Positions 1 to 52,665 of a stretch of 52,665 nucleotides of DNA are shown here, one piece after another. This stretch comes from an uncultured Chloroflexia bacterium (GTDB lineage: Bacteria; Chloroflexota; Anaerolineae; B4-G1; SLSP01): positions 1 through 52,665 of the forward strand of contig CAVVUS010000004.1 in assembly GCA_963751345.1 (NCBI GenBank), written 5' to 3'. The notes below the pieces were generated by a model, which ran no database searches, was not told the origin of the DNA, and was given only the letters and a program-made list of their open reading frames with translations. Each line of letters opens with the position of its first letter. Position 1 is the first letter of the stretch. A program made the translations under genes and the position numbers.

Positions 1-158
1 GCGCTGCAGCGCCCAATCTGATTGACAAGCCGCGAGTCCATGCTTTGATATCCCCAGCGAGCCACCAACAAAGTCGTACTGACGTTCTCCACGCCGCTTC
101 CTCCGGTTGGCTGGCCTGTTTCCCAGAGGCTCTACACAGTACAAAAGGAGAGCAACCG

Positions 159-1598
159 ATGTCAACGAGAGTTAGGCTACTGAGCGTCGCCCTGCTGATC
201 CTGATGATCCTCATCACCGGTGGGAGCGCGGTCGCACAAGGACCGGACGATCCCGCGCCGCTGGCTGCCCTAGGCGGGTCGGCCACTTATAGCTTCACCT
301 ATCAAGGCTATCTTGAGGATGGCGGCGCGCCCGCCAACGGCAGCTACGATTTCCTCTTCCGCGTCTTCGACAGCAGCGCCCCCGCCGCCAACCTGGTAGA
401 CACGCTCAACAGCTTCGTGCCCTTGACTGCCGTGGCGGTGGAGGATGGCCTCTTCAGCTTCAACCTCAAGCCGCAGAACAAGTCGATGAGTCAGGTCTTC
501 GACGGCGGCGAGCGCTGGATCGATGTGCGAGTCAGACCTGCGGGCGTGGGCAGCTATACGACGTTGCCCCGCCAGCCCATTGCCCCAGCACCCTACGCAT
601 GGAGCCTCGAGCCGGGCGCCGTCATCACCGGCACGATTCCTAACGGATCTGTGCTGACCGTCGGAAACGCCTACGACGCCGGGACCATCGGCTCGGCTAT
701 CTACGCTGAGAATCACGCGGACACTTCGCCGACGATCGCGGGGCGTCACTTCGGCGACGGCCCTGCCATCTACGGCTACGCCGAGGGTGTCTACCCTGCG
801 GTGGAGGGGCTGCGCAACGACGACGGCGTCGCCGTGGCGGGCTACGCGACGTCGGGGCAGGGAATCTTGGGTAGTGCGAGCACTACTGATGGCATCGGCG
901 TCGTCGGTGTGCAGAGCGGCTCTTCACCCTCCGACGTGGGCATATGGCGCCCGGGAGGGTACTTCGGCGGTCGCAATGGCGTGATCGGCGTCTCCAAGAC
1001 AACGGCGGCTACGGCGTCTATGGATCGAGTCAGTCAACGACCGGGGATTTGCTCCATTGGTGTTTATGGCGAGACGAGTTCGTCGACCGGATGGGCCGGG
1101 TCCTTCCGCAGCCCGGCTGGGAATGGCGTCTACATCAGTGTCCCTGTAGGTAAAGCCGGCCTGAATGTCGCTAACGGCACAAAGAACGCCGTGGTGCGCA
1201 CCGAGGACGGTGCGCGCCTGCTCTACACCGAGGAATCGACCGAAGTCTGGTTCACCGACTACGGTTTCGGCACGCTGGAGTCTGGGACAACGACCATATC
1301 CATCGATCCCATCTTCGCGCAGACGGTCAACCTCGACGAACCCTACCACGTCTTCGTAGAGCCCTACGGACCGGCGTCGCTCTACGTCACCGATCGCACC
1401 GCGACGAGCTTCACCGTCCGGTCACGCGAATGAAGTGACCCCGACGTGGAGTTCTCCTACCGCATCGTCGCTAAGCGCCTGGGCTTCGAAGGCGACCGCC
1501 TTGAACGTGCCCCGTGGGCCGAGGGCGATCCCAACCTCTATCCTGAGAAGGCTGGGCTGGCACAGCCAGGTCAGCAGCAGAACGGCGGCACGCCGTGA
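159..1598 (+). CDS. Secreted fibre/adhesin-like protein with phage-tail-like C-terminal domain (interrupted in this sequence)
   Basis: AAGGAG RBS then ATG159 and a signal peptide (MSTRVRLLSVALLIL...AVA). N-terminal FTYQGYL..PANGSYDFLF domain, then Gly-rich GVYG/GIGVVG repeats, then a C-terminal ESTEVWFTDYG...YHVFVEPYG..LYV domain. After the in-frame TGA at 1431-1433 the same frame continues SDPDVEFSYRIVAKRLGF to TGA1598. Probable compensating frameshifts near 998-1050, where another frame reads NGGYGVYGSSQSTT. Confidence 0.75.
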
Positions 1599-1855
1599 CC
1601 AGGCGGGCAATCCTCCTTGCGATTCTGGTCATCCTGATCGCTGTCGGGGGCGTAGCGGCGGCACTGCCGCCCGAGATTCCTCGCTACGTCATCGGCGCGG
1701 GAGGAGGCCTGAGCGAGGCCGGCGCCTTCCGCCTTTACGCCACCGTGGGCCAAGGCGTGGTTGGACCTACGAGCGGTGGGGCGACGGATCTCTGCGCCGG
1801 GTTCTGGTGCGGGCTGGCACGCTACAATGTCTATCTCCCTATAGTGCTTCATTAG
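1595..1855 (+). CDS. Small secreted Gly-rich protein with C-terminal YLPIV motif
   Basis: GTG start overlaps the upstream TGA (GTGA). Signal peptide, then VIGAGGG.S..G.F.L.ATVGQ...GFW, ending VYLPIVLH. Confidence 0.8.
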   Translation: MTRRAILLAILVILIAVGGVAAALPPEIPRYVIGAGGGLSEAGAFRLYATVGQGVVGPTSGGATDLCAGFWCGLARYNVYLPIVLH

Positions 1856-1893
1856 CAGGCATGCCGTAGGGACAGATTCACCGACGATCGCGG

Positions 1894-2730
1894 TCAACGA
1901 GCGACGGTCGCTGAATCCGGAGATGCGGGTAGAAACACTTCCGGTTCCTTGCGGACGCCGTAGTCGGCCGCCAGCCACCGCGCCGTGCGCAGGATGCCCT
2001 CGTCCTCCATCACCCGCGCTCCATTGGGGCAGGCCTTGATACACGCGCAGCAGAGGGTGCACGCTCGGCGATCTGTGACAACCGTGTCGCCCACCGTGAT
2101 GGCGCCCACGGGACAGACATCGGTGCAGATGCCGCAGCGCGTACAGAGATCGGGCAGCGTCGATGGGAGCTACGTCGCTCTGCTGATGTCCGACGCGATA
2201 GGGGCGATGGCCGGGCACGGCTAGGGGTGGCAGCGACTCGCGGGACCCGAGACTACGGAGTTTCGAACCGATGGTCTGCCCGAAGGCAGTGGCCCGCGCC
2301 AGATCCTGGGCATCGGGACGCCCGAGCGCGATAGGAAAGGCATCCGTAGCATAGGAGTGCTCGCCGATGAAGGCAGCCGCCGCAACAGGCAGAAACCCAG
2401 TCGACGGCGGCCAGATCGGACAGCTCCAGCAGCGCGTCCTCAAAAGCCCGATTGCCATAGACCACGACGAGCACCGCCGGCGTCCCCCACCCCCGAACGC
2501 GCCGAAGCCGATCGAGTCGCCGTCGCGGCGATCCGTCCGGCGTAGACCGGCGCACCGAGGAGCACAAGGTCGTCCTGCGATTGCGGCACCGAGCGTGTCT
2601 TCGCGTCCGGGAGCGTGAGATCCACATCGGTCAGCGTTCGGGCACCCACGCCCTCTGCGATGGCTGCCAATACGCGCTGCGTGGTGCGCGTGGGCGAGTA
2701 GTAGGCCAGACTCACGGAGTGCAGGTCCAT
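1894..2730 (-). CDS. Flavodoxin-like plus 2x[4Fe-4S] ferredoxin protein (EFR1-type), frameshifted
   Basis: Pieces in three frames join up: YYSPTRTT, GAPVYAGR, VVVYGNRAFEDALLEL, FIGEHSY, CTRCGICTDVCP, CTLCCACIKACP. AAGGAG RBS before ATG2730. Confidence 0.8.
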
Positions 2731-2818
2731 ACCGGCTCCTTTCCCGCATAGGTACCTGCGGTGGCACCGAGGTTCTTCGCGTCAGGTGAGCTTCCGCAGG
2801 TGCGCTGCCCGCTGACGT

Positions 2819-4180
2819 TCACTCATACTTCAGAGCTTCGATCGGGCTCAAGCGGGCGGCCCGGCTCGCGGGGTAGGCCCCCGAGAGGATGCCAACGATC
2901 GCCGCGAAGACGATGGCAAAGAGGGGAAGCCAGAGCGGCGTATACGCGATCGAGAGTGAGGCGCCCGGACCGAAGATCTCACCCTGTTGCTGGAGGACAC
3001 TCCTACTGATAAGGTTGACGATCCCGTTCAGCGCCATACCTACGGCCACACCGCCGATGCCGCCCAACAAACCAATTCCGCTGGCCTCGGCTAGGAAGAC
3101 CACCATGACGTCCCGGTTCGATGCCCCAATAGCCTTCATCAGCCCGATCTCGCGCGTGCGCTCGAGAATCGCCATCAGCATCGTATTGGCGATACCAAAG
3201 GCCGCCACCAACAGCGCAATGGCGCCAATGCCACCCAGGATGGCCTGGAGCACACGAAAGAAGGAATTCGCCTGCTCCACCTGCTGCCGCTGCGATTGCA
3301 CCATGAACCCCATCGCACCGATCTCCTGCTCCGCCGCCAGGGTCTCACGCCGGCTCGTCGTCTGGACCACCACCTCGTCATAGCCATCGCGCTCGGGGTC
3401 GAGGCGCTGCCCCAGCGCCCAACTGTTGTAGGCAATCACGTCACGCAGTGGCGCATATACGACGTAATCGTGCTGCCAACCGACGGGTGCCAAGATCCCG
3501 ACAACCTGGAAGCGCACGGACTTCTCAGCCATCGTGCCATCCTCCTGGCTGAAGCGCTGAAGCTGCATCTGGATCATCTGGAGATAGAGGTCCGGTATCT
3601 GAACGTCGCCCGGGTTAGCGACGACGACGACCCCAGCCCGGGTGCCCCCCTTCATCTCCTCGAAGTCACGGAAGTTCTCGGGTACCTTGGCGCCGATGAC
3701 GACCTGCCCACTGTGAATCTCCGTGGTTCCCTCCGACACCACGAGATCCGCCAGCATGGCCGGATCAACCCCGATGATCTGGGCGTAGGCACTCAGCTGC
3801 CCGAAACTCATTTGGGCACCCATCTGGAGGTTCTGCATCGGGTAGACCGCCTCGACACTCGGAAGCGCCCGAATCTCGTCCAGCATCTCGGCGTCAAGCC
3901 GCGGCGCATCGCTGCGCTGCTGCGTCGCCACGCTGACGCCCCCACCGGGCACAGCCACGGCCATGGCCGGGCCCTCCTGAACGGTGCTGACCCGCAGCTC
4001 CGTGAGCCCACCACCTGAACCCAGGCTCTGCGTTGCCTCCCGCTGCAAGCCGGCCCCCAGTGAGACGAGGACGACGACAGCCGCCGTGCCGATCACGACG
4101 CCCAACGCCGTCATGATCACGCGGCCCTTCATGCGCCTGAGGTTGCTGATGACAAGCCCCGCCAGGTCACGCAGGGTCAT
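2819..4180 (-). CDS. MacB/FtsX-family ABC transporter permease
   Basis: N-terminal TM, large extracytoplasmic domain, GIANTMLMAILERTREIGLMKAIGA and YPASRAARLSPIEALKYE motifs. Confidence 0.95.
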   Translation of the reverse strand: MTLRDLAGLVISNLRRMKGRVIMTALGVVIGTAAVVVLVSLGAGLQREATQSLGSGGGLTELRVSTVQEGPAMAVAVPGGGVSVATQQRSDAPRLDAEMLDEIRALPSVEAVYPMQNLQMGAQMSFGQLSAYAQIIGVDPAMLADLVVSEGTTEIHSGQVVIGAKVPENFRDFEEMKGGTRAGVVVVANPGDVQIPDLYLQMIQMQLQRFSQEDGTMAEKSVRFQVVGILAPVGWQHDYVVYAPLRDVIAYNSWALGQRLDPERDGYDEVVVQTTSRRETLAAEQEIGAMGFMVQSQRQQVEQANSFFRVLQAILGGIGAIALLVAAFGIANTMLMAILERTREIGLMKAIGASNRDVMVVFLAEASGIGLLGGIGGVAVGMALNGIVNLISRSVLQQQGEIFGPGASLSIAYTPLWLPLFAIVFAAIVGILSGAYPASRAARLSPIEALKYE

Positions 4181-4195
4181 GGTTGCCTCAACCGC

Positions 4196-6150
4196 CTAAC
4201 TTCCCAAGCCGAAGAAACCCCTGATCGCCCTGCCGATCTTCTGCAGCAGCGTCTCCGGAGCCGCTTCCCCGACGTCGCCGGAGCCGGGCATCTGGCTGCC
4301 GGGAACCTGATCTTCGACACCCCCAGTCACCTCGACGGACAGGGTCTGGCTGACGACCCGCGTCTGGTTAAAGTCGTCACGATAGCTGACCGCAACCACG
4401 AGCTCCGCCGTCCCCGCCTCCCGCGACGTCACCGAGAGATCAATCGGAACCGAGCCGCCCGGGTCCAACGGCCCCACGAAGGGCAGCCCCTCCGACTGCA
4501 CGTCCATCTGTGGACTGGCTGAGGTGATCTCCGTGATGTCGACGGCACTACGGCCGACGTTCACCAGCTCCAGGGAGAGCTGGCCCGGCATCCCCACCAT
4601 CAACAGATCGGGCGGCCTATAGAAGCTGGTCTGTAACTCGGGGCGCTCCCGCACAATCAGGCTGAGACGCTGGATCTCCTGGTGGCGCGACGCCCGGGGA
4701 TCGTCGTAGGCGAGCTCGATCGGCAGGCTGTAAGCCTTCGTCTCGGCTGAGCCGTCCACCAGCAATTGGTGCGAGATCTCCACGACTTCGCCCATCGGGA
4801 TGAGATCGACGAAGATCACGTTACCCGAGTTAAGCGGCACGAACGGCGCCAGGCTCGCGCCTCCCTCACCGCCGAGGGAAAGGGTTACACGCTCGGCATT
4901 GCCGCCGCCGACGTTCGCCACACGCACGGTCAACGTCATCGTATCGCCCGGCGCGATAAAGTCCGGCGAGGTGCTGTAGGCCTCGATGATCAGCTGCGGC
5001 TGCTTGACCAGGCTCGTATTCACATCCACGCCGATCGCCCCCTGGTCGCTGTACCCGCCACCGTTATAGTCGCTATAGGCCAGCGCGATGGGCATGCTCT
5101 GCCGCCCTCCGGTCTCCAGGGCGCCAAGCACCAGCGGCAGCGTGACGGTGACCGCCTCGTCGATGCGGATGACCTCGGCGTAGACCGTGTCACTGCCACT
5201 CGCCGGGATCGCCATGTCGCTCGATGCGACGGTGGCAAAGACGTTGACCGCCGTGCGGCTGCCACGGTTGGCCAATCGAAGGGTAAGCGAGAACGGCTCG
5301 CCAGGAACCAGGACCGCCGGCACAGTATCAGCGTGCTCGATCACGACTTTGGGCTTGCCGGTGAACTCCCCGGTGCTCGCGCCGACCACCTCCACCGGGA
5401 TCGTGGTCGGGAACTTGTAGTTGTTACCCTCCCAATCGTTCGCCTCCAGCTGGACGTTGAGCTGATGGACGCCGTTGCCGATGGAGGCCGGCGCACGCAT
5501 CTTCTGGGTGACGACGACTGTCGCATTGATCGGCAGTTGCCAGAGCTGGTGTCCCTTGTCGTCCAGGGGCAGGAAGGTGCCGCCGGGAAAGATGACCAAC
5601 GTGTTCTCCCCTGCACGGCTGCCGTTGTTGTAGAGCTCGATGGAGACCGTGAACTCCTGCCCAGGCTTCACCTGCGCGGGCTCGACGGTATAGTTGCGGA
5701 TCGTCAGGATCGGCTGTCCGGGTCGCGGCGGGGCCGAAGTCGCGGGCGGCGACGTGGGCTTCGGCGTAGGCGTTGCCGCGATGACCGCCAGCGCCTGGCT
5801 CAAGAGGTCGATAGCAGCCCCGTCGCTGACGCTCACATCATACGTAGCCACGGGGACCGATGCCGGCACTTGCGCTGTGAGCGCCGTCTCGTTGACGTAC
5901 GAGGTCGCCAGCAGGCCATATCCGATCAAGCGCACCACGGTCGCGGATGTAAAGCCGGTGCCGTAAACGCTGAGGGTTCCCCCGATCCCCGACACGAGCG
6001 TGCCCGGCTCCACCCCGACAATGTCAAGCGGGGCAGCGGGCGACGTCGTCGCTGTGGGCGTGCTCCCCGCTTGCGACCAGCACGGTCGTGAGGCGCCGCC
6101 AGGAGAAGGAGTAGACAGCCAAAGAGTGCCGCAACCGCAATTCTTCTCAT
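4196..6150 (-). CDS. Secreted multi-Ig-like (IPT/TIG plus CARDB, COG1361-like) protein; frameshift near N-terminus
   Basis: Signal peptide from ATG6150 (MRRIAVAALFGCLLLL) shifts into the frame of ORF 4196..6013. TIG-like start (LSVYGTGF), Pro/Thr linker, and repeated PGxxFxLTxxLxNxG...A.N modules. Confidence 0.8.
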
Positions 6151-6169
6151 AACCTGCCCTTCAAGGTTG

Positions 6170-6248
6170 AGGTTCGTAGTAACGACTTCAGTCGTTCCGG
6201 TGTCTTACAAGTCGGTGGCAGAACCGATGAACCGGTTACTACGAACCT
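6170..6248. repeat. REPIN-like inverted pair of GTAG-type REP sequences
   Basis: Perfect 14-bp inverted repeat AGGTTCGTAGTAAC / GTTACTACGAACCT. Each arm is GTAG plus an internal hairpin (AACGACT-TC-AGTCGTT on plus; AACCGGT-TC-ATCGGTT on minus). Confidence 0.75.
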
Positions 6249-6261
6249 ACTTGACTGACGA

Positions 6262-6969
6262 CTAAGCAGCGTCCAGCAGCCTTCCGTCCAGCAGATGCAA
6301 CGCGCGAGTAGCGTAGGACGAGACTGCAGGGTCGTGCGAGACGGTGATGATGGTACGGCCCTCCTCCTGATTGAGGCGCGCCAGCAACTGCATGATCACC
6401 CCGCCCGACTCGGTGTCAAGATTGCCGGTCGGCTCGTCGGCTAGAATGATCTTGGGATCGTTGACCAAAGCGCGGGCGATGGCAACGCGCTGCTGCTGCC
6501 CGCCGGATAGCTCCGTCGGCTTGTGCCCCACGCGATCTCCCAATCCCACCAGGTCCAGCAGTCGCATTGCCCGCGGTTCTCGCTCGGATGAAGGGACCTG
6601 GGCGAAGATCATAGGAAAGAGGACGTTCTGCAGCGCCGTCATCGTCGGAATCAGAAAGAAAGACTGGAAGACGAAACCGATCTCACGACGGCGGTATTCG
6701 GCCAGCGCGTTTTCGTCCAGTTCCACGATCTCCCGACCATCCACCCAGATCTCACCGGCGGTGGGCCGGTCGAGACCGCCGAGCAAGTAAAGCAGCGTCG
6801 ATTTTCCCGAGCCCGAGGGCCCCATCACCGCCAGGAACTCGCCGGCATCCACCGAGGCCGTGACGCCGGCCACGGCACGGACGGTCTGGTCTCCCATCTG
6901 GAAATCGCGGTGCAGGTCCTCAATGCGGATCAACGGATCAACCAACGCCCGGCCTCCTGTCTCGGCCAC
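6262..6969 (-). CDS. ABC transporter ATP-binding protein (LolD/MacB type)
   Basis: GPSGSGKST, LSGGQQQRVAIARAL, ILADEPTGNLD, VSHD. Confidence 0.96.
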   Translation of the reverse strand: MAETGGRALVDPLIRIEDLHRDFQMGDQTVRAVAGVTASVDAGEFLAVMGPSGSGKSTLLYLLGGLDRPTAGEIWVDGREIVELDENALAEYRRREIGFVFQSFFLIPTMTALQNVLFPMIFAQVPSSEREPRAMRLLDLVGLGDRVGHKPTELSGGQQQRVAIARALVNDPKIILADEPTGNLDTESGGVIMQLLARLNQEEGRTIITVSHDPAVSSYATRALHLLDGRLLDAA

Positions 6970-7007
6970 GTCCCACGAAAGCCATCGCCTCCGACCGGCA
7001 GCGGCAC

Positions 7008-7814
7008 CTAAAAGAGGCTCAGCCCCTGATTCAGTCCGATCAGCGCAGGCAGAAGGCCCAACAATGCGAAAAGAACCCAGATGACCAACGTGCCAATCGT
7101 CGCCTTCGCGCGGGAGAGACGGGCGAGCGCGGTGACGCCCAACACAAGCAGCGCCAGGTTCCAGACCGTGTAGACGTCAACGCGGGCCAGCAGGGCACTG
7201 AGCACCTGCGCACCGCGCGCCGGCGGCACATAGGACCGAAAGCCTACGGCAGGTGGTAACGGCGCGTGATCGAGCACCAGCCCCGAGAGCCCCTGGTTGT
7301 AGATGGGGTCGTGGGTCACAGCGGTATAGACGGCCTGGATCACATTGCGAACGACGAACGGCATCCACGACCACGCGACCATGGCAAAGAACCCGCCGAA
7401 GTGTGCACCGTTCTGACCCAGAAACGTAGTCGCCAGATAGAGCAATCCGGCCCACGCCAGCCAGGCAATAAGCGTGCCCACGACCCGACCCGCGACGGCC
7501 AAGCCGGTCGTGAGCATTGAGGGCGCCGATGGCGCCGGCGAAGCGGGCACCGGCCCTTGTACCACCACCCCGCCCTTCACGACCGTACTGCTCTGCACGG
7601 AGGTCTGCTGGCCGAAAAGGTATCCGACGTTTGCAGATGCGTAGGCGAAACCGCGAACGGTCAGCGCGGCGACCATCAACAGCGCAGCAACGCTCCACCA
7701 TCGTCGTCGGGCCCTGCCCAGATATGCCATCGTCGCTTGGGGCCGCAGTAGCACCCCCACGAGCACGTGCAGGGGACCTCTTCGCTCTTCTGCCACAGCC
7801 GTCGTCTGGGCCAT
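7008..7814 (-). CDS. Yip1-domain membrane protein
   Basis: GGTG RBS-like site before ATG7814. VLLRPQATM near the N-terminus and about five TM segments in a Yip1-like layout. First gene of the ABC operon. Confidence 0.75.
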   Translation of the reverse strand: MAQTTAVAEERRGPLHVLVGVLLRPQATMAYLGRARRRWWSVAALLMVAALTVRGFAYASANVGYLFGQQTSVQSSTVVKGGVVVQGPVPASPAPSAPSMLTTGLAVAGRVVGTLIAWLAWAGLLYLATTFLGQNGAHFGGFFAMVAWSWMPFVVRNVIQAVYTAVTHDPIYNQGLSGLVLDHAPLPPAVGFRSYVPPARGAQVLSALLARVDVYTVWNLALLVLGVTALARLSRAKATIGTLVIWVLFALLGLLPALIGLNQGLSLF

Positions 7815-7990
7815 ATCACCTCGCTGGATTGCCGATCGGAATCTAAGCATAGCCCAGGCACGCCGAAAAGTCCACCTCGCACATTCACCCGCATGCCAGG
7901 ACAGGTCGCGAGGCTCACGGGCCTTGCCTGTGGTATAATCGCTGCCGGCCTCCAAGAGACCACTACAATCCCGACCACTAGGAGGATCCG

Positions 7991-9196
7991 ATGGACGGCA
8001 GCAAAACACTCGCAGCAAGCGAAACAACAGGCCTCATCGACACCGCGTTCGACTTCGACACGGTCGTCGACCGTAGAGTCACCGATAGTGTGAAGTGGGG
8101 CATCTATGGCGAAGACGTCCTGCCGATGTGGGTCGCCGATATGGATTTTCTGTCCCCTCCGGCCGTGATTCGCGCTCTGCGTGAGCGTGCCGAACATGGC
8201 ATCTTCGGCTACGAACTCAGTCCGGGGCACCTGCCCGAACTGATCACCGAACGCCTCGCGAGACTCTATGACTGGTACGTCGAACCTGACGCCATCGTCT
8301 TTCTGCCCGGAATCGTCTCAGGCTTCAACGTGGCCACGCGCGCCTTCGTCAAGAAGGACGAGAGCGTGCTCATCCAGACCCCGGTCTACATGCACATCCT
8401 CCACGCAGCGAGAGACGCCGGTACCCAAGGCCGGGCCATGGAGCTGAGCCGCCAGCACGATGGCCGTTATGTCATCGACTTTGACAGATTCGAGCAGGCT
8501 TTCACGGATCAGACTCGCCTCTTCCTGCTCTGCAACCCGCACAATCCCGTGGGACGGGTCTTCTCCCAGGGTGAACTCGAACAGATGGCGGACCACTGCC
8601 TGCAGCACGAGGCCATCATCTGCTCCGACGAGATTCACGCCGACATCATCTTCAACGGGCACCGGCATATCCCAGTTGCCAGCCTCGATCCCGAGATCGA
8701 GGCCCGAACCATCACGTTGATGGCTCCCAGCAAGACCTTCAACGTCGCCGGTCTCCATTGTGGCTTCGCCGTCATCCCGAACCCCGACCTCCGACGCCAA
8801 TACGAACGGGGGCGAGGAGGGTTGGTAGGGGCACCCAATCTTATGGGATATGTCGCTGCCGAGGCAGCCTACGCTGAAGGTCAACCGTGGCTGTCGGCGC
8901 TGCTTCGTTATCTCGAAACCAACCGCAACGTGATGGCGACCTATCTAACGGACCATATGCCACAATTGAGGATGGCCTCACCCGAAGGCACATACCTTGC
9001 CTGGATCGACTGCCGTGAGGCAGACCTGGGGCCGTCGCCGGAGTCCTTCTTCCTCGAGAAGGGTGGCGTAGCGCTCAATGGCGGCGCTGCCTTCGGCCCA
9101 GGCGGAGACGGATTTGTACGCCTGAACTTTGGCTGCCCGCGGAGCCTCCTACTGGAGGGCCTTGCCCGGATGAAAATGGCGCTGGCAACCGGCTAG
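7991..9196 (+). CDS. patB: MalY/PatB-family PLP-dependent C-S lyase (cystathionine beta-lyase)
   Basis: LPMWVADMDF, LCNPHNPVGR, SDEIHAD, APSKTFN (PLP lysine), RLNFGCP. AGGAGG RBS and extended -10 TGGTATAAT at 7931-7939. Confidence 0.93.
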   Translation: MDGSKTLAASETTGLIDTAFDFDTVVDRRVTDSVKWGIYGEDVLPMWVADMDFLSPPAVIRALRERAEHGIFGYELSPGHLPELITERLARLYDWYVEPDAIVFLPGIVSGFNVATRAFVKKDESVLIQTPVYMHILHAARDAGTQGRAMELSRQHDGRYVIDFDRFEQAFTDQTRLFLLCNPHNPVGRVFSQGELEQMADHCLQHEAIICSDEIHADIIFNGHRHIPVASLDPEIEARTITLMAPSKTFNVAGLHCGFAVIPNPDLRRQYERGRGGLVGAPNLMGYVAAEAAYAEGQPWLSALLRYLETNRNVMATYLTDHMPQLRMASPEGTYLAWIDCREADLGPSPESFFLEKGGVALNGGAAFGPGGDGFVRLNFGCPRSLLLEGLARMKMALATG

Positions 9197-9337
9197 CAGT
9201 TGACGGCGGCGGCGGCCGGTGTATGGTAGTACAAACTGAGCCTCACGTTCGTTTGCACACACAGTGCACGGATGGAGACGCACTCACTGTACATTCGCAG
9301 AGGCTTCGTGGCAATGGTAAGTTTGGTGGAGTAGCAT

Positions 9338-11221
9338 ATGAGGAACGCGGTACCCTCTGCTGCTCGCCGGGCCCTGGAGGTATCGGTTGATCTCGCTCAG
9401 CTCGCGACCTCGCCGCCGCCAATAGGAGTGCTGCTCGAGCGGCTTGCCGAAACGATTCGCACCGGCTACCGGTGCGAATACGTTGCTGTCCTTCTGCGCG
9501 ACGATGGTCTCACACCCGAACTCTGTGCTTATTCGGGCAACCCATCGCCATTTCTCGGCGACACCTCATCGCCGTTGTTCCGGACCACCGACGACCTCGT
9601 CCGACAGGCAACTCAGCAGCGACGTGCTGTCGTGCGCGAGGTGACGCACCGACCTGACGGCTCGCCGGAAACGGCCCCCGGCGGCGCTCCTGTGTGGCGT
9701 GCCGTCCTCCCGCTCACTGTGGAAGGCCTAGTCATAGGGGCACTGGACATCGTGACGCTCCAGGCCGGAGCAGTCGAGGACGCTGCTCTCCTCGGGGCGT
9801 TGGCGAGCCATGCAGCGATGGCGATCGAGCGCGCTCGCCATCACGAAGGTGAGCGAAAACAGCGCAGCTTGGTTGGGAAACTCAACGCCATCGGACGGAC
9901 GCTCACACAGACCCTCGACCCCCAACGCGTTCTGGACATGACACTTGAGCAACTCGCGACGATTGTGCCGCATGACCGTGGTGCGATCATGCTCGAGGAG
10001 CAAAACGAGCTGGCGATGCGCGCGGCAAGGGGCTTTCCTGCCCAAGCGAGGCCGCTTCGAATCCGGGTGCCCATTCACGAGGACGACGTCTATCGCACCA
10101 TCAGGGACACAGGGCGACCTCTGCTGATCCCCGACGTGTCGCAGCGGCCCGACTGGCAATACTTGAACGACATCCCGCGCGCGGGGTCCTGGTTGGGCGT
10201 TCCGCTGACCGTGGGGAATGCCGTCATCGGGATGTTGTCGCTCACGCGAGAGCAATCGGAAGTATACACCGAGTCGGAAGTCGAGCTTGCCGCAACCTTC
10301 GCACACCAGGTGTCGGCGGCCCTCAACGATGCGCGTCTCTACGAGGATCTCTCGAACGCGAATATGGCTCTGGAAGAGAGCCTCGCCCAACTCCGGCAAC
10401 GCACCCACGATCTTCAGGTTACCTACGAGCAGTTGAGGCGACTAGATCAGACAAAGGGCGATTTCATCGCCGTAGCGTCACACGAGCTTCGTACGCCCCT
10501 CACCGTGCTCAGCGGCTACAGTCAGATGCTGGCAAGCGACCCGGTCCTGATGGCAGATGCATACCGTGAACAGGTCATCAAGGGTCTCCTGGCAGGTTCG
10601 GAACGCCTGAATGTGATCGTAGAGGATATGCTCGATATGGCCCGGATCGACAACCAGGTGCTGGAGATCAGGCCGGAGCCGCTATTTCCCGCGGTCCTCA
10701 TCAAGGCCATTCGCCCCGCGTTGAGACAGATCCTACGTGACCGCAATGTGACGCTGGAACTCGATAGGAGCCTGGAAGCACTGCCGCTCATCGAAGCCGA
10801 CACCGCGGGCATCCGCAAGGTCTTCCACCACCTTATGGTGAATGCGGTGAAATACACACCTGATGGGGGCTCCATACGGATCTGGGCGCAGAAGCTGTCT
10901 CCCAGAGACACACCATCTGACAAAGAAGCAGTCGAGATCGTCGTCAGCGACACGGGCATCGGAATCGATCCCGTCGTCCAGGAGCTGATTTTCGCCAAGT
11001 TCTACCAGACAGGCACGATCGCAAGCCACTCATCAGGAGCCGAGAGGTTCAAAGGGGGCGGGCCTGGCCTGGGCCTGGCGATTGCCAGAGGGATCGTCGA
11101 GGCTCACGGGGGAAGGATATGGGTCGAGAGCCCCGGCTACGATGAGGAACGCTGCCCGGGAAGCGACTTCCACGTTCAACTCCCCATCCGGCCGGATGTG
11201 GCCCTTGCACTGGATCCATGA
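9338..11221 (+). CDS. Double-GAF sensor histidine kinase
   Basis: Two GAF-like domains, H-box SHELRTPL, NAVKYT, DTGIGI, GGGPGLGLAI. No TM segment, and no response regulator nearby. Confidence 0.93.
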   Translation: MRNAVPSAARRALEVSVDLAQLATSPPPIGVLLERLAETIRTGYRCEYVAVLLRDDGLTPELCAYSGNPSPFLGDTSSPLFRTTDDLVRQATQQRRAVVREVTHRPDGSPETAPGGAPVWRAVLPLTVEGLVIGALDIVTLQAGAVEDAALLGALASHAAMAIERARHHEGERKQRSLVGKLNAIGRTLTQTLDPQRVLDMTLEQLATIVPHDRGAIMLEEQNELAMRAARGFPAQARPLRIRVPIHEDDVYRTIRDTGRPLLIPDVSQRPDWQYLNDIPRAGSWLGVPLTVGNAVIGMLSLTREQSEVYTESEVELAATFAHQVSAALNDARLYEDLSNANMALEESLAQLRQRTHDLQVTYEQLRRLDQTKGDFIAVASHELRTPLTVLSGYSQMLASDPVLMADAYREQVIKGLLAGSERLNVIVEDMLDMARIDNQVLEIRPEPLFPAVLIKAIRPALRQILRDRNVTLELDRSLEALPLIEADTAGIRKVFHHLMVNAVKYTPDGGSIRIWAQKLSPRDTPSDKEAVEIVVSDTGIGIDPVVQELIFAKFYQTGTIASHSSGAERFKGGGPGLGLAIARGIVEAHGGRIWVESPGYDEERCPGSDFHVQLPIRPDVALALDP

Positions 11222-11233
11222 CCAGGGAGAACC

Positions 11234-12778
11234 GTGGAGAGATCTATTGATCACAGTGCAGCTGCACTTGACGAACTCCTGCAGCGGGCCATCGCTACAG
11301 CCAAGGATGGACAATTTCCACAGGCACAGTCCCTGTTGCAGCAGGTTCTGACACGCGATCCCGACAACCTGACAGCATGGCTCTGGCTGAGCGGCGTGGT
11401 CTCCAACCCCCTCAAACGAGAGGCCTGCCTGCGTAAAGCTCTGAAACTGGCCCCAGGGCACGAGGCCGCTCGCCGCGGCCTGATGGTCGCCCAGCGAGAA
11501 GCCGCCGCATATATCATGCCACAAGCCATCGCCGCAGCCCAAGCCGGCGAAACCGACCGTGCACGCAAACTACTGACAGATGTCGTCGTTCGCGACGAAA
11601 CCAACGTAGCGGCATGGCTGTGGCTCAGCCGCGTCGTTGAAATACCAGAAGAGCGGGAAATCTGCTTCCAAAACATCCTGATGCTCGATTCCGAGAACCA
11701 GGAGGCGCGCGCCGGCCTCGACTTGTTGGAGAGAGCCGGCGACGAATCCGAGCAGGATCATGGAGCGTCGACGACGAGGAACGAGGAGAGCGTGCCCGTT
11801 GCTTCGACGCTGGCCGGCGACATCCTCGGCGATGCGTATCGCGAGAAACACACTCACGCGATCCCAAGGGCCGAACCACCGTCCGAGCCGGCCTCGGTCG
11901 CAATCTGGGCGAAGTACGACGATCCTTATCTGTGTCCGGTCTGCGCCGGTCCGGCCCGCGCCGAGGATCAGCGATGTCCCAAGTGCCGGGCCAAGCTGTG
12001 GACACGCGCCCGGGCACGAGACCAGCGCTCGCAGCTTCTCTGGATCCTCATCCTGCTGCAGGTGTGGAACACCCTGATCGTTTCCGGGGCACCCTTCCTG
12101 GCGCTGTTTGTGGTCAGCATGCGCATACATACGAACGACACACTGCAACTGCTGGCCGCATATCTCGGCCGGCCGTCCAGCCTCAGCGCAGCTACCGTAA
12201 ACACGGCCATGGGAATGCTCTCGCGTACCGAGTTCTATCTGCTGGGGCTGCCCTTTGTCCTCAGCGTCGCCGGCACGATTGCGCTCTATCTGCGCTGGCC
12301 GCCTGTCTTTTACCTGCTGCTGGCAAGCAGTGTACTGGGACTCGCCGGATCGATTGGGGGGATCGCTTTCCTGGGACAGCAGCCGCTTGCTTTGGCAGCC
12401 GGAGCCCTTGGCATCGTGGTCGCCGTAGGTACCTTTATACTGGCCATCAGGCTCGAGGATGACTTTCGCATCCAACGCAGGCGGCGGCTGCTGGCCCTCG
12501 ATCCGGGGCTTCGGTCCGGAGTGGACTACCTCGTGCGCGGACGTCACTACGCACGCGCGGGGATATGGGGCCTGGCTGCTCTGCACTTTCGCCGCGCTGC
12601 TGCCCTGATGCCTAACGTGATCGACGGACTCCTGGGCGTCGCCCAGGCCGGCGGGCATCTGAACGACCTGGAACTCTCCCGCTGGGCCTTGGAGTCGGCA
12701 CTGGAACGCCAGCCCGGCGACAAACGGATCAAGGAAGCTGTTGAGTTCCTGAAAAGTGAGAGGAGACCCGCCGCCTGA
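11234..12778 (+). CDS. TPR-repeat, Zn-ribbon, multi-TM membrane protein
   Basis: Two copies of DxxNxxAWLWLSxVV, a CPVC...CPKC motif, about five TM helices, and C-terminal TPR-like helices. Confidence 0.8.
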   Translation: MERSIDHSAAALDELLQRAIATAKDGQFPQAQSLLQQVLTRDPDNLTAWLWLSGVVSNPLKREACLRKALKLAPGHEAARRGLMVAQREAAAYIMPQAIAAAQAGETDRARKLLTDVVVRDETNVAAWLWLSRVVEIPEEREICFQNILMLDSENQEARAGLDLLERAGDESEQDHGASTTRNEESVPVASTLAGDILGDAYREKHTHAIPRAEPPSEPASVAIWAKYDDPYLCPVCAGPARAEDQRCPKCRAKLWTRARARDQRSQLLWILILLQVWNTLIVSGAPFLALFVVSMRIHTNDTLQLLAAYLGRPSSLSAATVNTAMGMLSRTEFYLLGLPFVLSVAGTIALYLRWPPVFYLLLASSVLGLAGSIGGIAFLGQQPLALAAGALGIVVAVGTFILAIRLEDDFRIQRRRRLLALDPGLRSGVDYLVRGRHYARAGIWGLAALHFRRAAALMPNVIDGLLGVAQAGGHLNDLELSRWALESALERQPGDKRIKEAVEFLKSERRPAA

Positions 12779-12861
12779 TATTCTTCGCCGCCGCAATCAG
12801 CCAGCCACGGGCGTCGATCGCCTCTGCCCGGCACCTCGCCGACACTGCGTTCCGACCCAAC

Positions 12862-12889
12862 AAAAAAGCCCCCGCCGTAGCGGGGGCTT
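12862..12889 (-). terminator. Rho-independent terminator of hppA
   Basis: Minus strand reads AAGCCCCCGC-TACG-GCGGGGGCTT followed by a T run, 30 nt after the hppA stop. Confidence 0.9.
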
Positions 12890-12919
12890 GCACTTTGTGT
12901 GTCGGTCCTATGTCCCAGG

Positions 12920-14989
12920 CTAGAAGACATGGAACGATGCGATGATGGGCGCGAAGAGCGAAGAAACAAGGGACATCACGGTGATCAACGTGTTGAGCGA
13001 GGGGCCGGCGGTGTCCTTGAACGGATCGCCTACCGTATCACCCACCACGCCGGCCTTGTGTGCCTCAGAGCCCTTGCCGCCGAAGTGACCACTCTCGATG
13101 TACTTCTTGGCGTTGTCCCACAGACCACCGGCGTTGGCCATCAGCAGCGCGAAGAGGATACCGGTGAAGATCGCGCCACCGAGGAAGCCGCCCAGTGCCT
13201 CGGGGCCCATGATGAAGCCCACGATTAGTGGGAGGGCCACGGCCAGGAAAGCGGGCAGGACCAGGGATGACAGCGCATTCTCCGAGGCCAGAGAGACACA
13301 GGTCACATAATCAGGCTCCTCGGTCCCCAGGAGAATGCCAGGGCGCTCGCGGAACTGCCTGCGGATCTCCTCGATCATATCGAAGGCATTGTGGGTCACG
13401 GACAGCATCGTCAGCGCGCTGAAGAGCGGCGGCGTTACTGCCCCCAGGAAGACGCCTGCGATTACCACCGGGTTCAGAAGGCTGATGACTAGAGGTTGCG
13501 CCGCAGCAGACATCCCCTCCATCGCCTTGAAGATCTCACTGGCGTAGGCAGAGAACAGCGCGAGCACGGTCAGCGCAGCGGCGCTGATAGCGAAGCCCTT
13601 TGTGATGGCCTTGGCCGTGTTGCCGGCGGCATCCAGGATATCGGTGACTTCGACGACCTCCTCGGACATACCGGCCATCTCGGCGATACCACGTGCGTTG
13701 TCAACGATGGGCCCGTATGCGTCAGACGAGACGATCATGCCGCTGATGGCAAGCATCCCGACGGCACTGATGCCGACGCCATAGACGCCAGTAATCACGC
13801 CGGAGGCATCCGCGACGAAGTACGCGATCAGGGTCGCTGCCACGATCCCGATAACGGAAGGGACCGTGCTGATCAAACCGTAGCTAAAACCGGTGATGAT
13901 GGTGATCGCCGCGCCGGAGCCGGAGACCTTGGCAGTCTCCACCACAGGCGGCCGATCGTCGCCGGTGAAGAAGTCGGACGTGAAACCGATGATCACGCCG
14001 GTGATCAGACCGGCCAGCGTCGCCCACAGTGCAGCAAGAGTGATATGGCCCACGAGGACCACGACGGCGACCATCGCAGCGAAAATAATGGTTGTGTAGA
14101 TTGTGCCGCCGTTGAGGGCCGCTCCGGGCTTACCGCCCTCACCCACCTTCACAAACTGCAGGCCGATGAGGGAAGCGAACGAGCCCAACATACAAAGAAT
14201 CAGCGGGAAGATCGTGTAGAGCGTAAGCTGATCTCCCGAAAGATTCGGCATCGCCGCACCCAGTAGCATTGCCGCAACAGAACTTGCGACGTAACTGTCG
14301 AAGATGTCGGCGCCCATACCTGCGACATCGCCGACATTATCACCCACATTGTCGGCCACGACGGCCGGGTTGCGGGGATCGTCCTCAGGAATCCCGACCT
14401 CGACTTTGCCGACCAGGTCGGCAGCGATGTCGGCGGTCTTTGTGTAGATACCGCCCCCGGCCTTGGCCAACAGCGCCAACGTCGAGGCGCCGAAGCTGAA
14501 GCCCAACACCAGCTCAGGTGTCTTGGTGATCAGGTAGATAGTGCTCATGCCCATCAGAGCCAGGCCCACCATCGCCAGACCCATCACCGAACCGGCGTTA
14601 AAGCTCACGGTAAACGCTGGGTTCAAGCCGTGCTCAGCCGCCACTGCGGTTCGCACGTTGCCCTTTACCGCAACGCTCATTCCCATGTAGCCGGCGGCCG
14701 CTGAACAGAGACCCCCGAAGATAAAAGTGACCGCGACCCCTAGACCGTAGGCGGGGGTACGTTGAATCCCAAATACGATAGCCAGTACGATAGCCAGCAC
14801 CACTGCCAGCATCGTCAGGGCAGTGTACAGCTTCTTGAGGTACGACTCTGCGCCGTCCTCAATCCAACCGGCAACGCGCTGTGCGCGCTCGCTGCCGGCA
14901 TCCTGCCGCACGACCCATCGATAATACACGAAGGCCACGCCAACAGAAAGAAGCCCTGCAAAGAAACTGATGAGTACCCAGATGTTCAT
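12920..14989 (-). CDS. hppA: Membrane-bound proton-translocating pyrophosphatase, K+-independent signature
   Basis: GGIYTKTADIAADLVGKVE, EDDPRNP..ADNVGDNVGD and GDTVGDPFKDTAGP motifs. Lys in GNTAKAITKG is the K+-independent signature. GGAGG RBS before ATG14989. Confidence 0.96.
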   Translation of the reverse strand: MNIWVLISFFAGLLSVGVAFVYYRWVVRQDAGSERAQRVAGWIEDGAESYLKKLYTALTMLAVVLAIVLAIVFGIQRTPAYGLGVAVTFIFGGLCSAAAGYMGMSVAVKGNVRTAVAAEHGLNPAFTVSFNAGSVMGLAMVGLALMGMSTIYLITKTPELVLGFSFGASTLALLAKAGGGIYTKTADIAADLVGKVEVGIPEDDPRNPAVVADNVGDNVGDVAGMGADIFDSYVASSVAAMLLGAAMPNLSGDQLTLYTIFPLILCMLGSFASLIGLQFVKVGEGGKPGAALNGGTIYTTIIFAAMVAVVVLVGHITLAALWATLAGLITGVIIGFTSDFFTGDDRPPVVETAKVSGSGAAITIITGFSYGLISTVPSVIGIVAATLIAYFVADASGVITGVYGVGISAVGMLAISGMIVSSDAYGPIVDNARGIAEMAGMSEEVVEVTDILDAAGNTAKAITKGFAISAAALTVLALFSAYASEIFKAMEGMSAAAQPLVISLLNPVVIAGVFLGAVTPPLFSALTMLSVTHNAFDMIEEIRRQFRERPGILLGTEEPDYVTCVSLASENALSSLVLPAFLAVALPLIVGFIMGPEALGGFLGGAIFTGILFALLMANAGGLWDNAKKYIESGHFGGKGSEAHKAGVVGDTVGDPFKDTAGPSLNTLITVMSLVSSLFAPIIASFHVF

Positions 14990-15039
14990 GTCTCCTCCAA
15001 ATCCTCCTACAAGATCGGTATGCGAATTTCCACACAAAT

Positions 15040-15126
15040 AGGCTGCAGCTCCCTCCCCGGACGTTGGCGAAGGGCATAACTTTCTACTCCCCCCGCGTAT
15101 TTCACCGGAGAAGAAGCTGCGAGCCT
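15040..15126 (-). promoter_or_regulatory. Candidate structured cis-regulatory RNA in the hppA leader
   Basis: 16-bp stem GCAGCUUCUUCUCCGG / CCGGGGAGGGAGCUGC with G-U pairs, extended by AGGCU/AGCCU. It encloses an internal loop (UGAAAUAC / CAACGU) and an 8-bp inner stem GCGGGGGG / CCCUUCGC. Confidence 0.55.
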
Positions 15127-15208
15127 TTGGTGGTCGAACTGATGGTGACCCAGATGCCCGATGTGGCCGAACATCAGATGGGTACCGCTGCTGGAAAACT
15201 TCGAACAA

Positions 15209-15983
15209 CTACATATTCGCTGAACGCCACCAGCGATAGTACTTACTTCGTAGCACATCTTGAGAAGGTAAAGGGAAACACCGCATCTGGTCCGCATTCC
15301 CCACAAAGAGCCCGGTCTTCAACAGGCGATAGGGGAAGGTCGCGGGGCTGACCCGATCGACCATCTTGGTATTCACAAGCTTCGTCCGAAGATCGACCAG
15401 GCACTGCCGGAGATGATCGATGTTCGCGTATGGGAGGTCCCCAACGCTGCCGTATTCCGGATTATCTCCCAACTCTCCGAGCCGCAGCTCCGCAAAACAG
15501 ACCGACGGCAATGTATATCAGCGTTGAAGGACTCCGAACGATCAGATTGTAGAACTCGCGCGGTCCGAAGGTGCTGACGACCAAAGGATGGACCGGTGCG
15601 ATCTCCTGATAGAGATGCAGGCCATCAGTATCGGCCGGACACGTTTCCGCCGCATCGAGGCCCAACACCCTGCCATCCTGAGTCACAAGATAGAGTCTCA
15701 GAATCGCGTCCAGCGGAACTCTTTCCAGCGCACGATAGACCGTGATATAGAGCGATCGCTTCGGCGTTCCGTCCTCGTGAGGCACACACCGTTGAAGCCC
15801 CTCTTCAATGGGAAGGCCTTCGACCCGAAAGTCGGGAGCCAACTCGAAGAAAATGGCTTGGCCCCGCGATTTCTTCTCCGTCCCGAGAGCGTAATAGACG
15901 CCAAACTCCTCGGGCGACAACTGTGAAGCGATCAGGGCCTCCGGGATCATCGACAGGTACAGGTGTTTGGTATAGTCAGCCAT
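15209..15983 (-). CDS. Hypothetical protein upstream of hppA (frameshift near 15512)
   Basis: AGGAGG RBS. ORFs 15462..15983 and 15209..15511 join into one protein of about 258 aa ending YYRWWRSANM. Confidence 0.75.
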
Positions 15984-16248
15984 GGTCTAACCCTCCTAAG
16001 GTTGGATGCTAGAAAACGGCTAGATTATCGCTCACCACAGTGCCGAACCCTGTAGTAGGGCCAGGCTGCAACTTCGTCCCTCAAAACCATTATACCACAG
16101 TTAGATTCGGGCTAGTGCTGCCCTACGATATCTGGGAATGTGCAGTCCTCTGCAAGCACCCTGGCACAAGCCAGGGAACCCTTTATAATGCAGCGTTGGT
16201 CCTAATGACGCCTCGGGGCCAGTATATCACGGTTCCATAAGGACACGA

Positions 16249-17184
16249 ATGACAGACGCATCCGCGGGCGAAATGCCACGCACAAGCGCCGTTTCGGAAG
16301 GACGGAGACCGACCGTCCCTCCGGCGTTGGGGTTGGTGGTGGGAGTGTTGGCAGTCTCCACAGCCTCGACCTTTATCCGGCTGGCGCAGACTTCCGTGTC
16401 TTCCCTGGCATTGGCTGCCTGGCGGCTCACCTTTGCGTCGGCCCTGCTTGCCCCCTTTGCCTTTGCCACCGCCCGATCTGAGTGGCGGAAGCTCAGCGGC
16501 GCCGACTGGGCGCTCCTGGCAGCCTCGGGGGCTGCGCTCGCCGTCCATTTCTATACGTGGATCTCGTCGCTGGCGATGACCTCCGTCGCGGCCTCCGTCG
16601 TTTTGGTCAGCACGAATCCCCTGTTCGTCGCGTTGATCTCACACTTCCTTCTTGGGCAACGCGTGCGATCACGCGTGTTCGTAGGGATCCTTGTCGCCGT
16701 CCTGGGATCGGCGATTATCGGGCTTGGGGACATCACAGGGGGAACGCACCAGTTGCTCGGCGACCTTCTCGCGGTCCTCGGAGCCGCTGCCGTGGCGATC
16801 TATATGCTGATCGGTCGGCAGCAGCGGTCGCACTTGTCCCTCCTGGGTTACATCTTCCCGGTCTATGGCTTCGCAGCGGTCGTTCTGATGGCCTTTGCGC
16901 TCGTGACGCGAGCTCCACTCGTCGGGTACCCGCCTCAAGCGTGGGTTTGGCTGCTGCTCATAGCCCTGATCCCACAGATCATCGGCCACTCCTCCTTTAA
17001 TTGGGCGCTGGGTCACTTGCCGCCGACCTATGTGTCGTTGGTCGTGCTTGCTGAGCCTATCGGCTCGACCATTCTCGCCTGGTTAGTGCTCCGTGAGCCG
17101 CCAACGCTATCGACTATCCTCGGTGGCGGCGTGATCCTTGGCGGCATTGTGTTGGCGACGGTGAGAGTCAAGAATGGGGAATGA
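16249..17184 (+). CDS. EamA/DMT-family transporter
   Basis: About ten TM helices, duplicated EamA pattern, STNPLFV and LAEPIGS motifs. Confidence 0.92.
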   Translation: MTDASAGEMPRTSAVSEGRRPTVPPALGLVVGVLAVSTASTFIRLAQTSVSSLALAAWRLTFASALLAPFAFATARSEWRKLSGADWALLAASGAALAVHFYTWISSLAMTSVAASVVLVSTNPLFVALISHFLLGQRVRSRVFVGILVAVLGSAIIGLGDITGGTHQLLGDLLAVLGAAAVAIYMLIGRQQRSHLSLLGYIFPVYGFAAVVLMAFALVTRAPLVGYPPQAWVWLLLIALIPQIIGHSSFNWALGHLPPTYVSLVVLAEPIGSTILAWLVLREPPTLSTILGGGVILGGIVLATVRVKNGE

Positions 17185-17196
17185 AAGAATGGGCAC

Positions 17197-18051
17197 ATGA
17201 ACCTACTCCTGTTGCTGGTCCTCGGTTCCATCTGGGGCACATCGTATCTCTTCATCAAGATCATCGTCAACGAGATCGGACCGCTGACGCTGGTCGCGGG
17301 TCGGCTCGGCCTGGCAGCCCTACTGATCTGGATCATCTTCCTATCTCGAAAGGCGCAGGCGCCCCGTCCCCGCAGGATATGGGCTGCCTTTGCCGTGATG
17401 GGCTTGCTCAACGGCGCGCTACCCTTCGCTATGATCTCCTGGGGGGAGCAGTACATTCCGAGCGGCTGGGCTGCGTTGCTGCAGTCGACGACACCGATTT
17501 TCACCATCCTGCTCGCGCATCTACTCACGCACGACGATCGCATCACCTGGCGAAAAGCGCTGGGAGTTGCCATAGGCTTCACGGGGGTAGGATTGCTCAT
17601 CCTGCCCGAACTCCAAGAGGGCCTAAGTGCATCGGTATGGGGTATGCTGGCGATCGTGGGTTCATCCGTATCCTATGCGTTTGCCGCCATCTTCGCACAC
17701 AGAAGCCTCAGCGGACAGCAGCCGATGGCCTCCGCAGCCGGCCAGTTCACGACAGGGTTCCTCTTCATCCTTCCCTTCGCCTTTGTCGTCGAACAGCCGC
17801 TTGCGATCACTCTCTCCTGGCAGGCTATGGCAAGTTGGGCCGCCCTGGCGGTCTTGGGGACGGTCATCGCCTACGTGATCTATTACACGCTGCTGGCCCG
17901 GACCAACGCCACGTTCGCTACGATGGTCACCTACATCGTGCCAATCAACGGTCTCATCCTGGGCACGCTCGTTCTCCACGAACCCCTGAACCCAATCGTG
18001 ATTCTCAGCCTTGGGTTGGTACTTGGGGGGGTGCTGTTGGTCCGCCAATGA
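17197..18051 (+). CDS. EamA/DMT-family transporter
   Basis: IWGTSYLFIK, PFAMISWGEQ, STTPIFT, VTYIVP; about ten TM helices. Confidence 0.92.
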   Translation: MNLLLLLVLGSIWGTSYLFIKIIVNEIGPLTLVAGRLGLAALLIWIIFLSRKAQAPRPRRIWAAFAVMGLLNGALPFAMISWGEQYIPSGWAALLQSTTPIFTILLAHLLTHDDRITWRKALGVAIGFTGVGLLILPELQEGLSASVWGMLAIVGSSVSYAFAAIFAHRSLSGQQPMASAAGQFTTGFLFILPFAFVVEQPLAITLSWQAMASWAALAVLGTVIAYVIYYTLLARTNATFATMVTYIVPINGLILGTLVLHEPLNPIVILSLGLVLGGVLLVRQ

Positions 18052-18132
18052 TCGTTCACCGATGGCAGAAGCCGGCTGTTGGTGGTACAATTCTCCCTGG
18101 TTTTTCGCCAGAACTGTGAAGAGGCAAAGGGA

Positions 18133-19149
18133 ATGCGATTCAATAATGTCTGCATAGAAGGACTGGGGTACGTCATCCCAGAACGCGTCGTCAGCACCGC
18201 ATGGTTCGAGGAGCAACTGCAACCCGTCTATGAGGCACTGGGCGCTCCAAGCGGTTTCATCGAACGCCTTACGGGGATCAAGGAGCACCGTTGGTGGGAC
18301 GACGGGGTGAAGGTCTCGGATGGGTCCGCAATGGCAGGGGAAAACGCGCTAGTGGCCGCGCAGGTGGACCGCAGCGAGATCCAGTGTTTGATCAACACAT
18401 CGGTATGCCGGGACTACATTGAGCCGGCGACCGCTTCGATTGTCCACAACAAGCTTGGCCTGTCGCAATCTGCGATCAGCTTTGACGTCGTCAACGCTTG
18501 CCTGGGTTTTCTGAATGGCATGCTACTCGTCGCGAACATGATCGAATTGGGACAGATCGATACCGGGATGGTCGTCGCCGCTGAGGATCCACGCGAGGGC
18601 CAGCTCTGGACTATCGACCATATGCTGACCAATCCACCGGACAAGGAGACGCTGCGCGACAATCTGGCGTCCTTCACGCTCGGTGCGGCGTCCGTCGGGA
18701 TGGTGTTGCGGCACGCGTCAAAATCGCGGACGGGTAGGCGGCTGCTGGGGGGCGAGGCTTATAGCAATACCAGCCACTGCGAGCTATGCGTCGCGCAGCG
18801 CACGTGGATGAAGACCAAGTCGTCCGCGCTGCTATCGGAGGGCACGAAGGTGGTGACCCAGGTGTGGGATCGCTTCAAGCACAACATGGCGTGGACGAAC
18901 GATATGGTCGACAGACTGTTCACCCACCAGGTGAGCGAGCCCCAGCGGCAGGTGGCGCTGCAGGCGCTTCAGCTTTCGCCCGAGATCGATTACCCGACCC
19001 TCCAGTACCTGGGAAATACAGCGTCCGTCGCCGCCCCGATCTCGCTCGCTATCGGTGTCGACAATGGCTTTGTCCATGATGGTGACCGGGTGCTGTTGTT
19101 CGGTGTCGGCAGCGGGATCAACAGCATCGCACTGGGTATTCAGTGGTAG
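18133..19149 (+). CDS. oleA: OleA acyl-CoA condensing enzyme (thiolase/FabH-like)
   Basis: SVCRDYIEPATA (Glu), FDVVNACLGFLNG (Cys), FTHQVS (His), GNTAS (Asn). First gene of an oleABCD run. Extended -10 TGGTACAAT near 18083. Confidence 0.9.
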   Translation: MRFNNVCIEGLGYVIPERVVSTAWFEEQLQPVYEALGAPSGFIERLTGIKEHRWWDDGVKVSDGSAMAGENALVAAQVDRSEIQCLINTSVCRDYIEPATASIVHNKLGLSQSAISFDVVNACLGFLNGMLLVANMIELGQIDTGMVVAAEDPREGQLWTIDHMLTNPPDKETLRDNLASFTLGAASVGMVLRHASKSRTGRRLLGGEAYSNTSHCELCVAQRTWMKTKSSALLSEGTKVVTQVWDRFKHNMAWTNDMVDRLFTHQVSEPQRQVALQALQLSPEIDYPTLQYLGNTASVAAPISLAIGVDNGFVHDGDRVLLFGVGSGINSIALGIQW

Positions 19150-20094
19150 GTAGGGCTTCAGTCGGGCATCTGAACGCCGAAAAGCTGTATCCCTTCGAGT
19201 CGCACTGGTTCGAGGTGGGCGGGCAACGGATGCACTACCTCGACGAAGGGCCGCGCGATGGCATACCCGTGGTTATGTGCCACGGGAACCCCACGTGGTC
19301 TTTCTATTACCGCACATTGGTTCCCTCTCTCAGCGACACCTACCGCGTGGTGGTGCCGGACCACATTGGATGTGGGCTCTCCAGCAAGCCGCAGGACTAC
19401 ACTTACACCCTCGAACGGCACATCGGGAATCTGGAAGCACTCATCGAGCACCTCGGATTGCAGCGAATGGTCCTGGTCGTCCACGACTGGGGCGGCGCCA
19501 TCGGAATGGGGTTCGCCACCCGACACCCCGAGACCGTCGACCGATTCGTCATTTTCAACACTTCGGCGTTCTACATGCCGGCAGTGCCCTGGATCCTGAA
19601 AGTGGCACGCAGTCCGGTGCTGGGTGCATTGATGCTCCGCGGGCTGAACGCCTTCGCGGGGCTTGCCGTATGGCTAGCCGATGGAAGACCGCAAGCGTAT
19701 GACGCGCGACGTGCGGTCGGGCTACCTGGCCCCCTACCGCAACTGGCACGACCGAATCGCCATCTATCGCTTCGTCCAGGACATTCCCGTCACAGCGGAT
19801 CACCCCACGCGAGCAACGGTGGATGCCATCGATGCGAAACTTCCGATGTTTCGCGGGCGCCCGATGCTTATCGTCTGGGGTGCTAAGGACTGGGTCTTCA
19901 CCGTGAAGGACTTTCTGGCGGGATGGCGTGAGCGCTTCCCCGAGGCCGAAGTGCACGTCCTATCGGACGCCGGTCACTACGTCGTCGAGGATGCGCACGA
20001 GCGGATTGTGCCGTTGATGCTGAATTTCCTGGAGAGGACGGGAGAAAGCGATCAGCGGTCAGCATCAGGACAAGAAATAAGGAGTAGGGAGTAA
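19143..20094 (+). CDS. oleB: OleB beta-lactone decarboxylase (haloalkane dehalogenase-like hydrolase); frameshift near 19680
   Basis: HGNPTWSFYY, VHDWGG (Asp nucleophile), then in the second frame RFVQDIP and AGHYVVED. Confidence 0.87.
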
Positions 20095-20179
20095 GAAGTA
20101 TGCTACGAAGTCGAGTCTTACTCCCTACTTCGTACTCCTTGTCTGATCGCTGATAGCTGACCGCCAAAAGCCAATAGCT
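20047..20179. repeat. Nested inverted heptamer-repeat palindrome between oleB and oleC
   Basis: Left arm AGCGATC-AGCGGTC-AGC...GGAGTAG-GGAGTAA-GAAGTAT. Right arm TCTTACT-CCCTACT-TCGTACT...CTGATCG-CTGATAG-CTGACCG. Confidence 0.75.
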
Positions 20180-20180
20180 C

Positions 20181-22016
20181 ATGACCCAACCGTATAACAT
20201 CGCCAGTGCGCTCGCCGACATGGCCGAACGCGCGCCCTACCAACCGGGCGTGATCTTTCCTGCCGGGCGCGACACCGGGGGCCGGGCAAAGGTGGTCCAG
20301 TTCAGCTTTCGGCAGTTGAATGAGGAGTGTGATCGCTACGCGCACGGCCTGAGCAACATGGGCATCCGCCGTGGCGACCGAGTCCTGCTGCTCGTGCACC
20401 CCGGGGTCGAATTGATCGCCGTTGTCTTCGCGTTGGTGAAAATGGGAGCCGTGCCTGTGTTGATCGACCCCGGCATGGGGCGGCGAGCGTTCCTCCAGTG
20501 CGTCGCCGAGACCGAACCCAAGGCTATGATCGGGCTCCCGGTGGCCCACGTGCTGCGCAAGCTCGTGCCCAAGCCCTTTGCCACCATCGAGCACTCGGTC
20601 GTGGTGGGCGGGCCGGCGATCTTTGCGGGGCTCCTGGCCGATGCAAGCCTGGAACACCTGCGGGTGCAAGGATGTCCTCCCTTCCCCGTCGCGGAGACAA
20701 CGACGGAAAGTGAGGCCGCCGTCGCTTTCACATCGGGCAGTACTGGCATCCCCAAGGGGGTCGTTTACCACCACGGGATGTTCAAGGCACAGATCGAGCT
20801 GCTTCGCACTACGATCGGCATCGAGCCCGGCGAGGTCGATCTGGCGCTGCTCTACGTCTTCGCCCTCTTCAATCCGGCCCTGGGCGTCACGACCGTGATC
20901 CCGGATATGGATCCGACGAAGTCTGCCGAGGTCGATCCGGCTAAAGTGGTCGAAGCCATCCAGACGTACGGCGTCACCAATGCCTTCGGTTCGCCCACCA
21001 TCTGGAAGCGAGTGGTACCCTATTGCCAGGAGCGCGGCATCCGGCTTCCCTCGATTAGGCGCGTGCTGATGGCCGGTGCACCTGTGCCTCCGGATCTCAT
21101 CGACGCGCTCCAGACCGATGTGCTGAGCGACCGGGCCAAGGTATTGACACCCTTTGGGGCCACCGAGGCGATGCCCCTCACCTCCATCAACGGGCACGAG
21201 ATTGCGGACGAGACCGCGACAATGACAGAGGCGGGGCACGGGATGTGCGTGGGCACGCCCCTTCCGGGGATCACGATGAGGATCATCAAGATCACGGATG
21301 ACCCGATTGCCGAGTGGGACGAGCATCTGGCTGTGCCCCAGGGCGAGATCGGCGAGATCGCAGTCAAGGGTCCCGTGGTCACGCGCAGCTATCTCAACCG
21401 GCCCGAGCAGACGGCCCGCGCCAAGATCCGGGAGGGAGATGAGGTATGGCACCGCATGGGGGATCTGGGGTATTTCGACGCACAGGGGCGCCTGTGGGTC
21501 TGCGGGCGAAAGTCTCACCGGGTACGAACTGCCGGTGGCACGCTCTTCCCCGTGATGTGCGAGACGATCTTCAACCGGCACCCCAAAGTGGCCCGAACTG
21601 CGCTGGTCGGCGTGGGTCCGGGCGATGGCCAAGCGCCCGTGCTCGTGGTCGAGCCGTCACCCGGCGCATTCCCTGCGACGCTCTTGGAGCGTCAGCGCTT
21701 GACGATGGAACTCCTGTCCCTCGGCGCAGCGCACGAACATACCCGCGCCATTCAGCAGGTGCTCTTCTATCCCGACACATTTCCTACGGACGTGCGGCAC
21801 AACGCGAAGATCCAGCGCGAGAAACTGGCCATCTGGGCGACAGGGCAACAGCGAAAGCACGGCCATCGCCTGCTTCGACGACTTAGCGCGGACGTCACCT
21901 ACAGGGGAAAGCCGGGATCGCGAAAGCATGTGGGGGACCTCCTCGGCCTTCTAGGCCTAGTCGCGGGGCTGGGCGCCTCCCTGTGGCTGTTGCTGGGACG
22001 CCACCGGAAGGACTGA
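20181..22016 (+). CDS. oleC: OleC beta-lactone synthetase (AMP-binding family) with C-terminal hydrophobic tail
   Basis: FTSGSTGIPKG, TPFGATE, WHRMGDLG..WVCGRKSHRV, FPTDVRHNAKIQRE. Confidence 0.9.
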   Translation: MTQPYNIASALADMAERAPYQPGVIFPAGRDTGGRAKVVQFSFRQLNEECDRYAHGLSNMGIRRGDRVLLLVHPGVELIAVVFALVKMGAVPVLIDPGMGRRAFLQCVAETEPKAMIGLPVAHVLRKLVPKPFATIEHSVVVGGPAIFAGLLADASLEHLRVQGCPPFPVAETTTESEAAVAFTSGSTGIPKGVVYHHGMFKAQIELLRTTIGIEPGEVDLALLYVFALFNPALGVTTVIPDMDPTKSAEVDPAKVVEAIQTYGVTNAFGSPTIWKRVVPYCQERGIRLPSIRRVLMAGAPVPPDLIDALQTDVLSDRAKVLTPFGATEAMPLTSINGHEIADETATMTEAGHGMCVGTPLPGITMRIIKITDDPIAEWDEHLAVPQGEIGEIAVKGPVVTRSYLNRPEQTARAKIREGDEVWHRMGDLGYFDAQGRLWVCGRKSHRVRTAGGTLFPVMCETIFNRHPKVARTALVGVGPGDGQAPVLVVEPSPGAFPATLLERQRLTMELLSLGAAHEHTRAIQQVLFYPDTFPTDVRHNAKIQREKLAIWATGQQRKHGHRLLRRLSADVTYRGKPGSRKHVGDLLGLLGLVAGLGASLWLLLGRHRKD

Positions 22017-22036
22017 AGTCGCACCTACGACCCGCT

Positions 22037-23053
22037 ATGGACACGAAAGAACGGCAACCGAACCACGCCCTCGTGACGGGCGGAGGCGGCTTCCTCGGCC
22101 GCTACATTGTCGAACAGCTCCTGACACGCGGCGATCGGGTCACCGTCTTTGCGAGAGGTAACTACCCCGAACTTGTGGCCGCCGGCGCGCGACTGATCCG
22201 GGGCGATCTGCAGGATCGCGAGGCGATCGCTGCAGCGTGCGCGGGTGTGGAGGTCGTCTACCACGTGGCGGCCAGGGCGGGACTGTGGGGACCGTGGGAT
22301 GACTTCTACGGCGTGAACGTTACCGGCACGGAAAACGTGATCGCCGCCTGCCGCGCCAAGGGTGTCCGAAGCCTGGTCTACACCAGCTCTCCCAGCGTCA
22401 TCTTCGACGGTACCGACCAGACGGGGGTGGATGAAAGCGTCCCCTACCCCAACCACTACGAGAGCCCCTATCCCGAGACCAAGGCTCTCGGCGAGCAGCG
22501 AGTCATCGACGCCAATGGTAGCGATCTGTGGACGGTCTCGCTGCGCCCCCATCTCATCTTCGGCCCCCGCGACAACCACCTGCTCCCTGCACTGGTCGAT
22601 CGCGCCCAGCACGGGCGCTTACCCCAGGTGGGCGACGGCACCAATCGCGTCGACCTGACTTACGTGGAGGACGCGGCACGGGCCCACCTGCTGGCTGCGG
22701 ATGCCCTCGGCCCCAACAGCCCGGTATGCGGCCATGTCTATTTCATCACCCAGGATGAGCCGGTCGTGCTCTGGACGTGGATTGGCGAGTTCCTTGCCAG
22801 GCTCGGACTGCCGCCCATCAGGCTCAAGGTCCCGCTGGGCCTGGCGCGAGGTGCCGGGGGCGTGATGGCGAGAGTCTTCCAAGCCCTCAGTCTCAAAGGT
22901 GAGCCACCGCTGACCCCCTTCCTGGCCAGCGAGCTGGCCCAAAGCCACTTCTACGACATCAGTCGGGCCAAGGATGACTTCGGGTACCGTCCCCTCCACT
23001 CGATGGCCGAGGCCACCGATCGCACGATCCGGTGGTTGAAAGCCAACCTCTAG
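22037..23053 (+). CDS. oleD: OleD 2-alkyl-3-oxoalkanoate reductase (3-beta-HSD-like extended SDR)
   Basis: TGGGGFLG, YTSSPSV, YPETK (YxxxK), SLRPHLIFGP. Follows oleC. Confidence 0.88.
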   Translation: MDTKERQPNHALVTGGGGFLGRYIVEQLLTRGDRVTVFARGNYPELVAAGARLIRGDLQDREAIAAACAGVEVVYHVAARAGLWGPWDDFYGVNVTGTENVIAACRAKGVRSLVYTSSPSVIFDGTDQTGVDESVPYPNHYESPYPETKALGEQRVIDANGSDLWTVSLRPHLIFGPRDNHLLPALVDRAQHGRLPQVGDGTNRVDLTYVEDAARAHLLAADALGPNSPVCGHVYFITQDEPVVLWTWIGEFLARLGLPPIRLKVPLGLARGAGGVMARVFQALSLKGEPPLTPFLASELAQSHFYDISRAKDDFGYRPLHSMAEATDRTIRWLKANL

Positions 23054-24207
23054 AGCGCTTGCGCCAGGATCCGTGCCAACTCCTGATCTGTGAGCTTGAT
23101 GGGGTTGCCCTTCATACTGCTGGAGCGCTGGGTCTTGTCGATGATCTCGGGGAAATCAGTCTCAGCAACGCCGTAGGTCGCCAGACCCGGCACGCCGAGC
23201 GTTGCACACAGAGCGCCGACCCACGCGACCCCGTCTGCGGCTGTAGTGTCGAAGTCGCCGGTGAGGATCGCGGCAATCTCGTCAAAGCGAGAGAGGGCAG
23301 GGTTTTCGGGCTCGCGTGATCCGAGAGCTTCGACATTGGCCTCCATCACATAGGGCAGCAAGCGACCGCAGATGGCACCGTGCGGGGCATGACTGTACAT
23401 CCCACCCAGGACACCCGCAAAGCCATGGACTGCACCGAGCTTGGCATTGGCGAGCGCAAGACCGCCCAGCAGGCTGACCAAGGACATGTCCTCTCGCGCC
23501 TCGGGATCACTGCCATCCTCAAAGGCGCGCAGCAGTGACTCTGCCGCCCGCCACAACCCCTCACGACAGAATGTGTCCGTAATGGGGTTGGAGAGTTGCG
23601 AGACGTAAGGCTCCAACACCTGCGTGAAAGCGTCCAGCCCGGTACTCGCCGTCACCTCGGGCGGCATGGAGTGTGTCAACTCGGGGTCGACGAGGGCCAC
23701 ACGCGGCAGGATGAGGGCTCCGCGCAAGCTCACTTTGACGCGATGCTCGGGCGACGCCAGCACGGCGTTCGCCGTCACCTCCGCCCCCGTGCCCGCCGTG
23801 GTGGGGATGGCGATGTAGGGCGCCGAGCGCTTGGTGATCGGCTGACCGCGGCCAATCACCTCGAGGTAATCGAGGGGCACCCCGCCGTTGGTCAACAGGG
23901 CGGCGATCGCCTTGCCGGTATCGATCACGCTGCCGCCGCCGATGCCGATGACCATATCGCAGCCCGCCTCTCGCGCCCGTTCGACCCCCTCGCGGACGAG
24001 CTCCGTCGTGGGTTCGTGGGTCACCTCGAACGGCACACTGGAGATACCCGCTGTCTCCAGAGACTCAAGGACGGACGCCACACGTGTGCGATCCCGGTCG
24101 GCGATCGTCAGCGCCCTCGTGCCGAAGGGCTTCGCCAGTTCTCCCACCTCACGCGCTCTGCCTGGCCCGAAGATAATCCGATCTGGTGCAGCAAACGCGA
24201 ACCTCAT
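23050..24207 (-). CDS. Iron-containing alcohol dehydrogenase
   Basis: GGGSVIDTGK, PTTAGTGAE, GLDAFTQ, LGAVHGFA, PHG. Confidence 0.93.
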   Translation of the reverse strand: MRFAFAAPDRIIFGPGRAREVGELAKPFGTRALTIADRDRTRVASVLESLETAGISSVPFEVTHEPTTELVREGVERAREAGCDMVIGIGGGSVIDTGKAIAALLTNGGVPLDYLEVIGRGQPITKRSAPYIAIPTTAGTGAEVTANAVLASPEHRVKVSLRGALILPRVALVDPELTHSMPPEVTASTGLDAFTQVLEPYVSQLSNPITDTFCREGLWRAAESLLRAFEDGSDPEAREDMSLVSLLGGLALANAKLGAVHGFAGVLGGMYSHAPHGAICGRLLPYVMEANVEALGSREPENPALSRFDEIAAILTGDFDTTAADGVAWVGALCATLGVPGLATYGVAETDFPEIIDKTQRSSSMKGNPIKLTDQELARILAQAL

Positions 24208-24224
24208 ACTCCCCTCCTTAGCGG

Positions 24225-24641
24225 TTAGGCAACGATCTCAGGATAGGACTTGAAGATGTCCTCGTACTCCTGAGTGATCTCATCCCAACCGCGCGTACCG
24301 GAATCGACAGCGATGTCCAGAAACCTTAGGCGGCCTAGAGCTTGATGGGCAGTCGCCAGTTTCCCCAGGGTGTTGAGCCTTCTGTCCAGCCCGACACACA
24401 TGGTCGATCCAAATGCGAAGATTGCGCCCACAATACAGGCCAGCCGCCAGCCCGACGTGCCCTGACCTACGACAGGACCCATGGCAGCGGTCAGCGCCGT
24501 CACCAAGGTAGCAACAGATGAACTGACGACGCTCGACACTAGCAGCCACGTATTCTGCTTCCGCAGACGCTGCACCTGCCCTTCAACGTGCTGCAGGCTC
24601 TCTCTGATTCTCTTCGTCACAGGTCCGTGGTTCTCTTCCAT
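24225..24641 (-). CDS. Two-TM protein, SLATT/DUF4231-like
   Basis: GGAGGGGGAG RBS. Helical N-terminus, two TM segments and a helical C-terminus. The family call rests on architecture only. Confidence 0.6.
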   Translation of the reverse strand: MEENHGPVTKRIRESLQHVEGQVQRLRKQNTWLLVSSVVSSSVATLVTALTAAMGPVVGQGTSGWRLACIVGAIFAFGSTMCVGLDRRLNTLGKLATAHQALGRLRFLDIAVDSGTRGWDEITQEYEDIFKSYPEIVA

Positions 24642-24675
24642 CGCTCTCCCCCCTCCTGTGTAGCCGACCAATGCC

Positions 24676-24769
24676 CCGCTTGAGATAGCGCCAACCGATG
24701 CTATAGTAGTCGACATTCAGGCATCCAGCAAACTCCATCGGTTAGCCCTCAAGGAGACAAGCCTGTGAA
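24676..24769 (+). repeat. 94-bp promoter/leader repeat, copy 1
   Basis: Gapless match to 27064-27157 (78/94 identical by hand count). Contains TTGAGA-16-TATAGT with a TG extension, an AGGAG RBS and the GTG start. Confidence 0.85.
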
Positions 24770-25959
24770 ACACAACCCGGATCCGGACCTGCTTGCGGCG
24801 ATTCAGGAAATCAGGGCTGTCGATAATCACTCACACGCCCAGCCGGCGCAGAAACCGGACCCCTCCCAGCGGGAACGGCCCGATCCTCTCGGCAAGGCCC
24901 CGTTTCCCTACCCCGTCCGTCTTCGTGTCACCAACCCCGAGTACATCGAGGCGTGGCGCGCTCTCTACGGGTACCGGTACGAGGATATGGCTGAGGAGCA
25001 CGTGCGCGAAGCGCTAAACGCCAAGCTCGATCTGATGGCGCAAAAAGGGACCGCGTATCCATCGTGGGTGCTGGATCAAGCCGGAATCGAGATCCAGCTC
25101 GTCAACACCTGGAGCTTAGGGCCAGGGCAAGAGAGACCTCGTTTCCGCTGGGCGACCTTCGCGGACGCGTTGCTCCAGCCGTTCTCCCCGGACAAAGAGT
25201 CCAATGGGTCGCCGCCCACCATAGACGCATACCTCGACACGATCGTCAGACCGCAGATCGAGGAATGGAAGGCGGCGGGTGCCCTCGCAATCAAGTTCGG
25301 CATCGCTTATAGGCGCTCGCTCGATGTCGCCGATGTCTCAGCCGCAGAAGCCGGGGCAATCTACGAGCGTCGCCTCAGTAAAGACGAGCTGTCGGCACAG
25401 AGATGATAGGGTGCTGGAGGACTTCCTCTTCCGGGCGGTATCCCGCGAGGCCGGTGCACACGGACTGACCGTGCATATCCACACCGGTGTCGGCGCGCAG
25501 CCATTCTTTGGCATCAGTGGTGCCAATCCGATGCTCCTGGAGTCAACATTCAACGACGAAGCGCTGCGCGAGACGCGCTTTGTGATGCTGCACGGGGGGT
25601 GGCCTTTTGAACGAGAGACCGGCGTGATGCTGATGAAGCCGAATGTGTGGCTCGATTTCTCGGCACAGCCGTTCCTACGGTCGACGCACGCCCTCAGCAA
25701 AACGCTGCAGGGCTGGCTCGAGTGGTATCCGGAGAAAGTCCTCTTCGGCACGGATGCCTATCCGGACGACACGCCACTTGCCAACTGGGAAGAGAAAACG
25801 TGGCTCGTCGCCAGAACTGCGCGACGAGCACTCGCGCTTGCCCTCACGGGAATGTTGGCAGCCAGACAGATCACGCGTTCGCAGGCCGAGCACTTGGCAC
25901 ACATGGTGCTGCGCGGCAACGCGATGGACCTCTACGGCCTACGCGGCCAAGGTACGTGA
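24765..25959 (+). CDS. Amidohydrolase-family metallohydrolase; frameshift near 25400
   Basis: VDNHSH, HIHTG, LHGG and FGTDAY motifs spread across ORFs 24765..25406 and 25279..25959. Confidence 0.85.
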
Positions 25960-26055
25960 ATGGCTGCTATGTCAGTGTCGGGCCGTCTCGCCACCTCCGA
26001 GCTGTGAGCCTGAGCCGTTCTGGGAGGAGATGCGGGGCCGCGCCCCTGACCGCCC

Positions 26056-26946
26056 TCAAGGTACACCAAGCACGCGCTGTGCGTACTCTTGCACGGTACC
26101 AAGTGTGATGGGGAACACCTTGAGGAGTTCCTCCATATCGATCACATCACCCCTAGCAAGACACCGCAAAATCGCCGGAAACGACTGCTCCAATGGGTCC
26201 GTTGCCCCTGCTTGCTGTGCCGCAAGGGCCCCTTCAGGGACGAACTGCAGGTCGAATGGGCGCCCCCCCGTCTGCTCAAAGATGTGAACGACCTCCAGAG
26301 GGCTCAAGGCCTCGGGGCCCCCAATCATCAGCTTGGCATTCTGCGCCGCTGGGTTTTCGAGACTGGCCACGGCGAACTGCGCGACGTCGCCCGCCGAGAT
26401 CCAGCTGATCGCGTTCTTACCGCTGCCGTAGATCTGAGCCTTGGCATTGGCGGCATCGAACCCTATCACTGGGCTTATCCAGCGCTCCATTGTGAGGGTC
26501 GGCTGCAAGATAGTGTAGGTCAGACCACTCGCCTCAAGATAGGCTTCGACACCACGCTTGGCATCAGCGAGAGGAGAGGAGAGATCCAGATGCCTGGAAA
26601 ACGACAGGTAGACGAAATGCTGCACACCCGCTGCCTTGGCGGCGTCAATGAGGCTGATGTGTCCCTCATAATCGACAGCCTGAATGTCGTTACCGCCAGG
26701 CTGATAGGCAAACGGTGCCGCTGACAGGGCAGCGAACACCGACTTGGCGCCGTGGCACGCAGCGTCCAGGGAGGCACGTTCCCGCACGTCGCCCACCCGG
26801 ATCTCCGCCCCATACCCAGACAACGCGTCCACTTTCGCCTGGTCCGATGTCGCCCTCACCAGCGCCCTGACAGGTTTCCCGGCAGCAGTGAGATGACGAC
26901 AGATCTCACGACCCATCAATCCTGTGGATCCGACTACGAGATTCAT
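26056..26946 (-). CDS. NmrA-like / atypical SDR NAD(P)-binding protein
   Basis: VVGSTGLMG, LIDAAKAAGVQHFVYLS, ISAGDVA, GGPEALS. AAGGAG RBS. Confidence 0.9.
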   Translation of the reverse strand: MNLVVGSTGLMGREICRHLTAAGKPVRALVRATSDQAKVDALSGYGAEIRVGDVRERASLDAACHGAKSVFAALSAAPFAYQPGGNDIQAVDYEGHISLIDAAKAAGVQHFVYLSFSRHLDLSSPLADAKRGVEAYLEASGLTYTILQPTLTMERWISPVIGFDAANAKAQIYGSGKNAISWISAGDVAQFAVASLENPAAQNAKLMIGGPEALSPLEVVHIFEQTGGRPFDLQFVPEGALAAQQAGATDPLEQSFPAILRCLARGDVIDMEELLKVFPITLGTVQEYAQRVLGVP

Positions 26947-27063
26947 GGCTACAACTCCTTATCTGTTGTGATTCGCTTCAATACCCATGTTTTCACAGTA
27001 ACAGGCCACCGTCACGAGACCGTTACGAAACGTGTGCCGGGTCCTTCCCGGAAAGGCGGATAT

Positions 27064-27157
27064 CCGCTTGAGATCACATTAGCCGGTGCTATAGTAGTCG
27101 ACATTCAGGCATCGATCGAGCTCCGTCGGCTAGCCCTCCAGGAGAGAGGCCTGTGAA
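27064..27157 (+). repeat. 94-bp promoter/leader repeat, copy 2
   Basis: Direct repeat of 24676-24769, 2388 bp downstream, also ending at a GTG start codon. Confidence 0.85.
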
Positions 27158-28420
27158 TCCGATACTTCCTGTGCAGTACTTCATTCCCGACGTAGAGGCG
27201 CGTCAGTGGAAGGATGGGCGCGTCTACCTGTACGGTTCCTTTGACATCAGCGGCGACACGACTTACTGCAGCCACGAGTACCACGTCTTCTCCTCGGACG
27301 ATCTGCAGACTTGGGTCGACCACGGCGTGAGCTTCCGCTCGGCCGACATCCACTCGGACCCGACGAGCCAACTCTACGCGCCGGACTGCATTTGCAGGGA
27401 CGGCACCTACCACCTAGCCTACTGCGCCTCGGACGGCCACGAGGGCCTTGCCATCAGCGAATACCCGTATGGTCCCTTTGGAGACGCCTACGGGGTGCAG
27501 GGCGCGGACGGCGATGGGATCGACCCGGCGATGCTGGTGGACGACGATGGCGCCGTCTACTACTTCTGGGGGCAGTTCGAACTGCGTGGCGCGCGGATGA
27601 AGCCGGATCTCAGCGGGATCGATCCTGCGACGCGCGTGAGACCGGTCATCTCTGAAGCTGATCACGGCTTCCACGAGGGTGCCTCGATCCGCAAACACAA
27701 CGGCCTCTACTACCTGGTCTATACGGACATCAGCCGCGGACGTGCCACCTCGATGGCCTACGCCACAAGTCATTCGCCTCTCGGCCCATACGAGAAGGGC
27801 GGCATCCTCATCGACAACACCGGCTGTGACCCTGAGACGTGGAACAACCACGGCTCGATCGCCGAGTTCAACGGTCGATGGTACCTTTTCTACCATCGTT
27901 CCTCGCAAGCCAGCCGTTTCAACCGCAGGGTCTGTATCGAGCCGATCAGCTTCAACGCGGACGGCAGTATCGATGAAGTCGAAATGACGACGCAGGGCGT
28001 CTCGGGTCCGCTCGATGCGACCAGGCGATGGACGCCTACCGGGCATGCCTGCTCTCGGGCCAGGTCAGAACACAATCGATGCCTCCCTCTGACGACGCGC
28101 CACGGCTGGAGCGAACACCTCACCATGATCCAAAACGGCGATTGGGCCGCCTACAAGTATCTTGACTTCGGTGATGGCGTTAGTCGCTTCCACGCACGTG
28201 CCGCCAGCCTGGCCTACGGAGGCACGATCGAGGTCCACCTCGATGACGCCGACGGTCCGCTGGTCAGCGTCTGCGACGCGCCACACACGGGCGGTTGGCA
28301 GAGGTGGGCTGCGTCTCAGTCGCCGGTGACGACACCCATCTCGGGATCCACGCGGTCTGTCTTGTCTTCCAGGGTGGCGCGCATCGCCTCTTCGACCTTG
28401 AGGGCTTCCGGTTTGAGTGA
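27153..28420 (+). CDS. GH43 glycoside hydrolase with C-terminal CBM6-like domain (frameshifts in the 3' part)
   Basis: IPDVEAR..GRVYLYGS, LYAPD, IDPAMLVDDDG, FHEG, NNHGS; then NGDWAAYKYLDFG..TGGWQ. The likely true end is GIHAVCLVF...FRFE* at 28420. No signal peptide. Confidence 0.9.
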
Positions 28421-28690
28421 GCAACTAGGGAACGGCTGATGGTACCGATGAGGTACTCACCCCGAGTTGGGTGTCCGAAATAGAACATTCGTGCTATACT
28501 AGAGACATCTGGCGGTTCAAGGGATCCGCTCCCGCACCACCGACGAATCGGAACGAACGTTGTTGGGTTGTTGACACGCGCTGCCCTACACCTATGGCAC
28601 AGCGGCAGCAAACGCCCGTTGCCACAGAGTTGCCTTCCGAAGCCGGTTGCATAGGCGGCAAAACAAGACGGCAAGCAGAAGGAGAGTAGT

Positions 28691-29371
28691 ATGGGTGCAA
28701 ACGGATACACAGTCAGACCAATCTACGCCGAAGATCTGGACGCCGTTGCCAGCATGTGTTGGGAAAACCGTGAGACACAACTCAGGATCCTGGAGAAACA
28801 GGAGATTCTGGGCATAGGCGCGTGGGATGGCGAGGACACGTGTGTGGGCTCTCTGCACTGCTACTGCGTTACCCTCCCCGAATGGGACGATAGGGACTTC
28901 CCCGGCTATGGTCGCGCACGGTTGGAGGACTGGCCCCTAGGATGGCCGCTGCTTGCTGCCCGGGAAAAGGGGCTCCGGTTCTCGGGCCCGGTCTGGGGCC
29001 AGGCGTGCGTTCACGTGGGTATCCTTCCCAGCACGTGGCAGGCGGATCCCGGCTACTTCCACAAGGGCATCGGCACGGCCTTACTGGAGGCGTCGGTCGC
29101 GTGGGCTCGCGAACACGACTACGCGGGCATCATCGCGCACGGGGGTCCCAAGATCATCCCGGCCTACAACCTGATGATGGGATGCCTTCCGTGGACCTCC
29201 TATGGGAAGCTGGGGTTTGAGACGATGGCCTACGAGGAGGACGCCCTGCGCCTTCCGTGGTGGGTCGAGACCAAGGGTGAGGCCATCAAGGCTCAGGTGG
29301 ATCAGGCACTCTCAGAAGGTCGAGACATAAAAGATATCGCAGCTCGGCTGATGGTCCTTCGACTTGACTGA
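28691..29371 (+). CDS. GNAT-family acetyltransferase-like protein
   Basis: YFHKGIGTALLEA motif A and YGKLGF. AAGGAG RBS. Confidence 0.75.
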   Translation: MGANGYTVRPIYAEDLDAVASMCWENRETQLRILEKQEILGIGAWDGEDTCVGSLHCYCVTLPEWDDRDFPGYGRARLEDWPLGWPLLAAREKGLRFSGPVWGQACVHVGILPSTWQADPGYFHKGIGTALLEASVAWAREHDYAGIIAHGGPKIIPAYNLMMGCLPWTSYGKLGFETMAYEEDALRLPWWVETKGEAIKAQVDQALSEGRDIKDIAARLMVLRLD

Positions 29372-29508
29372 CGGGACGGGGGGGTGAAGATGAGGGACCC
29401 ACGGGTCGCAGATGTGAAGCGGCAGTGTCTATCCATGGTGGGTGGGATACGTTGGGCGCTGAGATCGACGCCCGGCAGGGATAGAGATCACCGATGGGGG
29501 GACACCCG

Positions 29509-30654
29509 ATGGGTGACGATGCTTCACTGACGAGTTGGTTGCTCGAGCACGGCGGTCCGGCAATCCGGTATCGCACGGCAAGGGAGTTGGTGGATGCGCC
29601 AACGGGGCCGGACCTCACGCAGTTGATCGCTGACTTGCTCGCCAGCCCGATGACGCAGCTGTGGCTGGATCGCGTGGGACAGCTGGATGAAGGCCTTTCC
29701 GGCTTCCATCATTCCCGGCCCCAGGCATTCGAGAACGCAGCTTCGAAGCTATGCGACCTAGGTCTGCAGGCGGGGATGGCGCCGCTCGACGCCAAGATGC
29801 GGTCCTATCGGCGTTGGCTGGAGGGCCAAGCTGAGGCGATCAACGATATCGCTGAGGTCAGCTACACAGGAGTTGACACTCGGGAGGCTACCCAGACGGC
29901 GCTGGATCAAGGGATCCGTTGGTTCGAGGCCATTCTGGTCGCTGCGCGCCTGGCGTGGCTGGGCTACCCCGACGGCGCCATCGGCGTCTGCCTGGCCCGG
30001 CGTCTCGAGACGCTCTACGCCCTGGCCCAGACCGGGAATCACGCCATCTACATCGACCAGGATACCTTCGGCGACTATCCCAACAACCCCTTCCGCAAGC
30101 GGCAGTTCGTCAACCCGCAGTTCAACGGCATTCTGCCCTCGATTCACGATATCTATGCCCTGGCGCACTACCCGCCGACACTGCTCGATGAGGTGACACA
30201 GCACAAGATCGACACAGTGGTCGCCTACATCCTGCACCCCGACTACCAGGCCCTGGAGGACGGCTACGGCGTGATGCGCGCTGGTCCTCGGCGCTACTTC
30301 TCGATGGGCTGGAGCGTTCACTTGCCGGGCTACGACAGCTTCGACTTCGACGATGGGCGAGCGGGGATGTTCGTCCAGCGCCTTGAACTGATGGCACACT
30401 TCCCGACGGTGCCCTCGCATCGCTGGTTCCGGGAGAGCGTGGCACACCTGGAAAGCTTCCGCCAGGACGACGGGACCTATCGCTTCCCGTCTCGCTACCT
30501 CAAAGAATCGTCAGGTGGTTACTGGGTCAGCGGGTACTATATGCGTCTCGAGGAGAACCGACGACGGCGCGAAGCACTCACGTTGGACTCCACGTTCAGG
30601 ATGTGCGAGATCAGGGATCTTGTGGCCGAGCGGCGGCGAACGGCGCCCGACTGA
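29509..30654 (+). CDS. Hypothetical protein (possible alpha/alpha-toroid, prenyltransferase-like fold)
   Basis: Long ORF with coding-like bias, WLLEHGGPAIRYRT at the start and a QDDGTY motif. The fold is inferred. Confidence 0.7.
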   Translation: MGDDASLTSWLLEHGGPAIRYRTARELVDAPTGPDLTQLIADLLASPMTQLWLDRVGQLDEGLSGFHHSRPQAFENAASKLCDLGLQAGMAPLDAKMRSYRRWLEGQAEAINDIAEVSYTGVDTREATQTALDQGIRWFEAILVAARLAWLGYPDGAIGVCLARRLETLYALAQTGNHAIYIDQDTFGDYPNNPFRKRQFVNPQFNGILPSIHDIYALAHYPPTLLDEVTQHKIDTVVAYILHPDYQALEDGYGVMRAGPRRYFSMGWSVHLPGYDSFDFDDGRAGMFVQRLELMAHFPTVPSHRWFRESVAHLESFRQDDGTYRFPSRYLKESSGGYWVSGYYMRLEENRRRREALTLDSTFRMCEIRDLVAERRRTAPD

Positions 30655-30667
30655 CTGTGTGGCTGGT

Positions 30668-30894
30668 TCCGCTATCAAGGACCGGTGATCTTTGTGAAGG
30701 ATATGAACCTCTCACGCAGCTTCTATGAGGGGCTCTTGGGCCAGGAAGTCAACATCGACAGCGAGCCAGAGATCATCCAACACAAACCGTGGCTATTACT
30801 CGAGTCGGTTCAGCTCTGCCGGATCCAGCAGAGCAAGGGCATATCAGGAGTCGCGCTGACGTCAGGGATGGTGCAAGAAGCGCTTCGAAGATAA
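30668..30894 (+). pseudogene. VOC/glyoxalase N-terminal relic
   Basis: FRYQGPVIFVKDMNLSRSFYEGLLGQEV resembles a glyoxalase N-terminus, then the similarity ends. No RBS. Confidence 0.5.
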
Positions 30895-30919
30895 GCGCAG
30901 TAGAAGGAGAAGCCCCACA

Positions 30920-31984
30920 ATGAAGTTTCGGCCAAGCTTGGAGCTATCCAGAATGTTGTACGAGGACGAGATCAAGCCCATCATGGATCTGGGCTTCCCG
31001 GACGTGCCTTACGCCGCAGCGTCCCTTGGCATGTGTTCCGAAATCCTGGGGCTGGACGACAAGGTTTCGATGGATCATATGTGGGGGCCCAGGGTGACAC
31101 TCTTCCTCTCAGAGGAGGATCAAGCCCGCTACGGCAAGGAGCTGGTGGAGGGCTTCAAACAGCGGTTCCCTAAGACCTTCAAGGGATTGAAGGCCACGTG
31201 GCACAAGCCCGGGGTCGACATCCAGGATACCTCCGAAGAGATGATGTACAGCGTCTGGACGACGACGGTCGATAACTTGCTACGCTTCTGTGGCGGTGTG
31301 GACGCTCTGCCGTTGCAGCCTACTGAGTGGCTGAGAGTCAGCGAGCAACACTTGCTCGAGGCCACGAATGGCGTCGTCTACCACGACGATACCGGTGAGC
31401 TCACAGAGGCGCGGGAGGCCCTCACCTACTACCCGGACGATGTCCTGCGCTTCCTGCTGATGGGCGATTGGAACAGTGTCGGTGGCGACTGGTTCCCCAT
31501 CGGTCGGATCGGTTCGAGGGGCGACCAGCTGGGCGTCCATACCCAGGCCGCCAGAATCGCCCGCCACATGATGCGCATCGCCTTCAGGGTCAGCCGTCAG
31601 TACTTCACCTACAAGAAGTGGTTCGGCATGCTTTTCAAGCGGCTGCCGGTCGCCGAAGAGCTGGAACCGATGCTGCTGAACCTGGTCCGCGAGGACGACT
31701 GGAGGCGGGTTGAGGAGCTGATCCGCGATGCTGCCTTGATTCTGCTGGACGCGCAGAATGCGCTGGATATCTCCCCCAAGATCACCTTGTCAGCGGCGCA
31801 GGTTGACGATGGACGCCACCATATCAACATCGACTTCTGGCGAATCGGTCAACGACTTGGCGAGGGGATCCCGGCCCAACTGAAGGCCATCGACAGAAAC
31901 CAGGTCTTCTGGCTGCACGAGCGGCAGCTCATCCTCTGGAACGAGGAGGTGGGCAAGTGGCCTATCTTCCTGCAAAAGGAGTAG
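30920..31984 (+). CDS. DUF4037-domain protein
   Basis: SEILGLDDKVSMDHMWGPR, EQHLLEATNGVVYHD..GEL, YYPDDV, YKKW. AAGGAG RBS. Confidence 0.8.
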   Translation: MKFRPSLELSRMLYEDEIKPIMDLGFPDVPYAAASLGMCSEILGLDDKVSMDHMWGPRVTLFLSEEDQARYGKELVEGFKQRFPKTFKGLKATWHKPGVDIQDTSEEMMYSVWTTTVDNLLRFCGGVDALPLQPTEWLRVSEQHLLEATNGVVYHDDTGELTEAREALTYYPDDVLRFLLMGDWNSVGGDWFPIGRIGSRGDQLGVHTQAARIARHMMRIAFRVSRQYFTYKKWFGMLFKRLPVAEELEPMLLNLVREDDWRRVEELIRDAALILLDAQNALDISPKITLSAAQVDDGRHHINIDFWRIGQRLGEGIPAQLKAIDRNQVFWLHERQLILWNEEVGKWPIFLQKE

Positions 31985-32035
31985 TCTGGTGGGGCGATCT
32001 GGATTCGCTCGCGAGCAATGAGGAGGCTGTGAGGC

Positions 32036-32383
32036 ATGAAGACTCGGCTAACGCACGTGAGAGCTAATGTCCGGAACTTGCTTCGTGCAATTGGCTGGTA
32101 TGCGGAGATGCTTGGCTTTGAGGTCGTGAGCACTTGGCCTCCGGAGGAGCCCAACTACGCCCACTTCGCCCTCCAGGAGGGCGCCACGTTTGCCATCATG
32201 GAGGCCGAACCGGTGCCTACCGGCGCCAGGTTCAACTTCGACGTCGAGGACGTGGACGCGCTTTGGGAGAGTCTCAAAGATAAGGTGGAGGTCATCGAGC
32301 CGCTGTTCGACACCCCCTATGGGACCAGGAAGTTCACCATCCTCGACCTGGACGGCAACGAACTCGGCTTCGTGAGAGGTTAG
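32036..32383 (+). CDS. VOC/glyoxalase family protein
   Basis: WYAEMLGF, FDVEDVD, DTPYGTRKF.ILDLDGNELGF. GAGGAGG RBS. Confidence 0.9.
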   Translation: MKTRLTHVRANVRNLLRAIGWYAEMLGFEVVSTWPPEEPNYAHFALQEGATFAIMEAEPVPTGARFNFDVEDVDALWESLKDKVEVIEPLFDTPYGTRKFTILDLDGNELGFVRG

Positions 32384-32492
32384 GCGAGTGTCCCGTGTGA
32401 CGCGACTCCCAGAGGCTCCCCACCTGGCGCAGAAGTCTCTGTGGTATCTACGGGCCCGATCCGCGCCCACAGTTCAATGGAGGAGCATCGTG

Positions 32493-32867
32493 ATGAGTGA
32501 GAGAATGATTGCCGTCTGTGGCCTTGACTGCAGTGGCTGTCCCCTGCTGAAGGCCTCGCTGGGTGATCTCAAGGCCGCCGAGCACCTGGCCGAATGGTGG
32601 CACGCCGCAGGGTGGCTGGACGACGACAAGGGGCCAGCGGACGTCGTTGCCGGCGGCCCGCACTGCCTGGGCTGCCGCGGCGACCGCGCCAAGCATTGGT
32701 CTGCGAAATGCTGGATCCTCCAGTGCGCCGTTGACGAGCGAGGGTTGGACTCGTGCCACGAGTGCGACGATTTCCCGTGCGAGCGGCTCGTGGAGTGGGC
32801 TGCCCTGAACGAGGGATACACCGAGGCCCTGAGCCGCCTCCGCACTATGTCGAGGGAAAGGTCGTGA
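32493..32867 (+). CDS. DUF3795-like Cys-rich protein
   Basis: CGLDCSGC, CLGC, CWILQC, CHECDDFPC. GGAGGAG RBS. Confidence 0.82.
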   Translation: MSERMIAVCGLDCSGCPLLKASLGDLKAAEHLAEWWHAAGWLDDDKGPADVVAGGPHCLGCRGDRAKHWSAKCWILQCAVDERGLDSCHECDDFPCERLVEWAALNEGYTEALSRLRTMSRERS

Positions 32868-33067
32868 GGGAACTTGCAGGTCTGCGCATCCGCCAACGCT
32901 CCGTCGAGCGTCTCGGCTGCATCCAGGGGTGTCTAGAGTATCTCGGGAGCGAGATCTCCTTCCCCTGGCTCTACGGGGGCGCAGGCCACGCCTTCATCAT
33001 CCGCCAGGCAGCCGAGGCAGATGCAGAAGGGCTGGCGCTGCTTCGCCGAATTGCCGAATCGCTGTAG
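32864..33067 (+). pseudogene. Internally deleted paralog of 36044..37018
   Basis: GCIQGCLEYLGSEISFPWLYGGAGHAF matches the paralog N-terminus and IRQAAEADAEGLALLRRIAESL matches its C-terminus, joined in frame. Confidence 0.75.
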
Positions 33068-33110
33068 GTACGACAACGTGGTCCGACGGGATATCCAGGA
33101 GAAGGGATTG

Positions 33111-33752
33111 ATGAGGGGTATAGGAACACGGCTATTCGACGAGGCCCGCGAACGAGCCCGAGCGCTCGGCGTGCAGAACGTGTTGGTCGCCACCAACACC
33201 GGCAGGTCGGTCGAGGTGGCGCAGGACATCATGGGCACAGAGTTCCACTTCTTTGCGGTGGGCAACCCATCGAGCTCGTATGCCCAGGGCCTGGTTTTGC
33301 ACTGCGGCATTAGCCACGAGGTCCAAGCTCGGCTGGAGACACGCGGCATCACTGTGATCACCCGTGAGACCTGTGCATTCCAGGACCTCCCCGGCAACTC
33401 CACCTTTCACAAGGCGAACCAAGCCTACGTGGAGCGGTTTGGGCGCATCTATGGACCGGAGGAAGTCGTGCCGGCCAACATCTGCAAGGTCATGACCCAT
33501 GTGCTCTCCGAATTCTTTGGCGATGGGCCAAGGGTGTGCATTGAGATTACCCTGATGGCCGCCGACTCGGGAGAGCTTCCGCTGTCTGAAGACTGTATGG
33601 CCATTGTCACGCCCCAAGGGTATGCACATACGGCCATGATCGTACATCCTGTGACCTCCGAACATCTCTTTGGGACACACTTTCGCGTGAAGGACCTGCT
33701 GCTGGTCCCAGGCGATGACGACATCTGGTTCAGCGATGGGCCGATACCCTAG
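33111..33752 (+). CDS. Pyruvate-kinase C-terminal-like alpha/beta domain protein
   Basis: ERARALGVQNVLVATNTGRS and FGDGPRVCIEITLMAADSG pattern of stand-alone PK_C-like proteins. Confidence 0.7.
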   Translation: MRGIGTRLFDEARERARALGVQNVLVATNTGRSVEVAQDIMGTEFHFFAVGNPSSSYAQGLVLHCGISHEVQARLETRGITVITRETCAFQDLPGNSTFHKANQAYVERFGRIYGPEEVVPANICKVMTHVLSEFFGDGPRVCIEITLMAADSGELPLSEDCMAIVTPQGYAHTAMIVHPVTSEHLFGTHFRVKDLLLVPGDDDIWFSDGPIP

Positions 33753-33764
33753 GTCGTCCAGGAG

Positions 33765-34235
33765 ATGGCTATGAGAATCAGCATCGTCGTGTACTCGCAC
33801 ACCGGTCACACGCTGAGTGTGGCGAGGGAACTGGAAAGGAGACTGGCCGCGGACGGGCACACGGTCGATCTGGAGATGCTGGAAACCATTCGGCCCCTGC
33901 GGATGGGCGATACCACAGCCGAACTGAGCTCATTCCCGACAGTTGACGACTACGATCTGGTCCTCTTTGCCTGTCCGGTTCGCGGAGGGACGCCGGCGCC
34001 GCCGATGCGCGTGTATCTCGAGCGGATGGCCAGCCTGGAGGACAAAGGTGTCATCTGTCTTGTGACCGGTGCGATGCCCTTCAATTGGGGCCGCAAGCAG
34101 GCTCTTGCCCAGATGCGCGAGCTCTGTGAGGCCAAGGGCGCGAGGGTATTGAATACGGACAGCGTCTGGTGGCCTGGTCCAAACCGTAAGCGCCGGATCT
34201 CTCAGGTCATCGAGCGTATACGCCATGACCTCTAG
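33765..34235 (+). CDS. Flavodoxin-family protein
   Basis: VYSHTGHT FMN loop and YDLVLFACPV. Confidence 0.85.
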   Translation: MAMRISIVVYSHTGHTLSVARELERRLAADGHTVDLEMLETIRPLRMGDTTAELSSFPTVDDYDLVLFACPVRGGTPAPPMRVYLERMASLEDKGVICLVTGAMPFNWGRKQALAQMRELCEAKGARVLNTDSVWWPGPNRKRRISQVIERIRHDL

Positions 34236-34249
34236 CGAAAGGACCGCAT

Positions 34250-34724
34250 ATGGCTCACGATGAGAGCGAGCGTCCCACGATCCCTTCCCGGGACCGTACG
34301 GAGATCAACGCACTGCTGGCCCGACTGCACGCCGCTCAGCAGATGACGACGCAGCGCATTCAGGCTGCGGCCGATTTCGAGGCGCTTGACCACGCCACGC
34401 CCGACGGCTTCACCGTCAACGACACACTGAGAATGTGGGTCTGGCACTTCTGGAGCCATCACCGCGACCTGGTCCGAGCCCGCGGGCCCACTGACCGATG
34501 ACGATCCCCACTTCCACGTCCCGCACTACATCCGTCAGGCGCACGAGGAGTTCGGCAAGTTCGTCGGGGAACTCGCCTGTCTCAGCGATGAATACCTCGA
34601 CGTCCAACTCCCGGAGGGCGGGCGCACGGTGCGCGAGATTGTCGAGCACGTGCTCGCCACGCTGGAAGGCTACATCCCGGAACAGGTCGAGCAATCGATT
34701 CCGCAGGACGAATCCGGAACGTGA
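34250..34724 (+). CDS. DinB/YfiT-like four-helix protein; frameshift near 34488
   Basis: TVNDTLRMWVWHFWSH, then in the shifted frame LSDEYLD..PEGGRTVREIVEHV to TGA34724. Confidence 0.65.
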
Positions 34725-34806
34725 GCACCCGCACCGGTCGGCCTATAGCAGGCGCTCCGCCCAAACCCATGGGAGGCATGAGCGAAGCGCGAGAGGAGAA
34801 ACGGCG

Positions 34807-35340
34807 ATGCTGACAATCGAGACCGAGAGACTTGTCATCCGCAACTTCCGACCCGACGACTGGCAGCAACTGCAGGCGCTGGCCATCGCCTACCAGGCCT
34901 CCGAGGCGGCCAAGTATGAGGACCCGTGGCCTACCACCGAGGCCGAGGTCAGGGGGATGGCGTCCTGGTTTGCAGGCGAAGACAGCTATCTTGCCGCGTG
35001 CCTCAAGGAATCGAGGACAATCATCGGACTGATCCACATTGGGCGCCGCAAGGTGGATGAAGGGCGCGTCCACAACCTCGGCTATGTCTTCCATCCTGCC
35101 CACTATGGTCAGGGGTATGCCACCGAAGGGTGTCGCGCCGCGATGGCCTATCTCTTCGAGACGCTATTGGCGGATAGCATCCTCACGGGCACACATCCGG
35201 ACAACGCCGCGTCCGTCAGGTTGCTGACTCGGCTTGGCCTGCGTGAGATTGGCCGAGGCGAGTACACCGTCTCGCGGGAAGAGTGGTTGGCGCAGAGGGA
35301 AACCTATGTAGGGGAGCCCGTTGGGATGCAAGATGGGTGA
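34807..35340 (+). CDS. RimJ/RimL-type GNAT N-acetyltransferase
   Basis: IETERLVIRNF, LGYVFHPAHYGQGYATE, DNAASVRLLTRLG. GAGGAG RBS. Confidence 0.9.
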   Translation: MLTIETERLVIRNFRPDDWQQLQALAIAYQASEAAKYEDPWPTTEAEVRGMASWFAGEDSYLAACLKESRTIIGLIHIGRRKVDEGRVHNLGYVFHPAHYGQGYATEGCRAAMAYLFETLLADSILTGTHPDNAASVRLLTRLGLREIGRGEYTVSREEWLAQRETYVGEPVGMQDG

Positions 35341-35543
35341 TGTCGTTGCTTCGCTGCTGGCGGGCTGAGGGCAAGCAGTACCACGTCGTAGAAGAACCCA
35401 CAAACGAGGGTTCGATGGCGGACTGGGGCTTTGTCTCGCGCAAGAAGGTGATGAACCACTTCGTGACCCTGGACGCGCTCTACGTTCTGCGGGAAGCCGG
35501 ACGGTTGTCTGCTACGTGCGACCAAGGCCGACTGTCGGAATAG
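35340..35543 (+). pseudogene. C-terminal gene relic
   Basis: ADWGFVSRKKVMNHFVTLDALYVLREAGRL reads like a conserved protein C-terminus with no N-terminal part. Confidence 0.4.
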
Positions 35544-35603
35544 GCTTGCTGGCTGTCACAACACGAACCGGAGATTCCCATACAGTGAACTAGGGAGGGA
35601 ACG

Positions 35604-35995
35604 ATGAGTGAAGCAACTCAAGAACACCTTCGGGTTGATACGCGACACCATCGCGGGCGTCGACTTCTACTTCAGGGACCTTGAGACGCCATTTTCGTGG
35701 GGCTACCGGTTCGGAAGATCGTATTGGGAGACGCCCAACGACGAGCAGCCATCGCAAGCCGACCTTCTCGCATACCTGGATGAACTGGAAGGGCGCGTTG
35801 CAGCGTGCTTCGGCGCGATGCAGGACGAGGAGCTGGACGAGATCTATGACGCGGCCGCAGAGACACCTATACAAGGCTTCGCACTACATCTACGCCTTGC
35901 GCCATACAGCTCACCACCAGGGGACGTTGGCGGCCCTGGCGGACATCCTGGGGGTGCAGTCCGCGGACTGGGATAAGTATGCGGACTATGACTAG
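35604..35995 (+). pseudogene. DinB-like protein, frameshifted or partly deleted
   Basis: GGAGGG RBS and ATG35604; LLAYLDELEGRV..MQDEEL in one frame, then YALRHTAHHQG in another. Confidence 0.6.
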
Positions 35996-36043
35996 CTTTC
36001 GGGCAGCAGATACGGGCAAGCCGGAGTCAGGAGGAGGACAGGG

Positions 36044-37018
36044 ATGAAAGTGCTGAAGGGCCTTCAATGGCACCTACGCTATAACGAGCATATGGGGTGC
36101 ACGAAGGGCTGCCTGGACTACCTGGGCATCGACATCTCCTTCCCCTGGCTCTACGGGGGGACCGGCAGCGCGTTCGTGCTCAATATGAACGACACGGCCT
36201 TCGTCGATGCTGCGCAGGCATGGGACACGTCGATGCTCTTTGACCTGGCACCAAACCTCGGCTACACCGTCGAGCGGTTCGAGGTCCCGCATGAGGTCGC
36301 TGTCGAGATGCCCGACGATGTCTTCCGCCGGAAGCAACGGGAGGCTTTCGATCTGGTTCGCGCCAGGATTGATGAGGGCTTGCCTTGCTACGCGTGGGAA
36401 CTCACGTTTATCCCCGCTTACTACGTCATCACCGGCTATGATGAGACCGGGTACACCTACTCCGGCTGGGACTCCAGCACGAGAGGCACATGCCCTTGGG
36501 AGAAGTTGGGTACCTTCGACGTCAAGCAGCTTACCGTCAACTGCGTACACCCGGCGGAAAGCGCTCCGGACGCCAGGACAGTCAAGGATGCACTAAGAGC
36601 CGTGTTGAGCCGCATCGAACGGGCCGACGGGTGGGCAATCGGCGCCCGGTACCGTACCGGCTTGCCCGCATATGACATGTGGGCGGAGGCGCTGGAGACG
36701 GGACGCGCCAATCTCGACGGCGAGGCTTACCTCAATGTCGTCTGGCGGGAAGCCCGGGAAATGGCGGTGGCGTTCCTCCAAGAGGCCAAGGCACGCCTGC
36801 CCGGGATCGCCGACGTGGCGTTCGACGACGCTATTGGGCACTATGCGGTCGTGTATGACAAGCTGCGCACCCTCTCCGATATGCATCCCGAGCGACCCGA
36901 GACGTGGGACTGGGTGACGACCTTCGCGAGCCCCGAGGGCGCGGCCCTGGTTCGCGAAGCGTCGGCAGCCGAGCGTCAGGGCATCGCTTGCTTGCACCGC
37001 ATCGCAGAGGTGCTTTAG
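36044..37018 (+). CDS. Hypothetical protein (possible BtrH-N/papain-like fold)
   Basis: GGAGGAGG RBS, WLYGGTGSAF and YYVITGYDE motifs. The fold call is tentative. Confidence 0.75.
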   Translation: MKVLKGLQWHLRYNEHMGCTKGCLDYLGIDISFPWLYGGTGSAFVLNMNDTAFVDAAQAWDTSMLFDLAPNLGYTVERFEVPHEVAVEMPDDVFRRKQREAFDLVRARIDEGLPCYAWELTFIPAYYVITGYDETGYTYSGWDSSTRGTCPWEKLGTFDVKQLTVNCVHPAESAPDARTVKDALRAVLSRIERADGWAIGARYRTGLPAYDMWAEALETGRANLDGEAYLNVVWREAREMAVAFLQEAKARLPGIADVAFDDAIGHYAVVYDKLRTLSDMHPERPETWDWVTTFASPEGAALVREASAAERQGIACLHRIAEVL

Positions 37019-37071
37019 CGCACGCGGGGAGGCGAATTTGATCATCCACAAAAAGATACCCACATAGTTAA

Positions 37072-37100
37072 TTGACACCGCCCAATTGAGGTGCTATTCT
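37072..37100 (+). promoter_or_regulatory. Sigma70-type promoter of the ECF operon
   Basis: TTGACA-17-TATTCT with a TG extended -10. Confidence 0.75.
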
Positions 37101-37233
37101 CTAGGTGCTCCGAGAATCCTATGGCGATCGGCCACACCTGTAACCTTTCGGATGAAAGGAGGTGCATGATCGAGAATGCGGTGTAGGTTAGCTGAACCAA
37201 ACTGCGTTAATTATCTCAATCATGGAGGATGAC

Positions 37234-37863
37234 GTGACTACAGCATCTGGATCCGAACTGACCGCGAAGGAGATCTGGACCGTTCAGGAGGGCGAAAAGC
37301 GCTCCGTGGGCGTGATTCACATCGTGATCCTCGCCCTCCTCATCGGCATCGGTTTCGTCGTTGGCGCCTTTGGCAGCATCAGCTTTCCATTGGGATTCGG
37401 CGTTAATTTCTTCTGGACCGGCATCGCGGTTCAGCAGGTTGGCCCGATCTGGTTCGGCGCGTGGGGCGTGATAGCGGGCACGATCTTTCCATTCTTCTCC
37501 AATGCTATTGCCGGCACGCCTTTCTACGTATCTCTTGCCTATATTCCCGCCAACGCTGTGCAGGCGTTCCTGCCGGCCTGGGTCTTCCGGCGCTTCAAGC
37601 TGGACCCGCGACTGAAGTCCACGCGTGACTGGCTATGGCTACTAGCCGCCATGGTGGTCTCGAGCGCTTTTGGGGCCCTATGGTCGCCTCTGGTTGTACT
37701 TAGGGGCTTTGGCCTGTTGACCACGGATTCGGTACCTCTATTCATCTGGGGGTGGTTCGGCGGCAATGTCGTGGCAGGCATCGTATTCAACTTCATCCTG
37801 TTGAAGGTGTTGTCGCCCGTTGTCATCCGCACGACGGCCTTCGTGAAGAAGTGGTGGGCGTAG
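37234..37863 (+). CDS. Putative ECF transporter S component (MASE1-like membrane protein)
   Basis: About six TM helices, IWFGAWG..AG motif, first gene before ecfT and two ecfA genes. GGAGG RBS before GTG37234. Confidence 0.7.
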   Translation: MTTASGSELTAKEIWTVQEGEKRSVGVIHIVILALLIGIGFVVGAFGSISFPLGFGVNFFWTGIAVQQVGPIWFGAWGVIAGTIFPFFSNAIAGTPFYVSLAYIPANAVQAFLPAWVFRRFKLDPRLKSTRDWLWLLAAMVVSSAFGALWSPLVVLRGFGLLTTDSVPLFIWGWFGGNVVAGIVFNFILLKVLSPVVIRTTAFVKKWWA

Positions 37864-37952
37864 CCCCACGCCGGTGATCGACCACCGTCTGCTATAAGCA
37901 ACGGCTCCGTGAGGGAAGACTGCCCTCACGGAGCCCGCTTCGAGGAAGCTCT

Positions 37953-38813
37953 ATGCATAAGACACTCCTGGGCTACATCCCCGATGAGTCTCCCATATAT
38001 GCTATCCATCCATTCGTCAAGCTCTTCTTCCTGCTGGTCGTCAGCCTGTTCCCTATGTTCGTCTCTGCCCCGGAGTGGAATGCGGCGCTGATGGCCGTCA
38101 TCGTGGTGCTGATGTGGATTGCGCGCGTCGACATGAGCACACTAAAGATCTACGTCCCGGTGGCTGTGTCTATGGGCTCCATCATCCTGATCTCCTATAC
38201 GGTGTTGGGGGGCACCCATCCGGAGTTCCAGTTGATCACTCGAATCTGGAAAGTAAATATCTACTGGGAGCGCATTCGGGACGCCATCGTCGTCTACTTC
38301 CGCATCCTGCCTATGATCTTCACGATGGTTTTCTTCCTTAGCACGTCTCGCGAGCGAGACATCATCGTCGCGATGCGCAGCATCAAGATCCCCTTCGTCG
38401 TGACCTACGTTTTCGCTATGGCGTTGAGGGCCGCCGGCATGGTACTGGAGGACTTCCAGATTGTTCGACAAGCGGAACAAGCGCGCGGGTACGACCCAGC
38501 CGGAAAGTCACTGCCCTATAAGATGCGCCAGTACGTGATGTACATGATTCCGCTTTTCGCGCTGTCTCTCAGGCGTTCTGAGGAGTTCACCAATGCCCTG
38601 GTTGCCCGCGGTTACGCCTTTACCGGCGAAGCCAGTAAAGTGAAACGGGCCGACTACATTCTCACCCATTACTCATTCAAGTGGTTTGATTACGCGTTCA
38701 CAGCCATCATAACCGTCTCATTCATCATGTTGTTGGTGATGCGCTACGGCTTCAATGCCTTCAGCGTTGAGCAATCGTGGTTCATCGCCTGGCTCAAGAG
38801 CGTTGTCACCTAG
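37953..38813 (+). CDS. ecfT: ECF transporter T component
   Basis: YIPDESPIYAIHPFVKL, and two Ala-Arg-Gly motifs (QARG, VARG). Confidence 0.9.
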   Translation: MHKTLLGYIPDESPIYAIHPFVKLFFLLVVSLFPMFVSAPEWNAALMAVIVVLMWIARVDMSTLKIYVPVAVSMGSIILISYTVLGGTHPEFQLITRIWKVNIYWERIRDAIVVYFRILPMIFTMVFFLSTSRERDIIVAMRSIKIPFVVTYVFAMALRAAGMVLEDFQIVRQAEQARGYDPAGKSLPYKMRQYVMYMIPLFALSLRRSEEFTNALVARGYAFTGEASKVKRADYILTHYSFKWFDYAFTAIITVSFIMLLVMRYGFNAFSVEQSWFIAWLKSVVT

Positions 38814-38825
38814 CCGGAGAAGACC

Positions 38826-39677
38826 GTGCCAAACATCATAGAGATTGCCGACTATACCTGGAAATACCTCAATACAAGGACCCCGGCACTTGCCGGTATC
38901 AACCTCACCGTTGAGGAGGGAGCCTTTGTGGGCATCATCGGTCCCAACGGATCCGGCAAGACCACGCTGGCCTACTCAATGGACGGACTGATTCCGGGGC
39001 AGTACAACGGCATCAAACATGGGACCGTGGAGGTCTTCGGGAAAGAGGTAGAGGACTATGGCCAGGGCGAGCTTCAGCGGCTGATAGGTGTCGTGTTCTC
39101 CGATCCTGAAGCACAGTTCACGGCGATGACGGTGGAGGATGAACTCGTCTTCGGTATGGAGAACATCGGGCTCACCGTCCCCGAGATCCACGAGCGGCTC
39201 GAGTGGGTCACGGGACTGACGGAGCTGGGACACCTGCTAGAAAAGCCCCCCTACGAGATCTCCGGCGGGCAAAAGCAGCGCGTCGCGCTGGCTGCTGTGC
39301 TTGCGATGATGCCGAAGGTGCTCATCCTCGACGAGCCGACTTCGATGCTGGACCCCGTAAGCCGCGTCCGAATCTTCGACGTCCTAGCCAAGCTCAAGGC
39401 AGAGCAGAACAACACGATCATCGTCATTGAGCACAGCCTCGAAAACCTCGTGCCGTTGGCGGATCGTATGGTCCTGTTAGTGGATGGTGAAGTCCTTCTG
39501 GCAGATGAAACCCAGACGTTCTTCCAACAGACCGAGTTGCTGCTGGAGCACAGCGTCTATCCTCCCGGCGCGCTGCGGTTTTTCTACGAACTCAGCCGGA
39601 GAGCGGAATATCAGGGGCGCTACCCATTTACGGTTGAGGAAGCAAGCGCCCTCCTGCATGGCTTGGTCAAGGCCTGA
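38826..39677 (+). CDS. ecfA: ECF transporter ATPase
   Basis: GPNGSGKTT, ISGGQKQR, LDEPTSMLD, IEH. Confidence 0.92.
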   Translation: MPNIIEIADYTWKYLNTRTPALAGINLTVEEGAFVGIIGPNGSGKTTLAYSMDGLIPGQYNGIKHGTVEVFGKEVEDYGQGELQRLIGVVFSDPEAQFTAMTVEDELVFGMENIGLTVPEIHERLEWVTGLTELGHLLEKPPYEISGGQKQRVALAAVLAMMPKVLILDEPTSMLDPVSRVRIFDVLAKLKAEQNNTIIVIEHSLENLVPLADRMVLLVDGEVLLADETQTFFQQTELLLEHSVYPPGALRFFYELSRRAEYQGRYPFTVEEASALLHGLVKA

Positions 39678-39693
39678 ATCGGAAGGATTTACG

Positions 39694-40536
39694 ATGGCAG
39701 ACGGTACAACCTATATTATGGTCGATAACCTGAGTTACACGTATCCCGACGGGACCCAGGCACTATCGAACATCAGCTTGGAGATCTCCGTCGGTGAGTT
39801 TATCGCCCTCATTGGCCAGAACGGGTCGGGCAAGACAACGCTCTCCAAGTGCCTCAATGGGCTATATAAGCCCACCTCCGGCGACGTGATCGTCGACGGT
39901 CTCAACTCGAAGCAAAGCTCGATCGTCCAGATGGTGCGACGCGTGGGGTACGTCTTTCAAAATCCCGATCACCAGCTCTTCAACAACAACTGCTGGGACG
40001 AGATTGCCTACGGGCCACGGAATATCCAGCTTCCCGAGGACGAGGTCAAGGAACGCGTCGAGGAGGCTATCGCCGTCGTAGGGCTACCTGAGATTTACTA
40101 CCGGGAACATCCCTTCTTCCTGTCCAAGGGGCTCCGTCAACGCGTGGCGATCGCTTCGATCCTGGCTCTCAGACCTCAGGTGATCATCGTGGATGAGCCG
40201 ACGACGGGCCAGGATACCCGGCAGTCGCTGGAAATCATGGACTTTCTAAAGACCCTGAACGACGAACGCGGGCACACAGTCATCATCATCACCCACGATA
40301 TGCCGATCGTGGGCCAGTACGCTCGCAGGGTGATTGCGATGGGACGAGCCCGAGTGGTGGCGGATGGTCCGACAAGAGAAGTCTTCGCCATGTCCAAGAT
40401 CCTGCAAGAGACCCACCTGGCACCTCCCCAGATCACGCAACTCGCACAGAGCTGCCGGGACTTGGGCTTCGACGCCGGCACTATGACCGTGCACGAGATG
40501 CTCGAGCAGTACGAAACATTGGTGCATCGAGGGTAA
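39694..40536 (+). CDS. ecfA: ECF transporter ATPase, second copy
   Basis: GQNGSGKTT, FQNPDHQ, variant signature LSKGLRQR, VDEPTTGQD, ITHD. Confidence 0.92.
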   Translation: MADGTTYIMVDNLSYTYPDGTQALSNISLEISVGEFIALIGQNGSGKTTLSKCLNGLYKPTSGDVIVDGLNSKQSSIVQMVRRVGYVFQNPDHQLFNNNCWDEIAYGPRNIQLPEDEVKERVEEAIAVVGLPEIYYREHPFFLSKGLRQRVAIASILALRPQVIIVDEPTTGQDTRQSLEIMDFLKTLNDERGHTVIIITHDMPIVGQYARRVIAMGRARVVADGPTREVFAMSKILQETHLAPPQITQLAQSCRDLGFDAGTMTVHEMLEQYETLVHRG

Positions 40537-40651
40537 CCGGCGCCCGGCAGTAACTCACGCTCTGCATCGCCCACCGAAGTGGTATACTATCACTTAGGTG
40601 ATAAGTGAGGAACCTTCACGAAGGCGCGAGCAGACATATCGGGGGCGCAGC

Positions 40652-41935
40652 GTGAGTAACCAGGCGCACGATACCCGCGGATGGTATCGCCTGGACAATG
40701 CAGCGAATGTTTACCCCGCGATTAGAAACCGGAGACGCCCCGGCCTGTTTCGAGTATCGGCGACGCTCAAGGAGCCCATCCGGCCCGACCTACTTCAGCA
40801 AGCAGTCAATACCACACTAAAACGCATCCCAAGCTTCTCCGTACGGATGCGGTCGGGGCTCTTCTGGCACTACTTCAGCCACTCCAGTGATACGCTCCAC
40901 ATCCAGGAAGATGTGATCAACCCCTGCATGGCCCTATCGTCCAGAAAAGACAACGGGTTCCAGATCCGCGTCCGCTATCACGATCGTCGTATCGCTCTGG
41001 AGGTGTTCCACTCGGTCTCGGATGGCTCAGGGGCAATGGTCTTCTTGAAGACATTGCTGGCGCAATACTTGATACTTCGCGGCATCAGTGTTTCTGCCAC
41101 GCATGGCGTGCTCGACTGCGACGTGTCACCGAGGCCAGGGGAAACGACGGATGATTTCGCTGCATTTGCCGGTCACAGCGCTCCTCGGAGCCGTCGTGAG
41201 AGGCGCGCATACCACGTGTCCGGTACCCGGCTACCCCGCCATCAGATCGAGATTATCACCGGAACGCTCCCGATAGATGCAGTGAAAGAGGAGGGCCGGC
41301 GGCACGGTGTATCGATCACCGAGTACCTGACCGGCGTGTATCTTTACGTTCTGCATGGCATCCAGATATCTGAACATCGGCTCCGGTCACTCCCCGTCAA
41401 GGTGCAGGTGCCGGTCAACCTACGGCGATTCCACCCGAGCGAAACTCTACGCAACTTCTCATCCTACGTCAACGTGGGCATCGATCCGACTCACGGCGAC
41501 TACACCTTGGAGGAGGTGCTGTCACTGGTGCACCACTTCATGCGATATGAGGTGACCGACAAGCACCTGCGATCACGCGTAGCGGTCAATATCCGCACCG
41601 AACGGAATCCCCTCGTGAGGATCATGCCGCTGCTCCTCAAGAATCGCGTGATCAGTCTTGGGTACAAGCTCTCGGGCCCAGCGATCTTCACCAGCGTCCT
41701 GACCAATCTGGGTGTTGTCGACGTGCCACCGGAGATGGCGGCTCACGTCGAAATGTTCGACTTCAACCTCGGCCCCTCAGAGATCACCAATACCAACTGC
41801 GCGGTCCTGGGCTACAATGGACAGTTACGGATCAACTTCGCGCGCGTCATCGAGGAGCCAACGGTGGAACACGCCTTTTTCACGCACTTCGTACGTCAAG
41901 GCATTCCGGTCAAGGTCGAGAGCAACACAGGGTAG
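40652..41935 (+). CDS. Alcohol-acetyltransferase / condensation-domain-like acyltransferase
   Basis: WYRLDNAA, FHSVSDGSG (HxxxDG), PVNLR, TLRNF, TNLG. The start could be 40598. Confidence 0.82.
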   Translation: MSNQAHDTRGWYRLDNAANVYPAIRNRRRPGLFRVSATLKEPIRPDLLQQAVNTTLKRIPSFSVRMRSGLFWHYFSHSSDTLHIQEDVINPCMALSSRKDNGFQIRVRYHDRRIALEVFHSVSDGSGAMVFLKTLLAQYLILRGISVSATHGVLDCDVSPRPGETTDDFAAFAGHSAPRSRRERRAYHVSGTRLPRHQIEIITGTLPIDAVKEEGRRHGVSITEYLTGVYLYVLHGIQISEHRLRSLPVKVQVPVNLRRFHPSETLRNFSSYVNVGIDPTHGDYTLEEVLSLVHHFMRYEVTDKHLRSRVAVNIRTERNPLVRIMPLLLKNRVISLGYKLSGPAIFTSVLTNLGVVDVPPEMAAHVEMFDFNLGPSEITNTNCAVLGYNGQLRINFARVIEEPTVEHAFFTHFVRQGIPVKVESNTG

Positions 41936-41940
41936 TCGCT

Positions 41941-42648
41941 ATGCCTTACTGCGTGAATTGCGGGGTGGAGTTGAGCGACAGCGCCAAGCGCTGTCCCCTG
42001 TGTGGCGTGGAAGTCGTGCTGCCTGAGTCCATTCGCAGCACCATGGCGAATGGCAGCCTACCACAGCAGCGAGACGCTGTGGTGAGCGACTTCGACAAGA
42101 GCCTCTGGATCCAGGTAGTTTCTGTCCTGATGTTCATCCCCGCTTTGGTCTCCCTGGTGATCGACGGTGTCTTTGGCCAGGGCTTCACGTGGTCGCTTTA
42201 CGTTGCCGCAACCCTGGCAACGGTATGGGTATGGTGCGTGAGCCCGTTTCTCTACCGTCGCAACATCGTACCGCTTTGGATCGCCACTGATATGGTGGCA
42301 ATGCTGGGCCTCCTCTACGTAGTTGACGCCATCTCACATACCGGCAACTGGTTCCTGCCGCTTGCGGCGCCAATTACACTCAGTTTGAGCCTGCTGACCC
42401 TCATGATCGTCGAACTCACACGTCGGAGAGTCCTCCGCGAATTGCACGTGGTGGCTGCGATCTTGATCGCTCTCGGCGTCTTCTGCATCGTCGTGGAGAG
42501 CACGGTCGATCTCTACGTGACGCATACCCTCAAGCTGCAATGGTCCCTGTTGGTCCTTGCTTCGTGCGTCCCGTTGGCTGTCATCGCCATCCTGTTGCAG
42601 CGGCGCAGGCCGATCGTCGAAGGCATGAAGATGTGGTTCAGGATGTAG
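41941..42648 (+). CDS. Zn-ribbon plus multi-TM membrane protein (DUF6320-like)
   Basis: YCVNCGVEL..RCPLC followed by about six TM helices, 5 nt after the acyltransferase. Confidence 0.78.
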   Translation: MPYCVNCGVELSDSAKRCPLCGVEVVLPESIRSTMANGSLPQQRDAVVSDFDKSLWIQVVSVLMFIPALVSLVIDGVFGQGFTWSLYVAATLATVWVWCVSPFLYRRNIVPLWIATDMVAMLGLLYVVDAISHTGNWFLPLAAPITLSLSLLTLMIVELTRRRVLRELHVVAAILIALGVFCIVVESTVDLYVTHTLKLQWSLLVLASCVPLAVIAILLQRRRPIVEGMKMWFRM

Positions 42649-42677
42649 TGCGGCGGATCCATCACGGGACTGTGGAT

Positions 42678-44510
42678 CTATTTGAGAACCAGGGGCAGAT
42701 AGAGCGAGAACAGCGGCTCATACTCCACTGCTCCGATGTCGCAGATCGCTACGCCGTCGCCGTCGCCGTCAACAGGACGTGCGATGCCACGCTGATCATA
42801 GAGAGGACACATGGCGTTGTCGCCAGCGTCGATGGCAGGGCTTGTGCTGGCAAGGGCGTGGTAGAGACTGGCGCCACCCACACCCCCAAGCGGTTCCAGC
42901 AACGGCTGAGTGTTGGGTTGGTCCGTGGACTGCCCGAACCCGCACGTGCTGGTGTCCTCGACATTGTAGCCCGTGCTGAAGAGCCCAAACTCGCAGTTGC
43001 TGTCGCCATTGCCCGCGACGATGCTGTTCCGGATGGTGACGGCGTCGAGGTTAGCAATGCCGTCACCCAATGCCGCGGCGTTGTCGGCAACGGTGGCGTT
43101 CGTCACCGTGATGATGCCGCTGTACGGCGAGGCGGCCAGATTCAGGACGCCTCCGCCCTCGTTACCGGCGGTGTTTCCGCTGACCGTCGTACTGCTGATC
43201 GTCGTGTTGCCCCCCACCTGGTACAGGCCTCCACCATCCATCGCGCTGTTGTTACTTAGCGTGCTGTACGCGATGAAGACCTGACCGCCGCCGGCGTTCA
43301 AAATCCCGCCACCATCGCTGCCAGCAGTGTTGCTGATGACAGCGACCGCGTTCAGTACGACCTGCCCGTCGCTGGAAACACCACCGCCGTCAAAGACGGC
43401 ACTGTTGCTGATGACGGTGGTCTGGTATAGCGAAAGGGCACTGTGGGAGTTGTATATCCCGCCACCGTTGGCGGTGAGATTCCCGCCGATCACCGTATTA
43501 CTGATGTTGACCGAGCTGTCCAGGGCATAGACCCCACCCCCTTGACCTGGGATACTGCGGCTTGCGCGGTTGGACCGGAGCACTGCGGCATCCACCGACA
43601 ATGTACCGCTGATAACATAGATGCCGCCGCCGTAGTCCACAAGGTTGCCCGCGATATGGTCGCCATAAAGGTACGCCGCAGCGCTGTGCACTGCGATTCC
43701 TCCCCCATACCCGATCCCGAGGGCGTCGTTGTGGGATATGAAGTTGCTCGCGAACAACGCTATGCCCCCGATCACATCAACGCCGGCCCCAAAGCCCGAA
43801 GTGCCGTCGATCGTGTTCGAGATGACGATGTTGCGGGTGAGCGTAGCCTGAGCGTTCTCCAGCTGCACGCCACCACCGTACCCTTCCTGTCCGAGACCCA
43901 GGGTCGAATTGCCCTCGATCCGGTTGTCTTCCAACGTCGGAGCACCACGCTGCACCCAGATGCCCCCGCCCAGGTAGAACGCGCTGTTGCTGATCACGAC
44001 GTTGTTGCGGATGATGGCGTTGCTGTCAACCAGGCGCATCCCACCACCGTGGTTGCTGCCCAGCTCGGCGCGCCCGCCCGTGACAACAAAGCCATCCACG
44101 GTGGGATCGGCACCAAGGACACTGACCACCGACTGAGTCTGGTCAAGCGGTCGAATGGTAACCGAGAATGCGTCCGTATCTCGAAGGGAGAACGCCGGGT
44201 TCCAGCCACCCTCCAGAGTCACCGTCTTGCTGATCACGACGTTCTCGGTATACACACCCGCCGCTACACGAATCGTGTCACCCGGGTTCGCCATCGCCAG
44301 AGCGGCGCCGATGGTGCTCTGACATTCTCCAGCCCCACCGGGAGCGACACACCACACGCTGGGTACCTGGCTCTCACGGTTTGCGAGGACGCTCGACACA
44401 CCGGTCAGGAAGGCCCATATCAAGAGGATCGCAGACAGGATCGAGATAGCCAGGCCGAATCTGCGGCGGGCGTGGGTCCAGCGGCTCAACTGCGGTCCGA
44501 GTTCGACCAT
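42678..44510 (-). CDS. Secreted right-handed beta-helix protein with choice-of-anchor-Q-like C-terminus and YLPLV tail
   Basis: N-terminal TM/signal, many GGGI/GGGV-NxA repeats, SPAIDAG..CPLYDQRG..RP.DGDGDG..CDIGAVE, ending LYLPLVLK. Confidence 0.88.
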   Translation of the reverse strand: MVELGPQLSRWTHARRRFGLAISILSAILLIWAFLTGVSSVLANRESQVPSVWCVAPGGAGECQSTIGAALAMANPGDTIRVAAGVYTENVVISKTVTLEGGWNPAFSLRDTDAFSVTIRPLDQTQSVVSVLGADPTVDGFVVTGGRAELGSNHGGGMRLVDSNAIIRNNVVISNSAFYLGGGIWVQRGAPTLEDNRIEGNSTLGLGQEGYGGGVQLENAQATLTRNIVISNTIDGTSGFGAGVDVIGGIALFASNFISHNDALGIGYGGGIAVHSAAAYLYGDHIAGNLVDYGGGIYVISGTLSVDAAVLRSNRASRSIPGQGGGVYALDSSVNISNTVIGGNLTANGGGIYNSHSALSLYQTTVISNSAVFDGGGVSSDGQVVLNAVAVISNTAGSDGGGILNAGGGQVFIAYSTLSNNSAMDGGGLYQVGGNTTISSTTVSGNTAGNEGGGVLNLAASPYSGIITVTNATVADNAAALGDGIANLDAVTIRNSIVAGNGDSNCEFGLFSTGYNVEDTSTCGFGQSTDQPNTQPLLEPLGGVGGASLYHALASTSPAIDAGDNAMCPLYDQRGIARPVDGDGDGVAICDIGAVEYEPLFSLYLPLVLK

Positions 44511-44546
44511 CGCTATCTCCCAAATAGAGTAAAATACCTAATATAT

Positions 44547-44575
44547 ATTATAATAATATGGTATATAGATGTCAA
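44547..44575 (-). promoter_or_regulatory. Perfect-consensus sigma70 promoter
   Basis: Minus strand TTGACA (44575-44570), 17 nt, TATAAT (44552-44547), within an AT-rich patch. Confidence 0.85.
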
Positions 44576-44615
44576 GCAGAGCTTCCAGAATCACAGAACG
44601 CCTCCGGCCCTATGA

Positions 44616-44643
44616 TTGACACGGCTCTTCTGAAGAGTATCCT
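44616..44643 (+). promoter_or_regulatory. Probable promoter of the oxidoreductase operon with palindromic spacer
   Basis: TTGACA-16-TATCCT. The spacer contains CTCTTC-T-GAAGAG. Confidence 0.55.
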
Positions 44644-44720
44644 AGCCACAACCCACCACCGCTGAGTCTCTACCGCCAAATCTTGAGACATGCGTGATGA
44701 GGCAGTGAAGGAGGAAAGTC

Positions 44721-45716
44721 ATGGAGCATCGGTTACTGGGTCAAACAGGTATCACCGTATCGGCGCTTGGTTTTGGCTGTGGGGCCGTTGGGGGGCTGTT
44801 GGTCCGGGGGGACTCTGGGGATATCGTGCGCGTGGTCGCCCGCGCAATCGAGTCCGGCATCACCTACTTCGATACCGCCCGCGCCTACGGCAACGGCCAA
44901 TCGGAGGCCAGCCTAGGTCGCGTCCTCGAGGAGTTACGGGCCGATGTCGTGGTCGGAACAAAGGTCAACTTGCTGGCTGAGGAGATGGCCGATATTGAGC
45001 AGTCCATCATCGACTCGGCGGAGGGTAGCTTACGGCGCCTAAGACGCGACCGGATCGACCTGATCCAACTGCACAATGTCGTCCGACACCAGCGGCAGGC
45101 AGATCGCGGCTGGGTGAGCCTCGCCGACGTCGAGGCCGCGCTGGCTGCGTTCGAGAAACTCAAACAGCAGGGCAAAGTGAGCCATTACGGCATCAATGGA
45201 CTCGGAGATACCGATGTGCTCCACCAAGCCATCGATCTGGACCTCGCGGAGACTGTGCAGTCCTGTTTCAACCTGATCAACCCCACTGCGGGTCTGCCAA
45301 CGCCGGCGGCGTTCCCTTTCCAGGACTACCGGCAACTGATCGATGGAGCTGCCGCACATCACATGGGTGTCATTGCCATCCGCGTTCTGGCCGCCGGCGC
45401 GCTCAGCGGATCTCCCGACCGAGCCCCCAACGCCGCGCCCAGCGTCGCGCCGATAGGCACGGGGACAAGCTATCTCGAGGATGTCGCGCTGGCCAGACGT
45501 TTCAACTTTCTGGTCGAGGATGGGTATGTCGAAAGCCAGGTCGAAGCTGCTATCCGGTTTGTGATCGGTAAGCAAGAGGTCTCAACCGTGCTGGTCGGCA
45601 TCTCCAATATGGAGCAACTGGAGGAAGCTGTCCTCTACGCCAACCGCGGGCCACTACCCGGCGAAGCGCTCGACCGTCTGCCCGCCGTCTGGGCATCCTA
45701 TCCAACCGAAGCGTAA
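44721..45716 (+). CDS. Aldo/keto reductase
   Basis: LGFGC, YFDTARAYG, GTK, SLRRLRRDRIDLIQLHN. Confidence 0.94.
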   Translation: MEHRLLGQTGITVSALGFGCGAVGGLLVRGDSGDIVRVVARAIESGITYFDTARAYGNGQSEASLGRVLEELRADVVVGTKVNLLAEEMADIEQSIIDSAEGSLRRLRRDRIDLIQLHNVVRHQRQADRGWVSLADVEAALAAFEKLKQQGKVSHYGINGLGDTDVLHQAIDLDLAETVQSCFNLINPTAGLPTPAAFPFQDYRQLIDGAAAHHMGVIAIRVLAAGALSGSPDRAPNAAPSVAPIGTGTSYLEDVALARRFNFLVEDGYVESQVEAAIRFVIGKQEVSTVLVGISNMEQLEEAVLYANRGPLPGEALDRLPAVWASYPTEA

Positions 45717-45728
45717 GGAGGAGCCACG

Positions 45729-46472
45729 ATGAAGCAGTTCTGCATCACGACCGCCATGGGAAAGCGCCTGATTGGCAAGGGCGTCGCGCACTTGCCCCGG
45801 ATTCAGGACGTTCTGGGCAAAGGCACACTCGTCATCATCGCAGGCACGACCAACGGCTACGTCGCCGAGGAGATTCTCGGCATGTTGGGGCAAGCTGAGG
45901 GCTTTACCCGCACCGGCTTCCGGCGGGGCGTCACGGTTGCGCCGGGCGCCACGTTACCGGACGCACCGCTCGCGGGGGACGTGGTCATCGTCGACGGGAC
46001 GTGGCTGCGAGGCAAGACGATCTATGACGCGGTCGACAGCCTCAAGGCAGGCGACATCGTGCTGAAGGGGGCCAACGCTTTCGATCCCTACGGACATGCA
46101 GCGGTACAGATCGGTGATGCGCAAGGCGGGACTATCCACGCGACCCTGGCTGCGGTCTTCGGTCGCCGCGTGCAGCTCATCGTGCCGGTGGGCGTGGAAA
46201 AGCGCGTCTTCGAAGACGTCGGCGAGCTGGCAAGCCACGTGAACGCGCCGGGCGCTTCGGGGCCGCGGCTCTATCCGATTCCCGGCACCATTTTCACCGA
46301 GCTGGATGCCATTGGACTGCTGACCGGCGCGGAGGCCATGCTCGTGGCCGCGGGCGGCGTCTACGGCGCCGAAGGGGCGGCGTGGGTCGGGGTCGACGGT
46401 ACACCGGAGCAACAAGCAGCCGCCGCGGGTTTGATCCGCTCCGTGCGTGACGAGCCGCCCTGCGAAGTGTAG
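45729..46472 (+). CDS. Conserved hypothetical protein
   Basis: AAGGAGGAG RBS; GTTNGYVAEE, LKGANA and PVGVEK motifs; operonic spacing. Confidence 0.8.
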   Translation: MKQFCITTAMGKRLIGKGVAHLPRIQDVLGKGTLVIIAGTTNGYVAEEILGMLGQAEGFTRTGFRRGVTVAPGATLPDAPLAGDVVIVDGTWLRGKTIYDAVDSLKAGDIVLKGANAFDPYGHAAVQIGDAQGGTIHATLAAVFGRRVQLIVPVGVEKRVFEDVGELASHVNAPGASGPRLYPIPGTIFTELDAIGLLTGAEAMLVAAGGVYGAEGAAWVGVDGTPEQQAAAAGLIRSVRDEPPCEV

Positions 46473-46518
46473 GAACCTGGACAACACTCCCACCACTATC
46501 TCGGGATAGAAGGAAGCG

Positions 46519-47547
46519 ATGGCTGAGTCCAACAACGTGAGAATTGCGTTCGTCGGCTGTGGAGGTATCGCCCAAGCCCATTGGCGAGGCATCCAAAGCC
46601 ATGCTCCGCAGCTGCAGGTCGTGGCTGCTGTTGATGAGAACTCTTCCCGGGCAGCCGAGATGGCCGGTCAGACAGGTGGACGGGCGTTTACCTCGTTGGA
46701 CGATGCCCTTGCCTGGGGCAACTTCGATGCGGTAGACATTATGTTGCCGCATAACGTGCACGAAGAGGCCGCTATCCTGGCCTTTGCGGCAGGGAAGCAC
46801 GTTGTGCTGGAGAAGCCTATGGCGACGACCATAGACGCTTGCGACCGTATCCTTGCGGCTGCGAGAGAGGCCGGGACGGTGTTCATGATCGCCGAGCAGT
46901 CGCAGTACTGGCCCGACGTGGTCAAGGTGCAACAACTGATCCGGGAGGGGGCCATCGGCGAGATCATCACGGCCCGCGCAGCCTCCGTGGAGCCGCCGGT
47001 GAGCGCCGAGGGGCCGACGCGGCCCTGGCGGTTGATCAAGGCCGAGGCCGGCGGTGGCATCTGCATCGACGGAGGCCTGCACTGGGTACGCCCGCTGCGG
47101 ATGTGGCTGGGTGACGTCGACGAGGTCGTCGCCGCGCTGGATTATCCTCACAAGGAAATGGAGGGCGAGTCGCTGGCCTATGCCATCTTTCGTTTCACGT
47201 CGGGCAGGTTCGCCGCCTATGAGGCGCTTCGCGCGGGCGCCGCGCAGGCGCCAAACAACGAGGATTTCCGCGTCACCGGCACCGAGGGCATTCTCGTCAT
47301 CGAGAATGGCCGCACGAGGCGCACACTTCTCTACGACCCACACCACCCCGAGGGACGCGACGTACCGTTGCCGGCCGGTGCGACGCATAGCTCGGCCTAT
47401 GGCCTCGAACTCGCCGACTTTGCCCAAGCCGTTTTGGAAGGCACGCCCTTGACGGCGACGCCCGAGGACTCGCTGGGCGACCTGCGGACCGTGTTGGCGA
47501 TGTACCGGTCGGCAGAGAGCCGCCGGTGGGAGAAAGTGGCGGACTGA
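46519..47547 (+). CDS. Gfo/Idh/MocA oxidoreductase
   Basis: VGCGGIA, GKHVVLEKP, GGGICIDGGLH. Confidence 0.93.
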   Translation: MAESNNVRIAFVGCGGIAQAHWRGIQSHAPQLQVVAAVDENSSRAAEMAGQTGGRAFTSLDDALAWGNFDAVDIMLPHNVHEEAAILAFAAGKHVVLEKPMATTIDACDRILAAAREAGTVFMIAEQSQYWPDVVKVQQLIREGAIGEIITARAASVEPPVSAEGPTRPWRLIKAEAGGGICIDGGLHWVRPLRMWLGDVDEVVAALDYPHKEMEGESLAYAIFRFTSGRFAAYEALRAGAAQAPNNEDFRVTGTEGILVIENGRTRRTLLYDPHHPEGRDVPLPAGATHSSAYGLELADFAQAVLEGTPLTATPEDSLGDLRTVLAMYRSAESRRWEKVAD

Positions 47548-47565
47548 CGCCGGGAAGGAGCAGCA

Positions 47566-49289
47566 GTGTCTCCAACCATTGTGATCTGGGGAGCGGGACG
47601 GATCGGCCGTGGTTTCGTGGGAGATCTGTTCGCCGATGCCGGGTACCGCATCGTCTTTGTGGATCAGGCTGAAGCTCTGGTCGCCGATCTCCGCCGGCGA
47701 GGGCAGTACACGGTCGTGCACACAGACGGTCACGAGCGACGAGACCGAACCATCCGGGGGTTCGATACCCTTTCCACCGCGCAGACCTCCGAGGTCGCCG
47801 CTGCCGTCTCAACCGCGGACCTGATGGCCGTGGCCGTATTCCCCAAGGACTTCCCCGCCGTGGCGCAGCAGATGGCGTCCGGCCTGGCGCTCCGGCACGC
47901 GGAACGGCCTGGGGCACCACTGGACATCATTCTCTGCGCTAACCTTGCTCACGCCGGCCCGGCCTTTCGCGAGCCGCTGTTGGCAGCGATGCCGCCGGAC
48001 CTACGCCCGTGGGCAGAGGCATATGTTGGCATCGTCGAGAGCATGGTCATCCGGATGGTGGCCGAGGCTCCGGCGGAGGAACTGGCCCGCGATCCGCTGC
48101 TTGTGTGGACCAATGGCTTTGCCGAGTTTCCGGTTGAACGCGAGGCGTTCAGGGGCGCCCTTCCCCCCATACCCGGCCTGCGTCCGGTAGACAACATGCG
48201 CGCCGAGGAGCTGCGCAAGCTCTACACCTACAACACGTTCCACGCCGCACTGGCTTACTTTGGCGCACTTCATGGGTACGAGACGGTCGTAGATTGTCTA
48301 GCCGATCCCGCCGTCCTTGCCGATGCCAGGGGCGCCCTCGACGAGTCCTGCGAGGCATTGCAGGCAGAATGCGGCTGGCGCGACGACGAGATGTCGCGGT
48401 GGACCGCGGGGGTGATCGCTCAGACCAACAACCCCGCGTTGCGTGATACCGTCGGCCGGTATGGCGCCGACACGCGCCGCAAGCTGAGGCGCAGCGACCG
48501 CATCGTCGGACCCTTGCTCCTGGCACGCAGCCACGGCGTCGCCGCCCCGCATCTAACGCGCGCGATGGCGGCTGCTCTGCTTTATCGGAACCCGGGCGAC
48601 ACAGGGGCAATGGCGGTGCAGGCTCAAGTCAAGGATCTGGGCTTGCTCGGCGCCGTGCAGGTATTGTGTGAACTAGGCGAAGATGAGGCTGACCTCGTCG
48701 GCGCCGTCAAGCAGGCCTACACGCAATTGAAGCGTGAGCACATCTGGGCCGAACGGGTGAAGGAGGCAGCAGCATTAGCCTTCCAATACGAGCAGACCTA
48801 TCACGGATGTGGCCAATGCACGCTGGCCGCGATCCTCGACACATTGGGCGAGTCCAGCACTTGCGCTGCCGATGCTGTCTTCGAAGCTGCGACGGGCTTT
48901 GCGGGCGGGTTGGGCCTAGAGGGCGATGGCCCCTGCGGCGCGCTCGTCGGTGCGGCGCTGGCCTTCGGGACGCTCTACCCGCGGCACCGCCAGGCCTTCG
49001 ACGGCGACCGGGAAAACAAATACCGCACGTATGCGATGGTGCAGCAGTTGCGCGAGCGTACGTGGCCGCCTATGGTGGCATCACATGCCACGACGTTCAT
49101 CGCGCCATCTTCGGCCGCCCCTACGACCTGCGTAATCTTGAAGAACGCGAGGCCTTTGAGGCAGCAGGCGCGCATGACGACAAGTGCACGGGCGTCGTGC
49201 GGCGGACGACGGCGTGGGCTATGGAGATCATCGGGGAGGAGCGGCTCACCGCGGAGGATGGGCCGCAATCAGATCAGATCGCCAGATAG
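47566..49289 (+). CDS. Mannitol-1-phosphate-dehydrogenase-like domain fused to a C-GCAxxG-C-C domain; frameshift near 49060
   Basis: WGAGRIGRGF, RKLYTYNTFH and RRKLRRSDR, then GCGQC, PCGALVG, and in the shifted frame ITCHDV and DKC, ending at TAG49289. Confidence 0.82.
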
Positions 49290-50071
49290 CCGCCGTCGAC
49301 CGGCACCGCTGCGCCGGTCATGAAGGATGCCTCGTCGGAGGCCAGGAAGGCGACCACGTTGGCGACCTCCATGGGATCTGCGGGCCTGCGGATGGGCGCC
49401 TCCAATTGGTAGGTGCGTGCCTGGGTGCTGCTCTGCGATACCCAGGTCGGTTTCTCTTCCTCCATATGCGCCACCATCGGGGTGTCGATCCATCCCGGCA
49501 GCACGCAGTTGGCGCGGATCCCGTAATCCGCGTACTCGGCGGCGATGCACCGCGTCAGCATCAGAATGCCTCCTTTGGAGGCTTTGTAACTCACCGCACC
49601 GGTCCCCGACATCACCAGCGATTGCACCGAACCGATCGTGATGATGCTGCCCCCTCGCCCTGGGTGAGCGTCGCCCTGGGCCAGCATTTGGCCCAACGCC
49701 GCGCGCGCACAGAGGAACGTGCCGGTGAGATTGACGCGTATCACCCGATCCCAGTCTGCCAACGCCAACTCGTGCACGGGCGCGCGGGTGCTGATCCCGG
49801 CGCAGGCGGCGAGCACGTCCACACCGCCATAGGCCTCGACCGCCTTGGCGGTCATCGCGGCTACTTGATTCTCGTCGCCGATATCACAATGGACGGCAAG
49901 TGCCTCGCCACCCTCGGCCCGCACCAACTTGACCGTCTCAGCGGCGCCTTCGTCACGAACGTCCCCGATCACCACATGGGCACCGGCGCGCGCGAGGCGT
50001 ATCGCGCATGCACGACCAATGCCCGACGCACCGCCGGTGACGATTGCTGCACGACCTTCCAAGTTGCCCAT
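49274..50071 (-). CDS. Classical SDR oxidoreductase
   Basis: TGGASGIG, YKASK, PGWIDT, VDGG. The start may be 50089. Confidence 0.92.
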   Translation of the reverse strand: MGNLEGRAAIVTGGASGIGRACAIRLARAGAHVVIGDVRDEGAAETVKLVRAEGGEALAVHCDIGDENQVAAMTAKAVEAYGGVDVLAACAGISTRAPVHELALADWDRVIRVNLTGTFLCARAALGQMLAQGDAHPGRGGSIITIGSVQSLVMSGTGAVSYKASKGGILMLTRCIAAEYADYGIRANCVLPGWIDTPMVAHMEEEKPTWVSQSSTQARTYQLEAPIRRPADPMEVANVVAFLASDEASFMTGAAVPVDGGYLAI

Positions 50072-50266
50072 AGGAGTAACCTCTGTCACACCGAGTTAGG
50101 GAATTGCCGGTTGAAGTGCAACCGGCAGGCATCTTAGCATGTCATCGAAGAACGCACAATCTTCCGACTGCACTGCCCTGACCATGTCCATAGTTGACAC
50201 CTCCCTAGTTCAGGTATGATTGGCGGGAGAGGTTGGCCGGCCCTGGACTCAAGGTTGGAGTATATC

Positions 50267-50737
50267 GTGGGTAAAACTGATACTGAAGACAACCGCGTAG
50301 CCTTCGTGCCACTCACCGTGGAACGCGTGCGTGAGCTCTGGTCGAGGACCTACAACCGCGAGGGGAAGCCGGACTGGTCACATATCCTGCCCTATTATCA
50401 CGAGGATATCGTCTTCCAGGATAGCATCCAACGCATCGAAGGCATCGACGCGTTCACCGCACTGTGTAACCGCCTGACGCGAAGATGCAAACAACTCCAT
50501 ATGGATATCAGATCCATCGTCGCGGCGCCGGACGGGTTCTTCCTGGAATGGACTATGACGATGATGTTCAGGCGATGGCCCAGCTCCCCCATCCACGGAT
50601 CCTCCAAGCTTACACTGGGCGCTGACGGCAGGATCATCCATCAGCGTGACTACTACGACCTCTGGGGAGATATATTCGACGGAATACCCGGATTCCGTCG
50701 CCTCTACCGGCGGTTTATGCGCCGCTACTTCGGATAG
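50267..50737 (+). CDS. SnoaL/NTF2-like protein
   Basis: YYHEDIVFQDSI and GRIIHQRDYYD. GGAG RBS. Confidence 0.85.
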   Translation: MGKTDTEDNRVAFVPLTVERVRELWSRTYNREGKPDWSHILPYYHEDIVFQDSIQRIEGIDAFTALCNRLTRRCKQLHMDIRSIVAAPDGFFLEWTMTMMFRRWPSSPIHGSSKLTLGADGRIIHQRDYYDLWGDIFDGIPGFRRLYRRFMRRYFG

Positions 50738-50750
50738 CGAGTTAGCATCA

Positions 50751-51671
50751 ATGAAACTACCCGATGAATTGATCTTTCTGACAAACGCGCACCTGCCGCA
50801 GAAAACGACAGATGCGCGCATGGATGGGCGCCTCTGTATCATCGCCGGCGCAACTTCAGGCGTGGGCTACCAGGCGGCGAAACGCCTGGCGCAGGGAGGC
50901 GCGACCATCGTCATGGTCTGTCGGAACGCCGAAAAAGCGGCACGGCTAGGGCAAGAGCTGAAGCAGGAGTATGGCGCAAGCACCGATGTGGTGATCGCAG
51001 ACTTCACAAAGCTCACAGAGGTGCGTGAGGCCGCCAAAGCCATCCTGGGCAGATACGAGCGCATCGATGTCCTGATCAACAGCGCAGGAATCCACAGGAC
51101 GCGGCGTACCTTTACCGATAACGGCATCGAGACCGTGTTCTGCGTGAATCATCTGGCATCGTTTCTATTGACTCGATTGCTTCTCGATAGACTCAAGGAG
51201 AGCGCTCCTTCTCGAATAATCCAGGTGAATTCCGAAGGGCATCGCTTTGGTGGCCTCAATGTCAACGATCTGAACTGGAAGCGCAGGCCTTATCACGGAC
51301 TCTGGAGCTATGGCGCATCCAAAGTGGCGCAACTTCTCACGGTCTGGGAGCTGGCGGAGCGGCTGGAGGGGAGTGGCGTCACCATCAACGCGATGCACCC
51401 CGGTGCCGTAAAGACCAATATCGGGATGGACAATGGCCCCCTCTACCGGTGGTACCGGCGCAACGTGGTGAACCGATTCCTCAAGGATCCGCGCATCTCC
51501 GGAGAAGCCATCTACTACCTTGCCGCTGCGCCGGAACTGGCCAACGTAAGCGGCAAGTACTTCAACCTGACGATCGATGAACCGCCCGCCTCCTATGTCA
51601 TGAACCGCAACACTGGGAAGCGGGTATGGCAGATAAGCGAAGCGCTTACGGGTCTTGCCGAACGAGATTGA
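50751..51671 (+). CDS. SDR, retinol-dehydrogenase-like
   Basis: AGATSGVG, LINSAG, VNHLA, YGASK, HPGAVKT. Confidence 0.9.
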   Translation: MKLPDELIFLTNAHLPQKTTDARMDGRLCIIAGATSGVGYQAAKRLAQGGATIVMVCRNAEKAARLGQELKQEYGASTDVVIADFTKLTEVREAAKAILGRYERIDVLINSAGIHRTRRTFTDNGIETVFCVNHLASFLLTRLLLDRLKESAPSRIIQVNSEGHRFGGLNVNDLNWKRRPYHGLWSYGASKVAQLLTVWELAERLEGSGVTINAMHPGAVKTNIGMDNGPLYRWYRRNVVNRFLKDPRISGEAIYYLAAAPELANVSGKYFNLTIDEPPASYVMNRNTGKRVWQISEALTGLAERD

Positions 51672-51695
51672 GCCTCAGCATTGGGGAGGGCACGT

Positions 51696-52665
51696 ATGGA
51701 CTACGATGTGATTGTTGTCGGAGGCGGCCTCGCCGGACTGACGGCGTCAGCCTATCTCGCGAAGGCGGGACACTCGACACTCCTCCTTGAGAAAGAGGCT
51801 GCCTGCGGCGGCCTCGTGCACACATTCGAGCGCGACGGCTTCGTCTTCGATGGCGGCATTCGGGCTATGGAGAATTCAGGCATCTTGTTCCCGATGTTGA
51901 GACACCTTGGCCTGGAGGTCATCTTTCGTAAAGAACCACGTATCCCTCGGCATCGAAGACCGTGTCATACGCGTCGAATCCGTGGACAGCGTCGCAGACT
52001 ATCGGACATTGCTCACAGAGCTGTACCCCGGAGACGCTGACGAAATAGCATCGATCATCGAGCAGATCTACAGGATCATGCATTACATGGACATCCAATA
52101 TGGGATCGACAATCCCCTATTCCTCGATCCGAAGAAGGACCGCCAGTACTTCCTCACGGCGATCCTCCCATGGATGTTCAAGTACGCCCTGACCATCGGC
52201 AAGGTCAACGCTCTCAAAGAGCCGGTCGTCGACTACCTGCGACACTTCACGCAGAACCAGAGCATGCTCGACATCATCACGCAACACTTCTTCCGGGACA
52301 CACCCGCGTTTTTCGCGCTCAGCTACTTCAGCCTGTACCTTGACTACTATTATCCGCAAGGGGGAACCGGCACATTGCCAAAGACTCTCGCCGAGTTCTT
52401 CCAGGTACACCAAGGCACGATCAAGACTGATACGGAGATTGTGTCGATTGATCCGGGGCACAGACGCGTTGCGGACAGAGAAGGCACCGCCTACACCTAC
52501 GATACTCTGATCTGGGCGGCGGATCTGAAGTCACTCTATTCAATGGTGAATCCCGACGCCTTCGACGACGATCAAATCAGACATGCCGTGCACGAACGCC
52601 GGTCCGAAGTGCTCGACAAAAAGGGGGGAGACTCCGTCTTCACGGTCTACCTGGCCCTGAACCTC
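51696..52665 (+). CDS. FAD-dependent oxidoreductase, phytoene-desaturase family (partial; frameshift near 51930)
   Basis: VVGGGLAG, EKEAACGG, GFVFDGG, then YYYPQGG in a frame open to the window end. Confidence 0.85.

Follow-up and report, generated by a model that had tools for sequence, protein, structure and literature searches.

A lineage-specific RNA hairpin built like an intrinsic terminator precedes the membrane pyrophosphatase gene hppA in Anaerolineae

In fermenters living near thermodynamic limits, membrane pyrophosphatases hold a central place in the energy economy, and to our knowledge almost nothing is known about how these enzymes are controlled in bacteria outside a few model species. 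Structured RNA elements of several kinds are known from comparable positions in other transcripts. The rplL-rpoB spacer of E. coli is a constitutive intercistronic attenuator, the cggR-gapA transcript of B. subtilis contains a processing site with a stabilising stem-loop, and the E. coli pnp leader carries an RNase III hairpin. Ion-pump genes can have structured 5' regions that act as riboswitches, as in the Na+-I (DUF1646) and Li+ nhaA-I classes. In Caulobacter crescentus, hppA is controlled by the sRNA SisA through base pairing in trans (PMC12559287).

We analysed a 52,665-nt stretch of DNA from an uncultured Chloroflexia bacterium (the window), in which hppA lies downstream of a gene for a conserved hypothetical protein (gene X). 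The features to which we refer are listed below.

12852-12889, minus strand: the canonical intrinsic terminator of hppA itself, AAGCCCCCG-CUAC-GGCGGGGGCUU followed by UUUUGUUGGG, used as the in-genome standard
12920-14989, minus strand: hppA, membrane pyrophosphatase of 689 aa (Pfam H_PPase, E 5.2e-232)
14989-14987, minus strand: hppA start codon, ATG
15007-15003 and 14998-14994, minus strand: two GGAGG Shine-Dalgarno-like sites
15008-15029, minus strand: linker from H2 to the first GGAGG, free in sequence and constrained in length
15030-15133, minus strand: H2, a long rod-like RNA hairpin of 40 pairs, 7 of them G-U
15030-15045, minus strand: 3' base and tail of H2, (G)CAGCC-U-A-UUUGUGUGG (columns 146-161 of alignment A3)
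15126-15105 with 15040-15060, minus strand: H2 outer stem, 21 pairs, with a bulged C at 15121
15061-15104, minus strand: H2 apex (internal loop plus 8-pair inner stem), not conserved
15104-15097 against 15066-15061, minus strand: H2 internal loop, UGAAAUAC opposite CAACGU
15096-15089 with 15067-15074, minus strand: H2 inner stem, 8 pairs
15121-15133, minus strand: 5' base of H2, CCAC-CAAA-GGCUC (A-tract plus GC clamp; alignment A3)
15143-15185, minus strand: H1, a hairpin shortly past the gene X stop codon, conserved in position and not in sequence
15211-15209, minus strand: gene X stop codon, leaving a 219-nt gap to hppA
15209-15986, minus strand: gene X, split over two frames near 15515

The HppA protein sequence contains the motif GNTAKAITKG, of the K+-independent type, in which the lysine is the mark of K+ independence. 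Its best solved relative is 8b37, a 'K(+)-insensitive pyrophosphate-energized proton pump' (E 4.8e-142), in agreement with the K+-independent H+-PPase signature noted earlier from the bare sequence. The NCBIfam label 'sodium-translocating pyrophosphatase' is common to all 12 matching NF0019xx (PRK00733) models, and therefore does not discriminate the ion type of HppA. Gene X is unbroken in relatives, where it encodes 254-257 aa, and one RNA-library contig lacks one base at position 15515. The protein had no Pfam or NCBIfam match and no usable protein-atlas match. Its structure model is confident (pLDDT 95), and a Foldseek search against the PDB returned no match at E up to 0.001.

The two genes keep each other's company well beyond the window. 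All 30 loci that bear the H2 motif have gene X upstream, and 29 of them have hppA downstream, the remaining locus being at a contig end; the genomes compared are related MAGs, so that these and all other counts of loci and sequences are not independent. Outside the H2-bearing family, X is followed by hppA in 16 of 16 loci (15 in a second family, one in a third) with spacers down to 13 nt, and H2 is entirely missing from the second family even though the genes are neighbours there. Gene X identity is 66-79% across the three families. From this gene order, X and hppA would appear to behave as an operon, a conserved two-gene unit.

The spacer between them is highly structured. On its own, H2 has a folding energy of -60.2 kcal/mol (z -6.74), a value that none of 200 shuffled sequences equalled, compared with -40.9 kcal/mol (z -2.89) for its reverse complement on the plus strand; the corresponding values for the whole leader are -98.4 kcal/mol (z -5.23) on the minus strand and -69.0 kcal/mol (z -1.09) on the plus strand. 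These energies and the contrast between strands indicate a structure that is well beyond chance and strand-specific. H2 is predicted to form one very stable rod, its minimum free energy (MFE) structure being identical to its centroid. A sequence-only reading of this DNA had described an outer stem of roughly 21 bp with G-U pairs, an asymmetric internal loop, an 8-bp inner stem, a preference for the mRNA strand, a second hairpin at about 15145-15185 (H1) and two Shine-Dalgarno-like sites before the ATG, and each of these is present in the fold or sequence as described. Beneath the outer stem, seven more pairs join CCAC-CAA with UUG-U-GUGG. H2 starts 76 nt past the gene X stop codon in the window, and the tail after GAGCC reads UAUUUGUG, with five U among its first eight bases. 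The first GGAGG contains four invariant columns in alignment A5, and the second is not invariant, being mostly GGAGG but also GGAGA, AGGAG or GAGAA.

H2 is noncoding. A leader peptide or N-terminal extension was considered, given a 762-aa frame that runs from a TTG at 15208 through H2, but no frame is open across 28 leaders; the long frame is an accident of the window's strain group.

Conservation within H2 is confined to its two ends. An alignment of 27 H2 sequences from five genera (A3) retains only the stem base and the U-rich tail, CCAC-CAAA-GGCUC ... GAGCC-U-N-UUUGUGUGG, with the sequence-invariant parts being CAC..AAAGGCUC and GAGCCUNUUUGUGUG. On the 5' side, G18, G19 and T21 are invariant, C20 occurs in every one of the 25 sequences not gapped at that column, and A12, C13 and C22 come close to invariance. 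On the 3' side, U/T is found in 26 of 27 sequences at columns 151, 153, 154, 157 and 159 and in all 27 at column 155, and G160 is invariant. All invariant nucleotides fall in the base helix and tail, none in loops or junctions. Between these ends the hairpin is free to change: columns 22-146, which include a 5'-CU-rich/3'-GA-rich upper stem, hold 28-118 nt, the stem comprises 21-58 predicted pairs (minimum 21, in G017), and H2 spans 54-144 nt from motif to motif (67-157 nt for extracted segments with flanks, and 233 nt in G080). The distance from the gene X stop codon to H2 also varies, from 32 to 152 nt, unlike that from the end of the tail to the ATG, which stays at 36-46 nt in 29 loci (after correction of the start codon in genus g26).

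The base helix is supported by covariation. In the alignment, 89% of cells are paired, against 35-55% with the partner slid, 11 of 25 pairs have changed on both sides, and RNAalifold recovers the base helix unaided. In 26 of 27 sequences the tail and the 5' flank go on pairing past the U-tract, CAC with GUG. H1, which lies 10-40 nt upstream of H2, keeps its shape only. Its g26 versions consist of a GC stem with a tail such as CCUUUUAUC or CCCUUAAUC after it; the copy in the window lacks a U tail.

A covariance model built for H2 (R1) matches the window at 15027-15140 (E 7.6e-17), its single match in that genome. Of 145 genomes searched from the order, 34 contain H2 by this model, all of them in one family, and none of 150 other genomes of the class does; 33 of the 34 have one match each. 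H2 always lies between gene X and hppA, in several genera. A dispersed repeat or MITE can be set aside: a BLAST search of the genome with its own leader returned only that leader (next best E 0.3), and the model match is single-copy. A pattern scan of genome contigs for the H2 tail gave 119 loci, eight of them beside hppA (six of these eight labelled 'Anaerolineae bacterium', among the matches listed), and the other 111 are the number expected by chance for 16 specified bases. The shorter pattern TNTTTRTGTG occurs 19 times genome-wide, compared with an estimated ~22 expected from base composition. Three of the 19 come after strong perfect GC hairpins, and we found no enrichment of hairpins at this pattern, the lenient hairpin test being passed also by 254 of 1500 random positions.

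Rfam returned no match at gathering score across the whole window. At E up to 10 in 14900-15350, the only hit was the Caulobacter sRNA CC0734 (18.1 bits, where the gathering score is 45; E 1.2), which is at chance level. Literature searches on an hppA riboswitch or stem-loop, and on candidate structured RNAs of Anaerolineae, found no description of an hppA-leader element, and the main texts of PMC5737381 and PMC2864571 make no mention of pyrophosphatase or hppA. H2 is thus a lineage-specific cis RNA motif before hppA, supported by covariation, new to Rfam and of a known kind.

The sequence-only reading had proposed that the leader senses a cation, pH or PPi, possibly as a new riboswitch class. 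The part of this proposal that places a functional RNA element on hppA stands, given the covariation, the strand preference, the single copy and the fixed location. Ligand sensing by H2, with or without H1, is in our judgement very improbable. Such a role would suit a gene-specific, covarying element acting on the RNA strand before an ion-pump gene, with the terminator-like base as a possible expression platform. However, no Rfam family was matched, Na+-I/DUF1646 and nhaA-I included, and no unpaired nucleotide is conserved in a loop or junction. The internal loop differs even among copies in G000 and G002 whose leaders are 88-98% identical (UGAAAUAC, UGAAUCAU or UGGAUCAC, opposite CAACGU, CGGCUU or UGGCUU), and in two species, G017 and G008, the apex is gone, leaving a stem of 21-22 pairs closed by a tetraloop. 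H1 lacks conserved sequence, and no mutually exclusive structure is conserved that could compete with the single rod. Inspection of the leaders found no conserved complement of the H2 5' base upstream, and across 18 sequences no conserved pair was predicted between the 3' arm of H2 and the ATG, so the Shine-Dalgarno sites are not sequestered.

Two specific switching schemes failed in the same comparison. Pairing of the first Shine-Dalgarno site with 15193-15205, as in a thermometer, is part of the MFE fold in the window and missing from other species. An antiterminator in which UGGUGG, the WW codons of gene X, pairs with CCACCA fits genus g1 but fails in g26, where the 5' base is CACGA. Of the three outcomes that the sequence-only reading had itself named as telling against a riboswitch, unconserved loops were found, whereas absence of covariation and dispersal as a repeat were not. 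H2 gives no ground for proposing a new class of ligand-sensing riboswitch.

We conclude, with a probability of about 0.8, that H2 is a structural cis element that senses no ligand. Our preferred account of how it works, held tentatively and at slightly less than even odds, is that it is a leaky hairpin of the intrinsic-terminator type (an attenuator) in the X-hppA spacer. H2 would then be a constitutive cis-acting hairpin, with the CAAA A-tract and the GGCUC...GAGCC clamp enclosing a stem with an upper part that is free to diverge in both sequence and length, and with the U-rich tail U-N-UUUGUGUGG directly 3' of the stem. Polymerase arriving from gene X would partly halt at the tail; the non-U at tail position 2 would keep the halt incomplete, so that a set fraction of transcripts continued into hppA, and these read-through transcripts would be translated from an unstructured leader with two GGAGG sites. 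Co-transcription of X and hppA, termination at the tail and its leakiness are all inferred.

The preferred account rests on the retention of the A-tract, GC clamp and adjoining tail across the 27 aligned sequences from five genera. H2 has the GC-rich stem, U-rich tract, preceding A-tract and same-strand upstream gene expected of a terminator, but it is not a compact stem-loop (roughly 5-15 pairs with a small loop), and a simple terminator scan did not list it. As a standard from the same genome we assembled a strict set of 31 terminator hairpins (perfect stems of at least 9 bp, loops of 3-8). These and the terminator of hppA have A-enriched 5' flanks and tails like that of H2 (TTTTTTGTGTC, TTCTGTTGTGG). 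The U-tract of H2 is weaker than in the strict set: at tail position 2 the 31 have T in 90% of cases and never A, but this position is non-U in 26 of the 27 aligned H2 sequences (A 13, C 11, G 2, U 1), a difference that fits selected leakiness. In sister genera the homologous hairpin has a plainer U-tract (G041, GAGCCUUUUUGAUGGG; G074, GAGAGCCUCUUUUAUGGG; G081, GAGCCUCUUUUAUGG), and the G074 copy is separated from the ATG by about 115 nt, as a usual terminator at the end of a gene might be. RNA-library contigs from four libraries and three studies join the hppA start to H2 (14964-15111, 14975-15125, 14842-15024 and 15006-15164), which fits read-through; these contigs are assembled, have depths of 2-12, may include DNA, cannot show transcript ends and were picked by words from this stretch. 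Six RNA runs share 0.00-0.19 of the window's words.

Several observations sit poorly with leaky termination. Stems of 21-58 pairs are far longer than the genome's terminators, and the base and tail hold their sequence from genus to genus, where a plain terminator would be expected to drift in the manner of H1; judging from this pattern, something appears to read the sequence of the H2 base and tail. A terminator needs no fixed distance to the ribosome-binding site (RBS), yet the 36-46 nt between tail and ATG are held. Pairing past the U-tract matters only on RNAs that have been read through. Finally, attenuation would leave hppA mRNA at or below the level of X mRNA, which is odd for a pump gene with two strong Shine-Dalgarno sites.

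The main rival is that H2 is a processing or stability hairpin, either an RNase III substrate or a 5' stem-loop that protects the message after cleavage in the H1-H2 linker; we consider this somewhat unlikely. The hppA message would then have a fate uncoupled from that of X, and a defined, protected 5' end at a fixed distance from its RBS. Even the shortest version of H2 has 21 predicted pairs, enough for about two helical turns, and the genome encodes RNase III (TIGR02191, 194.2 bits, above the cut-off of 166.25, at G000:C30). The fixed 36-46 nt and the unstructured, sequence-free linker suit a hairpin that stands just clear of the ribosome footprint, and the two strong Shine-Dalgarno sites suggest hppA expression at least equal to that of X, which processing allows and attenuation does not. 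Conservation of the base sequence could mark a cleavage site, but RNase III has little sequence specificity, and processing leaves unexplained both the U-rich 3' flank and 5' A-tract of all genera and the plain UUUUU tails of the sister genera.

Other readings account for the same constraints in different ways. H2 could fully terminate X, with an hppA promoter overlapping the tail and linker, so that the conservation would reflect the geometry of promoter DNA. We regard this as improbable. It would explain the constrained distance from tail to ATG, a TATATT/TATACT/TATTCT-like hexamer found 1-4 nt before the first GGAGG in AT-rich genera, and the 115 nt that follow the canonical version of the hairpin in G074. 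Yet the spacers from TTGTGT to the hexamer are too short (12-15 nt), genus g1 has no -10-like hexamer, and neither a promoter scan of 14800-16300, which listed no minus-strand site, nor inspection of relatives revealed a sigma-70-like promoter between H2 and the ATG. RNA-library contigs from three studies bridge H2 and the coding start, and the G-U pairs and strand asymmetry point to RNA rather than DNA as the level of action. Equally doubtful is the reading in which the H2 base and tail form the binding site of a trans factor (a protein, perhaps X; an sRNA; or Hfq) that tunes hppA to energy or PPi status. The conservation of H2 sequence exceeds the needs of pairing, in contrast to H1, and gene X is always adjacent, very conserved and without known family or solved fold; hppA is moreover a post-transcriptional target of SisA in Caulobacter (PMC12559287). 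Against this, X and hppA also form a pair in the second family, which lacks H2, so that X does not need H2, and a wide structure comparison of the X model showed no sign of RNA binding (best Z 3.7). We know of no candidate sRNA. The most specific form of this idea, in which protein X binds H2 as an operator and X-H2-hppA is an autoregulatory module that matches proton-pump synthesis to energy or PPi supply, is a long shot; were it true, X and H2 would together make up a new regulatory pair of protein and RNA, and the hairpin would not be a passive one.

H2 sits within a conserved two-gene unit whose other member is uncharacterised. If it adjusts the amounts of X and HppA relative to each other, whether through leaky termination or through processing, the hairpin would offer a clean natural example of tuning inside an operon in the Chloroflexota, and the X protein provides a concrete handle on regulation or assembly of the pump. 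The wider importance is modest because no new ligand-sensing riboswitch class is involved.

Compared with known systems, H2 resembles the Na+-I (DUF1646) and Li+ nhaA-I riboswitches in belonging to the structured 5' region of an ion-pump gene, but differs from them in having no Rfam match, no conserved loop or junction nucleotides and no alternative structure. As under SisA control (PMC12559287), hppA would be set post-transcriptionally at its 5' region; unlike H2, SisA acts by pairing in trans, in an alphaproteobacterium, and the two systems share no homologous sequence. As in the pnp leader and cggR-gapA, a long near-perfect stem stands just before an accessible RBS inside a putative operon transcript, although H2 adds a conserved A-tract and U-tail and its cleavage is putative. 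With intrinsic terminators and constitutive attenuators such as rplL-rpoB, H2 shares the A-tract, the GC-clamped stem, the U-rich tail and a place between co-directional genes. Unlike intrinsic terminators, which have about 9-13 pairs, H2 has 21-58 pairs and a U-tract broken at position 2 in 26 of 27 sequences, keeps the sequence of its base and tail across genera, and stands at a fixed distance from the start codon.

The spacer between hppA and the conserved hypothetical gene upstream of it, here called X, holds two hairpins: a long one, H2, and a second one, H1. The features of this region, from X to the end of hppA, are as follows:

15209-15986, minus strand: gene X, split near 15515 into frames 15462-15986 and 15209-15517
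15211-15209, minus strand: stop codon of X, leaving a 219-nt gap before the hppA ATG
15185-15143, minus strand: H1, hairpin by fold prediction
15133-15030, minus strand: H2, by fold prediction, with 40 pairs of which 7 are G-U
15007-15003 and 14998-14994, minus strand: two GGAGG sites ahead of the hppA ATG
12920-14989, minus strand: hppA, membrane pyrophosphatase (Pfam H_PPase, E 5.2e-232), ATG at 14989-14987
12852-12889, minus strand: canonical intrinsic terminator of hppA, 31 nt past its stop; a 9-pair GC stem with a tetraloop, then UUUUGUUGGG

The hppA terminator sits in a spacer that faces a convergent TPR-repeat gene (11234-12778, plus strand). A remark in the sequence-only reading that the enzyme is K+-independent holds: the protein contains GNTAKAITKG, whose Lys we take to be the mark of K+-independence, and among solved structures it comes closest to 8b37, annotated as a 'K(+)-insensitive pyrophosphate-energized proton pump' (E 4.8e-142).

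That reading had also described a structured minus-strand leader with a long stem, an internal loop, a second hairpin and two SD-like sites, all of which are present as described. H2 comprises an outer stem of 21 pairs with one bulged C, an internal loop (UGAAAUAC versus CAACGU) and an inner stem of 8 pairs. Folded alone it reaches -60.2 kcal/mol (z -6.74; none of 200 shuffles was equally good), versus -40.9 kcal/mol (z -2.89) for its reverse complement, and the entire leader gives -98.4 (z -5.23) on the minus strand versus -69.0 (z -1.09) on the plus strand. Since minus-strand folds are far stronger, the structure is a property of the mRNA strand; the numerous U-G pairs of H2, whose U lies on the 5' arm, would appear as C-A mismatches on the other strand.

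BLAST of the leader in 40 relatives aligned no more than the last ~70 nt ahead of the ATG, the near-identical genome G002 being the one exception. The regions upstream of the relatives' hppA genes, once extracted, show a hairpin at the same place in every member of genus g1 and of several other genera; BLAST reaches no further because only the base of H2 and the sequence downstream of it are conserved. An alignment of 27 H2 sequences from five genera defines a 5' base of (A/G)-C-C-A-C-(C/G)-A-A-A-G-G-C-U-C and a 3' base and tail of G-A-G-C-C-U-N-U-U-U-G-U-G-U-G-G. G18, G19 and T21 are invariant, C20 occurs in 25 of the 25 sequences with a letter at that column, and each U and G position of the tail is retained in 26-27 of the 27. 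Above this clamp, C and U predominate in the 5' arm of every sequence and G and A in the 3' arm, and upper stem and apex together (columns 22 to 146) vary from 28 to 118 nt. H2 spans 54-144 nt, and in G080 the whole segment is 233 nt long; in G017 and G008 it is only 21-22 pairs, closed by a tetraloop. It begins 32-152 nt after the stop of X, and the sequence linking it to the SD sites is not conserved. H1, 10-40 nt upstream of H2, keeps its hairpin shape and not its sequence, the pattern that selection on structure alone would be expected to leave. Unlike H1, H2 keeps the letters of its base and tail across genera, which argues that something reads the sequence. Among close strains, contigs from RNA libraries differ from the window at 2/148 and 2/151 bases of the leader, versus 10/151 and 12/151 bases of the adjoining hppA coding sequence, so that the leader is more conserved than the start of hppA (window 14785-15125).

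Covariation across hppA leaders supports the helix. In a 25-pair base helix specified by hand from the very sequences then tested, 89.0% of 656 cells were standard pairs and 11 of the 25 pairs had changed on both sides. Sliding the partner by 1-3 columns lowered the paired share to 35.5-55.2%, and none of 500 column shuffles did as well in pairing or in covariation score, controls that overstate significance because the sequences are related and the structure was derived from them. RNAalifold, given no structure, recovered 16 of the 25 pairs; the lower CAC/GUG stem is among them, and 4 of the 16 show compensatory changes.

A covariance model built on this alignment found one match in the window's own genome (15027-15140, E 7.6e-17). 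Family f1 accounts for every one of the 34 positives among 145 genomes of the order; leaving aside the window's genome, 33 of 70 matched there, namely g1 18/21, g26 10/12, g25 3/3, g17 1/1 and g22 1/8. Two other families of the order (0/48 and 0/26) and a class-wide sample (0/150 other genomes) gave nothing; the compared genomes are related MAGs and these counts are non-independent observations. With filters off, a search of 38 loci added G074 (28 bits), G080 (27 bits) and a non-significant G056 (12.5 bits, E 0.56), and nothing in 15 second-family loci or the single f3 locus. Judged by eye only, hairpins of the H2 design occur in G041 (g15), G056 (g30) and G023 (g3) and are absent in g16, g21, g27, g29, g18, g23, g24 and g4. 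Scanning public genomes for a sequence pattern gave 119 loci, 8 of them beside hppA and at least 6 of these titled 'Anaerolineae bacterium'. At L165, L168, L203-L205, L216 and L217 (g21, g22, g27, g29), short tandem repeats with units such as AACCAGC or CUUUUGAC replace H2 between X and hppA.

Positive genomes carry one match each, except G002 with three, where three X-H2-hppA copies lie on three contigs. Two of these (L009:1726, L019:1726) and a public contig (L119) carry the same double GGAGG followed by ATT at the position of the window's hppA ATG, and the L009 copy has an in-frame stop at codon 152; such copies could start at a non-canonical codon, be decaying paralogues or stem from different strains mixed in one bin.

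The element is tied to one gene pair. X lay upstream in 30 of 30 loci fetched around model matches and hppA downstream in 29, the exception being a contig edge. X also occurs in f2 (32/41 genomes) and f3 (1/26), and hppA followed it in all 16 loci fetched from these families, once ~1 kb away; the remaining spacers there are short (minimum 13 nt, L226), some with unrelated hairpins and some with none. Overall, 45 of the 46 loci checked have X immediately upstream of hppA, and the other ends at a contig edge. Given this adjacency in three families, X-hppA looks like an old operon, with H1 and H2 apparently additions to its spacer in f1. Intact X proteins in relatives have 254-257 aa (e.g., L146:550-1323) and are 66-79% identical across three Anaerolineae families. 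Homologues number 2925 at E up to 0.001, the best 120 of these being 71-99% identical; clustered at 50% identity, the family counts 351 representatives. Searches of Pfam and NCBIfam returned no family for X. For its confident AlphaFold model (51-sequence alignment; pLDDT 95.0, pTM 0.91), Foldseek found nothing in the PDB at E up to 0.001, and a VIA search of 48,161 chains gave a best Z of only 3.7. As modeled, X is a well-folded and very conserved protein that matches no known fold or function, and the membrane pyrophosphatase is probably its partner within an operon. In run X1, an RNA-library contig is short of one base exactly at 15515, so the frameshift in the window's X may be an assembly error or strain variant rather than the mark of a dead gene.

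Neither a coding nor a repeat origin accounts for H2. A 762-aa frame from TTG 15208 passes through it in the window's strain group, and no frame is open through it across the 28 leaders examined. The dispersed-repeat alternative fails as well: leader BLAST against the own genome matched only itself (next best E 0.3), and the covariance model finds a single match there. We conclude that H2 is a new motif, a genuine and conserved cis-acting RNA element specific to hppA.

That it is a ligand-sensing riboswitch, as the sequence-only reading suggested, is very improbable. Rfam gave no match at gathering scores across the window, and at E up to 10 only a chance-level one (CC0734, 18.1 bits versus a gathering score of 45, E 1.2). 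The 27-sequence alignment holds no conserved unpaired nucleotides, no alternative pairing is conserved, the SD region of 18 sequences is consistently unstructured (0 predicted pairs), and H2 is predicted as a single, very stable rod whose MFE and centroid structures coincide. The asymmetric internal loop offered as a riboswitch-like sign varies even between copies with leaders 88-98% identical (UGAAAUAC, UGAAUCAU and UGGAUCAC in one strand of the loop, CAACGU, CGGCUU and UGGCUU in the opposite one), their stem changes being transitions that keep pairing through G-U, and the apex is entirely absent in G017 and G008.

The conserved part of H2 is laid out like an intrinsic terminator, its GC clamp preceded by an A-tract and its stem running straight into a U-rich tail. 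The hppA terminator has a similar flavour (AAGCCCCCG-CUAC-GGCGGGGGCUU, then UUUUGUUGGG), and plainer versions of H2 occur in sister genera (G041, GAGCCUUUUUGAUGGG; G074, GAGAGCCUCUUUUAUGGG, 115 nt from the ATG; G081, GAGCCUCUUUUAUGG). A strict scan of the window's genome (63% G+C) for perfect, GC-rich stems of at least 9 bp with loops of 3-8 and at least 5 T in 8 yielded 31 hairpins with A-enriched 5' flanks and tails including TTTTTTGTGTC and TTCTGTTGTGG. Tail position 2 is T in 90% of these and never A; in H2 it is non-U in 26 of 27 sequences from model-positive genera. H2 would then be an attenuator: a terminator that lies within an operon and whose U-tract has been purposely weakened. This is the best single mechanism, to which we assign a probability of roughly 0.4. 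Full termination of X followed by a separate hppA promoter is unlikely, as there is no usable -10/-35 pair and RNA-library contigs bridge H2 and the hppA start. These contigs (14964-15111, 14975-15125, 14842-15024, 14995-15119, 15006-15164 and 15195-15441; four libraries, three studies), one run of which nearly joins H2 to X, are low-depth and assembled, may contain some DNA and belong to runs that were picked by words from the same stretch; as evidence for read-through they amount to no more than a weak hint.

Several features sit poorly with a plain attenuator: letters of base and tail are kept across genera while H1 keeps shape only, the stem never falls below 21 pairs, and the tail ends a fixed 36-46 nt before the ATG (29 loci, g26 start corrected), although a terminator requires no set distance to the next ribosome-binding site. 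Two strong SD sites also suggest that hppA should not be expressed below X. These same features favor a somewhat less probable role for H2 as an RNase III substrate, or as a stem-loop that protects a processed hppA message and sits just beyond the ribosome footprint, and the genome encodes RNase III. The RNase III match (G000:C30:155195-155852, minus strand) comes as two genome-overlapping pieces, model positions 39-216 and 2-45, which could be a frameshift or assembly error in rnc. An operator for a trans-acting factor, possibly protein X itself, deserves no better odds than the separate promoter. Rather than a new riboswitch class, H2 is of a kind already known: an intraoperonic hairpin of the terminator or processing type.
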